Origin: Xylographa opegraphella
Taxonomy: Eukaryota
Length of the DNA: 64,000 bases
Direction of reading: 5' to 3'
NCBI GenBank assembly: GCA_022813865.1
Contig: JALDZX010000002.1
Location: 434,001-498,000, forward strand
A model generated the notes under the pieces. The model saw only the letters and a program-made list of their open reading frames with translations, searched no databases and was not told the origin of the DNA. Both the position numbers and the translations under genes were made by a program. Numbering within the stretch: the stretch's first letter is position 1; each line of letters begins with the position of its first letter. Below, piece by piece: positions 1-64,000 of this stretch.

Positions 1-663
1 GACGGATCGCGCGCTCTGGAGAATCAAGTCCGCATCCAGGGCCCCTCAACATTCGCGCTTGGGCCTTAGGCACCGATCCATCAACACTTCTGTACAGACA
101 TCAAGCCAAACCACATTGGTTAGGGACACAATTTGCAAGAAGTGTTAATCGAAAAGGTGGTCGGGTTCAGCTCACTCTTCTTCGACGCTGTGAATATCCG
201 TCGTGAGGGTGATGTTGTGCTAGTAAGACATTTGGCGATGCGATTCTTGGCAGTCACGTGGTCAAGCAAGATTTATACACGTGCGTGAAGTCCAGACTGC
301 ACTCTGCTTCTCTATAACATATTATACTACTTGATCCTACTTTCGGGAATTCTCTGACCAGCGGCCTCTGTGTCTTAAGTTCTGTACGACGATAAATAAA
401 TGCCACGTTTGCTGTGCTTGGAGCTCGGTCACTCTATAGTAAGCACCGTAAATATATCAAATAGAGTTGAATCGGCTCCTGCTCTGAAAGCCAACCTCTT
501 GACTGTGGGCTACTGATACTTTACTGCTGTATATTATCAAAACTAGGATACCACGAAAACCGGTCCAATAGTTCCACAAGGCTCAAGAGAATCTACCACA
601 ATATAGATAATTTAATGAGGCTATAAACACCACTGTCTATCTATAAAACCTAGTCTATAGCAT

Positions 664-1240
664 CTATAGCTTCGCCTTTGTACCTATCTGCGCTTTCTTC
701 AATATTGGTTCCATTTTTGTAGCCTTCATAACGTTCCCCTTCACCTTCAGTTTCCCTGACATGAACAGCCGTTGCGCCTGGGTCTTTCCTGCAACCAGCT
801 TGCTGAAGTCGTCGTCAGATAATGAGAGAGTGACTGCCAGCATTAAGTCAGCAGTAGTTCCGATGGCATCCGCAGGTATGTAGAGCTTAATCTGGTCATA
901 CACGCCGCATGGAACTCCGAGGAGGATCAGTTATCCGCAATATGGGACTCACCATCAGCTTTACCGCCTTTAGGAGCCTCTCCCTTGGCAACCTCACCCT
1001 TGTCCTTCAGATCAATATACCAACTATCCGTCTCGCCCTGTGCGTTTTTCAGGACAAAAGCGAAGATGGCTTGCCCGGCCTTCACAGCACTCTTGCGCTC
1101 GGCATCATCGGATTGCAAAGAGCTGTTGATGGCATCGAACGCTACCGATGAGGGGAAGGAGTCTTGCCAGAAGTGCCAATGTCAGCAGCAATAAAGCACG
1201 AGGATTTAGCTGCAAGTGAAGTACCGTTCTTGAGAGACAT
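664..1240 (-). CDS. SCP2 sterol-carrier domain protein (POX18-like peroxisomal lipid-binding protein), 3 exons
   Basis: Spliced model MSLKN/DSFPSSVAFDAI...WYIDLKDKGEVAKG...AD/VTLSLSDDDFSKLVAGKTQAQRLFMSGKLKVKGNVMKA. It has the SCP2 signature and a C-terminal PTS1 (-AKL). Introns are GT-AG. Confidence 0.92.
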
Positions 1241-1489
1241 GATGCAGGTAGACGTGTGACACCTCGATTGGTCGCTGTGTTCAACAGTCCGAGTCGCACC
1301 TTCCGTGTACAAGGCGAGAGAGTATGTGCCGACTTTCTCCAAGCCAGGAGTCAATATCGAACAGTCTGAAATCGAATGATCATGACAACACGAGAGTCTG
1401 CAGACCGGCGTTGCAGTTGAACTCTGGTGGATCGCTGGCATGTGATGAGGCTTGCGGCGCCATCCAGCTTGACGCATGCGGAACTCGGG

Positions 1490-1495
1490 CCGAGG
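1490..1495. promoter_or_regulatory. CCGAGG/CCTCGG FarA/FarB (Ctf1)-type fatty-acid response motif upstream of the SCP2 gene
   Basis: Exact hexamer 250 bp upstream of the ATG of a peroxisomal lipid gene. A second copy lies in intron 2 (917-922). Short motif, so function is inferred. Confidence 0.4.
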
Positions 1496-2049
1496 CACAG
1501 ACCTTGAATCCGGAGTACCTCTGTATCAAGTAGAGCCATCTCATGTATTATAAAAAATTTTCAGTCGTAGAAACTCAGTGGCTTTCACGATTTTGGCTAT
1601 ATCTTCCAGGTTGTGAGTGGCTGCTTCCTGTCAATGTAAACCGAGCTCGGAAAGCCACCAAAGTCTTCACCACAGTCCTTCACCAAAGGTCCCCGCCAAA
1701 GCCGTTGCAGTCCTTTTGAAGCTGGATCATTGCAAGATACGACGGGATCAGACACCATGTAATTAGTATGGAAGGACAGGAGGGTTTTTGAGATCTGTCA
1801 AATTGGTCACGGCGCAAAACTACGAATTCGTTTTATTAATAGTAAAAGCATGCGATTAGTCTAGATACTGTTATTTGCCAAATGAGGTGCATATGGGGAA
1901 AGCTCAACCCACGCTGAACTTGAAAAAGTAAGCTGCAGTCGTCTTGAATGGCAAATTCAGAACGTTACAGGTGATGCGATCATCGACTTCATTTAATTGC
2001 GTTAAAATGCTATACACAACAACCTAGTCCTTGGTCCACCCACCCGACC

Positions 2050-3447
2050 TCACCGCCACGCCAACACAGAACTTCGCAGAAACCTCCTCATATGCTCCTC
2101 CGTACCCCAGAATAGGCCCCTACCCCTTGCACCCATCGCCTTGCCCCATGCGCCCGTCCCTGGCGCCGGACTCCTCAAGTGTCGTTGTTCCTTCCTCATC
2201 CGCTCCATCACCCCCTCCTGCTCCCTCCTCACCCTCTGCACTTCCCCATCCTCCAATCCAACCGGACTCAGCACCAGCGGCACATCCATCACCTCCTCGC
2301 TCTTTTTCTTCCATCTTTCGTTGCCACTGATCCGCGTCAGCGGCGCCAACGCCTCGTCCCAAGTTCCGGATCGCAGATTGGAGTCTTCGAAGTTGAACTC
2401 TGTGATTGACCGTCGATGTGCCGTGATGAAACTGGAAACCTGGCTCGCGTCGAGGGTCGCGTTTTCGACTTCCATGAAGCGAAGGCGGGCGAATTTCAAC
2501 GGTCGTAAGGCAAGATGGCAGCGTCGAGGGCAGGCGAGTGGCGGGCTTGGTGTAGTGAGAGGAAGTTCGGAGCCGAGGGCGAGGGGGAAAGGGCCTTTGG
2601 AGCCGTTCCAGCGGAAGACGAGGCGGCGGACGGAGCACGACAAAGTTTGGAGGTAGGAATGCAGAAGCTTGAGATGATCCGTTGGACTGGTCGGACCGCA
2701 AGGGATAGTATCCATGTGGATGGCGAGCTTACGAATCTGTCGCCAGCGTTTGGCGGAGCTGGGGAGAGTGCCGAATCCCATTGTAGGGTTGAGGTAAAGA
2801 AGGGAGCCAGGATGGATCGCAAGAAGGGATAGAGTGTCAAGATCTGGAAGGGGACTGCGCTCAACGGCGATGCGGAGGGATATAAGTGCATAGTCCACTG
2901 TACTGCGGCGATAGCGATGAGCCGATTCCTGGCCGGGGCATGATATCTTTAGGTGTTTGAGGTGTGGAAGAGTCGAGAATGCGCGGATGAAGGAGGGCAC
3001 GTTGGCTGCAGCGTGAAAAAGAGGCGGGTATTGCTTCACCAAGAGGTCTGTCATTTCCCAGCTTCCGTAAGTTGGGACGCTGAGACGAGCTGCAGATGAT
3101 CTGGCGGGCAAGCAACACGGCTCGTAGACGAAAGTAACTTCTTCGCCGGTGACACTGTCAAGTAGTGGTGGCAGAAAGGTATCTGGTCCGTGAGGCATGT
3201 TGAACGTGAGCTCCCGAACGTGGTGACCTACCCTCTCCAAGGCAGCCATGCGGGCAGGTTTAGTGAAGGTACTGGGTCGAAAGGTGATGGCAAGTTGTCT
3301 GAACAGAAACGGAGCTGTCCGTACGCCGAAATCATGACAGGCTAAGCGTAGCGAACAGAGGTCTTCCTTAGGCACGTATGAGAGGAAATTCTCGCGCACC
3401 GTATCTGTCCACCAGAACTGGAGAAAGGCAGAGGTCGAAGACATCAT
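2050..3447 (-). CDS. Conserved fungal protein with N-terminal F-box-like motif and LRR/RNI-like body
   Basis: Intronless 465-aa ORF. FLSYVPKEDLCSLRLACHDF is F-box-like, followed by LxxLxL-type segments. Confidence 0.8.
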   Translation of the reverse strand: MMSSTSAFLQFWWTDTVRENFLSYVPKEDLCSLRLACHDFGVRTAPFLFRQLAITFRPSTFTKPARMAALERVGHHVRELTFNMPHGPDTFLPPLLDSVTGEEVTFVYEPCCLPARSSAARLSVPTYGSWEMTDLLVKQYPPLFHAAANVPSFIRAFSTLPHLKHLKISCPGQESAHRYRRSTVDYALISLRIAVERSPLPDLDTLSLLAIHPGSLLYLNPTMGFGTLPSSAKRWRQIRKLAIHMDTIPCGPTSPTDHLKLLHSYLQTLSCSVRRLVFRWNGSKGPFPLALGSELPLTTPSPPLACPRRCHLALRPLKFARLRFMEVENATLDASQVSSFITAHRRSITEFNFEDSNLRSGTWDEALAPLTRISGNERWKKKSEEVMDVPLVLSPVGLEDGEVQRVRREQEGVMERMRKEQRHLRSPAPGTGAWGKAMGARGRGLFWGTEEHMRRFLRSSVLAWR

Positions 3448-5904
3448 GACATAGACTGCGGCTACTTCGAGATATGAACTTGTAGTAATTGATGTCAGAC
3501 AAGTCTGCTACTGTGAATACCAGAAAGGTGTCTCATACAATGTGGAGAATGCCAGCCAATTCCTTCCATCCACTCCAGGACTCGATTGACCGTAGACCGG
3601 TGAATTCGATTCCACAAATCAATGGCATAAACCAGAAAACCAATTGAACAATGGCATGAAATTGCAATACAGTGTATCGATGTCCAACAATGCGATCATC
3701 CCAATTGAGTAAGGATACCTTAGGAAAGATGAGGCCACACATTGAGGCATGCCTCAAACATAAGGAAATCCACCGCCAAACACGTATCTCACGCTCCCCA
3801 GCCTCGATAAACAACTCGCGAGTGTGAGTCACCGACTCTCCACTCCGATTTCCATAAGATCAACCCATTTCGCCGCTCTAGAAGTGCCTGCACAGTGCTT
3901 TCAAGACGGGCGCTGCAGTAGGATGTCACGAATCTTGCGCGGTCGTGAGGCCAGGCAGGAGCGTGAAGGCCGCCGTCAATTGGCCTTATTATGTAGGGTG
4001 GCTGGCACGCTTGTGGACGGACGAATGGGAAGCTCGGGATTGAGGGAGATCGGTGCCGGGGCGACTCCACGGGCCTCGCGCCATCGATGGTCGAGTTTGT
4101 GGTCGCGTGAAGGCTTTCTCCATACACGCGTTGGGTGCTTCCAGAAGTGGCGGGAAGAGCTCCAAAGATGCTTCTTTTGGACCACTCGGGTCGCGCCCTA
4201 CGTGTTGAACCATCGGTATCGGCCACACTTCTGCGACGCGGTGCCTCCGTGCTCGTTGTAGCAGTATGAGTTCGAGGCTGGAAAATACACAGTACACACC
4301 AACCAGTGGCACTCCACGAATCGGGCCAGCATGTTCTTGTGATGGCGAGGCATCGAAAGAAGCTAGATCTCTACGGAGTACACATTATTGTTTCGTTTCG
4401 TTTTGGCTCCAATGTTTCGAATCGTGGCTCTACGAGATAGCTACGCGAACGGAATATACTGATGTAATGAATGTACACGCGTGCTTCGATCCTTACACGC
4501 GAAATGCATGTTCCCCCACTGAGATCCTCAACGGCTTAGCTTACCTTAGCTCAATCAGCAAACGCGCATATGCATACAAAGCTCAAGTAGTTTCCCCTCC
4601 CACAACGACACCCCCCTCGGCCGGGTTTGATCCTACAGGCAATGGTCTCAACACCGGTCGCGGCACAGATCCGTGATCCTCGTGATTGGCCGATGCGTTG
4701 CGACTCGAATCTGACGCGCTCTCCAGAGGATCCAGAGGAGCCTTTCCACTCACAAACGGGAGCGGCACATCCTCTTCTGAGACCGTGATGTCGGCCGGTG
4801 GGCCGTTAACCTGCACAGTCGACTCTGTTCCAAGGCCATCCTTTGGATCGACGCACGCTCCAGAAGCTGTGCGAGAGGACGCTGGGACGACACATGGGCC
4901 CAACAGAGCACGTAGCGTAAGCGAGCGAGGCAAGGCGAAGGTGGAGGAGAGAGGAGCGGCGATCGCTGTCGTGGTCTTAGCAAGTATGACAGCAGAGCCC
5001 AGAGATGTTACTGACCTGAGGACAAGAGTCCAATGTACGCCACCACGAAGCCTTTCAGCATCCTTAACCCTGGTGGCTCGAATGCGCGGATTTGAAAACC
5101 GATGATCCTCTTCGGTCGACTATTGTGTCAATACGTCCGAGGCTGCTTTCTCTATCAAGCTAGATATTTCTTTGCCGTGTCCTCCGTATAAATGATTCAA
5201 GAATGGGCATGGCGCGATGATGCCACGGGGATTTGTTTGAGCTATACGCGCCTTCAGCGAACCTATACATGTCCACGCAGTCCGCGACTGCTTGAGATGC
5301 GCCGTGACAAGTATAATGGAGTGGCTTGATTGGCGAAGAGACGTGGCCGCCAATCAAAGGCTACGTGTTTTTCACAATGTGATGGCAAAAACACTTTCAA
5401 CACCGCGCTCTCACGCTCATTGACTTTCAATGATGAAGTAGAAATTCATGATAAGATTCGGGTGTCCAAGAGTAATTCAATCGGACAACATGTATGCCTA
5501 TTATGGCAAGGATTAGTCAAACTATTATGACCGGACCACCAGCGTACATGTTCCACTTTCACCCCTATTGCCCATCGACGGCACCCCGGCGCCATACTAT
5601 GTTGCTATCCCTATGTACCGCAGTCTTTGAAATAGATGAGTTGGAAGCCGGCCTCTACCTCGATCTTCAGCGCAGAATAACGCCGGCGGCACAGCCAAAA
5701 ACCGAATGGTCCTTTCCAGTACTTTTTCAGAATGTATAACCAGAGAATCGAGTTGAAATATAGAGTGAGATGCGAGCCCTTCGACATCTCAAGGGAAGGT
5801 GTGTTGTAGTCAAAAGACGACCACGCATTTCGCGTATGTTCATCGAAGCCGCACCGGAGTCACCAGCGTGTCAATCCAAATTATCCACAGAAGAAATCCT
5901 GGGG

Positions 5905-8900
5905 CTACGACAGAGGCGACACAGCATCATCCTGGACAGGCTCTTTGTCCATCAGAGTGTTACTTGAATCAGTGTTCGAGTTCTGTGCAATTATGTCCGG
6001 TTTTTTGGTTCTCGATGTATTCGTGTCCATTGGTGGACTGTCCGGCTCCTCCGGTGCCTCTTCAATAGTAGCGCAATATCGCTTTAAGACTTGTTTCAGG
6101 GCAGGCCGTCGGATGGGCTTAGGAAGAAAGAAGTCCATGCCGGAGTCCAGGCATTCCTTTACGTTGCTCTCCTCAGCAAAAGCGGTTAAAGCTACAATGG
6201 GAGCAGAGAACCCCATTTCACGGATAAGGCGTGTGCTCTGAAGGCCATCGAGATTAGGCATCTAAACAACATCAGATGAAAGATCCAGAAGCCTAAGAGA
6301 TTAGTCGTCATACCTGGATATCCATGAAGACTAGATTGAAAAGCTTATTTTGTTCCATGGACTCTTTCACCAAGTCAAATGCTTCCTGCCCATCTTTGGC
6401 TACAGTAACATCTACAGGCAGTGTAAGCGGAACTGTTAATATATAGCAGGAGATTATCATATGACCCACCATAAATATCCTCAAGCTTTAGCATCCTTAA
6501 GACAACTTCTTGATTGACTGAGTTCTAGCTTAGTTGACATTCTTATCAAAAGATGGTAGGACCTTCGACCTACCAATATTGTCCTCAGCCACTAGTACTC
6601 GTACCTTGTCACCGCTTCTGGTAGCTTCAGCGGTTACTCGATCCATAGCTGTGAGCCGTTCTTTCGGCGTTTCGCTTAAGGGCGGACTTGTGGCGAAGAA
6701 AGGTTGACTTAGGCCCACCAGGCGTGGTTTGCTCGCGGGGCTATCGAATCCTGTAGTTACGGGTAATATTTCGGTTGGGGATTTTAATGGAAGATCCGTT
6801 GCTGAATGAGATCTTCCAGGCGTGTGCGGCTCGTCTCTAAGCGAACTTACCGTGACACTGTTCCGACGAGAATTGAGATTGAGATGTGAGCTAGTTGTAC
6901 TGTCCGCTTTCTCCTTTGTAAATCTAGTCGGTGTTAGCCAAATTCGGCACGGGTTTATGGGTAAATTTTTATACTTCAGTGGTATTCGCATTGTGAAGGC
7001 ACTACCGACGCTAACATCACTCTTTAGTGAGATTGATCCTCTCATCAGAGTGGCTAGTTGCGAGCAGATACTAAGTCCAAGACCGGTGCCACCATATTTC
7101 CTGCTCAGGCCAAGATCACCCTGGACGAATGGCTCGAAGACTTTCTTCTGCTGCTCTGGTGGTATACCAGGACCGGTATCTATAACTTCGAATTCAAATA
7201 AAAGCGTTCTTGCATTGATCGGTGGTGGAGAGAGAGAACGCTCACGGAATGACGACTCCGAGAAATATTTCGGCTCCCTGCTGTTGATTTGAAGAGCAGT
7301 CTCCATGTTCTTAGTTACGTCTCCATCGTGTTTTGCACCGCTTGTCGTTTGGTTTTCCAAAGCTGATGCAACACGGGCTCGAGTTCTCGAGGTTCTAGAC
7401 GAGTGTTGTTTGGACTGTCTGGACTGTTTCGATTGTGTAGAACCTTTCCGGCTACTAGGTGCTTTCTCGGTGTCAGTTTCTCCAACACATCTAATGTGGA
7501 CATCCACAGATCCACCAGGCGGAGTAAACTTCCTAGTGATTGTTAGTCTTTCCAAGGCAAGTCAGTCTTGTGATTCTTACAGGCTGTTGTTCACAAGGTT
7601 AATGACGACTTGTAATATACGATGCTGGTCTCCCCACAAGCACATGTCGCGGACCCGCCCTGTTCCAAATGGGCCGTAGCCTGATTGTCCGGGAGTTCCC
7701 GATGCAGTATCAAGGCTTTCGTGTGGGCCTTCAAATTGAACCCTTAGACTTATAGATCCTTCCTTGGCCTGCTTCTCGAATATTGATAAGATCTGAGAGC
7801 TTACATCCGCAATGCGGAATTCCTTTTCGTCCAAGGAGAGCTGTTGCCCGATTTGATTCTTGCTGAACGTCAAAAGATCCGTGAGTAGGTGAAGCAGCAA
7901 ATCTCCACTTTTGTAGATTATCCCGAGAGACCGCTTGATCTTAGTGTGATCTTCTTCTTGCATGCAAACAGCGCACATACCCATGATACCGTTGAGTGGT
8001 GTCTTTAGCTCATGAGATATGTTTGCTATGAAGAGGGTCTTCGATTCATTTGCTGCCTCTGCAGCTTTTTTGCTTAGCTCAAGGTCATGCGTCCGTTGCC
8101 GTACTTTCTCTTCCAGTCTCTCATACTGCATCATTAGCTCCTCACTCATCTCATTGAACGTTGTCGTGAGATCCGTGAGTTCGTCATGAATGAAATGCTT
8201 TCTATCTAGGACTTTTCCAGGAATGCGAAAAGTCTCCCGACGCTGGCCATCATGAACTCGTTTGTCTCTTTTCGCTTTCCGCCGGGTAGTTCGCCACTGA
8301 GCCAAAGGCCCCATGAAACCCTCTTTCCTGCCTACAACAGCCATGTTTTCTTCGTCGCCAGACAATCCTCGCTCATCATCTACTGAAACAGAACTGCGAA
8401 CGCTCCCGCTATCAGATTGATAGCCGTAAGGATCGACGGTCCGTTTGGTCGCAGCTCGAAGTCTACGGATTGGCCGCACGGAATAGTGGGCGATCGGTAT
8501 TAGCAGAAGCATAATGCCACCCGTAGTGCCGAAAACGCAGGCCAAGAGAACATTCCGAAGATGAACAGTTGGTTGCAGAATCTCGCTATTGTCTTGCTCG
8601 ACCAGCACAATCCAGTCGACCAGGTTCGTTTGCGGAAATGAATATCCAACTGCGACACTATCACCTTCCTCGTTTGTTGAGTCCACAAGACTACCGGCAT
8701 TGTTCAGTGCATGATTGTTTATGGTGATAGCGTTCTCAGCAGCAGGATAGTCCTTTAGCGGAAATGAACCACCTGGCTGGCCGTATGCAAAAGCAGAATG
8801 ACGTGTGCTTCGAGTCTCGTTTTGCACGGGAGGCAATACGAAGCGAACTTCCTGATCATCCACCAATATCTTATTCAGCTGCGTAGGACTGTTGTATTTG

Positions 8901-9838
8901 ATACCTGGGGGAAACTTGTTGTCAACGGAATCTGGACCGATGATGAGTATTACTCCGCTGTTGCCCAGTCCCTCCAATGATCTCTCAACATTATACAGCA
9001 ACTGTGCATTGGCAACCACTGTAAGCCATCCTAGAATATCAATAGCTGAGGTATTGTTTATGATAGGCATAGTGATAGAAAGGAGGGCAAAAGACTCATT
9101 GATCTGCCAAGGCCCGAGGAGCAACGTAGAGTTAGAATAAAGCGGACGTCCATCACAGAAGGCGTTCGAGATATTGAAGGTGCTGTTTACGACGGTGGAC
9201 GTGTATGTAAAGTTAGGATAGAGAGCTGTGGGATAACCTTCTCCATCGTCACCAAGATACACAGATGAGCCGTTATTATAATCGAAGGGTAAGGCTATTT
9301 CTCCGCCGATGTCGGTCCCGGTAACATTGACGAGTCCATACTTACTGTTGATCCCTGTGCCGTTCTTAGAAAACACTCGAGCTTGAAACAGGTATTGTGA
9401 TGCGCCTCCTCCAGCAAGTGCACTTATTAAGTCCGATTCAGCTCTGACCCAGTTCGAATCAGTATCGTTTCCCATATCATTGTATCTCTGTAATGCGGTT
9501 TGCATGAGAACCCGCGTAGACATGGCTTGTACACTTGATTCCAGGAGTACGACGTTCGATTGTAACTGTTCGGAATACAATGAAGCGGTGAGGGACAGAC
9601 TTGAGAGTCTTATAGCCAGTCAGCATTGGTCAGCGAAAGCAGGAGGTCTTACTTACCCAATTCCGACGACATAATTATAGTTTGTCTCCCACTACACATG
9701 GTCATAAGCTCAAGTCGATAGGAGACATGGTTAAGGAGAATGGGTTTGACTCACGGTGGCAATGGCTATGACGGCCAACCCAATCAGAGAGCATAGTAGG
9801 GTCAAGAGACCAAGCTGCTCTCGAATATTGACCCTCAT
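5905..9838 (-). CDS. SLN1: Transmembrane hybrid histidine kinase, Sln1/TcsB-type osmosensor
   Basis: Two TM segments flank an extracellular loop rich in N-x-S/T sites. H-box [16 protein letters not shown]-boxes DTGPGIP and [10 protein letters not shown], and a receiver domain (VLVAEDN...FMDIQMPNLDG...KP) are present. Seven GT-AG introns traced. Confidence 0.93.
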
Positions 9839-10699
9839 ACTTGAATCGACTGAATGTCCCTCGACTTGCTCCAGGCAATGCTGTCCACTACCACAGCGGC
9901 ACTGCGTTCGTGTTCTAGTGTTCAAGGCGCTCCGAAGCTATCTACAGCTCCACTTCAGGGCACAGCGATAGTACTCAATGACTGGCGTCTGCAGATGTGG
10001 AGATTCCCCTCCATGCCGTGCCAGTGATTGGTTTTGGCCGTGCCTCGTATCTCCACTGGGCAAGAGAAATGCGGGGAGTCTAGTTGGGAGTTGGTGGTGG
10101 ACTCGAAAGCGAATAGTAATGAGGAATTATAGGCGATGACCCAGGCCTATATGGTGATGGATGATGGAGTGTCGTTGGTTGATCACTTTGTTCTGCTGTC
10201 CACCAACGCGGCCCCCAAATTCGGAGCAGAGATTCATTTGAGGCTCAGCACAATATAGGCGTGGCAGGTCGACGGCCGCTTTGGAGGGCGGAGATCGGCA
10301 ACGGATCGCTTATTCGTGCCTTTCCCAGGTGGCAGTCGGCCTGTTTAAGCGTCCGTTTGTCCCCTTTCCGTCCACTAATTTTAGCTTGTTCCCACCCGAA
10401 TACCTGGCTACAGAGGACATGAATATCTTACGAAGGAGTATCCGTAGTCTAGTCTACTTGATCGACAATCAAACACGAGCCGTTGTGATTTGGTATTTTG
10501 TTCCCTGTTGACCCTTCTCCTCCACGATTCACCCCACGTAATCGGCAAGAATAACGAGCAAGTTATCTTTTGTCTTTCAAGTTGCGAATGATACACCATG
10601 ACTGGCCGTTTGATTATGCTATCTAGACTATGAATGCCCCCAGAATTGCGCTTCGAAATCGATAGCCTGGAGACACTATTGATACTTACCATTTTCTAT

Positions 10700-11700
10700 A
10701 TAACAAACGACAGCTTCTTAGCATCCAAGAATGTGATCGTCCTTTGCAGATGAGTCTGGTTCCAATTGCCGACTCCAGTGAATGCAGTTGGTAATTATTG
10801 CTGGGGGATCCAGGATATCAGTTTCCACTATTGATTGAAGCGTGAAAAATAGCAGACCATATTCGACACTCCATGATGACTTATGCTTTCGATCATAGTC
10901 ACCCCCTATGATTTCATCAGGGAAATTCTGTGTTGGGTTCGCTGGTGACTGAACTTGGCTGATAGTGATGCTCCAGCGGACTATATCAATGATATCCTTA
11001 GACCAACCGGTGGACGGCGAGTGTATGATACAAATGAGCGCTCCATGTTGATATGATATAGAGAAAAACTTAGTCTGCGGCTGGCTTGCACATCTGGGTA
11101 CAGCAGGTACTCCGCGTATAGCCAGATTTGCCTTTGATACAGGAAGGCACCATCATGCCCAGCTTGTTATCTACTTACTGGCGCATGCAAGTGGGTTCCC
11201 AAATAGACAAGAGTGATACGAGAGACATGGTTGATATGAAATCAGCTGAACTTCATATCCCCAAGGATACCTACCAAGACTCGTCAATTTTCACACTTAC
11301 CAAGCTATCTCCCGAATTCTTGTCCATTCTCCTATCACAGAAATCTACCCGTTCCCGCTCCATCTCTGCGTCCATTTTGATGCAGATCGTTAGGAACTTC
11401 GGCTCCCACGATTTCGCGAATTCGCGGCCCTCACAACACCCGGTTCCGTGTTGCATTGCCAGGTTCCTCGCATTGTTTGCCACCAGTCGAATATTATCCT
11501 TCAGTGTTTTCAGGAAGCGAGGATCTCTATCCAAAAGTCATCGGCTTTATGCCTCTCGAAGCCCTAAATCGCGTTCGAGTGACGAGAACATGCGGTATAA
11601 GCTAATTGTAGCCCTCTGAGGCGCGTCGCGGAATCTGGTGCGGACGATGGTATTGTACCATCAGAACGAAACTAGTTCTCAGTAGGCTTGACCGTTGGAA
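10700..11700 (-). pseudogene. Possible decayed coding sequence of unknown family
   Basis: Protein-like minus-strand frame ...SSLERDLGLREA*SR*LLDRDPRFLKTLKDNIRL... is broken by stops. A second Met-less open frame lies near 10720-11010. No family recognised. Confidence 0.25.
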
Positions 11701-12312
11701 AGCTTGCCCATGGGCATCTGAATTCTAAAGTGAGAATATCACCAAGACAGTGGAATTTGGCGTGAAGACATGGGAGCGGATTGCTCACCAGCCACTGCCG
11801 ACGTGTGCTTTTTGTTAAGAGTATTGTTCAAATGTCTTTGTATTTCTGACTCGGTATCGTCCAGCCCGAACCATTTGGCGGAATTGGGCGTTCCATGGTG
11901 GACTTTAGTCTCCTCGAGGTGCCTTAATTTTAAGTTAGTTAGAACGGCAGCAGTCAAGGGCGGAAAGAGGGAGACGTTCCTGTGTGGGAAGCGATCGAAA
12001 GACCGCCTAACGGAAGCACTGCAAGCACTGTAGCATTGCGGCTGTAACGGTCCAGCAGCACAGGACTTGCAAGGCGCGGTCAGGAATTGTCGGACCTTTG
12101 ATAGACGAGGGTGGTGGAACCCGTCCACACGTGTGTTCTGCAAGTGCCTGTGCCCAGACATGACTAGCTTCTCCACTTTCCCCACGATTGCTGGCGATCT
12201 CCAAATATTGGCTGATCCCCGCCAACCATTGGACCTGAGGAACGAGTTCGATGATATCCCAAGCCGTCTTTCCAAGCTCCACGCAGAGTCACCATGCTCC
12301 AGCAATCTCACT

Positions 12313-14564
12313 ATGTTCTTTGCCTTTAGAAGCGCTTCACCTTCGACTCCCTTGGCCGAGGACGCCGTTGCAGGAGCCACACCACGCTCGCGACGCGCTA
12401 GTTCGTCCCGAATAACGACGACAAATGCCTGTCATGAGTGCCGGCGGCGAAAGATCGGGTGCGATGGGCGTACGCCGTGCAAACAATGTGTCTGGTACAA
12501 GCATCCAGATATATGCTCGTATTCGAAGCCGCGGCAGAGAGTGGTGCCCTCCCACAAGTACAGTATTGAAGTTGTCTTTCTCATAATTGTAAACCGCTAA
12601 GATCAGCACAGGGTTTTACAGAGCCTCACCTCCTCGCTCGAGCAACATCAAAATGTCCTGAGGACCTTATTTGCAAACCGGGATGCTCAATCTCTCGCTG
12701 GCCTGTCTCGCGATGAGCTTGTGGAGCTGATCGCTTCTCCCTTTACTCTCAATAATTCCTCCCCCGCCTTATCACAAGATGCTCACTCCCGAGCAGCACA
12801 TTCAACGGAAGAAGGCCGAAGTCTAGAATGTCTCGAAGAGACGCCGAATCAGGATGTGGATTGGGACGAGTCGCGACGGAACCAAGAGCCCATTAGTTTT
12901 GTCTCAGATGACGTGAATGGCTTGTCTCTTTCAGTTGACCGCCAGCGTTCATATGTTGGCGTTTCTTCAATTAAAGCCGCCCTTCGAGTTATACTCATGA
13001 TCTCGCCTAGCGCATCACGTACATTCCTATCCCAATCTTCGGGCAGAGCTACGAGGGCGCCGTCCCCTGCAAACAATACTTCTTCATCCCGATCCAACTC
13101 GCCCACCCGCGCTATTCGTACGCAAGCGGGACTCAAGAAACAGCCGCTTATAGATGCTTACTTCTCGCTTGTTCATGTACTGGTTCCTATGGTCGATGAA
13201 GAACACTTTCGGCTAACTTGGAAGAATGTCGAAACTACTCAACCAGACGCCTCTTGGCTCGCGCTTCTCAATATGGTGTTAGCTATGGGTACAGTTGCCG
13301 CTTGTAGATCTGACGAGAATGGGCACATCAATTTTTACACTCGGGCAAAGCAGCTATTGGGATTAGAAGGGTTTGGTAGTGGTCGTCTGGAAGCACTGCA
13401 AGCTCTAATTTTGATGGGTGGCTATTATCTGCATTATCTGAACCGGCCGAATGAGGCTTCAGCCATAACTGGGGCTGCCTTTCGTATGGCTCTTGCAATG
13501 GGTCTACACCGCGAGTTGTCAGAAAAAGCTGCTACTGCAAATGCTGAAGTACGCCGGAGGACATGGTGGTGCTTGTTCTGTTTGGACACATGGGCTTCGA
13601 TGTCATTAGGAAGGCCGACCTTACGATGGGGCCCTGGAATTACAATAAAGCCCACTGAGCAGATAACCAATGCCGTGAGTAATTTACCTATACCATGTAT
13701 TTTTTGTGGACGTCTCTGAAACATGTGCAGAGAGGCGGCTATTATCCGAACGCGCATCTACAACTTCATATCGAAGATACACGGTTTTGTAGGATTGCAA
13801 CGAATGTACAGGATCGCTTGGCCATGTCGCCCTTTGTCGAATACACGGACCTGGATATGCTCGACGCCGAGCTGGAAACCTGGTTCAGGAACCTTAGAAT
13901 ACGAGCACCGGAACCCTACTCAGCGCCACTCCTCACCGCACGTGCCATTCTGAACTGGCGCTACTATAATCTACGGATCGTACTTCACCGACCTGTGCTG
14001 TTAAGCGTTGCAATGCGGGGTCTCTTACAAGACTCAAATACGTCTAGTCTCAGTCCCGAGGAGACTTCCGCTATTTACAAATGTCGTATCTCTGCCAGCA
14101 AAACGATCGAAGATATTGCACAACATGTACAACCGAACCAGCTTTCTGGATGGAATGGCGTGTGGTTCCTCTATCAAGCATGCATGATTCCTCTCCTAAG
14201 TATTTTCATGGATGGTACCAATAAAGAGGCAGACAAGTGGCGACAAGAGGTTGAAATAGCTTTAGAGCAGTTTGATCGGATGGTTGATTGGAGTCTCGCT
14301 GCTCGACGGACGAAGGAGGTCGTCTCGAGAGTCTACGAAGCCAGCAAAGCCACGAATGTGCCGAAGATGATGTCCGGCATGGATGGAAATGAGGGCCAAG
14401 GCACGTGGGAGGAGCTGAATGGGGGCAACTTTTGGGACGAGATGATGTGGGAGACGTTTCCTGACGACTTGGATCTGTCAATAAATGGACTCACGGATTT
14501 CGAAGCCTACCCTGATGGCGATTTACTGGGGTATTTCTTAGGAGATAACTCCAGGAGCGATTAG
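12313..14564 (+). CDS. Zn(II)2Cys6 transcription factor with fungal-specific TF domain, 3 exons
   Basis: Binuclear cluster CHECRRRKIGCDGRTPCKQC...C and the middle-homology motif MGLHRE...EVRRRTWWCLFCLD...GRP. Introns near 12558-12611 and 13675-13730. Confidence 0.93.
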
Positions 14565-17086
14565 CACGATGCGCGTGACGGACATGAAACGTTGCACGTG
14601 ATTCGTTTTGTGATGGAGACCCACATCTTATTAGTGTATATATCGGTGTTCTTTCAGATCCTGACCAGATAATACTATGTTGGCTCGAGTCTACGTAGCT
14701 GTAAATATGTATCTCAAATTCCAGATCGAAAACCAGCTTTTGATTACAATTGTTAGGCTGTACCCATAGTCAAGACTTTCCCATTTACTATTTAAATTAC
14801 TTTGATATTTCTTCGCTGTCTGGACCTTTCCGCTACTTGATTCGTTGTTGATGATAAATCGTAAGGATTATCCCCAGCCTCCCGGAGCAAATACTGAAGC
14901 ACACCACCGCCATCTCTGATGAGCGACTCGGTCTAGATTGCGACACAAATCCATGAACACCAATCCTGAATGGCCGGCTGATGGAAGAAATACCACTCTA
15001 CTACGAGAAACCGTGTTATAGATTTCCTGCTGTCCTTGCCATCTCAGTGGACATGGAAACACAGAACTATGCGCTCATATACACAGGCACTGCCGCAGAA
15101 GATCCCCGGTGGCATTGAAGAATAGTGGATCCCGTGAATAGTTCATGTAGGAATACTTCTCATCGTACGGCTTAGTGCCACAAATGGTCTTCCCAATTCA
15201 CATAACTTGATAGCGATGGTATGGAGAGCCGATATGTTATAGCACTCTAATCACAATAACAGTTCCACAACTTAGCAACTTTGATGCTATTGATGCCTGA
15301 TTGACATCGCATTGTGGATCAGCTGTGGCGTATGACTTGGCATAAAGATATCCGCCATGCTAATTTAGGTATGGCGTACATTCTAAGCAACCTAATGTCT
15401 TTGCCGCGGCTTGCTGCTTTGCTTCACTATCACAGTAGTGATGAAGCGGAATGGTGTATTCGAGTGAAGGAGTAGCATGAGACATCTTATTGATGGTCAC
15501 ACGCTGAATGGTCGGATTCATTGACTTGGCTTCATTGTCTGTGATGAAATGCGTCACTCATATAATAAGGAGACTGCAGTCTCCTTCCTGTCCTTTCCTT
15601 CTTCCATCCCCAACTTTCCCTCAAGCCATATCATTCTCCCTTGTAGCTGGCATAATCCTAGATCAAGAACTTCGCCTTCTTCAAGGCTTTGCGTGGTACT
15701 CTCCTTACCGAGTACAAGGTTCCACAGAGGTATATTAGGTCTGGAAGCCTTTACTGGCCAATGGTGCTTTTTTCTCTTTTCACATGTTATAATCCTGCTT
15801 CGGTTTGTGGTTGCTCTGAAGCATTAGCCATGAGCAAGGGACTTACTCAATTCCAGAACTGGTGGACGTGCCCCCAGCGTGACATTGCACTCTTTCCCCC
15901 CGGTGAACGAGTAGTACTTGAAATGAGCAGGACATGGCTTATGAGCTGGGGTTTGGCCTTTGGTGCAAGTTTAAGAAGGTTCTCTTCGAGGCACGCTGAC
16001 CAGATGTATGGCGGACCTGCTTCGTTCCCCCTAGTCCGTGTCCATGATTCGCTCATTTCTGCTCTTGTTGCCCGTACTTTTACTAGGTGGACGCTTTTAT
16101 GCTCCAACAAGACTTATTGGTGCGAGATTAAGTGGCTGTCAAGACGAATGACTGCCGCTTGGAAGCAGTATCCTGCCGTCGTGCGTGTACTGTTCATTTG
16201 GTTGCATGCGCAATGACAAAACCAGAGGAGGATTGCGCAGAAGACGATGAAGTCCTAGATCACGGGCAGCAGTCTAGGGATATATTGAGGTGATCGCCAG
16301 CGTGCTGAGGAGTATCGACGCCAAAGAGGGTTTTATATGCCCTGCGTTTCCCTTCTGCATCGGGAGTCCAGGGCCTTGATCCCATCCATTTCCTTCAAGA
16401 TTAACATTTTTACGGTCCCAGATAAAGGAGTATCGTGTTCATGTCACTGCTCGTTACGGATATTGCAGCAATCCCGCTTAATAAACCCTATGTTTCTCAC
16501 GCTAGCATATCTTTTGACACATAGGACCGCGTTTATCATCGTCCACCACGGTCTCTCCACCACCAGCTGCAGTTTACAAACCACACCCTCTGGTTCAAAA
16601 GTCTTCCGGTAGCTTCCTAGCTGATCACATATTCTGCTTTGACACAGAGCTTTTTGACCCTTTCACCATAGTTGTGTTGATCCAGGGATTGACTTGAGTT
16701 GACACTTGGATAACAACCATTCCCAAACTGGCTCCAAAGCGTCCTCAGGTTCTCGACAGTCTGACAAAGTACTTTGAGGATATCTCGAGGTGAAAAAAGC
16801 AAAGCATCAGCTTTGAATCTCAATCTTGAAGGTATGTTTATCGAATTCTGTGCTTTTCGGACACAACCCATTCTGGTGCTCTCCGGTCACAAACCACCCC
16901 TTTCATCAACAATCAAAAACGCGTACCTCGATTTGCATCTTGAAAATCCATGGCTGTAAACCCTCATTCAATGCTACAGACGTTGCTCATGTCTATTGCT
17001 GATCCCTGATAGGGTTGTCTTCAGTTGTGATCGCAAATTCCGGCCACTTTTCTGATTTTTTCTGATTTTTCTTGAGCTTCATTACA

Positions 17087-19847
17087 ATGCCTTTCAACTT
17101 GGCTCCAAACTGGGTCCGAAGGTTCAGGAGACGTAAGAGTTTAGACGATATCAACGCCGCTACCACTGATGGCACGTTCGTCTCTGCACGTCGTGGAAAC
17201 TCTCCAAATCGTGTCCAGGGAAGGTCATCTCCAATTCGTACTTTAGACACTACGTCTCGTATGAGCAATAATAGACCCACATCACCAACGCCCGTTCGTC
17301 GTGCTCGATTCGCGACACTGACTCGTCGACGTCAGTCACCAGTCCGCAATAGTCGAGGTTCGTCCCCAGGAGCTATTCCAAGCGTACCACCTCCATGTAA
17401 GCTTAGTGGTCTTTCTTGTCTTCACGAACTTGAATTAACTCCTTGTCCAAGGTCTGGATTTTCGTCCAGCACCAATTCGCCAGGTTTACTTCCATAACCC
17501 TCCCACTCCTGAGGCATCGAGGATGGGTCTCTTTCCACCACCGAGAGTAGAGCCAGAGGCACTTGCGGCTGATGTTTCAATGGGTCCTGGTAGAAAGGAA
17601 CACTCTTTTACAAGGGAAGAGATAAATAAGCTTTCCAAATTTCCAGAACCACGTAGCTTGAAGGACTCACCATCTACTGCAACAAGAGATCATCTTAACT
17701 GGAAGAAATTCTACCAGATGCAACAACAGAGCTCGCCAGGGGCGCTGCAGCCAAGTTTGGAAGGCCAATTTCCAGATGCTCATTCAGCCCTGATCGAACC
17801 AAGCAGTAATGTCGGTACCATGCACTCAATGGGAATTGATGTTTTCAGTCCTGGAAAATCGCTCCGTCGCTTCAGAGCCATGCTGCAGGAGAAATTGTCT
17901 CCTGAAGATCGTGATTTTGTCAACTTTTTGATAGAAGAGCTTGAGAAGTTGCCAAAAGACGAGTATGAGGAGTACGAGGATATAGATGATTACAAGATGC
18001 AGCATCCCATCTCAACTCGGCCGGAACTGTCCATCTCTACTCAACAGTATACATCAGCTTCTGGTAACTTAGGATTCCAAGAGGAAGAAAATCCAAAGAT
18101 GGCGAGACTTACAAAGAAACCACTGAAGCTGACCAAATCCCTCCACAATCTCAAGCATGACAACTTGTTCAATGTGCGTGAGGCGAGTGCTGTAGCCGAT
18201 CGTCGTTTGGAAGAGGAGAAAGATCTAGCGGCGCTGAGAAGGCTCAGTTCAGGAGAATATTTCACAGACAATACGTATTTCAACCATCTCGGTACAGAAG
18301 TCTCTCCTTTGCTATATAGTGATGACGACCTTTTGAGTGACCAGAAGGTCGACGTGAAGACACTCGGTGAACAAACTAAGAATCTGCAAGTGGCGGAGGT
18401 GAAGACACCCGGTGAACAAACTAAAAATCTTCACAAGGCAGAAGTGAAGCCACTTAGCGCAAATCCTGAAAGTCTCCAAACCCCCAAGGTGAAGGCAGAC
18501 GACACAGATTTAATAGATCTCCACACACCAGAACTGAAGACACCCGACATCACTCAAACAAATCTTCGCAAGGCAGAGCTGAAGACGAATGAAGACTTGT
18601 ATGGTGAAGAATTGCATGATCTTGAACATGACAGTGTCCATACCCAGAAGAGCAAAGACAGAAATGCAGAATACTTTGTTAGTGGAATTCGCGAGCATGA
18701 TAAGAGCATTCAGAAGTCAAAGAAGAAAGGTAGTGCTGTGCATCTTCTGTCCAAGCAAAAGTATGTCAGTTCGGAAGACTTTCGTCGGATGAACGATAGT
18801 GTTTTCCCCATACCAAAGAGTGAAAGCAGTATGGAGAGGGTCAAGGCTGACGCAAGAATATATGAGCGTACGAGAGCAGCTGCGAGAGCTCTGCCCGCGA
18901 TGAAACAGATTGAAATGCAGCGAAATAACGTGAACGTACCTGACAGTGCTCCATTGAAGCCGCCAATTCCGCAGAGAAACATGGCTAGAGTGCAAGGAAT
19001 CAACTTGAACGCTCCTGAAGGTGCGAAAGGATGGAAGCCTTTGGATTCCACAAAGAACTTGTTGAGCATAGAGCCGAAAAGTGCGAATACTTGTGCACCT
19101 GCCAAAGAGGAGAACAGCCCAGCCCTCACGAAGAATGCTACTCATGCTCAGCGCTCCAATACCAATACTTTCGGTTGGACTCAAGCGGAGAGGGATACGC
19201 TGCATAGTTCCCAAATGGCCGAACAGCGACACAACACTGAACACTACCGGCATCAGCTATATCAAGATAACAGTGCTGCATACGGAATCGGTGCATACCA
19301 GCCACCTGCACATGTCACGCAGTCTCCGATGCGCCGTGGGATGGATCCGGAAGCCCCTGTTGGTCGACACGTTCCTGCTCCGACAATCAGGAAAATGAAG
19401 TCGGAAGGATTTGCGCTGGCCCGCAATGATGCATCGGTCGTACGACACCGTGTAGCCCGAAATCCACCACCCGAAGCAATACAATTTGGTCAAGTGGTTG
19501 GACAAGGGACCACTGCTGTCCCGCCTCGACGACGTGTTGTGTTTGCAGCAGAAAGTTCAGCGGAAACTTCTTCGGGTGGTGGACCGGTACCTCGTGGTGC
19601 CGCAAAGTCAGAGGGTAAGTCAAGTCGCGCTGTTAATTCAGATTCTGGAAGTATCAGCGTAGCACCACTGCGCTCTGCTATGAGGTTCCCGCCGCCTGTT
19701 CATGGTGGTTCTCGCCGACTTTTGATGCCTGACAACGGACGTGTTGAACTCGCTGACCATTCTTTTGCATACCTTCAGCAGCGACCAGAAGATGAGTACC
19801 AGAATCTGTTCGCCAGCTCGGCAGGAGCGCGATCCAGGGGATCGTAG
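17087..19847 (+). CDS. Large orphan, probably disordered protein (about 900 aa), 2 exons
   Basis: ATG at 17087. An intron GTAAGC..AAG (about 17397-17451) joins exon 1 in-frame to the 774-aa ORF. Low-complexity S/P/R/K/E composition with no recognised domain. Confidence 0.75.
18354..18587 (+). repeat. Degenerate 45-bp (15-aa) coding tandem repeat, about 5 units
   Basis: VKTLGEQTKNLQVAE / VKTPGEQTKNLHKAE / VKPLSANPESLQTPK / VKADDTDLIDLHTPE / LKTPDITQTNLRKAE. Confidence 0.85.
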
Positions 19848-20244
19848 ACAAGAAAATCCCCTGCGATATGAAAGTGTTGGTAGAAGCGTAGGGGGGCGTG
19901 GGCAAGCAGGTAGTGGGAACGAGAGAGCGTGCAACTGAGTTGCATATTCGGTGTGTGACCGGGCTTCGTGGAATGAAGGAGGTCGCGTGAAAGAAAGCGT
20001 ATATAAAAGAGATGTAAGTTAAACGAAAGACTGGGTGAAAAGGTTAGCGATTAGCGAGAATGCAATGGCCGCCTTTCCACCGCAGAACTTTGCTGCGGAA
20101 TCGTAAACATTACTGTTCTTCCAAATGAGCTATCTGCATTAACATCCTTCTTTACTGAACATTTCCTGCACTGAACACATCCTGCAAAGCCTCTAATATA
20201 TTTTGAAACAGAGGTACGATTCTGCACATCGTTCGACAATCGTC

Positions 20245-20793
20245 ATGCCGTCGAATTCTCTGGGTAAAGAGAGAGTATCCTTGGACAGCATTGATACTGC
20301 ACATCGCTTGTCAATGCTCCATCGACATTGCCAGGAGCTCGGTTTCCCATGTCGTCCCCCTCCGACTCTCACTTTCGAGATCGAGGAGCCAAGGCCAACT
20401 ACACCACCAAACTGGATGGCCAATCTTGCAGCTACCCTGGGCCGCCCTGCCGAAATTCCACGTCAAGAACATGCCAGATTTTCCTTCGCGTTCTCTCATC
20501 GTCCTGCCTCCCTTGCTGCCCGCCCCCGACTCCTACTACCCGCCGCCGTACACTATGCCAACCTGGCTCGACTGCAGCGCAATCTTTCCGTAGGAGTGTT
20601 CGGCTGTTGTGTTCTTCTGCCACCCATGTGGCTAGTGTTTGGATATGGAGGGTTCGATTGGTATATGCGTTGGGAGAGCAGTGGCCAGGTGAACGAGATG
20701 AGCCCAGCACTTAAAGAACGCGCAGTACCGTTGGGATGGGTATATGGACTTCTTACGGTCGCATTGGTTACTCTTCTTTGCATCTACCTTTGA
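20245..20793 (+). CDS. Small hypothetical membrane protein (2 predicted TM segments)
   Basis: 182-aa ORF from ATG 20245. Hydrophobic segments VGVFGCCVLLPPMWLVFGYGGFD and LGWVYGLLTVALVTLLCIYL. Confidence 0.65.
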   Translation: MPSNSLGKERVSLDSIDTAHRLSMLHRHCQELGFPCRPPPTLTFEIEEPRPTTPPNWMANLAATLGRPAEIPRQEHARFSFAFSHRPASLAARPRLLLPAAVHYANLARLQRNLSVGVFGCCVLLPPMWLVFGYGGFDWYMRWESSGQVNEMSPALKERAVPLGWVYGLLTVALVTLLCIYL

Positions 20794-23072
20794 GTACATT
20801 CTCCGAATAGAGAACGTAAGTCGAGTCTCGTGTCATATCTGGTTTTGGTCACTAACAACAACAGGCTGGCCTTCTTAGCACTGGCTATTTTGCGTTTCTC
20901 CGATAATTTTCGTCGATTTTTCGGATTCTTCGGCTTGTCTCTTTGCGGTAGGGTCTCCGACTTTGATGGATCACTCGGACCTTCGACTTCAGTCATTCCA
21001 CAATGTTTTCCCGGACACTCAGATCGTCGACTACTAAGATTTGCTGGTGGGATATTTTCTGTCCTTGTCAGAGTCATTGAACTGTCGGGCTATCGGCTAT
21101 TGCGTTTTGGTGGTGAGATCTTTTCTATTCCCAGAAAGACCGGTCAGACCTTCGGCTTCATCTACTTCTTGTTGGTGATAGAACTCTAGCGATCTCTTGT
21201 GGGGTCTTCAGGCATTGACCCTTTGTGTTTCCTATGTGGTCAATTAAGTCTACCCTCTTCCATGTGGAATTTCCAGGTATTAGGTCTCTGTTTCCTCTTT
21301 TTATTGTCAAGTTCTGTACTTGTCTTCCGATAAATACCAACTGTCTGCCTACGTTAGGTAGTTCATGAGGAAAGAATCCTTTCATCCATCTACGTATGTG
21401 TGATCTCGTGACTCCGGTATCCGCTGCGTACATGAGGTGATGTTGGCGCGCTTAATTTAGGACTAATTTTTCACTGCGCCTATCGCGCTTGGAGCCTTCG
21501 TTAGGTTTTCACCTCTCCCTGAAACGATGTTACACATATCTCTGTGTTTGCGATGGTTTTTGTATCTCCTCTTATATATGATGTCTAGACTGTGGCTTGA
21601 CAAAGATCATTACTTTCGAGATCGACTGAACAAAGGCCAATCATACCGCCCGATTGGATAGAAACTCCTTCGCAACATTTGGGAAGCCTATAAGCATCAC
21701 TAATCAAGAACGAGAAGGCGACTTCTTCCAAGTGCGACACTTCACAGTTCTCGTGTTACCATTTGCAGCTATTATTACTTTCAATTCTCTTCCGGCTATG
21801 TGTGAATATAGAGCCCAGAAAAGTATGCAATTTGAGACGAACCCTGCTATCACTAGAAACTCCATGTTGTTCTAGTTGATGTACCTTCTGTTATCGTTGT
21901 TTCCTATTAGATGGCTACCGTGAAGAGGTAAGGTCCAGCCCATCTTTTAATCATTTAAATGCCGTCTGACTTCATTTGTGAGGGGCGAAAACACGACAAC
22001 AACAGCGCTTTAATTCAGGAGAACCATGTGTCCACTTAAGCCCGCTATATAAAAGTACTTACAGACCACGGCTCGTATTGTCACGCCTACGACAAATTTT
22101 CGTGCTTGGAGTGGGAAACGTGTGGCTGCAAAACTTTACTGACTGAATGACCAATCTGGCAGCTGTGTTCGGCTGACCTACGAGGTCACAGTACCTGGAA
22201 GTGTACCATACCAACAGAGTATGAACTGAAATGAAAGGAGACACTTACCACCAAGTTCCATTGGTAAATCACGATTATAATGTGTATGTGAGTCAGGAAC
22301 AGTTTTGCCATACTAATGTACGGAATGCTTCCGTACACCGGCAGGTGTTCTGAATAACCTACGTACGGGGGATGCTATGGTTGGGTACAACCTGTCTGTG
22401 GCAAATTTAAAATGTCTGGCCTTTCCTTCAGTTCTTCAACTACTGGTATTTTTATCCTGGCCTGAATTGAAGTCAAAAGGTAGAACTTACAGTTCATAAG
22501 AATGGTAATATAGAAAGGAAGGGCTGCTCTTGGGATGAATGGTGTGGGATGAATAGTGGAACCGCGATGAGAGCGAGTCGCGGACATCATACCATAACTT
22601 GAAATCACACATGGTCTCGTCTGCTTGAATATTATATCGTAATTCCTCAACTAAGGATATGATATCGTAAATCCTGGACCAATTTACATGCACGTTGCAG
22701 AAGCATCCTGCACGTAATCACATGGATGAGTGAAACCTGCTCCCGGGTTTTGATTCAGCTTTATCGTCCCGTGGCTTGGCAAATAGCACAATTTGATGCT
22801 ACCTTTATGCTGCGTCATGAGCAACTCCAGAGTCGCAAGTCGTTTGCGACGAGAGATTCCTTGAGCCCCAATTTCTTTTTCCTTAACTGCCTATGTCTGG
22901 TCCTATATCGAGTTCGACTTGAGGTATCTTACAGTCTAAGACTTCTTGCTTAATCTAGATATTCCCAAGTATATCGGAGATTCAGAGGCGTAGGATACGC
23001 CGAGGAGCGGAACTTCAACGCCCCCGTACACATTGGCATTTGCGCCAGCAGTGTCACTGATCTGCTGGCACC

Positions 23073-23962
23073 ATGGCATTCTGTTTCACAGTCGGCACTC
23101 ACGGTATGCTACAAGTACTTTGAAACACTCTAAGCCCGCGGGTCCGAACACAACGCTTCTCCGATTCTGTTGCGCGAGGCTGGGCTGGCTTGCATTATCT
23201 CAGACCACTTCAGGACTCCATCCAACACGATCCGAATTCTTGTGGCTACGCTGACTTTTTTCTCTCTATAGACTTCACAGGTCGTCTGGAAGGGTATGAG
23301 AACGTAACGGCGCAATGCCACAACTGTGAGTGTGGCGCTGTGTACTCCTCCAAAAATGGGTCTTGTGGCGGATGAAGACTTGAACGCCACTCATACAATG
23401 CTTTATGCAAAGAGATGGCGTCGGTTCAATATACAAGTGAAGGGTTATGAAAGATATAAGCTTACTGTCTTCCGTGGCATAGGTGGCAACTGGTCCGCTC
23501 AGATCATAACAGAATGGTTCGATGCTCATGTACTATACTACTTTTATGGCTGACAAAAGACAAGGCCTTTTTTTACAGTCTGCTTCGTAGTATGTCATGT
23601 ACAATCTCTTGTCATACCTGCCAGAATACTAACAACATCCAGCCACTCGTCCCGCTTGCCATTCACAAATATAAGGTCTGTGTCTCCATTCCTCGCTCTT
23701 CGCCTGCCCAAGCAAGTAAAAGCTAATACAGTCTACCCAGCTTGTTGCTTGTCCTATTTGTAATTTTAAACAAGATATTAGCATACGGCCAGATGTGCTG
23801 TCACAAGGCCCAGCAGGTGGACCGATACAGCAAGGGCCACCAGGACCGGGTCCGCAGCAGGGATACCACATGCAAGGGCCTCCACAAAGACCTCAGGGAC
23901 AACCTCCAGGGGGTCAACAGGACTACTATGAGGGACAGGGCTTCAAAGGACCAGCTGTGTGA
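23073..23962 (+). CDS. Small zinc-ribbon protein with G/P/Q-rich tail, 6 exons
   Basis: Spliced: MAFCFTVGTH/DFTGRLEGYENVTAQCHN/CGNWSAQIITE/WPFFTVCFV/PLVPLAIHKYK/LVACPICNFKQD...GPAV*. Two CxxC pairs flank FTVCFVPLVP, and all five introns keep the frame. Confidence 0.88.
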
Positions 23963-24361
23963 GTCTCATTTGCTTTGGTATCGGATACAGAGGTTGCGCG
24001 GGTGGAGCTTGTTTAATACTGGTCGACTTCGTTTTGAGGCAAAGCCTGGAAAATACTGTCTGTATAGGTAACGTGTAATTTTGATGACGGAACGGGCATA
24101 TATAGTTGTGGGTAATAATTCTAGGACACTAAGGTTGGGAGATCATGAATGAGATCAAATGGTCTTCCTGGGCAAATTGCTTTGATTTCATCCCTTATTA
24201 CGGTCTTGCTAGCGTAGCACATGATCGCATCACGCCACACAATTCCGCATACTCGTACAAAACGCCTTACCATGACTATAACCTCGCCTAGATCGAAGCG
24301 TTGTGCTCACGAGGAGTCAAGTCAGCTTGAGGCACCATTCCCATCCCTTCTGTCCCCCACA

Positions 24362-27300
24362 TCACCCACCCAGCCGCTCCTCTCTCTGGCCCACGAGAAC
24401 GTCCCCCAAAGCGTCCTCTACCCCACCTACTGCCTCCGCCTCCCGAACCACGCCACTACCAAAGACCGCCTCGTTCAGCGCCTCCATCCTATCCAGGCCC
24501 TGACTGAACTCCGGCTCCATGCCCTCGAACCCCTGCGGGTGCTGCCGCGCCTGCTCACGCAACTGGCCCGGCATTGCAAGCATCCCCACCAGCAGCTCCG
24601 GCGTGCTCGCTTCTTCGCGCTGCTCGTGCGTGTACACGTGGTTGGGCAGCGATGTCAGGCCCTGGAGTGCCTCTTCTTCCTGCTGCATCAGCTGGTGATA
24701 GTGTGCGGGCTCGAGGGCGTGCTGGTAAAGGGAGGGATATGAAGGTGCGTCAGTCACTGGCACGGCGGGTTTGGGCTGCTCCCAGTGGTCTACTTCGAGC
24801 TTGAAGTGTTGGTCGTGCGTGGGTGGCTGGCTGTGTGATTGAGTGGTCGTGATGACGGATGGGCTGCGGAAGACTTGGTGCGGATAGTCGTCGACTGTAC
24901 CGGGAGGGAGGGTGTGGTCTTGATCGTGCGGGAGGTATTGCCAGTCCTGGTTGAGGTGTGACAGCTGGGTGTGAAACTGCTCGCTGTGCGGATCGGGTTC
25001 GGTTTGCGCGAGGAGATGCTGTTCTCCTTGGTGGTGGAGGGTGTGTAGTTCGGCAGTTGGGGAGATGGACTCCACGCCTTCATAGCTAGCAGGAGGGTGT
25101 TGCGGTAGGTTGATATGATCGTGGCTATGATCGTAGTCGAGTTGAATATTCCAGCTCGTGAGGTCGATTTCGAGGTTGGGATCAGTGGTATGTGGTAGAT
25201 AGTTGGTGCTAATATCGCTGGAGAAACTGTCAACGGTTGACTGGGATGCGAAATCGGTATCGGTAGACCGAGGCGTAAACTCATTGTTTGTTGGTTGGGG
25301 CGAGATGTCTAAGGCGACGGGCTGAGTGGCAAACTGGCTTAAGGTGTGAGCTGCTTGTTCGTGGCTTTTGTAGTGATGCAACTCGTAATTTGCGTGGTGA
25401 AGCGGATCGCCGAAGCCGTTACCATCCATATCGTGCACGAGGGACTGCAGTACTTCGTGTTCAACTGGGTAAGATGCTCTTTCAGCGAGGTAGTGTGAGC
25501 CGCTGTGGTCTTCCATGCCATAGGTCTGTGTACTTGGGCTTTGGAACATGAGTTCCGTAGGATAACCAGCTTGTCTTGATTGGTTCGGTGATTCCATCTT
25601 GAAGTCCGTCATGACAATCTCTTGCGGCAAATCATGCATCCCCTCAGCAACTTCATCATATTCATTCCACCCTGTATTATTTTGGGCGTGTGGTTGCAGC
25701 GGTAGTTCAGGATATGGATGCGATGTATATTCATAGCCTGACAAGCTCGGAAGTTGAGAATCCGATGTCAAAGGTGGCTGCGCCAGTTGAGGCGTCGAAG
25801 AACTCGTTGGAGCTTGGAATGAAGATTTGTGGAGCTTCCTCCATGTGGTTGTTGCTGCTTCTCCCGGCAGTGTTTGGCGGAACTTCCAGAGTAGTATAAA
25901 TATGGGGAATGAAGCCGAGAGATCCAGATTCGTATCCTTGTCATCTGATGCAAAAATTTCCTGCATCACCGAGAGCTCACTAATATTTTGGCGTGTTTCG
26001 TTCTCATACTGGTAAAATCCTTGCATATCTCCAGCAGCTTTAATAGCACATCGACGTTCCATAATGTTGTAAAAGAGCTGGACCCACCATTTGCTCGATA
26101 AGGGAATGATCACTCGGCTTCTTTGCGAGTCCGTGAGCTGCGGAGTGTCAAGCTGACCAGAGCACTCTTTATTGAGGTTGCCTTTCATGTAGAATCTGGT
26201 TCGATATACCCAAGGCGGGCTAAGTCCTGGACCAGAGATATCCGCAAACAATTGAATCGCCAGGCTAGACTTGGGTGGGCAGTAGTCCTTCATGAGCTCG
26301 AGATTGGCTTCAAGCAGGATGATTTCTCCTTTAGATGGAGAGCTGTTATTGTATATCTTGGTCAAGTCCGGGAACGTCTGCCTCCAATTGCAATTGTCTT
26401 GTAGCATTTTAGGTTGTGCTCCCATTTCATCTTGTATCTGTGTATATATGTGACATGTTTGTGTCTCCAAATGATAGTCGTTTGCTTGTGGGAAAACGCT
26501 CATGTTGAGCTCGATGTTCTGGACAAAAGGGTAATCTGGAAAGCTCGATCCAAGGGTCTTGGTAGGGAGAGGAAGCGTTCCTCCATTAGGGTTGGCTGCT
26601 AGCGATCGAGCACAATGTCCCGAGGATTGAGAACGATCCTTGAAGATTAGCTTTCCTTTAACTGAGTCGTATTCTATAGCGCCTGCTGGCGGCTCTGATT
26701 TGACGAAGTCCAACCCTAGCAATGCTCAGCATGATGCGTTTATCGCGTTCCTGGGGTCCCTTAACAACTCACATTCGGGGTCCTTGATCATCCCTTGAAG
26801 CACCTGTATATGGCTCGATATTTGCTTTCGTGAACGTTTGACTCCGGTTAACAACTCGATCTTATGAGCGAGCAGCTCGTTTCTCCCAGACGATTTCTGT
26901 ATACCTTTTTCTGACTTCAAAGGCGTCTTCAATCTCCCAATGCGGGGAATGTCGAGAAGTGCTGGGGTACATTTAGTTCAGAACATGTAAGAGTCAACAT
27001 AATTTTTGAGCCTACCGGCTTGAAACGCTTCCTCAACAAAATCCGGCCATATCTCCTTGCCGTCCTTGCCACGATCTTTACGACCTCGCCTCCTGTACTG
27101 GAGATACCTGCCATAATCGTGCTCACTCAACAGTGGTAATGGCTTACTTTTCCGAGTCCGCGGTTTAGCAACACATGGTTCGCTGACTGATTTAGCCTCT
27201 TGAGGATAATCAATTTGTTTTGTCGTAGGAGAAAGAGGCTTCTTGCTTGTGGAGCACCGGCGACATAATCCCCTGTTGTTTCCAGCAGGTGATTGAAGTT

Positions 27301-27658
27301 CTCCAGCAGTTTCCGCTCCATCAAAAGTTCGGCCACAATTGCTGCAGATCGGACGTCTACGTCGAGGCTTTTGCTCCGTATTATGTTGCTTGAGATGAGT
27401 GGACATATCACGAAAATGTATATTTTGATCGCAAATATGGCACAGGTTTGTTCTGACCCCATGACTAGAGACCTCAGATTCGGCTTCCTGATGAGAAGAT
27501 GATGGATTGAGACCATAAGAAGCTTGTTCTATTTCCTGCTTTGATAGATCTCCTTCATCAGCGCGAGTATAATTTGAATTGCTGGATGTACTGCATAGAA
27601 CTCCCCGAGGAGCCCTTGTATGGTGCTGAGATGCTGGAAACTGAGGGAGGAGAACCAT
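24362..27658 (-). CDS. abaA: TEA/ATTS-domain transcription factor, AbaA-like, 3 exons
   Basis: YLQYR...DGKEIWPDFVEEAFQA/ALLDIP...GRNELLAHKIELLTGVKRSRKQISSHIQVL is a TEA domain. AbaA-type ELSVMQEIFA...ILLWKFRQT...TTTWRKL follows downstream. Strict orthology not shown. Confidence 0.85.
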
Positions 27659-28244
27659 CGTTGCGTTCCACGAGCTGCAGGAATATGCTCAAGTGTGGTG
27701 GAATGAATGCGAATAATGATCATACGTGAAGGAGGGATGGACATAGTTTGACATGAAAGGAGAGCCTTCTCATGACTTGTTATAGAAAGTCGGAAGGAGG
27801 CCCAACATCAGGGGGCAATTAGACACCAAGGGTGGTAAAATACGACTATAAGACATTAAAAACGTGCTTTCAAGACAGCTATAATGAGCTCAGCATGGAC
27901 CACAATTGTGATAGGGGCAAGCGCTCAAAGCATGATAGGCTGATCGATATGCAAGCAAGGGGAAGCTTGCGCTCCCCGAGAGAAGCGCCCACGGAGCCCA
28001 ATAATGGTTAGCTCAAAGGGGTAGCTTAGGCGACCTTGCGAAGCTGGGTCAGACAGAGAATGTTATGATGCCAGGACAACGGAAGATGAAAAGGGAATGA
28101 AGGGTTGGAACCATAATCATACTTGTTACCTGTATACATGGTAACCAGCTTTCAATGGAGAATGAAATGAAGCAGTAGATTCATATGTAGGCGATTATAG
28201 TCTATGCAAGAGTGCTCTTGACTCACTGTACCCAGCCTGAATCT

Positions 28245-31072
28245 TTAGTTATCATCGGCATCCTCCGCTCCGGGGACAGTAAATTTTCTCCTCCCAGAAC
28301 TGGTAAGTTTCTGGATGGCAATCTTATCAGCTTGCTTTCCGACCTTCTTTTGCATTTTCTCAATCTCCTCTTCTGGATCAACGGCATCGCCGACTGCAAA
28401 ATCTAAGACCAATCTCCTTCCGAGCAGATGCGTATCGCGAAGTGCATCCATCGCACTTTCAGCTTCCCGGGCCGTCACAAAATCTGCGAAGGCGAAACCG
28501 CGAGTGGAGTTGTCGAACTTTCTTGGAACTCGGACAGATCGTAGTTGTCCGTAGGCACCGAACAGAGAGCGAATATCCTTCTTTGAAGCTTCGAAGGGAA
28601 GATTCTTAACAATGATCTTCGTTCTTCTCCCGGACAGCTTTTTAGCTGTGTCTTCCTTCCTACGTTCTTCCGCAGCGTCTGCAGCTTTGTGGGACGCCTT
28701 AAGGACAAGATCATGCCCTTGGAGCTTGTAACCGTTCATTGCTGCCAGTGCTGCTTGGGCTTGCTGTTTGGTACGAAATTCTAAGAACCCAAAGCCCATA
28801 CTGAGGATCTGACCCGGCCTTTTAGGATCCGTCTTTGTTTTTACTCGAGCCGACATAAACCCATCCAATGGCCGAAACAGCTCAGTCAGCTGCTGCGTTG
28901 TCGTGGTGAAATTAAGATTGCGCACAAACAATGTAGCGGTACTGTTCTCAGTTTCAACGGTTGGATCTTCTAGCAAGTCGGCGGCCAATAATTTAGTGCT
29001 TGTTATAGTGCTTGATACAGTATCGGCATTTGGAACACCCTCTACCTCAAAGACACCTTTGGGTGCTTTTTCTAAGAATAATATGGAGTCCTTGAACTTA
29101 CGATATGCCAGAGCCCCGAAAGCAGATTTTGCTTGTACGGGTTGATCAAGCTCGACAATCGCAATTGTACCTGCAGGTGGCATCAACACCTTTTTGACAG
29201 TTCCGTAAGCCTCAAATATATTCTTGAGTTCTTCCGGGCTTGTGCCGTACGAGAAGTTTTTAACCAATATGGCTGTATCGCTGAAGTCCTTCTTTTGGAA
29301 AGCATCAAGGTTGACACCACAAGCAACAAAATACGCCTTTGTCTCCTGTATGATGTTTGTCTCAGCATGGGCTTGTTTGACAGCAGCTTCTGATGATGTT
29401 GGATCCAGGATATGCGACTTTGCTATGCCAAGTCGATTCGAGATAGAAGACATGATGGCATCAGACTAACCGCGAGTAAGCACTTGCACACCTAGGCTAC
29501 GGTCCTGGTAAGAACATACATTCATGTACATTGAATTCCATTTGAATGTCGACGAAGCTGCCTCAGCTTTTTGCCGTATCTGCTTCTGTTTCTTAAGAGG
29601 AAGCTTGGAAATTTCATACTCGTCCAATGTGTGGTCTTTCTTAGCAGATGCGGGGAGTATATGGAGAAGCCGACCTTGGAAAGCCTTTCCATCCAGTTCC
29701 GTGAGCGCTGTTTGTGCGTTGTCCGGATTATCGTACTCAACATAAGCAAAACCTTTGCTGGTCTCTGTCCGCGTCTCTGTAGAAATGTGGACCTTAATAT
29801 CTGTTAGTTGATATCACAAGCAGTCATGTCTGGACAGCTATGCAACAAGGAACGAACAACGATCTTCAGAAATCAAGAAGCATCTACTACAACGCTCTTC
29901 CTGCTCACATCATTTGCAATAACATAAGATGTCCCTATCAGGATGTTCATCACAAGATCAAGCCAGAAGCTGCTATATAGAGAGAAAAGTGGTTACCTCG
30001 GTTAGAGCGCCGTGACGGCTGAAGTATGCATACAAGTCATCCTCAGAAGTTGCGTACGAGAGATTTCGCACGAAAAGCCGATTGGTGGGCAGAGACTCCT
30101 CAATCCTATTTTTTGAACGATCATTCTGCGAATCATCTATTTCTGCTGCACGGTGAAGCATTACCTCGTCTGTCTGGCTGCCAGCGTTTGAGGTGCGCCT
30201 CTTTGGCTCGTGCGGCTTTGCATAAAAGTCTGTGCCATCCGGCTCATTATCTTCTGTCGTTGTAGGATTCGGGAGGACAGCGTCATCATCATCGACTAAT
30301 CCAAGTAGCCGGCTTGTACGAGAGCGAAGCCAATCAACATCGGAGAACGCTGCCAATGCAGGCTCTGACGGCACTGGTAGGAATTTGTCTTCTGAGTCTT
30401 TTGTCAAGATAATGTCTGGACGCTGGGTCTCTGTCACTTGGTCCACGCTTGAGACCACCTGTTGGCCATGGGAGTTCTCCGGTGGTGATACGGCAAGAGG
30501 CGACTTCTTGCGCTTCTTGGGCACGGGCTCATAATCTTCTTCACTCAAATCGTCCTTCTGTGGCACCTCTACTGACTCCACAACTGTTGTGCTATTGGCT
30601 CCGTTTCCTGTCGCACCTTCATTTGCCCATATCTTACTCTTGGATGGCGGCTGCATGACCTCTAGAAATTCCTGGAGTTTAGTGTTTGTGGACTTCTCAA
30701 GCTTGTCGGCCAATTTCCGCTTTCCCGACGATGGTGTATCATCATTCGGAGGGGTAGGTAGCTTTGTAGGATTTAAGGATTTCTTGTCTTCAATCTGTGA
30801 GTTGCTTAGCAAATGATATAGAGTCTCGACTGCCGAGTGCTTACTGGCCTGGCAAGCTCCACGGCAATCCTCGACATGCGGATGTAGGACTTGTTGAAAT
30901 ATTTGACAGCTTTTGCAGCATCATTAGAGTCTTTGTATCCAACATAGCCAATACGCCGATGAGATATTAGCTTTGCGTCAGTCACAGCGGACGTTGTAGA
31001 AAAGTGCTTTTCGAACTCTTCCGCACCTAGATTTGGCGGAAGCCCGCGAACAAAAATTCTCGAAGACTCCAT
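28245..31072 (-). CDS. MRD1: Multiple RNA-binding domain protein 1 (pre-rRNA processing; RBM19 family), 4 exons
   Basis: Starts SSRIFVRGLPP and has five RRMs (LFVRNL, ILVKNF, SMGFGFLEF, RGFAFADF...THLLGRRLVL). Confidence 0.96.
29861..29959 (-). ncRNA. Intronic box C/D snoRNA, snR64-like (predicted guide for the LSU rRNA Cm2337-equivalent site)
   Basis: Inside the 204-nt MRD1 intron (29793-29996): terminal stem GATCT/AGATC, box C GTGATGA and box D CTGA. The guide GATAGGGACA is complementary to conserved LSU UGUCCCUAUC and precedes a D'-like CTTA. Confidence 0.85.
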
Positions 31073-31472
31073 TTTGGAGCAGCTCGGCCACTACTTCACG
31101 GAGATAATTAGACTCGGAGACATTATTCCCATGATTTGTCATGAGCGGTTTCAGAAAATCTTCCCTTGCCTCACAAATAAGCTGTATAAATTTATTTTCG
31201 ATGCACGGTTCTCTCCGCCATTGGCACAAGCGAGCCCGCTACGACACGAATACGCTAAGACTACCCCCGCTTGATCGCTTGTCATGGCTAGACTAGCGCT
31301 GTATTGACCAGTGCGCGAGGCATTCGTCGTGTTGTTGGTCTAGAAGCCTCGTCATTTCTTCATCGAAGAAAGCGGCGCATTACTTTGAGCCGCCGTTCAC
31401 TGTCGCAGACCTAGTAACCAGATACTTGCGATCGTCAAAGACTCTGCAGACTTTTCTGAGCAGGTTATAACA

Positions 31473-32219
31473 ATGGCGACAGAAAAGGAGAAGAAGAAGC
31501 TTGATGGTATGCGGTCTCGGTCTCTCTTTCAATGTCGCAGGATGCTGATATTGCGTAGCGCAGATCAAATCTGCTGACATGGTAATGGCTGGCGACACCT
31601 GCCATTGTACAGAACCTTAAACTGACGTTGTGATACAGAGCGAAGATATGCAGCAAGAAGCCATTGACGTCGGTGGGTCGTCCCAGTTAGTGACTGTTGG
31701 TACTGGGCTTTCATAATGAGATAACCACAGCGACGGAAGCAATGGACAAATATACCATCGAGAAGGTACAGGATAATATCGGCAAAGGTCTTCAGAATTA
31801 TTGCTGAAAGGGATGATTAGGATATTGCACAATATATCAAGAAGGAGGTGAGCATCACCAACATATGCGCAGAATTGCGAACATCAATACGATACATACT
31901 AACGCTGCCGCAACAGTTTGACTCACGGAAGGGAGCCACATGGCATTGCATTGTCGGACGGAATTTCGGGAGCTTTGTTACCCATGGTAAGACGCGAACT
32001 ACCTCCTCTACCCCTACCTCTACTATTACCACATGCAAGTGAGCTGTAAAGCACTGTTTTAGGGACATTGGATGTCCTTACAAACAACAACGCAGTCACC
32101 CTGTCATTCACCGCTCCACCGGCTACAGAACAAAACACTAACGCGAAGCCGCAGAAACGAAACATTTCATTTACTTCTACCTTGGCCACTGTGCCATCCT
32201 TCTCTTCAAAACTCAATGA
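31473..32219 (+). CDS. DYN2: Cytoplasmic dynein light chain LC8 (NudG/Dyn2), 7 exons
   Basis: Spliced: [95 protein letters not shown]. Confidence 0.97.
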
Positions 32220-33859
32220 ATACTTAAAACAGGCACTGGGTTAGCAGGCGGGCATATAGAATGATTTCGATGCTGCTAAAATGCTGTATGAAAAGGTTTT
32301 GGGCAGAATGTGTTCAATTTATATAGCGAAATACACATCTTGGAATGCATAGTCGCTGGCTGAGTACGTCAACTTGATTCGGCATCGACTAAAGCGAGGC
32401 AGGAGTTGGCAACAAATAGGCAAGGATGCAATAGCCTCCGCTATTCCTTTACAGCTTAATGAGCCTGCAGTGTGAACGAATAGTCAGAATGTCCGTCACC
32501 TTTTGTTCCTTATAGGAGACCCATTTTACGTTGACAGTCGATCGCCCATTACCTCTGTCTGCCTTCAATTTCACCAGTGGGTTCGATTACGACTGCCTCG
32601 CTTCGCTTCCGGCGTGATCCTGCTAAGACAGTAACAAATCTCCTATAATGCTGGCTGAGGAATTCTGAGGGGGCAAATCCTTGGTTATACTGATAACTGA
32701 ACGATAGAATGACGTATTAAGGAGAAGAAAGATGTATAACCACCTTGAGGAGCAGCTGCAGTAGGAAAACAGAAACTCGAAACCGACGAAGGCAAGAACC
32801 CCAGGACAATGGAATCAAAAACGAACTGGTCTTGTCGAAAGGTTCTGCCGATGTTGCAAAAGTGGATTGGGAACCTCAGTGGTTGACTACGTGACCTCAA
32901 TTGCGGGGAAGAGCAGCTCTGTGCCTGAAGAGAAGTTCGGGTATCTTCACAAGCCAGCATGGATTTCCCGTGAACTTATAAGACTCTCCCATCCTCCCAA
33001 TAACATGCCTTTGATCAGGGGAAGGATCAATTGGACTACAGAGCACCGAATTCCCATATAAGTATAAGGTCTGGATTTCTGCCATGGCAGGGCCCAGCTC
33101 GACGTGGAAGCTTGAGGTCCAGTAGATAGATTCTGTGTCTCATTATCATTGCATCTCATTATTCATGGACACGCATTATGACAAGATGCTGGTGAGCTCC
33201 GGCGGCCGTCCGCTGGTCACTGATCGGCGGGGACACAATCATAACTAACTAAATAGCGTGAGTGTGATCTAGCGTGGTCCGCTTCTGACAGTTCTTGACG
33301 ATATCTGCGGAAGTTGGCCGTCCGGACTCCACAATGTGAGGGCTGCTCTATCTCTCCTGTTACCTTAGGTCCAGTGCGCTGCTGTCATTATAATGTTCGC
33401 CGGCCAAGATCGAGTCGACTCATGAAAGAAGAGGCTGCCGAGAATGTTCCGACACCTTCACCCAACTGGTGCGCCCCGCTGTGCTTATTACCTACGAAGC
33501 CGCGAGGGCAAGTGCTATGAAGCCCAAACTTTAAACCCTGCGCCATTATCGTTCTCAGACAAAGTTTACCGCGCCGCCTCTGCAGCCGTTTGCGATGAAG
33601 GTAAAGGATGGGCAAGCACCGCATCCTTTCCTCACGCGAGGTCACCGTGGGCTGATAGGATACTCGGCGTTCTTCTCCCGCGGGATGGGCGGGTGTCTCC
33701 GATCTCGGTGTCTACCGTCGGCCTCCTCATCTGGCTGCAGCCGCATGCATGCAAACCAATATTATTGGGATGCGTCTACCTTACGGAGTACTGTATCTGG
33801 GGTGCGCGAGGTAGCTGGTGCTTTCATCTGGCCTATCGGTTAGGAACACTTTAGCCACG

Positions 33860-34135
33860 AACTATCAGACGCTATGTCGCCTTACCATATAAAAATTCAC
33901 TCTTCTTATCTTTGCACTCCACGCTGCGAATCACATCCCCACAGGAATACCTTGTTGCTGCATATCGAACACCAAGGGACACCAATCACCATGCACACAC
34001 TTGAACCATGTAGTGTAGATGCTGAGCGGCCGTTGGTACGATGTCGACCCTTTTTGCCGACAGCGATCTCATCGCGGTGCAGCTCTATCTCCGTATCAGG
34101 GCTATCCCTTGAGCTCTTCCAATGTACATAAAGAC
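33860..34135 (+). promoter_or_regulatory. GATA-site cluster (AreA/Nit2-type) and TATA-like element upstream of the urea transporter
   Basis: Reverse-strand GATA cores near 33863, 33906, 33963, 34085, 34094 and 34103, plus TACATAAA near 34126. Urea transporters are known targets of nitrogen catabolite regulation. Confidence 0.45.
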
Positions 34136-34223
34136 CGCCTCGGCAACCTAGCTATTCGTTTGCGATATTTCTGCGCTTTCTTGAAGTGCACTTGAGCACC
34201 GTACCCATTGATTGACCCCAGCC

Positions 34224-36756
34224 ATGTCCAGTACGCCTCCGCTCAGCCAGGGATTCGGGTATGGCATCGTGTTGGGACTCGGTTTTGCGTTTGCCTTTGG
34301 CATGATTCTTACAACCTGGATCCTCAAGCGATATCAAAATGAGGTGCAAACCTCGGAGATGTTCAGCACTGCTGGGAGGACGGTGAAGTCGGGGCTGGTG
34401 GCCTCTGCAGTCGTGAGCTCGTGGACGTGGGCGGCTACCCTGCTGCAGTCGTCTGGAGTGGCATATCGCTATGGTGTCTCAGGTCCATTTTGGTATGCCT
34501 CGGGCGCCACCGTTCAGATCATTCTGTTCGCAACCTTGGCCATCGAGCTCAAGCGGAAGGCGCCCAATGCTCATACCTTCCTCGAAGTCATTCGAGCTCG
34601 TTACGGCACCTATGCCCATCTCGTCTTCATAGTCTTTGGCCTCATGACGAACATTTTGGTCACCGCTATGTTGCTTACCGGTGGATCTGCTGTCGTCACC
34701 TCTCTGACTGGCATGCCAACACCAGCTGCTTGCTTTTTACTTCCGATCGGGGTCGTGCTGTAGGCTCCCAAATGTCCAGGTCGCAACGGATGTTTTTTCT
34801 GACTTCGACTATAGATATACAATCTTCGGAGGACTCAAGGCAACATTTCTGACCGATTACGTGCACACGGTCATGATTCTTATCATCATCTTTATCTTTG
34901 CCTTCACGGCTTATACGACCAATGTTAACCTTGGAAGCCCTTCTAAGGTCTACGACCTCCTCGTTGCAGCCGCTAAAGCTCATCCTGTCTCTGGAAATGC
35001 CGAAGGCAGTTATCTTACCATGCAGTCTAAGGAAGGTGCTATATTCTTCGTCATCAACATCGTCGGCAATTTTGGAACTGTTTTTTGTGATAATGGTAGA
35101 GCTCCTTCTAGTTGCTGATAAATTCTGCTAAAGACTACGATAGGATACTACAACAAAGCTATTGCGGCCAGTCCAGTTCATGCCCTTCCCGGTTATGTAA
35201 TGGGTGGGCTTTCATGGTTTGCCATCCCATGGCTCGCGGCCACGACCATGGGTCTAGCAGCTCTTGCGCTTGAGACGAACCCGGTGTTTCCAACCTACCC
35301 TTATAGAATGGCAGACGCAGATGTCACAGCAGGTCTCGTCCTCCCGAACGCAGCTGTAGCACTACTAGGTCAAGGAGGAGCGGCTGCAACGCTACTCCTA
35401 ATCTTCATGGCCGTCACATCTGCTTCGTCAGCAGAGTTTATCGCCGTGTCTTCGATCTTCACATACGATATATACCAGACATACTTCAATCCCCAAGCGA
35501 GCGGTAAAAGGCTGATCTACATGGCTCACACGTGCGTTATCGTCTATGCAATTCTTCTTGCTGCATTCTCAACTGGGCTTTATTGTATGCTGCATTCCTT
35601 TCACCTGTCAACTCATGATCCCTAATCATCACAGATATTGGAATTTCCATCGGATACCTTTACCTAATGATGGGAGTCATAATTTCTTCCGCCGTTCTAC
35701 CAGCCGCCCTCACCCTCCTTTGGAGCAAGCAGAATGCCGTAGCAGCCTGCCTTAGTCCCATTCTTGGGCTTGCGAGCTCTCTCGTAGCATGGCTTGTCAC
35801 CGCTCAGAAACAGGGCGGCCTTACCGTCGCAATCACAGGCAGCAAGTAAGCCATGCCCTTCCTTGTCCTTCATGACACTGCTAATCTCTGTTGCAGCAAT
35901 CCGTACGTAATGATCCTGAGTTCCCTTCTCTATCAAAGCTTCGTTCAATTTTCAAGTCACGTGCTTGAGGGTCAATCTACGCCAGAGATCTGTCTTGGAA
36001 TCTACCTCTGCTCTCAAACCTCCCCCCTCTTGCCTCTAATATCATTCAAATAAAGAAATGCTAATTTCTCGCTCGACACCAGGATGTTGGCCGGCAATGT
36101 CGTCGCACTCCTCAGCCCGCTGATCTATGTCCCGGTCCTTACCTACGCCTTCGGCCCCCAGAATTACGACTACAAGTCCATGGCCCTTATCCGCCTTGGC
36201 GACGACTCCCCCATCACTGCTGCCGAGCACGTCGACCCGGAGTCCGTCCCGGATAGACACCAACCCTCCGTCAGCTCGCCCACAATCCTCGGCCTCACAC
36301 CCGAGGAATCCGCCAAGGAAGTCGCCATGCTCAAGCGAGCTTCCTTCATTGCCAAGTCCCTCACCGCCATCATGACCATCTGCTTGTTAGTGCTGTGGCC
36401 CATGCCGATGTATGGCAGCGGGTACGTGTTCAGCAAGGTTCGTATCCCCCATCGGACATGGGCGCAGCCGATCGGCTAATCTCCATAAGCCGTTCTTCAC
36501 TGGGTGGGTCAGCATCGGTATCCTGTGGCTTTTCTGCAGCGCAGCTTGCGTAGGCATCTACCCTCTGTACGAGGGTAGGCATAGTATGGCGCACACGTTC
36601 AAGGGCATCTGGCGCGATTTGACGGGCAAGAGGGCCGTCACGCTGCAGGGCCGGGAAGGGGTCGTGAGGGAGGAGGGGAGTGAAGGCAGCGAGAGCGGCG
36701 AGGGCGTTGGGATTTCGAAGGGTGCAGAGACGGTGATGGGGGAGAAGATGGGGTAG
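34224..36756 (+). CDS. DUR3: Urea active transporter (SSS family, Dur3/UreA), 7 exons
   Basis: [15 protein letters not shown]...[33 protein letters not shown]...[12 protein letters not shown]. Six introns traced, including the pair around a 6-nt exon. Confidence 0.95.
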
Positions 36757-37199
36757 AGTACGGGAGAGAGGTGAACAGGGAGGGTCAAAGCAGAGTGTTT
36801 GACCGGGGGAAGGCGAAGAGCTAGCTTGATACCCAGTGCGTACCAGTCGGTAACCTCCGTACTGTCGTTATGAATCCACTTATTTGATGGTGATGATTGC
36901 TGTGTCACTGGGCTTCCAAGCACGAAGTTGCGGCCGTAAAGAACATTATTATTCGCGCAGCAGATCTCGGTTGTCCCGTTATTAAATGTCATAGTGCATC
37001 ATTTTAAATATCGATATCCTAGGACCAGTCCCATTTGCTCTCAAATTATCACTTCGACGTATCCTTAATTCACGTGCAGACATGCAGAGAGGCTTCTGAA
37101 ATGCGCTCGGTAGAACCATAATATGGTAGGTACATCCATGCCCGTGGTATTTTTGGGGGGTAAAAGAACCATACACCCTTGATCTAACACTAAAACAAC

Positions 37200-37765
37200 C
37201 GGATGCCCTCATACGGGCGCAATTTTTCTAACCCTGACTTCCTAACTCGCTACGCTCGACTCTAACTGGGCTAATCAATCCACCCTAAATAATTTAACGC
37301 TTGAGTTTTTCAACGCGTTGTAGTGTTTCTTGTTGTACGTACGTAGAGGGAAATGGTTCTCTTTGGAAAGGTAGGGCCGTATCCGGTTCTTTTACTCGTG
37401 ATTTTACTTCCGTATTGAGCCGAGATACAGGCGAATTACTCGCCTACACCTCTCCTACCGTAACAGAGGCACCTTTTTCGCCGATGCCCCTTGTGTATCT
37501 TGCTACAATTGGTCGGATTCGTTATTTATCGCTACTAAGAAAACCCCGATGACTGCTTAATTAAAATCTCGCTGCTGCGCTTGGAACCTCGCTTTTAGAT
37601 TCTAAAATCCAATACCATAAACAACCTCGCTGCTCTGAAGCTTGTTGCCCCCGACCTTGCTGCCCCGTACCTCGTTATCTGCGGGCCTTATTATAGAAGT
37701 GTTGCCGCCGCGTAAAAAGAATGCTACAATCCACGCATAAGAATATTATACGTAAATGATTAAAG
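37200..37765 (+). pseudogene. Possible RIP-like mutated relic sequence
   Basis: By eye enriched in TpA and poor in CpA/TpG. A protein-like frame (YRY*ENPDDCLIKISLLRLEPRF*ILK...SVAAA*KECYNPR) is interrupted by TAA/TAG stops. Confidence 0.35.
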
Positions 37766-38252
37766 GCCCGAATCAATCATACTAAAATAAATCACTTGCA
37801 CAAGAGGTATCGGCGCAAAAGTATTTGGGGCCAACGGAGTTAATTCCAGGGTAATTTTTCGGGGGTCGGCGAGTCATTTGCCGACGGAGAAACTGTTGCT
37901 TCTTATCCCGACATTGATCTAGACTAACTCTAGTTAGACTTGTAAGCAGACTGCATGGACCGTTGAGCTATGTAAGCCACCGGATTCTTTTAAAGACATT
38001 TCAGCACAGCAGTCGGCTTGACGAGCCCCCTGCTCCTGGGATGCGTGCGTACAGGCTTAACATGCTCTCCATGCGGACCACAGTTGAACCGTGCCTGCAA
38101 CTCAACTGTAGAGCATATATGCCATGCGAACCTGAACAACTGGTCGTTGATAAAGGCACTCTACGCCCCAGCTTAATTGACCAAACATCCCATTCCAACT
38201 CCGTATTGCACATTGTCTCACAAAATCTCGAACCTAGTCTTAGATTTGCAGG

Positions 38253-39225
38253 ATGGGACGGAAGAGCTTTGATCCTGCAAAGGACATTCCGGATTTGTCT
38301 GGCAAAGTCATTTTCGTGACAGGAGGTGCTTACTTTGCTTTATTCCCGGTCTCATGTCATTCTTGCTAATCATTTTCTAGGGACTGCCGGTCTAGGCAAG
38401 GAAACGATCCTAGCTTTTGCAAAGCATCATGCGGAACATATCTATTTCAGTGGCCGAAATGCCAAAAGTGCGGAAGCCGTTATCAGCGACGTGAAGGCCG
38501 TCGCTCCGGACGTTCGGGTCACCTTTCTTGAGTGTGATCTGGCATCACTTGCTTCTGTGGAGAAGGCCGCCAAGCAATTCTCTGCAGAATCTGAGCGCCT
38601 CGACATTTTACTCTGCAATGCCGGCATTATGGCTTTACCCCCAGGCTTGACCAAAGACGGGTACGAGATACAATTCGGTACAAACCATGTCGGCCACGCC
38701 TTACTCGTGAAACTTCTGCTCCCAATATTACTTCGAACTGCACAAACCCCCGAGTCTGACGTGCGGGTCGTGATGCTGACGTCGCTCGCTTTTCGCATGC
38801 ATCCCTTGGGTGGCATCGACATTCCATCGCTACGCACGCCAAGGCCAGGGATATTTGGTCACTGGATCCGCTACGGTCAGAGCAAACTCGCAAATATACT
38901 GTTTGCCTCGGAGTTAGCCCGACGATATCCTTCCATTACTACCGCTTCAGTGCATCCTGGTGTTATCAATACGGGATTGTTAACAAATTCTGGAATTTGG
39001 AACGCCGCATTTGTTCACGTCACACATCCCTTTTCGACGTTAACCCCTGAACAGGGGGCACACAATTCACTGTGGGCTACCACCACAAAGAAGGATCTAA
39101 CGAGAGGAGGATTTTATGTGCCTGTAGGAGTTCCTGGAGCTCACGACAAAGAGTCAAAAAGCGAGAAGTTGGCTGGAGAGTTGTGGGAATGGACAGAAAA
39201 AGAGCTCAGAACATACAACGCGTAG
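38253..39225 (+). CDS. Short-chain dehydrogenase/reductase (retinol dehydrogenase/WWOX-like), 2 exons
   Basis: DIPDLSGKVIFVTG/GTAGLG, NAGIM, FGTNHVGH, catalytic YGQSK and VHPG. Confidence 0.93.
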
Positions 39226-40259
39226 GTTGACCAAGTCCATACCAGGAAATAACCGGTGCGATTTCGTTATTTTTGTTTTTGGTGCTTGGACATTAGGATT
39301 AGGTTCAGCCCGGCAGGCAACTGTTCATCAGCAACTCAAGTAGACAACACAAAATACCAGAATTGAACATATTTTAGCTATCATAGTCGGGCACGTACAC
39401 TATGTTGGCTGCGATTGTGGATGAGAACTATCAGATTCCCGGAACTCGCGCCATGGACCTAAACCAATTTATATAGTTTTAGACATCCTGCCTGTCGCTC
39501 TCTCGGGAGTCAAGTTACGAAAGTTGTAATAGCAGCATAAGAGGATGGAGCTATAGAGGCGGCGGAGGCGATAAGGGCAGGCATATGTATCCCTCAAGTA
39601 CCATAAAGCATGTAAGCCGCATATCCGTAAAGGTTTCATATCATTGTGTCCGTATCGATTTCTTGGCGAGGCGAGACATATGGCGATGCTATGCATGTAT
39701 GCATTTCGGACGACACTTCTCAGAGACTTTTATACTCAATTGACAAGACAACAGCTTACTATGCAAGCGGCTCACGGTCACAGGAGTGAGTCATGACGGT
39801 GACATGTAGAACGAGCACCGAGAGGAAGTCAGTATCCGGATTGCCTGAATAAGCCGAGAGCAACCATGAACGAACGCGAACAGGAAAGCAGAACTTCTCG
39901 ACGGTTGTTGCTAAGCGGAAATGCAGAACGAATAGTCGAACGGACAGTTCAGGCCAAAGGTTGGTGATCAAGAGGGAGGATGGACGGTTTGTTTTGTTCC
40001 AGCTAACTACTGGCAGGGACGATGTGTCAAAAGCGCCAAGGCGTGGGCGGAGCGGGAGCTCGGAGTGAAGTGACCGATTTTAGCTGCTCCAGGAAAACCC
40101 ATGTGTAGATTCTTCTTAAGCAAACCACTTAGTTACCTTTGCGCGCATTTCTTTATGACTATGAGGCAGAGTACGGAATGTAGGTAGTAGATTGCAAATC
40201 TCAGCATCGGGGGAGTGGCTTTACTCTGCAAAATCTCAACGTAATTGCCTGAGCCCGGC

Positions 40260-42020
40260 ATGTCCACTCTCTCAGCAGCGGCCAGCAAACGTGGACCTAC
40301 CGTCCTGGTAAACCTCGTCAGCCTCAACATTGGGCAAGTCAAGCTCAATTGAATCATAGGTCACTGATGCCCGCGAGCAACGTCCTCAGGAACGGCCCTC
40401 GAGCCTCCTTCGCCGACAAACTTCTCGCTTTATCACAGTCGACAGCGTCCTCCAGTATGCCTCCGATATTCCTTCCATGCAGGCACGATATCCAGACAAC
40501 CGCCCTCAACCTCTACGGACAAAATCTGGGAAGCCCGCAGCCCCGAAGCTTGCTGGTCGATTAGTACCGCCTCATCTGCCGGCGCGAAGCACTAAAGTCA
40601 GTGAGAAACTTGTCCTATTGCCAGAGACTGCTCCTACGGATTCAGATATCGAGGAGAAGGCCGACTATGGAGACGACAATGATGCGGCACCGGAGAGAGA
40701 CGATGAGGAGCTGCTTAGAAGAAGCGGTGGGAGGAAAGGGAAGAGTTATGCCGAGCGAATGTCGAAGTCTAGACGAGCGGAGAAACTGGCAAGGGTGACT
40801 GCTTATTGCACTGCACAATCATACAAGCTCAAAGCTATGGCTACTTTACTACGGGATCACCATGGAGCACGAACGAAGCTGTACGACGACTGTCTATACG
40901 CCGTGTACCATTTGCCCCTCATGCCGGGAACTGAAGGATACAGGCTTCGGAGTAGCCCAGTCCTCAAGAACCCAGGTGGAAGAGCAGTGCTTGACGAAGA
41001 GATCGAGCGCAGTGAACGCAGAGATTATGGCGAAGGTTTCTTCGAGGAAGAAGATCCCGAGCGCTTCAGTATTCGTGATAATGACGAGGTAGAGAGTCCC
41101 AGGAACGAGCAACCTCCTAAAAAGCCAGACGGGATTCTTCGCGACGCCAGACGTGGCAGCGACCGTTCTATTCGGTCCACCAGCCCTTCCCGTATCGGGC
41201 CCGATGCCTTTGCCTTTGCCGAAATGTTTATCTTCTCATATGGCGTTTGCGTCCTCTGGAACTTCAGCGAACGCCAAGAGAAAGACGTCCTTGCTGACCT
41301 AGCATTCTTTTCTGGACCCCCGGACCAGGAAGACTACGAGACAGAAGAGTTCCACTTCGAATATTCGTCGGAGATACCTCGTCCGCGTATCTACAATGAT
41401 ATGATCACCCTCCGAAGTGGGGACCACATGATCAAGCTCACCATGTCCCACGCCATTGCACAAAGCACTAAGCTGAGCTCCTTCGAGCAGCAGATGGCGA
41501 ATCAAATGGCCGAGGCCCAACACGTCCCCCGACGGTTGGCATTGACCGGAGAGTTAGGGATGAAGCGCCAACAGGTCGTGAGACTCCTCGGTGCACTATT
41601 CAAGAGCCGTGTGGATGTGAATCTTTGTGCGTACCAACTCCCAATTCCTTACAGCTGCGCGTCCTCGTCTGCTTGTCCGAATTTGAAGCTAACAACCGCT
41701 GTCCAGCCTCTAATGTCCTTGACACACCCTCCTTCTTCTGGGATGCCGAGCCCACACTCCACCCCCTCTACCACGCCGTGCGCGAGTATCTCGAGATCAA
41801 GCCACGCATCCAAGTCCTCAACGAGCGTTGTCGGGTCTTCCTCGACCTCGCTGAGATCCTATCGGACAGCATCGCTGACACCAAAATGTCGCGGCTGACA
41901 TGGATCATCATCGTGCTGATCTTGCTCAGTATATTCGTCACATGCTCGGAGGTTTTCCTGCGGTTTGGAATCTTAAGTCAGAGAAAGGCCGGCGGGGAAA
42001 GATTGGCCGTACAAATATAG
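40260..42020 (+). CDS. RMD8: RMD1/RMD8 family (DUF155) protein, 3 exons
   Basis: RVTAYCTAQSY, EMFIFSYGVCVLWNF, RIYNDMITL, SHAIAQSTKL, YLEIKPRIQVLNERC and a C-terminal TM segment WIIIVLI. Confidence 0.88.
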
Positions 42021-42571
42021 GGTGAGGTGGAGCGCTAAGTGTATATATCTTGGATCTTCAGCGCGGCGTTGGGGGCTTTCGGGTATTTGAAAATGGTTGG
42101 GCGACCTAAAGGTGGCCTAGCCTAGAGTTTACAGCTTCTCTGTCAGCCTGGCTATCGAGAAGTCCTGGCTCGAGACCTGAGTGTGGACGCCAAGCATGTC
42201 GAAACACTAGGGGATTGAGAGTCCTCCAAATCAAATACTTAATCTTGAAGTCGGCAAATTACCATCGGTGGCGTTACCAAGTAAATATGTCAGAGTAATA
42301 CAGCTTCTATGCCGTGCGGTGATAATTTCGTGCTACTTGGGTAAAGGCAATAAAGCATCACGATGAAGTTTTCAAGGTTGGGAGGGATATGTGCACAGGC
42401 GTTTTCTGGGACACTGTCATGGCATCAAGATGTCGCATCAATCAACCAAGTATGGTATTTGCTTAACGAACGGCAAGCTATTTTGATTGCTAGCTATGGG
42501 TATAAAGGTTCAGCCGTGATCATTCCACCGATCTCATCTATCTAAATTCTGTTCCAAGGTTCAACACCTAT

Positions 42572-42962
42572 CTAGTGCTTTGCGGCCTCCTTGTGGACAT
42601 CGGCAGAAGTCTAAAAGCCATATCAGTATCTCCGTTCCACTCTAGCAATCTGGAAGATTCACCTCGTGCTTCGACTGATCTAATTTGTCGCCAATCATGT
42701 CCTTTGTGGCGGTAGCACGCGTGCCCAGGGTGTTGTTGCCGTCCTTTGCGACATCTACCAATGTTGTCAGCCAAGGAAGGAAAAGGTATATCGGATAAGC
42801 CTTTTGTGAACTACATACGCTTGTTGGCCTCCTTGGAAGCTTCAGAGCCCGCGCCCTGAATGGACTCCGAGACGTAGTTGGCAGCGTTCCTTTGAAGTGC
42901 GGGGTCAGCATTTCTGGCGAGTGCTGACTGTAATATGGGGAAGCTTACTTGATGGACTCCAT
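42572..42962 (-). CDS. grg1: Glucose-repressible protein Grg1/Ccg-1, copy A, 4 exons
   Basis: Spliced: MESIK/NAANYVSESIQGAGSEASKEANK/HVAKDGNNTLGTRATATKDMIGDKLDQSKHE/TSADVHKEAAKH*. Confidence 0.93.
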
Positions 42963-43880
42963 TTTGAAGGATTAGTGTGTATGAGAGTGTCTTTGGTTTG
43001 CTTTGTGATTTAGGTTGATATGATGGGGTTGCTTTGCGTGAGGTAGTTGGGTTTGAGATAAATGAAGATGTCAGACGGGGGGATGCTGAGCGGCATAAGT
43101 ACACAAAGCCAACAACCACCCCACTAACGGACCTCTGACGTCAGTCGTTGGAATGCGGGACCGCCTTGGCGCCAACCGTCAGGTCAGGTGGCATCAACGG
43201 CGTGGTGAGGGTGACTACCGAGGTACGGTCTAGACCTACCTTACACACTACTATCATTCTGCCAGAGACACATTTTCAAACGGCATGGAGAATAGCGTGG
43301 ATGGATCATCTCACATGACCAAGGCTGGAGCAGCAAAGCCTGTCAATGAAACGCTGTACTGAGTGGTAATATTGGGCCTATTCTGCTCGTACCGTCCGTT
43401 AGTGGTCTCGACCTGAAATTCGCGATACCCGATGATATCTCTCTGCTTGTTGTTCTGATTGTTCCAGACGAAGCTCCTTAATCTGTACTCATGCTTCTCA
43501 ATTATTCCCCGCGACGAGAACCATGCTTATCTTTGGCGGCTGTCGCATCGTGGGGAATATTCCCGAACCGTGTCGAATGGGGGTCTTTCGCATTTTGAAA
43601 CATTGTTCAATCCCGCTTTTGTTTCGTTATAAGCGTTCATACACTTAACCACAGTGATATGTGGTGTCTCGATGGCTCGACCTTCGAGCTCCAGGTCAAC
43701 CGTCCCCCTGAAGCCAATTCCGTTCATCTGAAGCATGTGTTGAATGGATCGCATGAGGGAAGTCCCTTTGAGTTCCGTAAGGTCTCCCCGTTGAATTGTT
43801 CAATTATGATGTGTATAAGGAAGCGCAACGACCTTGCATAGATTCCAGTGTTGGCACATTGGGCCTCTACTTCCAGTACG

Positions 43881-44938
43881 ATGTTTACCCACACGTTCTT
43901 TTTCTGCTCTTTGTTGTTGGCCTCCACAAGCCATGGTTGGCCTTCCAAACACGCTCTTTCGAAGAATACAAAAGTCGCAAGAGGCGTACAATGTCCTCCA
44001 GAATTCCTGAATACCGTCTTTAATACCGGTGCACCACAGAATGCTGGTTGGCCAGCCACGACATGGTCCAGTCTTACAGCGAATAAGGTCCACAATTGGA
44101 GTGGGTAGTACCATGTAACATACATCAATATTATGGCAAAAGGACTAATGGTGTCGTTTCTAGTCGGATTTACTGACAAAAGTATCTCACAGACAGCCAC
44201 ATATAATCTGCCCTCTGGAGGACCCGCAGCTAGCACCCCTGATATGGATACAGAACAAATTCAGATGTGTATGGATCCTCGTTATGTGAACGATTCGTTG
44301 TCTATGATTACATCTGCTTGTGCCGCTCAGCCTCATTATCTTGGGCTGTTCAACGAGCCTGACTTTTCCTATATGGGCTACACTCCGTTGACCTCACCTC
44401 AAGATGCCGCGACGGCCTTGCAGTCAATCCTGGAGGCAGACACCACAACTCAGTTCATATCTCCTGCTGTCGCTTACAGCAACAGTGATTGGCTTACTCA
44501 ATTCCAGGCCGCATGTGGTAATTGTATCGGAAAACAGATCAACATTGTAGCAGCTCACATTTACAATACCTCTCCAGACGAGGTGATATCGATACTTCAG
44601 CAACTGCATTCCACATGGCCTGGACAGCGGATCTGGATCACGGAGCTGGCGCCATCCAGCGACCCAAGCCAAGGTTGCACCTTCAATGATCAAGATGTCA
44701 TCAACTGGATGCAGACATTGATTCCACAGATTGTCAATTTAGGCTATGTAGACAGAATCTTTTGGAACCATGGAGAGTCGGTAAGTCGTCCTCGTGGAAG
44801 GATAAAGCTTCTCACGCTGAGGTACACCTTCAGAACCCCCTCAATGCGAACAATCCAGGCCTGTGTAATCCTAGTCTTACCAACGGAGACGGTTCCGCAA
44901 CAGCACTTCTACAAGCATACGGAGCAATGTGCAACTGA
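43881..44938 (+). CDS. Secreted glycoside hydrolase, GH128/Asl1-like beta-1,3-glucanase, 3 exons
   Basis: Signal peptide, clan GH-A motifs LGLFNEPD and IWITELA, and AAHIY. Introns near 44102-44163 and 44781-44833. Confidence 0.85.
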
Positions 44939-45902
44939 CGAGGGACCGCGCATGCGTGACGATCTTGATTATCGCTATCTTGGTTATGTTTGTGACGAGC
45001 AAAAAGACTCGGGCGTATTCATGGAGGATCTTGAGTTCATAATTCCCGCAACACTTACGCTGAGACCTAGACGGACCACCGTGGTTAAAACACGTGGTAT
45101 TTTACATATATCTCATCGCTCTTTACTTCAATGTTCCAAGCGCAAGTATCTGATTGGAAGTGGCAACAATACTCAGTGTGAGCATGAGATTAGCCCACAT
45201 ACGCCTTCATGCCGGTCTCACCAGATTCCGGATGTGGTAGACGCCGAAAACTCGTCGGTTCGCCCAAAACGTGGAAGTCAAGATCCGGCTAATCTATCGC
45301 GGCCGAGTCACTGGATTTGTCTTGTGGCTTTCTTGGCGACGACAAGGGTTCGTGCTGACATGTACCTAAGTAATTCTACATTATTATTCGGGCACAGAAC
45401 GTTCATGGTAATGCTATGCAGTAGTCCCGGGAAAGCCAAACCTCCAAAAGCACGTCATTTTCTGGTCTCATGCACATGTGAAAGGCCGAGATCGACGATA
45501 GCGCGGATGATCGTTGTTGGTGACAGTTGCGGATTGGCCCCTCCGAGGGGCAATTGGAAACGAGCAGGATCGAGTGGGTTCTATGCGCCACACAAGCCAC
45601 TCTCTGTGTGGCCCTCTTCTAGTTGCATTATTCACTGTTGCCTGCGGGAGGTATGAGCCTTCACGTCGTCATTGCGGTCACAAGCTCAATTGCGTCTCCT
45701 TCACAAGCCCCGGTGTTTGGGCCTAGCAGATCTTGTAGCTTGTGACATCACCCGCTTGCATCGCGGGGCAGACCGTCGTACTTAAACCCCATATCCATTA
45801 GTTTTCTCTTCCCTTTCTACATCAACGAACACATCCCACTCTCCAAGCCACCAAAACACTTTTACTCAAAACCTATCTTCACGATCAACCGCTTACTTCG
45901 AA

Positions 45903-46349
45903 ATGGATACCGTTAAGTAAGTCAAACCCATCATCTTTTGGTGTTCCCGTCATCGCCCCTCCTGCCCCGCTTCCTGTGCTGAACCCACACTCTGGTCCTG
46001 AACGTATCTTTCCCGGGCATCTGAGTGCTAACAAGTATAACAGGAACGCCGCTAACTACGTCGGGGACACCGTCCAGCAGGGACTGTCTGGTGCCAGCAA
46101 GGAGGCCAACAAGAGTGAGCGAATTCGTCCAAACACTACAATGCCACTGCTAACACGTGTACTCAGGCGTTGCCAAGGACTCTGATGCGTCAATGGGAAC
46201 CCGTGCATCTGCCGCAAAGGACGCTGTTGGAGACAAGATGGATGAGACCTCAAACTCAGTATGTTGACCTGTACTGCCGTCTTAAAGGTGATTCATTAAC
46301 GCTCTCGCAGGCATCGGCGTCTGTCAACAAGGAGGCTGCCAAGCACTAG
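45903..46349 (+). CDS. grg1: Glucose-repressible protein Grg1/Ccg-1, copy B, 4 exons
   Basis: Spliced: MDTVK/NAANYVGDTVQQGLSGASKEANK/SVAKDSDASMGTRASAAKDAVGDKMDETSNS/ASASVNKEAAKH*. Confidence 0.93.
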
Positions 46350-47413
46350 AGTGTCTTTTTCCTTCAACAAGATACCTTTCCCGCAGAGTACTTGGAGCTG
46401 GCATTTGGGACTGTATGATACCAATGGCTTATGGAAAGCAAAGAGGCATGACTCATGATAGCTTAGATCAATTGAAAGATACTTGAGCTTCAGTCATATG
46501 TGTTCACCATGCCCTTGTGTGAGCCATGTAGCCACGTAGTATGTTCATCAGGAAAGATGTAGTCATTTCCAAACATTGTCTCATCAGTAGTGGTCAAAAG
46601 TCTCTTAATGTAATACGTGATATAGATAAAGGCTGGTAAACGTGGTTTGATCATTAGAGCTTATGACAATGTGCCTTGTGCACTAACCAACGACAACTAC
46701 GGCAATCACCATTCGGAACAATGTGGTAACAACATAGTGTACACTGAATTATGTTAAAAAATCACAATACGGTCGAATAAGGAAAAGCTTTACGTCCAGG
46801 CTTTCGCCTCGAGTTTAACATTATACTGCCTAGATCTAGATATCACATCGGCTCGTATATTCAATAGGCAAGTTACCCAGGTACGGTTCGGCATCCTTGC
46901 TCGGTGGTTGTTCAATGTAAGGTATCATATTGTCGGCGTTGACAGATCGCCACCTGCAGCTGTATCGAGCCGGCAAGGCTGGCCGTCGAGCCGAGCCTCC
47001 CTGTCCTGATGGGGTTAAGCTCGGGTCAAGAACCCTACGCCACCGAGGCCACCTCTACCGGAGAAATACCTTAGCCACAGAATTCTGAAAAAAACATTCT
47101 TGTCCACTACACGCTGCTGGTGGACTTTCACACAACCCCCTGATTTAGCCGTTTGTAGAGATATTCCCCACCATGACGTCCGTTCCGATCTCCATGTCCC
47201 ACCCCACATTGCCATGGCGTGCCCCTCCAATGCGTGCTCCACCTCTTTTGGCCATTGGCTTGTTGTATATAATATCTTGTCGCCCGTGGGGCAGCTAAAC
47301 ACTTTACTCTCTACTTTATCATAGAAGCTGCCAATCAACCACCGTACTCGCATTTCCCTGTACCTTTACCTAGCAGACACACCCAACAAAGTCCTACCGT
47401 CCACCCATCCACA

Positions 47414-48136
47414 ATGCCCTCCTACGCCCTCACCGGCTCCAACCGCGGCCTCGGCCTCGAGTTCATCCGCCAGCTCACCGGCCCCTCCACCAACAACACC
47501 ATCTTCGCCGGCGTCCGCTCCACGTCGGGCGACCTCTCGGACCTCAAAGCCCTCATCGCAGCCTCGAAGAGCTCGCAAGTGCACATCCTCGAATGCGACA
47601 CCGCCTCCCTGCCCTCGCTGCAGTCCTTCGCCAAGCAAGTCTCCACCCACCTCGGCCCCTCCGGCCGGCTCGACTTCCTGCTCAACAACGCGGGCATCAA
47701 CGCCGTGGCCGACCAGGACTCGCTGCACATCGGGCCCGACGACCTGGCCGAGCACATCACGGTCAACGTGCTCGGCCCCGCAAAGCTGGTCGAGTACCTG
47801 CGCCCGCACATCCAGCCCGGCAGCGTGGTCATGAACATGACCAGCGGCCTCGGCAGCGTGGAGAGCACAAAGGGCATGAAGCCGACGAAGTGCGCTACCT
47901 ACAGTATCAGCAAGGCGGCGCTGAACATGTTGACCGCGCACCAGGCGTACGACCTGGGCGAGGGCACGTGTGTCATCTGCATGGACCCCGGCTGGGTCAA
48001 GACGCGCATGGGCGGCGAGGGCGCGATGCTGGAGCCTGAGGAGAGCATCGGGGGCATGCTGAAGACGCTGGGGAAGGTGGGCCCGAAGGAGACGGCCTCG
48101 TTTTATACGTATACGGGGAAGCTGGTGCCATGGTAG
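47414..48136 (+). CDS. Short-chain dehydrogenase/reductase, C-factor/CsgA-like, intronless
   Basis: TGSNRGLGLE, LDFLLNNAGI, YSISKAALNM, DPGWVKTRMGG and terminal G-x-x-VPW. Confidence 0.93.
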   Translation: MPSYALTGSNRGLGLEFIRQLTGPSTNNTIFAGVRSTSGDLSDLKALIAASKSSQVHILECDTASLPSLQSFAKQVSTHLGPSGRLDFLLNNAGINAVADQDSLHIGPDDLAEHITVNVLGPAKLVEYLRPHIQPGSVVMNMTSGLGSVESTKGMKPTKCATYSISKAALNMLTAHQAYDLGEGTCVICMDPGWVKTRMGGEGAMLEPEESIGGMLKTLGKVGPKETASFYTYTGKLVPW

Positions 48137-48511
48137 AGGGATTTGGGTTCGCGGCTGTGTAAAATAGAAAATTATCGGGAGCGTCAGGTCTCTTGGTGCT
48201 GTGATACTGTTGTACAAAAAAATAGAAATGTGATCAGGATGCTTGAGGCTTTGCTGTGCAAGTTGCTATTTTGTATGACTTCTGCCTGCCGGAAGTGCAC
48301 AAAACTTGAGGCCCTGCGAATTCTTCTATTTGGCAGCTGGCGTATCATATCACGTTTGAGTTAAGCATGCCAAACCGCTGATACTGTGAATATGAACAAC
48401 CTGCGCTTGTGGTTGACCAGCAACTTTTTCTTTATGTAAAGCTAGAATTTCTACCCTACAGCCGCTTTGGCGTGTATGCATACAAAAGCTAAACATGAGG
48501 AATCACTGTCC

Positions 48512-50632
<2,121 letters not shown>

Positions 50633-52011
50633 GGTTGCTTTCCGTACCGAATGGCTCGGTGGCTTAGATGAGTCTGGAGTCTTCAATGGCGGAGTTATCG
50701 GGGCTGTTGCACATCAGCGGCAAGAATACACGAAAATGTGACGTAATTTTGGATGCTCTCGGCCCTGGTTTAGCGAGGCTCTTACCACTGATTTGGAAGT
50801 AATGTTTCTCGTCTTCGAGTCCTAAGTAATTCGTTGTTCTGAACATGCTCATCTGGCTCCTTTGCAAGTCTTCTCAATTTGTAAGAGCACGACGTGATAT
50901 CCTGAAGATCCCCTTTTCAATTCGTCCCCGACTATTGAGGTTTCATTCAGCTCCATATTGCCATACTTTGTACAATGTCTTCCGTATATAGCAAAGTCGT
51001 GTATCCAAGGAGTATTGTGTCTGAGCGAGCCATTTGGTTCCAGATGGAAAAGGCGCGTTCCTCTTTCCATTTTGCTGAAGACTACTATCAATACAAGATA
51101 GACATATTGCAACTATGTCTTTGATGCCACATTATATCGAAGTCTTCGAGAAAGGCCGCCTTCCATAATATCAAAAATGCACGAAACAGACCAGATTCGT
51201 TAGTCAGTGCGACGTCAAAAGCTGATTGGCGGAGTCCTCAGGTACAGGTTGAGATCGCAACATGGCAAAGACCTTACTCAAGCGCAAGCAACTTCCGGTC
51301 ATTCTTGGGATCACAATAACTGTGAATAGAAAACATCTGTTGTACCAACCGGAATGTGCATTTTGGAGAACAGAAGGAGAAGATCGGTACTTTCCGCATG
51401 GGTATCATGCAAACGATCATGAAAGTTTCCATGTCGTGTTTCTATATGAGCACTCCAGAGTTCAAACCGGGGTACCTCACATCCCAGCCTCAGTGCCGTA
51501 TTACTGGCACTGGGAGTGACTCGTTTCTCAGATTCCAAAATTGTGTCAAATCTTGCATCAAGCGTATCGTCATTTTCGACTTTGGATAAAACTCGCAACT
51601 ACTCCGAACATGGAGCACAATTACTCTGATTGTCCCCATGAGTATGAAAGTGAAAAGTCGCGTGGAAGTTGATATCATCTATCAATATTGTCTGGAACTA
51701 ATGGTGATGTGAGGAGTAAATGTGTATAAAGAGGTACACAAAAGATACCAGGTACTCAATCGTAGCAGGACAAGGAAGAAAAATCCGAATAAACCCCATA
51801 AAATGTGGACAAAATGTGTACACATTTGTTGGTATCACCACATGAAGGTCCAGAGGAAAGACCAGACAAAGACTATACAGAAAATGTCTTCCTATATCTT
51901 ATTGACTTGCCTCTAAGGCATCCACTTAGAGCTCTTTATACAATATATAACATGATCTATAATATCACTGAATCGTTATTTCTCATGCCCACCGCGAACC
52001 GTTTTGTGCAT

Positions 52012-52511
52012 CTACAGAACTGCAGCCACAGCTCCGCCAACCAGTCCCATTAAGCCGCCGCCAACTTCGACCCTCCAAGCCGCAGCGAGCGTTGCAGTAG
52101 GGGTGACAGCCTTGAGTCGGACGATCAGCGCATGGCTACTTTGATAAAGACATGAAACGGGACAGCGACTTACCATTCCGTTGCTTGTCGATGTGACGCC
52201 GGCTGTTGCAGCCGTATAAGTGGACGGTGTGGATGTAGTCATCGACCCTGATATAGTAGAGGAGGTAATTGTTGTCATGTGGCTCGTCACATCGCCGGTG
52301 TCGACATGGCTTAAGGTCGTTCCTCCTGAGAAGCTGTTCGTCGTGAGGGCCTGGTGTGTTGGTCAGCAAGCTGATACGACAGAAAAGCGTAGAGAAGCGC
52401 AGAGCAGCACTATCGATCATGAGCGACTGGCAACTGAACATTACTTACTTGGCTAGCTGACAGGCTGAGGGTAGCGACGAAGCTCAGGAGAAGCTTGGTT
52501 GAAATGTACAT
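52012..52511 (-). CDS. Small Ser/Thr-rich secreted, probably GPI-anchored cell-surface protein, 3 exons
   Basis: Signal peptide MYISTKLLLSFVATLSLSASQ/A, a T/S-rich core and hydrophobic C-terminus GGGLMGLVGGAVAAVL*. Two introns start with GTAAGT. Confidence 0.8.
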
Positions 52512-53654
52512 GATGAGTGGCTGATTTGGTAGTCGCGCTCGAGATGTTGCTCAGTCGATGCTTCTGATGAGGCTGGAAAGCTATTGCTGGGAGCGTTCAG
52601 GAGTAGATTGAAGTACAAGATTGCAAGTGTCGCATGGCAATGGTAAACAAGAGGAACATCGAAGCATAAACGACTAGTCCACATGAGCTGGAGCATTTTG
52701 GGCCACCCCGGATTGCTTGACGCTATCGTTGATTGGCAACGAGACGCAGATTCGACGTCATAGCGTTGCGGTCTTGCACTCCTAAAGAGGCATCTGCGAG
52801 GCGATATGCTACTGACTGATGCGGACGGCTCGATAAGCCAGAAGCTCTATCTGCCTTGGGGCTATCTCGATGTGCTGTAGGACGATGATGTCACAAATTC
52901 ACGGGATTTGTTTGTTCTGTGTCATGTGATATGACCAAGCTTGTTCGCAAATTAACCACATTCTCAAATGCCTATACGGCGAATTTATGCAACGAGGAGG
53001 CGAAGCAAGTGCCTGCAAGTGAGTGACGTTGTTGGATTTGTAGCGGCATCTGACTAGGCAGTCAACCCTCAATCTCTACTGCTCGCTTCTGGCAGAGGCT
53101 GAATGGCGGTGAGATGCAATGAGAGGCAAATAGCGCAGCTTCATTCTCCATCCTCAATTGGACCTGGCTGCAGAGCCGTAGCGGATTTATGGCCACTTGG
53201 AATTCAAGGATGGCAGGTTGCCAGCAAGCATATTGCCACCATATTGATCGCCAATGTTGGGCAGGCTGAGAATGCGCCGGAAATAGATTCTTTGATAGTC
53301 AGGCCCTTCCGAAACTTCACAATCTAGACGGGTGACACAATGTTCCCTACAGCAAAAACCGTACTTCCTTAACTGCAATCTTGTACCTTGCTCCGTAGAG
53401 TAACAGTCTAAGAACATAAAGGCGCGCGAGTTTAAATTCTTAAGGCTTGAATGTGACAAGCGCTAGATCGCGCTTCACGAGCCGCACCTCGGACCAAACT
53501 ACCTTAGGCTTCCTCCGCCATTTACATGTTTTTCATCACCTAGTGTCAGTCTACTTCTTGAGCACACACCACCCGTTTCTCCGTCGGCTTCAGTATTAAT
53601 CTATACCAAAGAAGATCAAATTGCTCTCCTATAACGTTGTGCCGGTCCGCGATA

Positions 53655-55330
53655 ATGGGCAAGAAAAGAGGACATCCTGATGTGGAAGAGATCTTATCGA
53701 GGCCCTGGTGCTACTACTGCGAGCGCGACTTCGGCGATCTCAAGATTCTCATCAACCACCAGAAAGCGAAGCATTTTAAGTGTGAAAGATGTGGACGAAG
53801 GTTGAATACTGCAGGAGGTTAGACCATATCTCGGCCTTCTTTCACAGATTCACTGATATTGTTTACAGGTCTTTCAGTTCACATGACGCAGGTTCATAAG
53901 GAAACACTTACCACGATCGAGAACGCGTTGCCAAACCGGTCCAACCTTGATGTCGAAATTTTCGGTATGGAAGGTATTCCTGATGATGTTGTCAGTAGTC
54001 ATAATCAACGTGTTTTAAGTCAATTTGCCCAGGCCGAGGCTGAACGTCGTGCCACAACTGGCAATCCTGGACCTGGTGGGTTAGGAACTGGCGTTATAAA
54101 GAAGCCCAAGGTCGAAGAGATATCAGATCTTAAGAAGCGTCTCGCAGAACATAAAGCAAAAAAAGCGGCCGAGCAAGCTGTTGGGATCAGTAGCGGAGAT
54201 GCGACTCCCGTTGATGGTGCCCATGGTAGTCCAGGTCCAGGACCAGGATACGGACAGAGCCCCAGCTTCGTGAGTTGCTCCACCTAGACTGACATGCATG
54301 CATAGTTAATAGTAAAGTCTAGGCTGGTTCGCCACCCTTTCAACCGCAAATGCCATATGGTGGTCCTCAGAATGGCTCGACTTATGCTTCCTATCCTCAA
54401 ACATATGGACAACCAGGTATGACCTTCCAACAGCCACAAGTTTTTCCTCAACAATCACCCGGCTTTGGCTCCCCTCCTATCCAGCAGTATCCTCAACATC
54501 AAGCCTTTCCACCGCCTCAGCAATATCCGACGCCGGGCAATCCCAACTTTGCACCTCCGCAATTTCATAACGGACCTCAAGCTCAATTCTCGAGCGGGCC
54601 GCCCCGACCGTTTGGAGCAGGCTCACCGCCAATTCCGTTTCACCAGCAACCTCAATATCAGCCACCCCGAACCCAAACACCGCCTCAAACACTTCCTATG
54701 ACTATGCGATCAGGTAGTTTGCCAATAGCACCTGGGCTCCCTCAACGACCATCATTCGGTGCACCACCTGTCAATGCCTTCCAGATGCAACAGATGCATC
54801 AAGGCCAGATTCCTGGACCTTCAAATCCATCACCTATTACGCAGCAGGGCCAAAATGTTCAGCATGCAATGTTGCCTCAGGTTGTCGGTGGTCCTGGCTT
54901 TGATAAATCTCAGAATGGCAGCCTCTCCCAATCAACTTCTCAAGCCTCGAATGTTAACGGTTCGGCACCTTCGATAGCACCTCTAAATGCACCTGAAACG
55001 ACTCAAGAAAAGTCGTCCAACTCAGAAGTGACTCCAGAGGTACCAATACCGGAAAATTGTTCCAATATTGCTACTTTGACCGCAACACAACCCGAAGGAA
55101 AAGCGGGAGAGCCACAGCTTGAGAAAAAGTCAAAGAAGGAAAAGGAGAAGGACAAGGACACTAGAATGGTCTATTCAGATAATGAAACCAGTCCTGAGGA
55201 AAAGATGGCCAAATTGTCGAGGTACGCATTCAATCCGGAAGGCAAGGAAGACACCGTATTAGGAGACGCAAGTACTGCAGCAGTAACAGGGGTTGATCGC
55301 GGATACGACGCTTTCTACGATAAGGAGTAG
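53655..55330 (+). CDS. C2H2 zinc-finger protein, ZNF207/BuGZ family, 3 exons
   Basis: [11 protein letters not shown]...[41 protein letters not shown], a P/Q-rich middle and the C-terminal SPEEKMAKL motif. Confidence 0.92.
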
Positions 55331-57555
55331 TTTTGTGCCAGAGTTGGCATTGGTCAGGCTCAAATTTCCGCCAGCACTATTCCACGGAGTTTCAATAAGT
55401 GAGAACGCTTAAACTTAACACTCACTCGTCAGTCCCACTCCATCGTGTTTACAAAGCTAAGTTTACGGCCTGCCATTGTCTTTTGTACAGAACACATCAA
55501 CATTGATCAATGAAATAGCGACCATCAGTTTACTATCTTGCCATTGAAGGGTATTCACTGGTGGCTAAAAAGAGTAACATGAAGTGAGTTGGCTTGGGCA
55601 TTGTTGTACTGCTCTTACTGATAGCTGTCTTGGTGGCCAATCAGCCCTTCTGCATCTACCAAATGAGACGGCAGGAATTTTTAGGATGGCGTAGTAGCTT
55701 TATGACTTCTTCCGATGCTGCTTCTATGTAAGTGAAAGAACGGTCAGTCTTTCCAACCTAAAATTCGTTCCTGCTGGTCATGCAGCTTTGCAACTCCAGA
55801 CCGTAGTGTTAGATTGTGATTGGTTAAGGATTGAAAGACGAGTTTCTGTTTACGGGGATATTTATGGTTATTAGCTAGGATCGTTTTCCCACTTGTATAG
55901 CTTTATCCTACATGCAATCCAAACCAGGGATTTCATTGACTTCCGATCGCTTATTCGCCGTGATGAGGGCGTGCTTGCTCTATTGATAGCAATGCTGCTA
56001 CAACATATGTCTACGATATCTATTTCAAGCTGAGTATTTTGCACTTTTGAAGAATGCTGACTATTTAATGCACTGTGAATTTTTCGACCGGTCACAGAAG
56101 TCCGGGATTGCTAATGGTGCTTTCCTGTTGTGTGCGAAATGAGATTCAACTTCGAGATTACTTGACTTCTTTGTGATACACTGGGCCGCAAATCAACGCT
56201 AAAGGGCAAGATACGGAACCACGCTCAGCATATATATGGGTCTTTCCAGACGGTGGAATATGTGCGTAATGCCGGTACTGTTACCGTCAGGACAAATCTA
56301 CCTAAGCAGCAAATTGCCTCAAGCAAAACAAACATGTCCGCGCCGATGTGTAGGCCTCAACGCCAGGAAAGGCACCGAATTCTGTCACACTACCAACCCT
56401 GTTTGGCAATGTGTCAAGTATGTTATGCGTCCTGCTTTTCATACTTTGCTGCAAAAGTATGGAACTGCCAGTGCTGTTGCGGCTAGAGCAAACAACAAGA
56501 TAATAGTGCAAAAACGTGCTAAAATGCATTATAGGAATCTGCCTATGAGGAAACTCTGGACTTCAATGATGTTACTGAGGATAGAAAGCTACTATGTCAT
56601 TCTACGACTAGATGTCGGAGCACCAGCGTTGATATTGTAATCATTGCAACAGTTTCATCACAGTAACCCGCAGGATCAAAGGAGTGGCCACCGTTTGTCA
56701 TGATGAAATCCTATAGAACGAATAGAGCATTCTCAAGTTATAATAACCTGAGTGCCTTCGATCATAGCTATGAAACTTACATTCAATGATAGACTTATCA
56801 GTTAGGAATAGCTGTGAGCAATGTGCAAAGGGACAATAGATAGATACTTTTGACTCATTTCACTCCATCTGAAGCGTATATGCTCTATATATTAATATTG
56901 TGACATGGACATATCTCTCGGGGAAATCCTGTCATCGGATAATCGGTGAAACTCTTGCTTGCGGCCCAGTATTACCAACACCAGGCTCGGCTGCCGGTGT
57001 TTTCAAGCGTGTGCCTCGAAGGACTCGAAAACAACTATGATTGGAATAATGGGATGAAACACTTTGGTACGGCTCGAACTCGCCAATGGCAAACTCGACT
57101 GCAGCCTTGACGGGTTCCTGGAGTATGCTCGGACTGGGTCAAGTCTTTGAGTACGGCCTGTACCAAATGCATCGTTGTGGGCCTGTGGAAGCACACAATT
57201 ATGTCGGAGAGAAAAGCCTTGAGGATGATGGAATCAGCCTTCAAGGGATAATATTCTGAATAGGCTGAACTCTTACTTGTGATGATTCTTACATTTCTCG
57301 TTGGAAATCGTGAAGTTGGGAGCACTCCAAGCACTGACGCGCGAGTACCTACAAGATCACAAATTTTAGTCCTCATTTGTACTAGCTTCAAGTATCGGTG
57401 CCCAAGCGAGTTGAGCTAGCTCCGGCCAAGCTCCGCCGCGGCATTTGATTCGAGACCCCGCGACGCCTACCAACGCGACGCCCCGTCACAGCTGGACTAC
57501 CTGCAAGCTCGAACGTTCCGACGGAAACTATTGCAATGATTTTGCGGGCGCGAAG

Positions 57556-59583
57556 ATGGATCCCAGCTACAACAGAGAGCAGAAGCGCGGACAGGATTGC
57601 TACCGAGCGAAGAAATACCAGGAGGCGTTGCGCTGCTTTGATGCTGTATGTAGCTCTGATCTCCGACTGGAGTCAGGTAGCTGCTGATGAATGGTAGGTC
57701 ATAGCAGGGTGTGAGGACCCCCCGTTGAGTACTCTAGATAATCGTGCCGCTACGTACACAAAGCTCGAGGAGTTTCCGAAGGCTTTGGCAGATGGAAGAC
57801 ATATGATACAGGTTGCCAAAGCAGAGGTCACTGTACGTCGATCGCCCTTCAATTCAGGCTTCTGCTCGCTGCTGAAGTTGTGACTACGTCCATCTGTACA
57901 TGAGCGTGGACTTTCTTAAGCATGATACCACTGTTTCCTGCAAGCAACTGATCTTGATTAGGGGTATCTGCGGACGGGACAAATACTTCAGTTGATGGGG
58001 AAAGACAAGACAGCACTTGGCATCTATGAATATGGCCTGAAAAATGTGCCACGTACCAACGAAAACCTCAAGGTTGGCCTTTGTGAACAAGAATAGAGCC
58101 CTGGAATTCTTACTAAGATCGGTCAAATAGCTTCTGGAAGGAATGCACGAGAAACTTCTCAGAAAATGCTCCGCCATGGACCCTTCTCTAGCACCGAGAA
58201 TCAAAGACCCTTTGAAGTCTTTGCCAATGGAGCTTGCACAAATGGTTCTACAGAATCTGAGCTTTAGGACTATCGTGTAAGAAACCCCCAGCACGATTAT
58301 CAAAAAGTAAAGGTTTACTAATCCTTTTCAGGAGCTTGCTACGTGTCTCTAAGCTGTGGAAAGCGACTCTCGAGTCAATACCTGCTTTATGGCGACATCT
58401 AGACCTCTCCCAAACCAGAAAGAATGTCCGCTTCAGCGCAATTAAGGCCTGCGTAATCCGATCGGCTGGAACATTGACTCATGCTACTCTGTCACATTTT
58501 GATTCGGTCAACAGCGATGCCTTGACATATATCGCCTTGAGATGCAAACGTCTAGAATACTTGGAGCTTCGTGCCGGTATCAGCAACGAATCTTTACTGA
58601 AAGCTGCTTCGATTGCATCAAGTTTGAGAACTCTGATCCTCTTATCCGGCCACGAAGTCTCTCTCGATACAGTGACACAGTTGCTTGCGCGGAGTAAGAG
58701 CCTCGAACACGCAGAATTCTATATTCGGACCCGCGGCCACGCCGCTAAATGGGAAGGTGACCTCTCGAAGCTGCGCGTTCTCAAACTACATGCTGCAAGA
58801 GATAGCCAAGGATCCTTGCGTCTTGAGCTCGTTCGTCCCCCTTGTTTTCTTCCATCCTTCCAGTCACACTGACTCCTGATTCAGGACGACCTATTCACTA
58901 AAGCTCCTCACCTACACACCCTCAGCCTTCAGACTCGTACCACCACGAGCCCCCGTATTGAATCCGACTACTCGTCCCTCACCTCGCTTCGCTCGCTCGC
59001 CCTGACCGATGTCGATATTGCCACCTTTCCGTGCCTGCCTCCGTCTTTGCAGTCCCTCTCTCTCACTAATGCCTGGGGCATCGGCTCCCGCTCCGACCTC
59101 GCAGATGCTTACATGGAGCGCAATGACTTTTCCGCTTTGACCTCATTAACTCTCTCCGCCGTGCGCTTCGTCCGCCGTGTAGTTTTGGCCAGGCTTATCT
59201 GCAGTGGAAAAGACAAGCTACAGAAATTGGACCTGCGGGACTTTGACGCAAGCCCGGGTATCACAGAATTTATCAACGAGGGGCATCTGGCGGAAGTGAC
59301 GGACTTACGCCTTTCAAATGCAGATGTTTCGGATGAGCTGGCGGCCCTGGTGGCAAGTAATTGCCCGAAACTCAAAGCTTTCGACGTCAGCTATAACATG
59401 AAGCTCACGGGAGTGGGAGTCAAGGCCTTGGTGTTGAAGGAGGGCGGCATCCAGAAGCTGAACCTGGATCATTGCGTCGGGGTGGGGTGCGATGCGGTAG
59501 AATATGCTCGTGGCAAGGGCGTCGCAGTACAGTTCACGTTTCCAGATGTAGTGAAGTCCGGGAAGAGGGTGAGGTTGGTCTGA
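57556..59583 (+). CDS. TPR + F-box + LRR protein (Pof3/Dia2-like SCF substrate adaptor), 6 exons
   Basis: TPR (YQEALRCFDA...LDNRAATYTKL...GYLRTG), F-box (DPLKSLPMELAQMVLQNLSF...LLRVSKLW) and C-terminal LRRs (CPKLKAFDVS...LTGVGVK). Confidence 0.88.
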
Positions 59584-59923
59584 TGGCGCTTTTGTTGAAG
59601 CTTGGTTCAACTTGTGCATGTCTATGGGAATTAGGTCTTGGGAATTGGGAAATTTTATGAACAGGCTTGGAAAGAGATCTGGTTGTTTTGGATATGTGAC
59701 TCAATGGGCGACGGTGCTGGGCTGGAATGTTGACTTATCGTTATTGTGATAATTATCAAGCAGGTTGGCAATATGATACAGAAGCGGGTCTTCGAGTGCG
59801 TATCAGTCTCATGAACACTATCACTTCGCGAACTATATCGCGTAATGCTCCAAGTGCCTTTGTGGAATCCAATGACCGCCGTCCGGAGAGGAGCCGATAG
59901 CCTACAAACGACTGAGTGAAACT

Positions 59924-61656
59924 CTATCCCCCAACTCTACCCTCCCCTCGCTCTTCCCCACCCTTCTCCCCGCCGCGCTCACCAACCTCCCCGCCCCCTC
60001 CCTCCCCCTCCTCCACCTGCCCCTTCCGCCTCCACGTCAGCACGCCCCCGGTGTACACCACAACCGGCACGCTCGTGACGACAGCCAACAAGCCCAAGGT
60101 CAAGCTCATGACGCCCCAGCCCGCCTGGCCGACGACAAAGCCGCCCCAAATAGGGCCAATCAGCGTGCCCGCGGCAAAGAAGACGTTGAACAACGCATAC
60201 GCCTGCGCGTACGCTCCCCGCTCGCCAAAGCAGCCGAGCGTCTTCCGCTCGCGCGCCTCGACGACGTACGTGACCTCGGCCATCAGCGGCACCATCGCGG
60301 TGGCGAGGCCGGCGCCGACGAGCGCGAGCAGGGCGCACAGCAGGACTTTCTGCCGCAGCGAGTCGGCCACGACGAGGCGCAGCAGGACGAGGGGCGGGAA
60401 GGCGAAGGCGAAGCCGGCGAAGGCGAGGTAGCGCGGTCCGTGGCGGTCGGCGAGGAAGCCGACGAGCGGGGCAGCGAAGGAGGGCATGATGAGCGGGAGG
60501 AAGAGCAGGCCAGCGCCGGTGGAGGTCCAGCCGAAGGTGGAGGCCGCGTAGAGGGGGAGCACGGAGTCGAAAGCCGTAGTGAGCGTTGCTTGCACGAGGC
60601 ACGCCCACAGCGCGGACAGGAGGCGGCGGGAGGAGAGGAGGGTGAGGATGGGGGGCAGGTGGAAGCGGGCTTTGGCGCTGGGGTCCGTGGCCGTGGGCGG
60701 GAGGGGGGTGTCCGGAGCGGGCGACAGGGCGGCTGGGAGCGAAGCCAGCTCCGCGGGCGGCGCGGGCTCGTCGAGCCACTTGCGCGCGACCTTCTTCTCG
60801 ATCAGCAGCAGGCGCAGGGAGATGTCGAGCACGATGACGCCGAAGGCAATGTAGAAGACGGCGTAGTAGCCGGCGCGGGCGTAGACGATGCCGCCGAGCA
60901 GCGGGGCGACGAGGAAGGCCAGGCTCATGGCCAGGAAGACGGAGCCCATCGTCTGGCCGATGTCCGTCTGGCCGACGGTGTCGACCAGCAGCGCCAGGCC
61001 CACCGTCCAGACGATCGCCGCGCTGAGCCCCTGCAGCAGGCGGCCGGTCACCAGGACGCCGATGCTGGAACCGACGCAGAGCATGACGGTCGCGCCGCCA
61101 AGGGTGAGGAGTCCGACGAGGAGGGGTAGTCGCCGGTTGGGCGCTTTGTCGGCGAGCCAGCCGCAGAAGGCTGGGGTGGGTCAGTAGGGACTTGCCGGAA
61201 AACGAGGGAAGGGAGGGGAAGGCGTACGGGATGCGACGAGGAGGGCGCCGCCGTAGACGGCGAGGAGGACAGAGACCCAGTGCTGGACTGAGGAGCAGGA
61301 GTCAGTTCCTTAGGTTTGTCCCGACAGTCAAGGGAACAACAATGTACCATCGTCTTCAGCAACACCGGCCCGGGTGGAAAGTGCAAACGGTACGACGGGC
61401 ACAATCTGCAACCCGTCAGGTTATGTTCTCTCGCCTCTGCCAAGGACGCCGACGACGACACACAATGCCATAAAGAAAGATATCCTGCACGCCCCAATCA
61501 GTTTCGGGTTCGTGAAAGCAGAAAACACCCGTTCCATTATCGTACAGTAAACACCGCACATGACACCGTCATCAGAATAAACCATCGTGCCGACCTCAGC
61601 TTCAGGAATGGTGGCGGTTTCGCCGAACCACCAGTACCGAGCAGCCATGCGAACAT
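59924..61656 (-). CDS. MFS transporter, vesicular amine transporter (VMAT/SLC18)-like, 5 exons
   Basis: AVFT/DIFLYGI/IVPVVPFAL, CGWLADK, GRLLQGLSAAIVWTVGLALLVDTV and AYAQAYALFN. Confidence 0.92.
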
Positions 61657-62317
61657 ATCTACAACGACAGAAGCAAGATTCGTAATCTCATTGTAGTAAA
61701 CTCAATCCAAAGCTCAAGGTATAACATTGATGAAGGAAAGTACAAAGATCAACGCAGCATATTTGAGCATTTTCACAGTGATGATGATTGCGGCAGTCCT
61801 GAACTCCGGCTCTAGTCCAAGTCAAAACCTGAAGCAAGTTAGTCACTTGCGAATAAATTACAAGACTTACTCCAGGTAGTGACCTATTTCCAACAGTGCC
61901 ACCTATGGAAGACGAGAGCATCGTTCACTAATGTATAATTAACACTCGCAGAGCTTTCTGAGACTGACGTGGGTGGCTACACCTGCCGCATATGCCCTAG
62001 GATGGCCAGCTTCAGCATGCTAAAACTCCTCAACTCCGTGAACGGAATACTGTGGTATGTGCACATTTTGCGCTCACAGGCACCACTATCATGCTTTACT
62101 ACAATTTGGAGATATCCTATCATCTATGTACAAACAATCTAGTTATACAGGCGGCATCGCGGAGCGACCGAGCGTGTATTCGTGACCCACCCAGATAAGA
62201 GATTCACCCCTTGCCATGATCCTCTCCAAGCGCCAGGACACCAAGCCCAACTGCAATACCCATACAACGCCCAGACTGCCTGCCCGTGGTCTACCGAAAC
62301 AATGCATTCAGCGCCAA

Positions 62318-64000
62318 TCATAGCTTAAGGAAGTCATGCTTAACATTGATCAACGCCCCAGGACCACCGTGTTCACTGATGTCACTAACGAGAACCTCTG
62401 TTTGCTGGCAGAGCCGCTCAAGCGCTGCTGCCGAAGACTTTCCCAGCGAGACTAAAGCAGAAATCAGCATCCCAAAGACATTCTTAGCGAATTGACTAGT
62501 ACCTAGGATTGCAGAATTGAGTTCCTCCGCGACCGGTATCCGGCCGGAATTCTTGATGACGGCCGCCGTCGGAGACTTCCGAGGATCCTCGTATGCGAAC
62601 ATTGCGAAAATTGACTCCAGGGTGCTCTTGACTTCTTTGCTGGGATCGTCTTTGTACTCGTACTTCAACTGTTGTGCATAACGCAATGTCTCATTGAGGA
62701 TCTCTTCGTATCTCCTCGAATTGTCCATCTCTTCGGTGTCCATTCGATCCCAGTCCTCCCCGTTGGGCATAGGGTCATCGAGCTCCATTGCTTGGCCGAA
62801 AACCTCTTCCGCATGGCTATTGGGAGGCTTGGAACGTTTCTCGGAACTTTCGCTGAGCAGCTCGGTAGACTCCCGCATCATCTCAACAAATTTCCTGCAT
62901 CGTAAGCGGAAGTGAATGCGTGGATTGTCTTTAAGCACATCCGGGTAGTATGCATTAGTGCGTTTGAGAGCTCTATCAATGTCCCCTTCAAGAATAGCGG
63001 CACGAATTTCTAATGAATTCAATGTTAGTATTGCACGTCATTGCTATAGGCGTAGAAGCACCCACGTTGCCGATTAATAGCATCCAGGTCCTCGTGTGTG
63101 CTGAGATGGTCAAGATGGTCGTCCGATCCTTTATTCAGTGCGTTCGACTCTGATGTTATTTCGGTTGCGAATGCTTTAGCTGTATCAACATATCCCGCGT
63201 GTCGCAGGAATTGCGCAACCAGCTCTTTGACTAGGGCGTCTTCCGATAAGGGTGGGTGTAGCTGTATGGTGTTTGCCGAATTGATAGAACTCATGATGCG
63301 GGATTTCTCGCACTGCAGATGATCAGTATAGCCTAGTAAGCAGGAGCTTTCGACCAGGGATACCCACGGCGACCATGCCGTCTATGTCAAATATGAAAGG
63401 AGATTGGCCGAAGTTCACTCTAAGTTGTGCTCCCGGCCGCTTTGCGCCGACCGAAGGATATAATTTAATGCCTTTGATATCTCGAAATGCATTTCCTGTG
63501 GCGCGATTAGAAGGATCAAGGTCGAAGTTCAAACAGTCAATGCTCACCTTGGAAGACGCCGTTTTTAGTGAAAAATGCAGAACCTGTCAAGAAGTTGACG
63601 CCGCACCCGATGATATCTTGATTTGTAAATGTTGGTCCATATTTCTTCCCAGTCGATTGGCAGCAAAAAGTCATTCCATCATCACCATGATAGGCCCATG
63701 AGTCATTTTCCCAGCCTGGCAGTTTTTCCAAAGATACTTTCGGTCCCGAAAAGCCAATACCAATCATGCTGAACAAGTTAGCAGATGCAGAATAATCGGA
63801 GACCTGCAGTACAAACCCGTCTTTGCCTTTTGAGATTATTGTGACTTCGTAGTAGTAAATGCCACACTGCGACGGCATGGGATGATTTGCCCGAGCAGCA
63901 GCAGCCTCATGCTCGTGGGTTCTAAGAGGACCTGTGTATCGAACCTCATGCCCGTCTCCAACAATTTCTAGCCCTCCATACTTGTCCAGTTCGAGCCACT
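62318..64000 (-). CDS. RanBPM/RanBP9-like SPRY-LisH-CTLH-CRA protein (GID/CTLH E3 complex); 5' end lies outside the window
   Basis: SPRY (GIYYYEVTI, LPGWENDSWAYHGDDG, VNFGQSPF), LisH (LVAQFLRHAGYVDTAKAF), CTLH (IRAAILEGDIDRAL...FRLRCRKFVEM) and CRA (VAEELNSAIL). Confidence 0.92.

Follow-up and report, generated by a model that had tools for sequence, protein, structure and literature searches.

A putative Ufd1-like two-zinc module captured by the AbaA-type TEA regulator of Xylographa opegraphella

Within the window, i.e. the whole stretch of 64,000 nucleotides analysed, the minus strand of Xylographa opegraphella encodes a TEA/ATTS (AbaA-type) transcription factor that appears to carry a two-zinc module from the finger region of Ufd1-like proteins, captured in frame and proposed to serve in protein interaction. 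We place the probability of this reading at roughly 0.8. Its structural and evolutionary part, namely the module anatomy, the Ufd1-like descent and the old capture, is proposed with high confidence from sequence comparison, and the functional part is considerably more tentative.

The gene (24362..27658, minus strand, as for all features below) has a predicted spliced structure of three exons, the model comprising 1061 aa including the stop, and it has a long C-terminal region and a basic stretch ahead of the TEA domain in common with 18 TEA relatives, mostly Lecanoromycete. Exon 1 (27016..27658, with the ATG at 27658) encodes residues 1-214 plus one base and holds, in order, a conserved N-terminus, the finger module, a linker, the basic pre-TEA region and the start of the TEA domain. 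Exon 2 (26773..26961) and exon 3 (24362..26715) complete the spliced model, the two introns (26962..27015, 54 nt, and 26716..26772, 57 nt) being bounded by GT..AG and present in the deposited model as well. The TEA/ATTS DNA-binding domain (26773..27055) is split by intron 1: EIWPDFVEEAFQA, the last stretch of exon 1, lines up with the point where the TEA domain of orthologues begins, and exon 2 by itself is recognised by the Pfam TEA family PF01285 with 46.4 bits (cut-off 25.1, E 5e-12), compared to 70.8 bits for the TEA domain of the Lambiella orthologue. The preliminary description had suspected a short insertion before GRNE in this domain. The match indeed comprises 44 residues against 39 profile positions, but the length of the loop preceding GRNE differs across all Lecanoromycete orthologues compared, and is hence not peculiar to this gene. 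The conserved basic region ahead of the domain, PLPLLSEHDYGRYLQYRRRGRKDRGKDGK (27050..27142, residues 173-203), is 88% identical to that of the X. vitiligo-like orthologue (P0005) and 67% to that of Lambiella, and the Y of its Y-L-Q-Y stretch and the next R are invariant in eight Lecanoromycete sequences. A Logan contig (87,048 nt, depth 162) displays no differences over 26700-27760; the underlying run is perhaps the assembly's own source, and the comparison thus checks the assembly rather than supplying independent data. Two other runs of the same study gave no alignment at 80% likeness, and no RNA run was recovered that covers 26400-27900.

Anatomy and kinship of the zinc module

The module covers residues 66-135 (27254..27463), from HGVRTNLCHICDQNIHFRDMSTHLKQH to GLCRRC, and is separated from the TEA domain by about 65-68 residues. 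Finger 1 (27383..27442) reads C73-x2-C76-x11-H88-x3-H92, and the second zinc site (27254..27346), a C4 knuckle or ribbon, consists of C105-x2-C108, a GRT motif, an 18-residue loop and C132-x2-C135; together, the eight Cys/His residues would bind two zinc ions. This region had been described beforehand as an in-frame and intron-free finger with a C-C-x10-H-H arrangement plus two more CxxC pairs. Indeed, 27463..27254 translates exactly to the peptide then quoted, wholly within exon 1, and both the CCHH finger and the two further CxxC pairs are present, only the spacing being x11 and not x10. The cysteine pattern is not a chance run, considering the significant homologues detailed below and that all eight ligand positions are invariant in 13 of 13 aligned sequences, AbaA-type and Ufd1-like. 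In the AlphaFold2 model, finger 1 is predicted as a beta-beta-alpha unit, with strands at segment residues 9-11 and 18-20 and a helix at 21-34 (block pLDDT 83-89), and the second zinc site is of low confidence (pLDDT 46-71).

Using the 82-aa segment as query, phmmer recovered 16 matches among 1.84e9 representative proteins at E<=1e-3: ten Ufd1-like, two AbaA-type and four multi-finger or repeat proteins. The latter four (P0006, P0008, P0017 and P0019) contain repeated generic fingers and are uninformative on origin. The ten Ufd1-like matches, including proteins of Neofusicoccum, Pseudopithomyces, Aspergillus, Hirsutella and Thielaviopsis, range from E 2.2e-8 to 3.6e-4 with 37-47% identity over query residues 5-74, the best E value corresponding to 47%. 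Eight of them combine UFD1_N1, UFD1_N2, DUF7590 and AZUL, while the remaining two are shorter, with the same C-terminal domains. In the reverse direction, an HMM generated from the ten Ufd1-like segments only was run against 1322 sequences (1309 window ORFs and 13 TEA proteins), of which only AbaA N-termini scored: the window ORF with 54.8 bits (E 6.5e-16), P0005 with 56.3, Lambiella (P0036) with 40.9 and P0002 with 31.2. The resemblance to Ufd1-like fingers, as initially proposed, is thereby borne out by the forward and the reciprocal search alike. BLASTP of the Lambiella protein against the Neofusicoccum Ufd1-like protein moreover gives E 3e-10. A word-index search among longer proteins, with the finger region as the sole query, yielded six candidates, none of which scored, and is uninformative.

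The long Ufd1-like family is, to our knowledge, unstudied. In Pezizomycotina its members are built from UFD1_N1, UFD1_N2, DUF7590, Znf_XAF1_N, TRAFD1-XIAF1_ZnF and AZUL, as in KAL4902866.1 of Aspergillus multicolor, deposited as 'putative ubiquitin fusion degradation protein (Ufd1)', and the counterpart of the module lies between the TRAFD1/XAF1-type finger and AZUL. Searched against solved structures, the Ufd1-like profile matches the Ufd1 N-domain (1zc1, E 1.8e-21), the zf-TRAF finger of FLN29/TRAFD1 (1.7e-4) and the AZUL domain of UBE3A (0.011). No UFD1 family, i.e. neither the N-terminal double-psi barrel nor the mixed domain (UFD1_N1 and UFD1_N2), is detected at E<=1 in the translation of any of the three exons; the gene product is not a Ufd1-like protein and holds one fragment of such a protein.

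No Pfam match of the segment reaches its curated cut-off. With TRAFD1-XIAF1_ZnF (PF21366), the segment scores 17.8 bits and P0005 18.2, below the cut-off of 27, which the Ufd1-like relatives likewise miss at the corresponding finger (19.7-25.4 bits), and zf_UBZ (PF18439) gives 9.7 bits (cut-off 25.6). Foldseek comparison of the module with the PDB returned no match at E<=1e-3, the best row being FLN29 zf-TRAF at a non-significant E of 0.7, followed by RAD18 and WRNIP1 UBZ rows at E 1.2-4.9, also not significant. VIA-align against 48,161 chains produced two chains at Z>=2, the best being Pol eta UBZ (Z 2.5, rmsd 2.4 A, 31 residues), which serve as leads only. The Atlas feature neighbours of the module are CEP104, XAF1, TRAFD1 and UBZ clusters (0.89-0.92); a look-up of the post-TEA region gave no usable match. 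Finger 1 looks, weakly, to be of the TRAFD1/XAF1/UBZ kind, and fingers of TRAFD1/XAF1, CEP104 and UBZ are protein- or ubiquitin-binding.

The strongest competing reading, which we nevertheless consider improbable, is that the translated module is an accessory nucleic-acid-binding finger that alters or extends the specificity of the TEA domain for DNA (or RNA). Finger 1 is after all a CCHH beta-beta-alpha unit, the module adjoins a DNA-binding domain, the DNA-binding C2H2 fingers of ADR1, SALL4 and CTCF are among the weak Foldseek rows, and a basic stretch, KPRRRRP, is located between the zinc sites in the window. This linker is however not conserved, being KSRERTS in P0005 and KLRLNRVKAG in Lambiella. 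Classical C2H2 fingers are spaced C-x2-4-C-x12-H-x3-5-H, as opposed to the x11 of finger 1, and their models (PF00096 and its relatives PF13894 and PF13465) do not match the segment at E<=1. Furthermore, the nearest families by Pfam, Atlas features and fold are the three named above, and the donor family is a ubiquitin-pathway protein, which also speaks against this alternative.

Conservation and constraint

All eight ligands are kept in the window protein, P0005 and Lambiella, and P0002 keeps the six that it covers. Between the window protein and Lambiella, the ligands are identical at 8/8 positions, compared to 18/62 for the non-ligand positions of the module. In the two comparisons, conservation of the module also exceeds that of either flank: identity to P0005 amounts to 73% for the module, 59% for the N-terminus and 43% for the linker, and identity to Lambiella to 37%, 32% and 11%, respectively. 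With high confidence, the module appears to have been kept under purifying selection since its capture.

That the module instead represents a translated relic of an old insertion, unfolded or non-functional and drifting, seems very unlikely. Such a relic would account for the long AbaA finger branches (1.98 for Lambiella and 1.07 for the stem of the two Xylographa sequences, against a median end branch of 0.24), for the two residues lost in the first Cys pair of the Xylographa knuckle and for the low model confidence of the knuckle. Against it stand the retained ligands and the excess of conservation over both flanks. Moreover, the trapelioid clade, which includes these genera, started to diversify about 150-200 Ma ago as stated in PMC6234878, long enough for a finger to decay in the absence of constraint.

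Reading frame and deposited models

The frame of exon 1 is open for 214 codons from the ATG to the donor site, with an in-frame stop immediately 5' of the ATG. The initiating Met is among the residues invariant in P0005 and Lambiella P0036 (M1, L4, P8, Q11, R15, A16, R18 and others), and the finger frame is used from this same conserved Met in P0005, the ORF of the X. vitiligo-like species, and in the model deposited for Lambiella. The deposited X. opegraphella model (P0004), in contrast, reads the finger DNA in the +1 frame: joining ATG 27462..27148 to 27097 onward reproduces P0004 exactly, 979/979 aa. From Y188 on, it is identical to our model, with both introns in common.

Should the deposited annotation be correct, the finger DNA would be read in the +1 frame, from ATG 27462 and across a 50-nt intron (27147..27098), or belong to an untranslated leader, and the finger likeness would be accidental; we regard this as highly improbable. 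Beyond the exact reproduction of P0004, the model of X. trunciseda (P0003) is in the same +1 frame, and the putative intron (27098..27147, GTAAGC..CTCCAG) has a good GTAAGC..CAG outline. Codon usage does not prefer the finger frame either, the log-odds (training set: three coding stretches of the window) being -0.012 bits per codon for the finger frame and -0.023 for the +1 frame, i.e. the frames are not separated. GC3 is 0.36 in the finger frame against 0.57 in exon 3, whose pattern is seen in the +1 frame. Considering that codon usage is unable to separate the frames and that GC3 even favours +1, homology was preferred as arbiter. Were the frame non-coding, a match to an unrelated family at E 2e-8 among 1.84e9 proteins would not be expected, nor would the retention of eight of eight Cys/His residues relative to Lambiella with 71% of the other module positions changed. 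The 50-nt segment is in addition probably not a real intron, as splicing it out would discard PLPLLSEHDYGRYLQ, which comprises the YLQY motif that Lecanoromycete orthologues conserve.

The +1 open frame itself (27127..27528, 133 codons), which overlaps the finger and forms the N-terminus of the deposited model, has no Pfam family and no homologues beyond the same DNA of a sister species. When the codons of exon 1 were shuffled 5000 times, an open run of this length arose in 427 cases (8.5%), and the frame is thus explained by composition. The deposited models of the gene in six Xylographa species differ at the N-terminus and none holds the whole module, with the consequence that domain-architecture surveys on these proteomes will miss it.

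Distribution, proposed origin and comparison with known systems

The module is also found in the orthologues of Xylographa pallens, an X. vitiligo-like species and Lambiella insularis. It is missing from five further Lecanoromycete TEA orthologues whose N-terminus is complete (Caloplaca, Pyrenodesmia, Xanthomendoza, Gallowayella and Candelina), where the TEA domain starts 64-103 residues earlier and the TEA tryptophan is at residue 124-136, against 200-227 in the finger-bearing proteins (204 in the window protein); the Trapelia model and other N-truncated models are uninformative on finger presence. Among the sequences compared, finger-bearing AbaA-type proteins occurred in Xylographa and Lambiella only, and two AbaA-type clusters were retrieved library-wide among the 1.84e9 proteins. 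A scan of JGI metagenomes with an alignment of the finger-bearing N-termini gave 591 pattern matches, none of which was confirmed by tblastn. Being common to Lambiella, the capture is old and not species-specific, and its presence in Xylographa and Lambiella together with its absence from the five other orthologues suggests that it took place at or before the Xylographaceae ancestor. In the finger tree, a branch with support 89/95 sets the three AbaA fingers apart, as would be expected of a single capture. The tree is unrooted, lacks resolution on the Ufd1-like side and includes no known Lecanoromycete Ufd1-like protein, so that the proposed donor lineage and direction of transfer are read from the distribution.

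Least probable of all, and barely credible, is that the TEA/AbaA lineage possessed the finger from the outset, with losses elsewhere, or that the Ufd1-like family took it from AbaA: the unrooted tree, which separates AbaA from Ufd1-like fingers without giving a direction, and the small number of informative finger-less orthologues would permit it, but the Ufd1-like module is embedded in a fixed multi-domain architecture, its bearers span what we take to be at least three classes, judging by the named genera, and the AbaA form has the narrow distribution described above.

In the capture scenario that we favour, a copy of part of a Ufd1-like gene would have entered the N-terminal coding region of the TEA gene in frame, before the split of Xylographa and Lambiella and after separation from the lineages of Teloschistales and Candelina. 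The source would be the finger region between the XAF1-type fingers and AZUL of the long Pezizomycotina Ufd1-like proteins, contributing a C4 knuckle preceded by a TRAFD1/XAF1/UBZ-like CCHH finger with the beta-beta-alpha fold. The capture of a gene fragment, as first proposed, is backed by the homology and by the derived state, but the accompanying term 'degradation module' overstates the case, since the captured piece lacks the ubiquitin-binding UFD1 head and AZUL. It is possible, and we offer it tentatively, that the module acts as a tethered protein-interaction surface that binds ubiquitin or another partner, and not DNA, thereby providing a new regulatory input. More doubtful still is the specific version in which a regulator of asexual development took up a ubiquitin-reading finger in the ancestor of a lichen family and has retained it since, coupling a TEA factor directly to ubiquitin signalling. 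If true, this might entail for example docking on ubiquitylated chromatin or cofactors, or hand-over to the Cdc48/proteasome machinery; we know of no TEA/TEAD factor under ubiquitin-coupled control.

TEA/ATTS factors (AbaA, Tec1 and TEAD/Scalloped) are textbook regulators, usually pictured as a DNA-binding domain with cofactor-binding regions. The single TEA/ATTS gene of filamentous ascomycetes is treated as abaA by Mead et al. 2020, with one copy in 75 of 89 taxa (PMC7531577), and the word 'zinc' is absent from the main text of that survey. From this single-copy statement and the 18 TEA relatives, the window gene is likely the orthologue of Aspergillus nidulans abaA. Titles and abstracts of the literature on zinc fingers in AbaA/TEA factors, on abaA in lichens and on the Ufd1-AZUL family do not describe the present architecture.

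Compared to TRAFD1 (FLN29)/XAF1 and UBZ fingers, the module has the same CCHH ligands and, in finger 1, the same predicted beta-beta-alpha fold, yet it stays below every curated cut-off and has no significant structural match. With the Ufd1-like proteins it shares a finger region of about 70 residues, including 8/8 ligands and the R, N, G-R-T and G-L-C motif residues. The TEA gene differs from them in holding the finger fragment only, without the UFD1 N-domain, DUF7590, Znf_XAF1_N and AZUL. The knuckle has also diverged: its first pair is C-x2-C in Xylographa but C-x4-C in Lambiella and all ten Ufd1-like proteins, and the loop, which counts 18 residues in Xylographa, is longer in most Ufd1-like proteins, with 24 residues in those of Dothideomycetes compared here. 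As the module seems able to work away from its original protein, it offers a handle on the finger module of the Ufd1-like family. Like AbaA, Tec1 and TEAD, finally, the protein has a TEA domain that passes the Pfam cut-off, the conserved basic stretch ahead of it and a long C-terminal region, and unlike them it carries a two-zinc module downstream of the N-terminal motif and ahead of the TEA domain, a feature that the five finger-less Lecanoromycete orthologues lack. Aggregated, this would amount to a dated, lineage-specific and exon-level domain capture in a TEA regulator, constrained in a lichen family, and would serve as a natural experiment in the acquisition of a new input by a central regulator of development.

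Structure and reading frame of the finger-bearing gene

The TEA gene is located on the minus strand, and our model joins three exons to encode 1061 residues, with the finger module inside: exon 1 (27658..27016, starting at ATG 27658), a 54-nt GT..AG intron, exon 2 (26961..26773), a 57-nt GT..AG intron and exon 3 (26715..24362). The Pfam TEA/ATTS domain is recognized from exon 2 by itself (46.4 bits; cut-off 25.1), and the TEA tryptophan is residue 204. The peptide quoted in the preliminary description is indeed the exact translation of 27463..27254 (residues 66-135), and it lies uninterrupted by introns and in-frame within exon 1, the frame being open for 214 codons from the ATG. The ligands read C73-x2-C76-x11-H88-x3-H92 for finger 1, followed by C105-x2-C108 and C132-x2-C135 of the knuckle; the CxxC, the H-x3-H and the two additional CxxC pairs described before are hence as proposed, while the spacer given as x10 is x11. 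A Logan contig (87 kb, depth 162) displays 0 differences to positions 26700-27760, arguing against a local assembly chimera, though the run is possibly the assembly's own source data. The suggested short insertion before GRNE corresponds to a loop that links TEA helices one and two (26860-26930, minus strand) and exceeds the Pfam consensus by about five residues, but its length varies among orthologues: X. pallens has 5 residues fewer here in its model than the window has, and Lambiella, Trapelia and Teloschistales each differ.

A word-index search with exon 1 recovered three Xylographa TEA proteins. The deposited X. opegraphella protein (P0004, 'Transcriptional enhancer factor TEF-1', 979 aa) is exactly reproducible from the window if translation begins in the +1 frame at ATG 27462 and three pieces are spliced out, namely a 50-nt 'intron' (27147..27098) and both introns of our model; the deposited model therefore uses a different frame for the finger DNA. 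The N-termini of this one gene (27098-27528, minus strand) conflict across six Xylographa models (P0002, P0003, P0004, P0032, P0033 and P0034), two being in the +1 frame, two starting from internal methionines and two so truncated that they begin within or beyond the TEA domain. The model from X. trunciseda (P0003) shares the +1 frame, its first 58 residues being 48% identical to the +1 translation of the window (E 1e-13), that of X. pallens (P0002) begins with the methionine inside finger 1, that of X. vitiligo (P0032) downstream of the module, and those of X. bjoerkii and X. soralifera are more truncated still. Among deposited models, the whole finger is visible in that of Lambiella insularis only (P0036). 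The deposited annotation hides the captured module.

That the +1 frame is the real coding frame is favored by GC3, and codon-usage log-odds do not decide between the two (-0.012 bits per codon for the finger frame, -0.023 for the +1 frame). However, the 133-codon +1 ORF is unremarkable, as an open +1 run of at least that length arose in 427 of 5000 shuffles of the finger-frame codons, and it matches no Pfam family. Moreover, the 50-nt 'intron' would remove PLPLLSEHDYGRYLQ, part of a stretch conserved across Lecanoromycete orthologues. An ENA-derived X. vitiligo-like ORF (P0005), with a C-terminal part identical to the X. vitiligo model, shares the MVLL start and stays in the finger frame as far as the donor site of exon 1, and the Lambiella model also uses this frame, beginning at the conserved methionine. 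Finally, the finger-frame translation is significantly related to a different protein family, the Ufd1-like proteins. These results favor the finger frame over the +1 frame.

Relationship to Ufd1-like proteins

The resemblance to long Pezizomycotina Ufd1-like proteins, raised in the preliminary description, was recovered in searches in both directions. Using phmmer with the 82-residue segment around the module against 1.84 billion representative proteins (E<=1e-3), we obtained 16 matches: two AbaA-type proteins (P0005, 73% identity, and P0002), ten Ufd1-like proteins and four multi-finger or repeat proteins. The ten align to query residues 5-74 with 37-47% identity (E 2.2e-8 to 3.6e-4) and include members from Neofusicoccum ribis, Pseudopithomyces chartarum, Hirsutella minnesotensis, Thielaviopsis punctulata and Aspergillus multicolor, the latter deposited as 'putative ubiquitin fusion degradation protein (Ufd1)'. 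Their common Pfam architecture is UFD1_N1, UFD1_N2, DUF7590, Znf_XAF1_N, TRAFD1-XIAF1_ZnF and AZUL, with the two finger families not scored in every member and the UFD1 domains in 8/10, the other two being shorter and covering the C-terminal part only. Against solved structures, a profile of the whole Ufd1-like alignment matched Ufd1 N-domains (1zc1, E 1.8e-21), the FLN29/TRAFD1 zf-TRAF (1.7e-4) and the UBE3A AZUL (0.011).

Conversely, an HMM of the ten Ufd1-like finger segments only, searched against 1309 window ORFs and 13 TEA proteins, matched four sequences and no others: P0005 (56.3 bits, E 2.2e-16), the window ORF (54.8 bits, E 6.5e-16; partly circular, because the ten were picked for matching the window), Lambiella (40.9 bits, E 1.4e-11; not circular) and P0002 (31.2 bits, E 1.5e-8). 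Direct BLASTP of Lambiella against Neofusicoccum, free of that circularity, yielded E 3e-10. Across the 13-sequence alignment, no variation occurs at any of the 8 ligand positions or at R8, R38, N46, R49 and L70 (segment numbering). The core of the earlier interpretation, an in-frame Ufd1-like finger fragment within the AbaA-type factor, is supported.

Distribution, age and constraint

A search with region 55-330 of the X. pallens protein gave 18 relatives, 15 of which were compared (P0040, P0041 and P0044 were left out). The window, P0005, Lambiella and P0002 carry the finger, P0002 from the methionine inside finger 1 onwards, covering both histidines and all four knuckle cysteines, and homologous DNA exists in X. 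trunciseda. Eight models, including Trapelia coarctata, are N-truncated or wrong-frame and uninformative on the finger. The CxxC...H...H pattern is absent from five complete N-termini (Caloplaca, Pyrenodesmia, Xanthomendoza, Gallowayella and Candelina), where the TEA tryptophan is residue 124-136, as compared to 200-227 in finger-bearing proteins. In a tree, a branch with support 89/95 separates the three full AbaA fingers, which themselves have long branches, from a Ufd1-like side without resolution. The simplest history would be a single capture predating the Xylographa-Lambiella split. The first proposal is amended in that the capture would be ancient and family-wide. Both genera belong to Xylographaceae in the trapelioid clade, for which PMC6234878 places the onset of diversification at 150-200 Ma ago.

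The first knuckle pair is C-x4-C, the Ufd1-like form, in Lambiella and C-x2-C in Xylographa, which has since lost two residues there. Past the last CxxC, residues 139-165 of the Lambiella protein show faint similarity (F..Y...EG) to residues 452-479 of P0007, which suggests that the captured fragment originally extended slightly further toward the AZUL region. In exon 1, residues 18-32, RGVLCSTSSNSNYTR, resemble V-L-x-x-S-S-G-N-x-x-S-Y-R near the N-terminus of the finger-less P0038, P0042 and P0043, although MAFFT did not align them; if the two are the same, the module was inserted between two existing AbaA motifs, not added at the end. In the C-terminal region of the Lambiella protein (residues ~622-650), PPTSQ is repeated in tandem about five times, a repeat absent in the Xylographa proteins.

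Identity to the window in P0005 and Lambiella, respectively, amounts to 59% and 32% for the N-terminus, 73% and 37% for the finger module, 43% and 11% for the linker, and 88% and 67% for the pre-TEA region. Both share 8/8 zinc ligands, and 18/62 non-ligand module positions are identical between window and Lambiella. This is protein-level evidence of purifying selection on a putative zinc-binding fold.

Possible role and relation to known TEA factors

AlphaFold2, with a 13-row alignment, returned a mean pLDDT of 66.4, finger 1 forming a confident beta-beta-alpha unit (83-89) and the second zinc site being poorly defined. Pfam matches of the segment were all sub-threshold (Zf-C2H2_ZNF451_C 24.3 bits, TRAFD1-XIAF1_ZnF 17.8, zf_UBZ 9.7), with no classical C2H2 models among them. 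Atlas feature neighbours, leads only, were CEP104, XAF1, TRAFD1 and UBZ clusters (0.89-0.92), and the best structural matches were weak: FLN29 zf-TRAF with Foldseek (E 0.7) and Pol eta UBZ with VIA-align (Z 2.5, rmsd 2.4 A, 31 residues). Families of the XAF1/TRAFD1, CEP104 and UBZ kind are protein- or ubiquitin-binding. Because the module resembles families known for it, such a role may be put forward, as a rather doubtful proposal, over its main rival, an accessory DNA-binding finger. Neither the UFD1 ubiquitin-binding head nor AZUL is part of the captured fragment, and therefore the TEA factor did not gain the 'degradation module' envisaged earlier as such.

The adjoining minus-strand gene (28245-31090) encodes a multi-RRM protein that resembles an Mrd1-type rRNA-processing factor. 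Three RRM_1 domains lie in 28248-29465 (minus strand, E 7e-44), while 29976-30920 (minus strand) ends in a partial RRM.

Among the titles and abstracts listed by our literature searches, none described a TEA factor with a finger, and none the long Ufd1-like family of fungi. In Mead et al. 2020 (PMC7531577) the single TEA/ATTS gene is treated as abaA, and 'zinc' is absent from the main text. The TEA factor as such is already known; its captured finger module appears new, and represents a clean, well-supported domain capture in a master regulator of experimentally difficult organisms.
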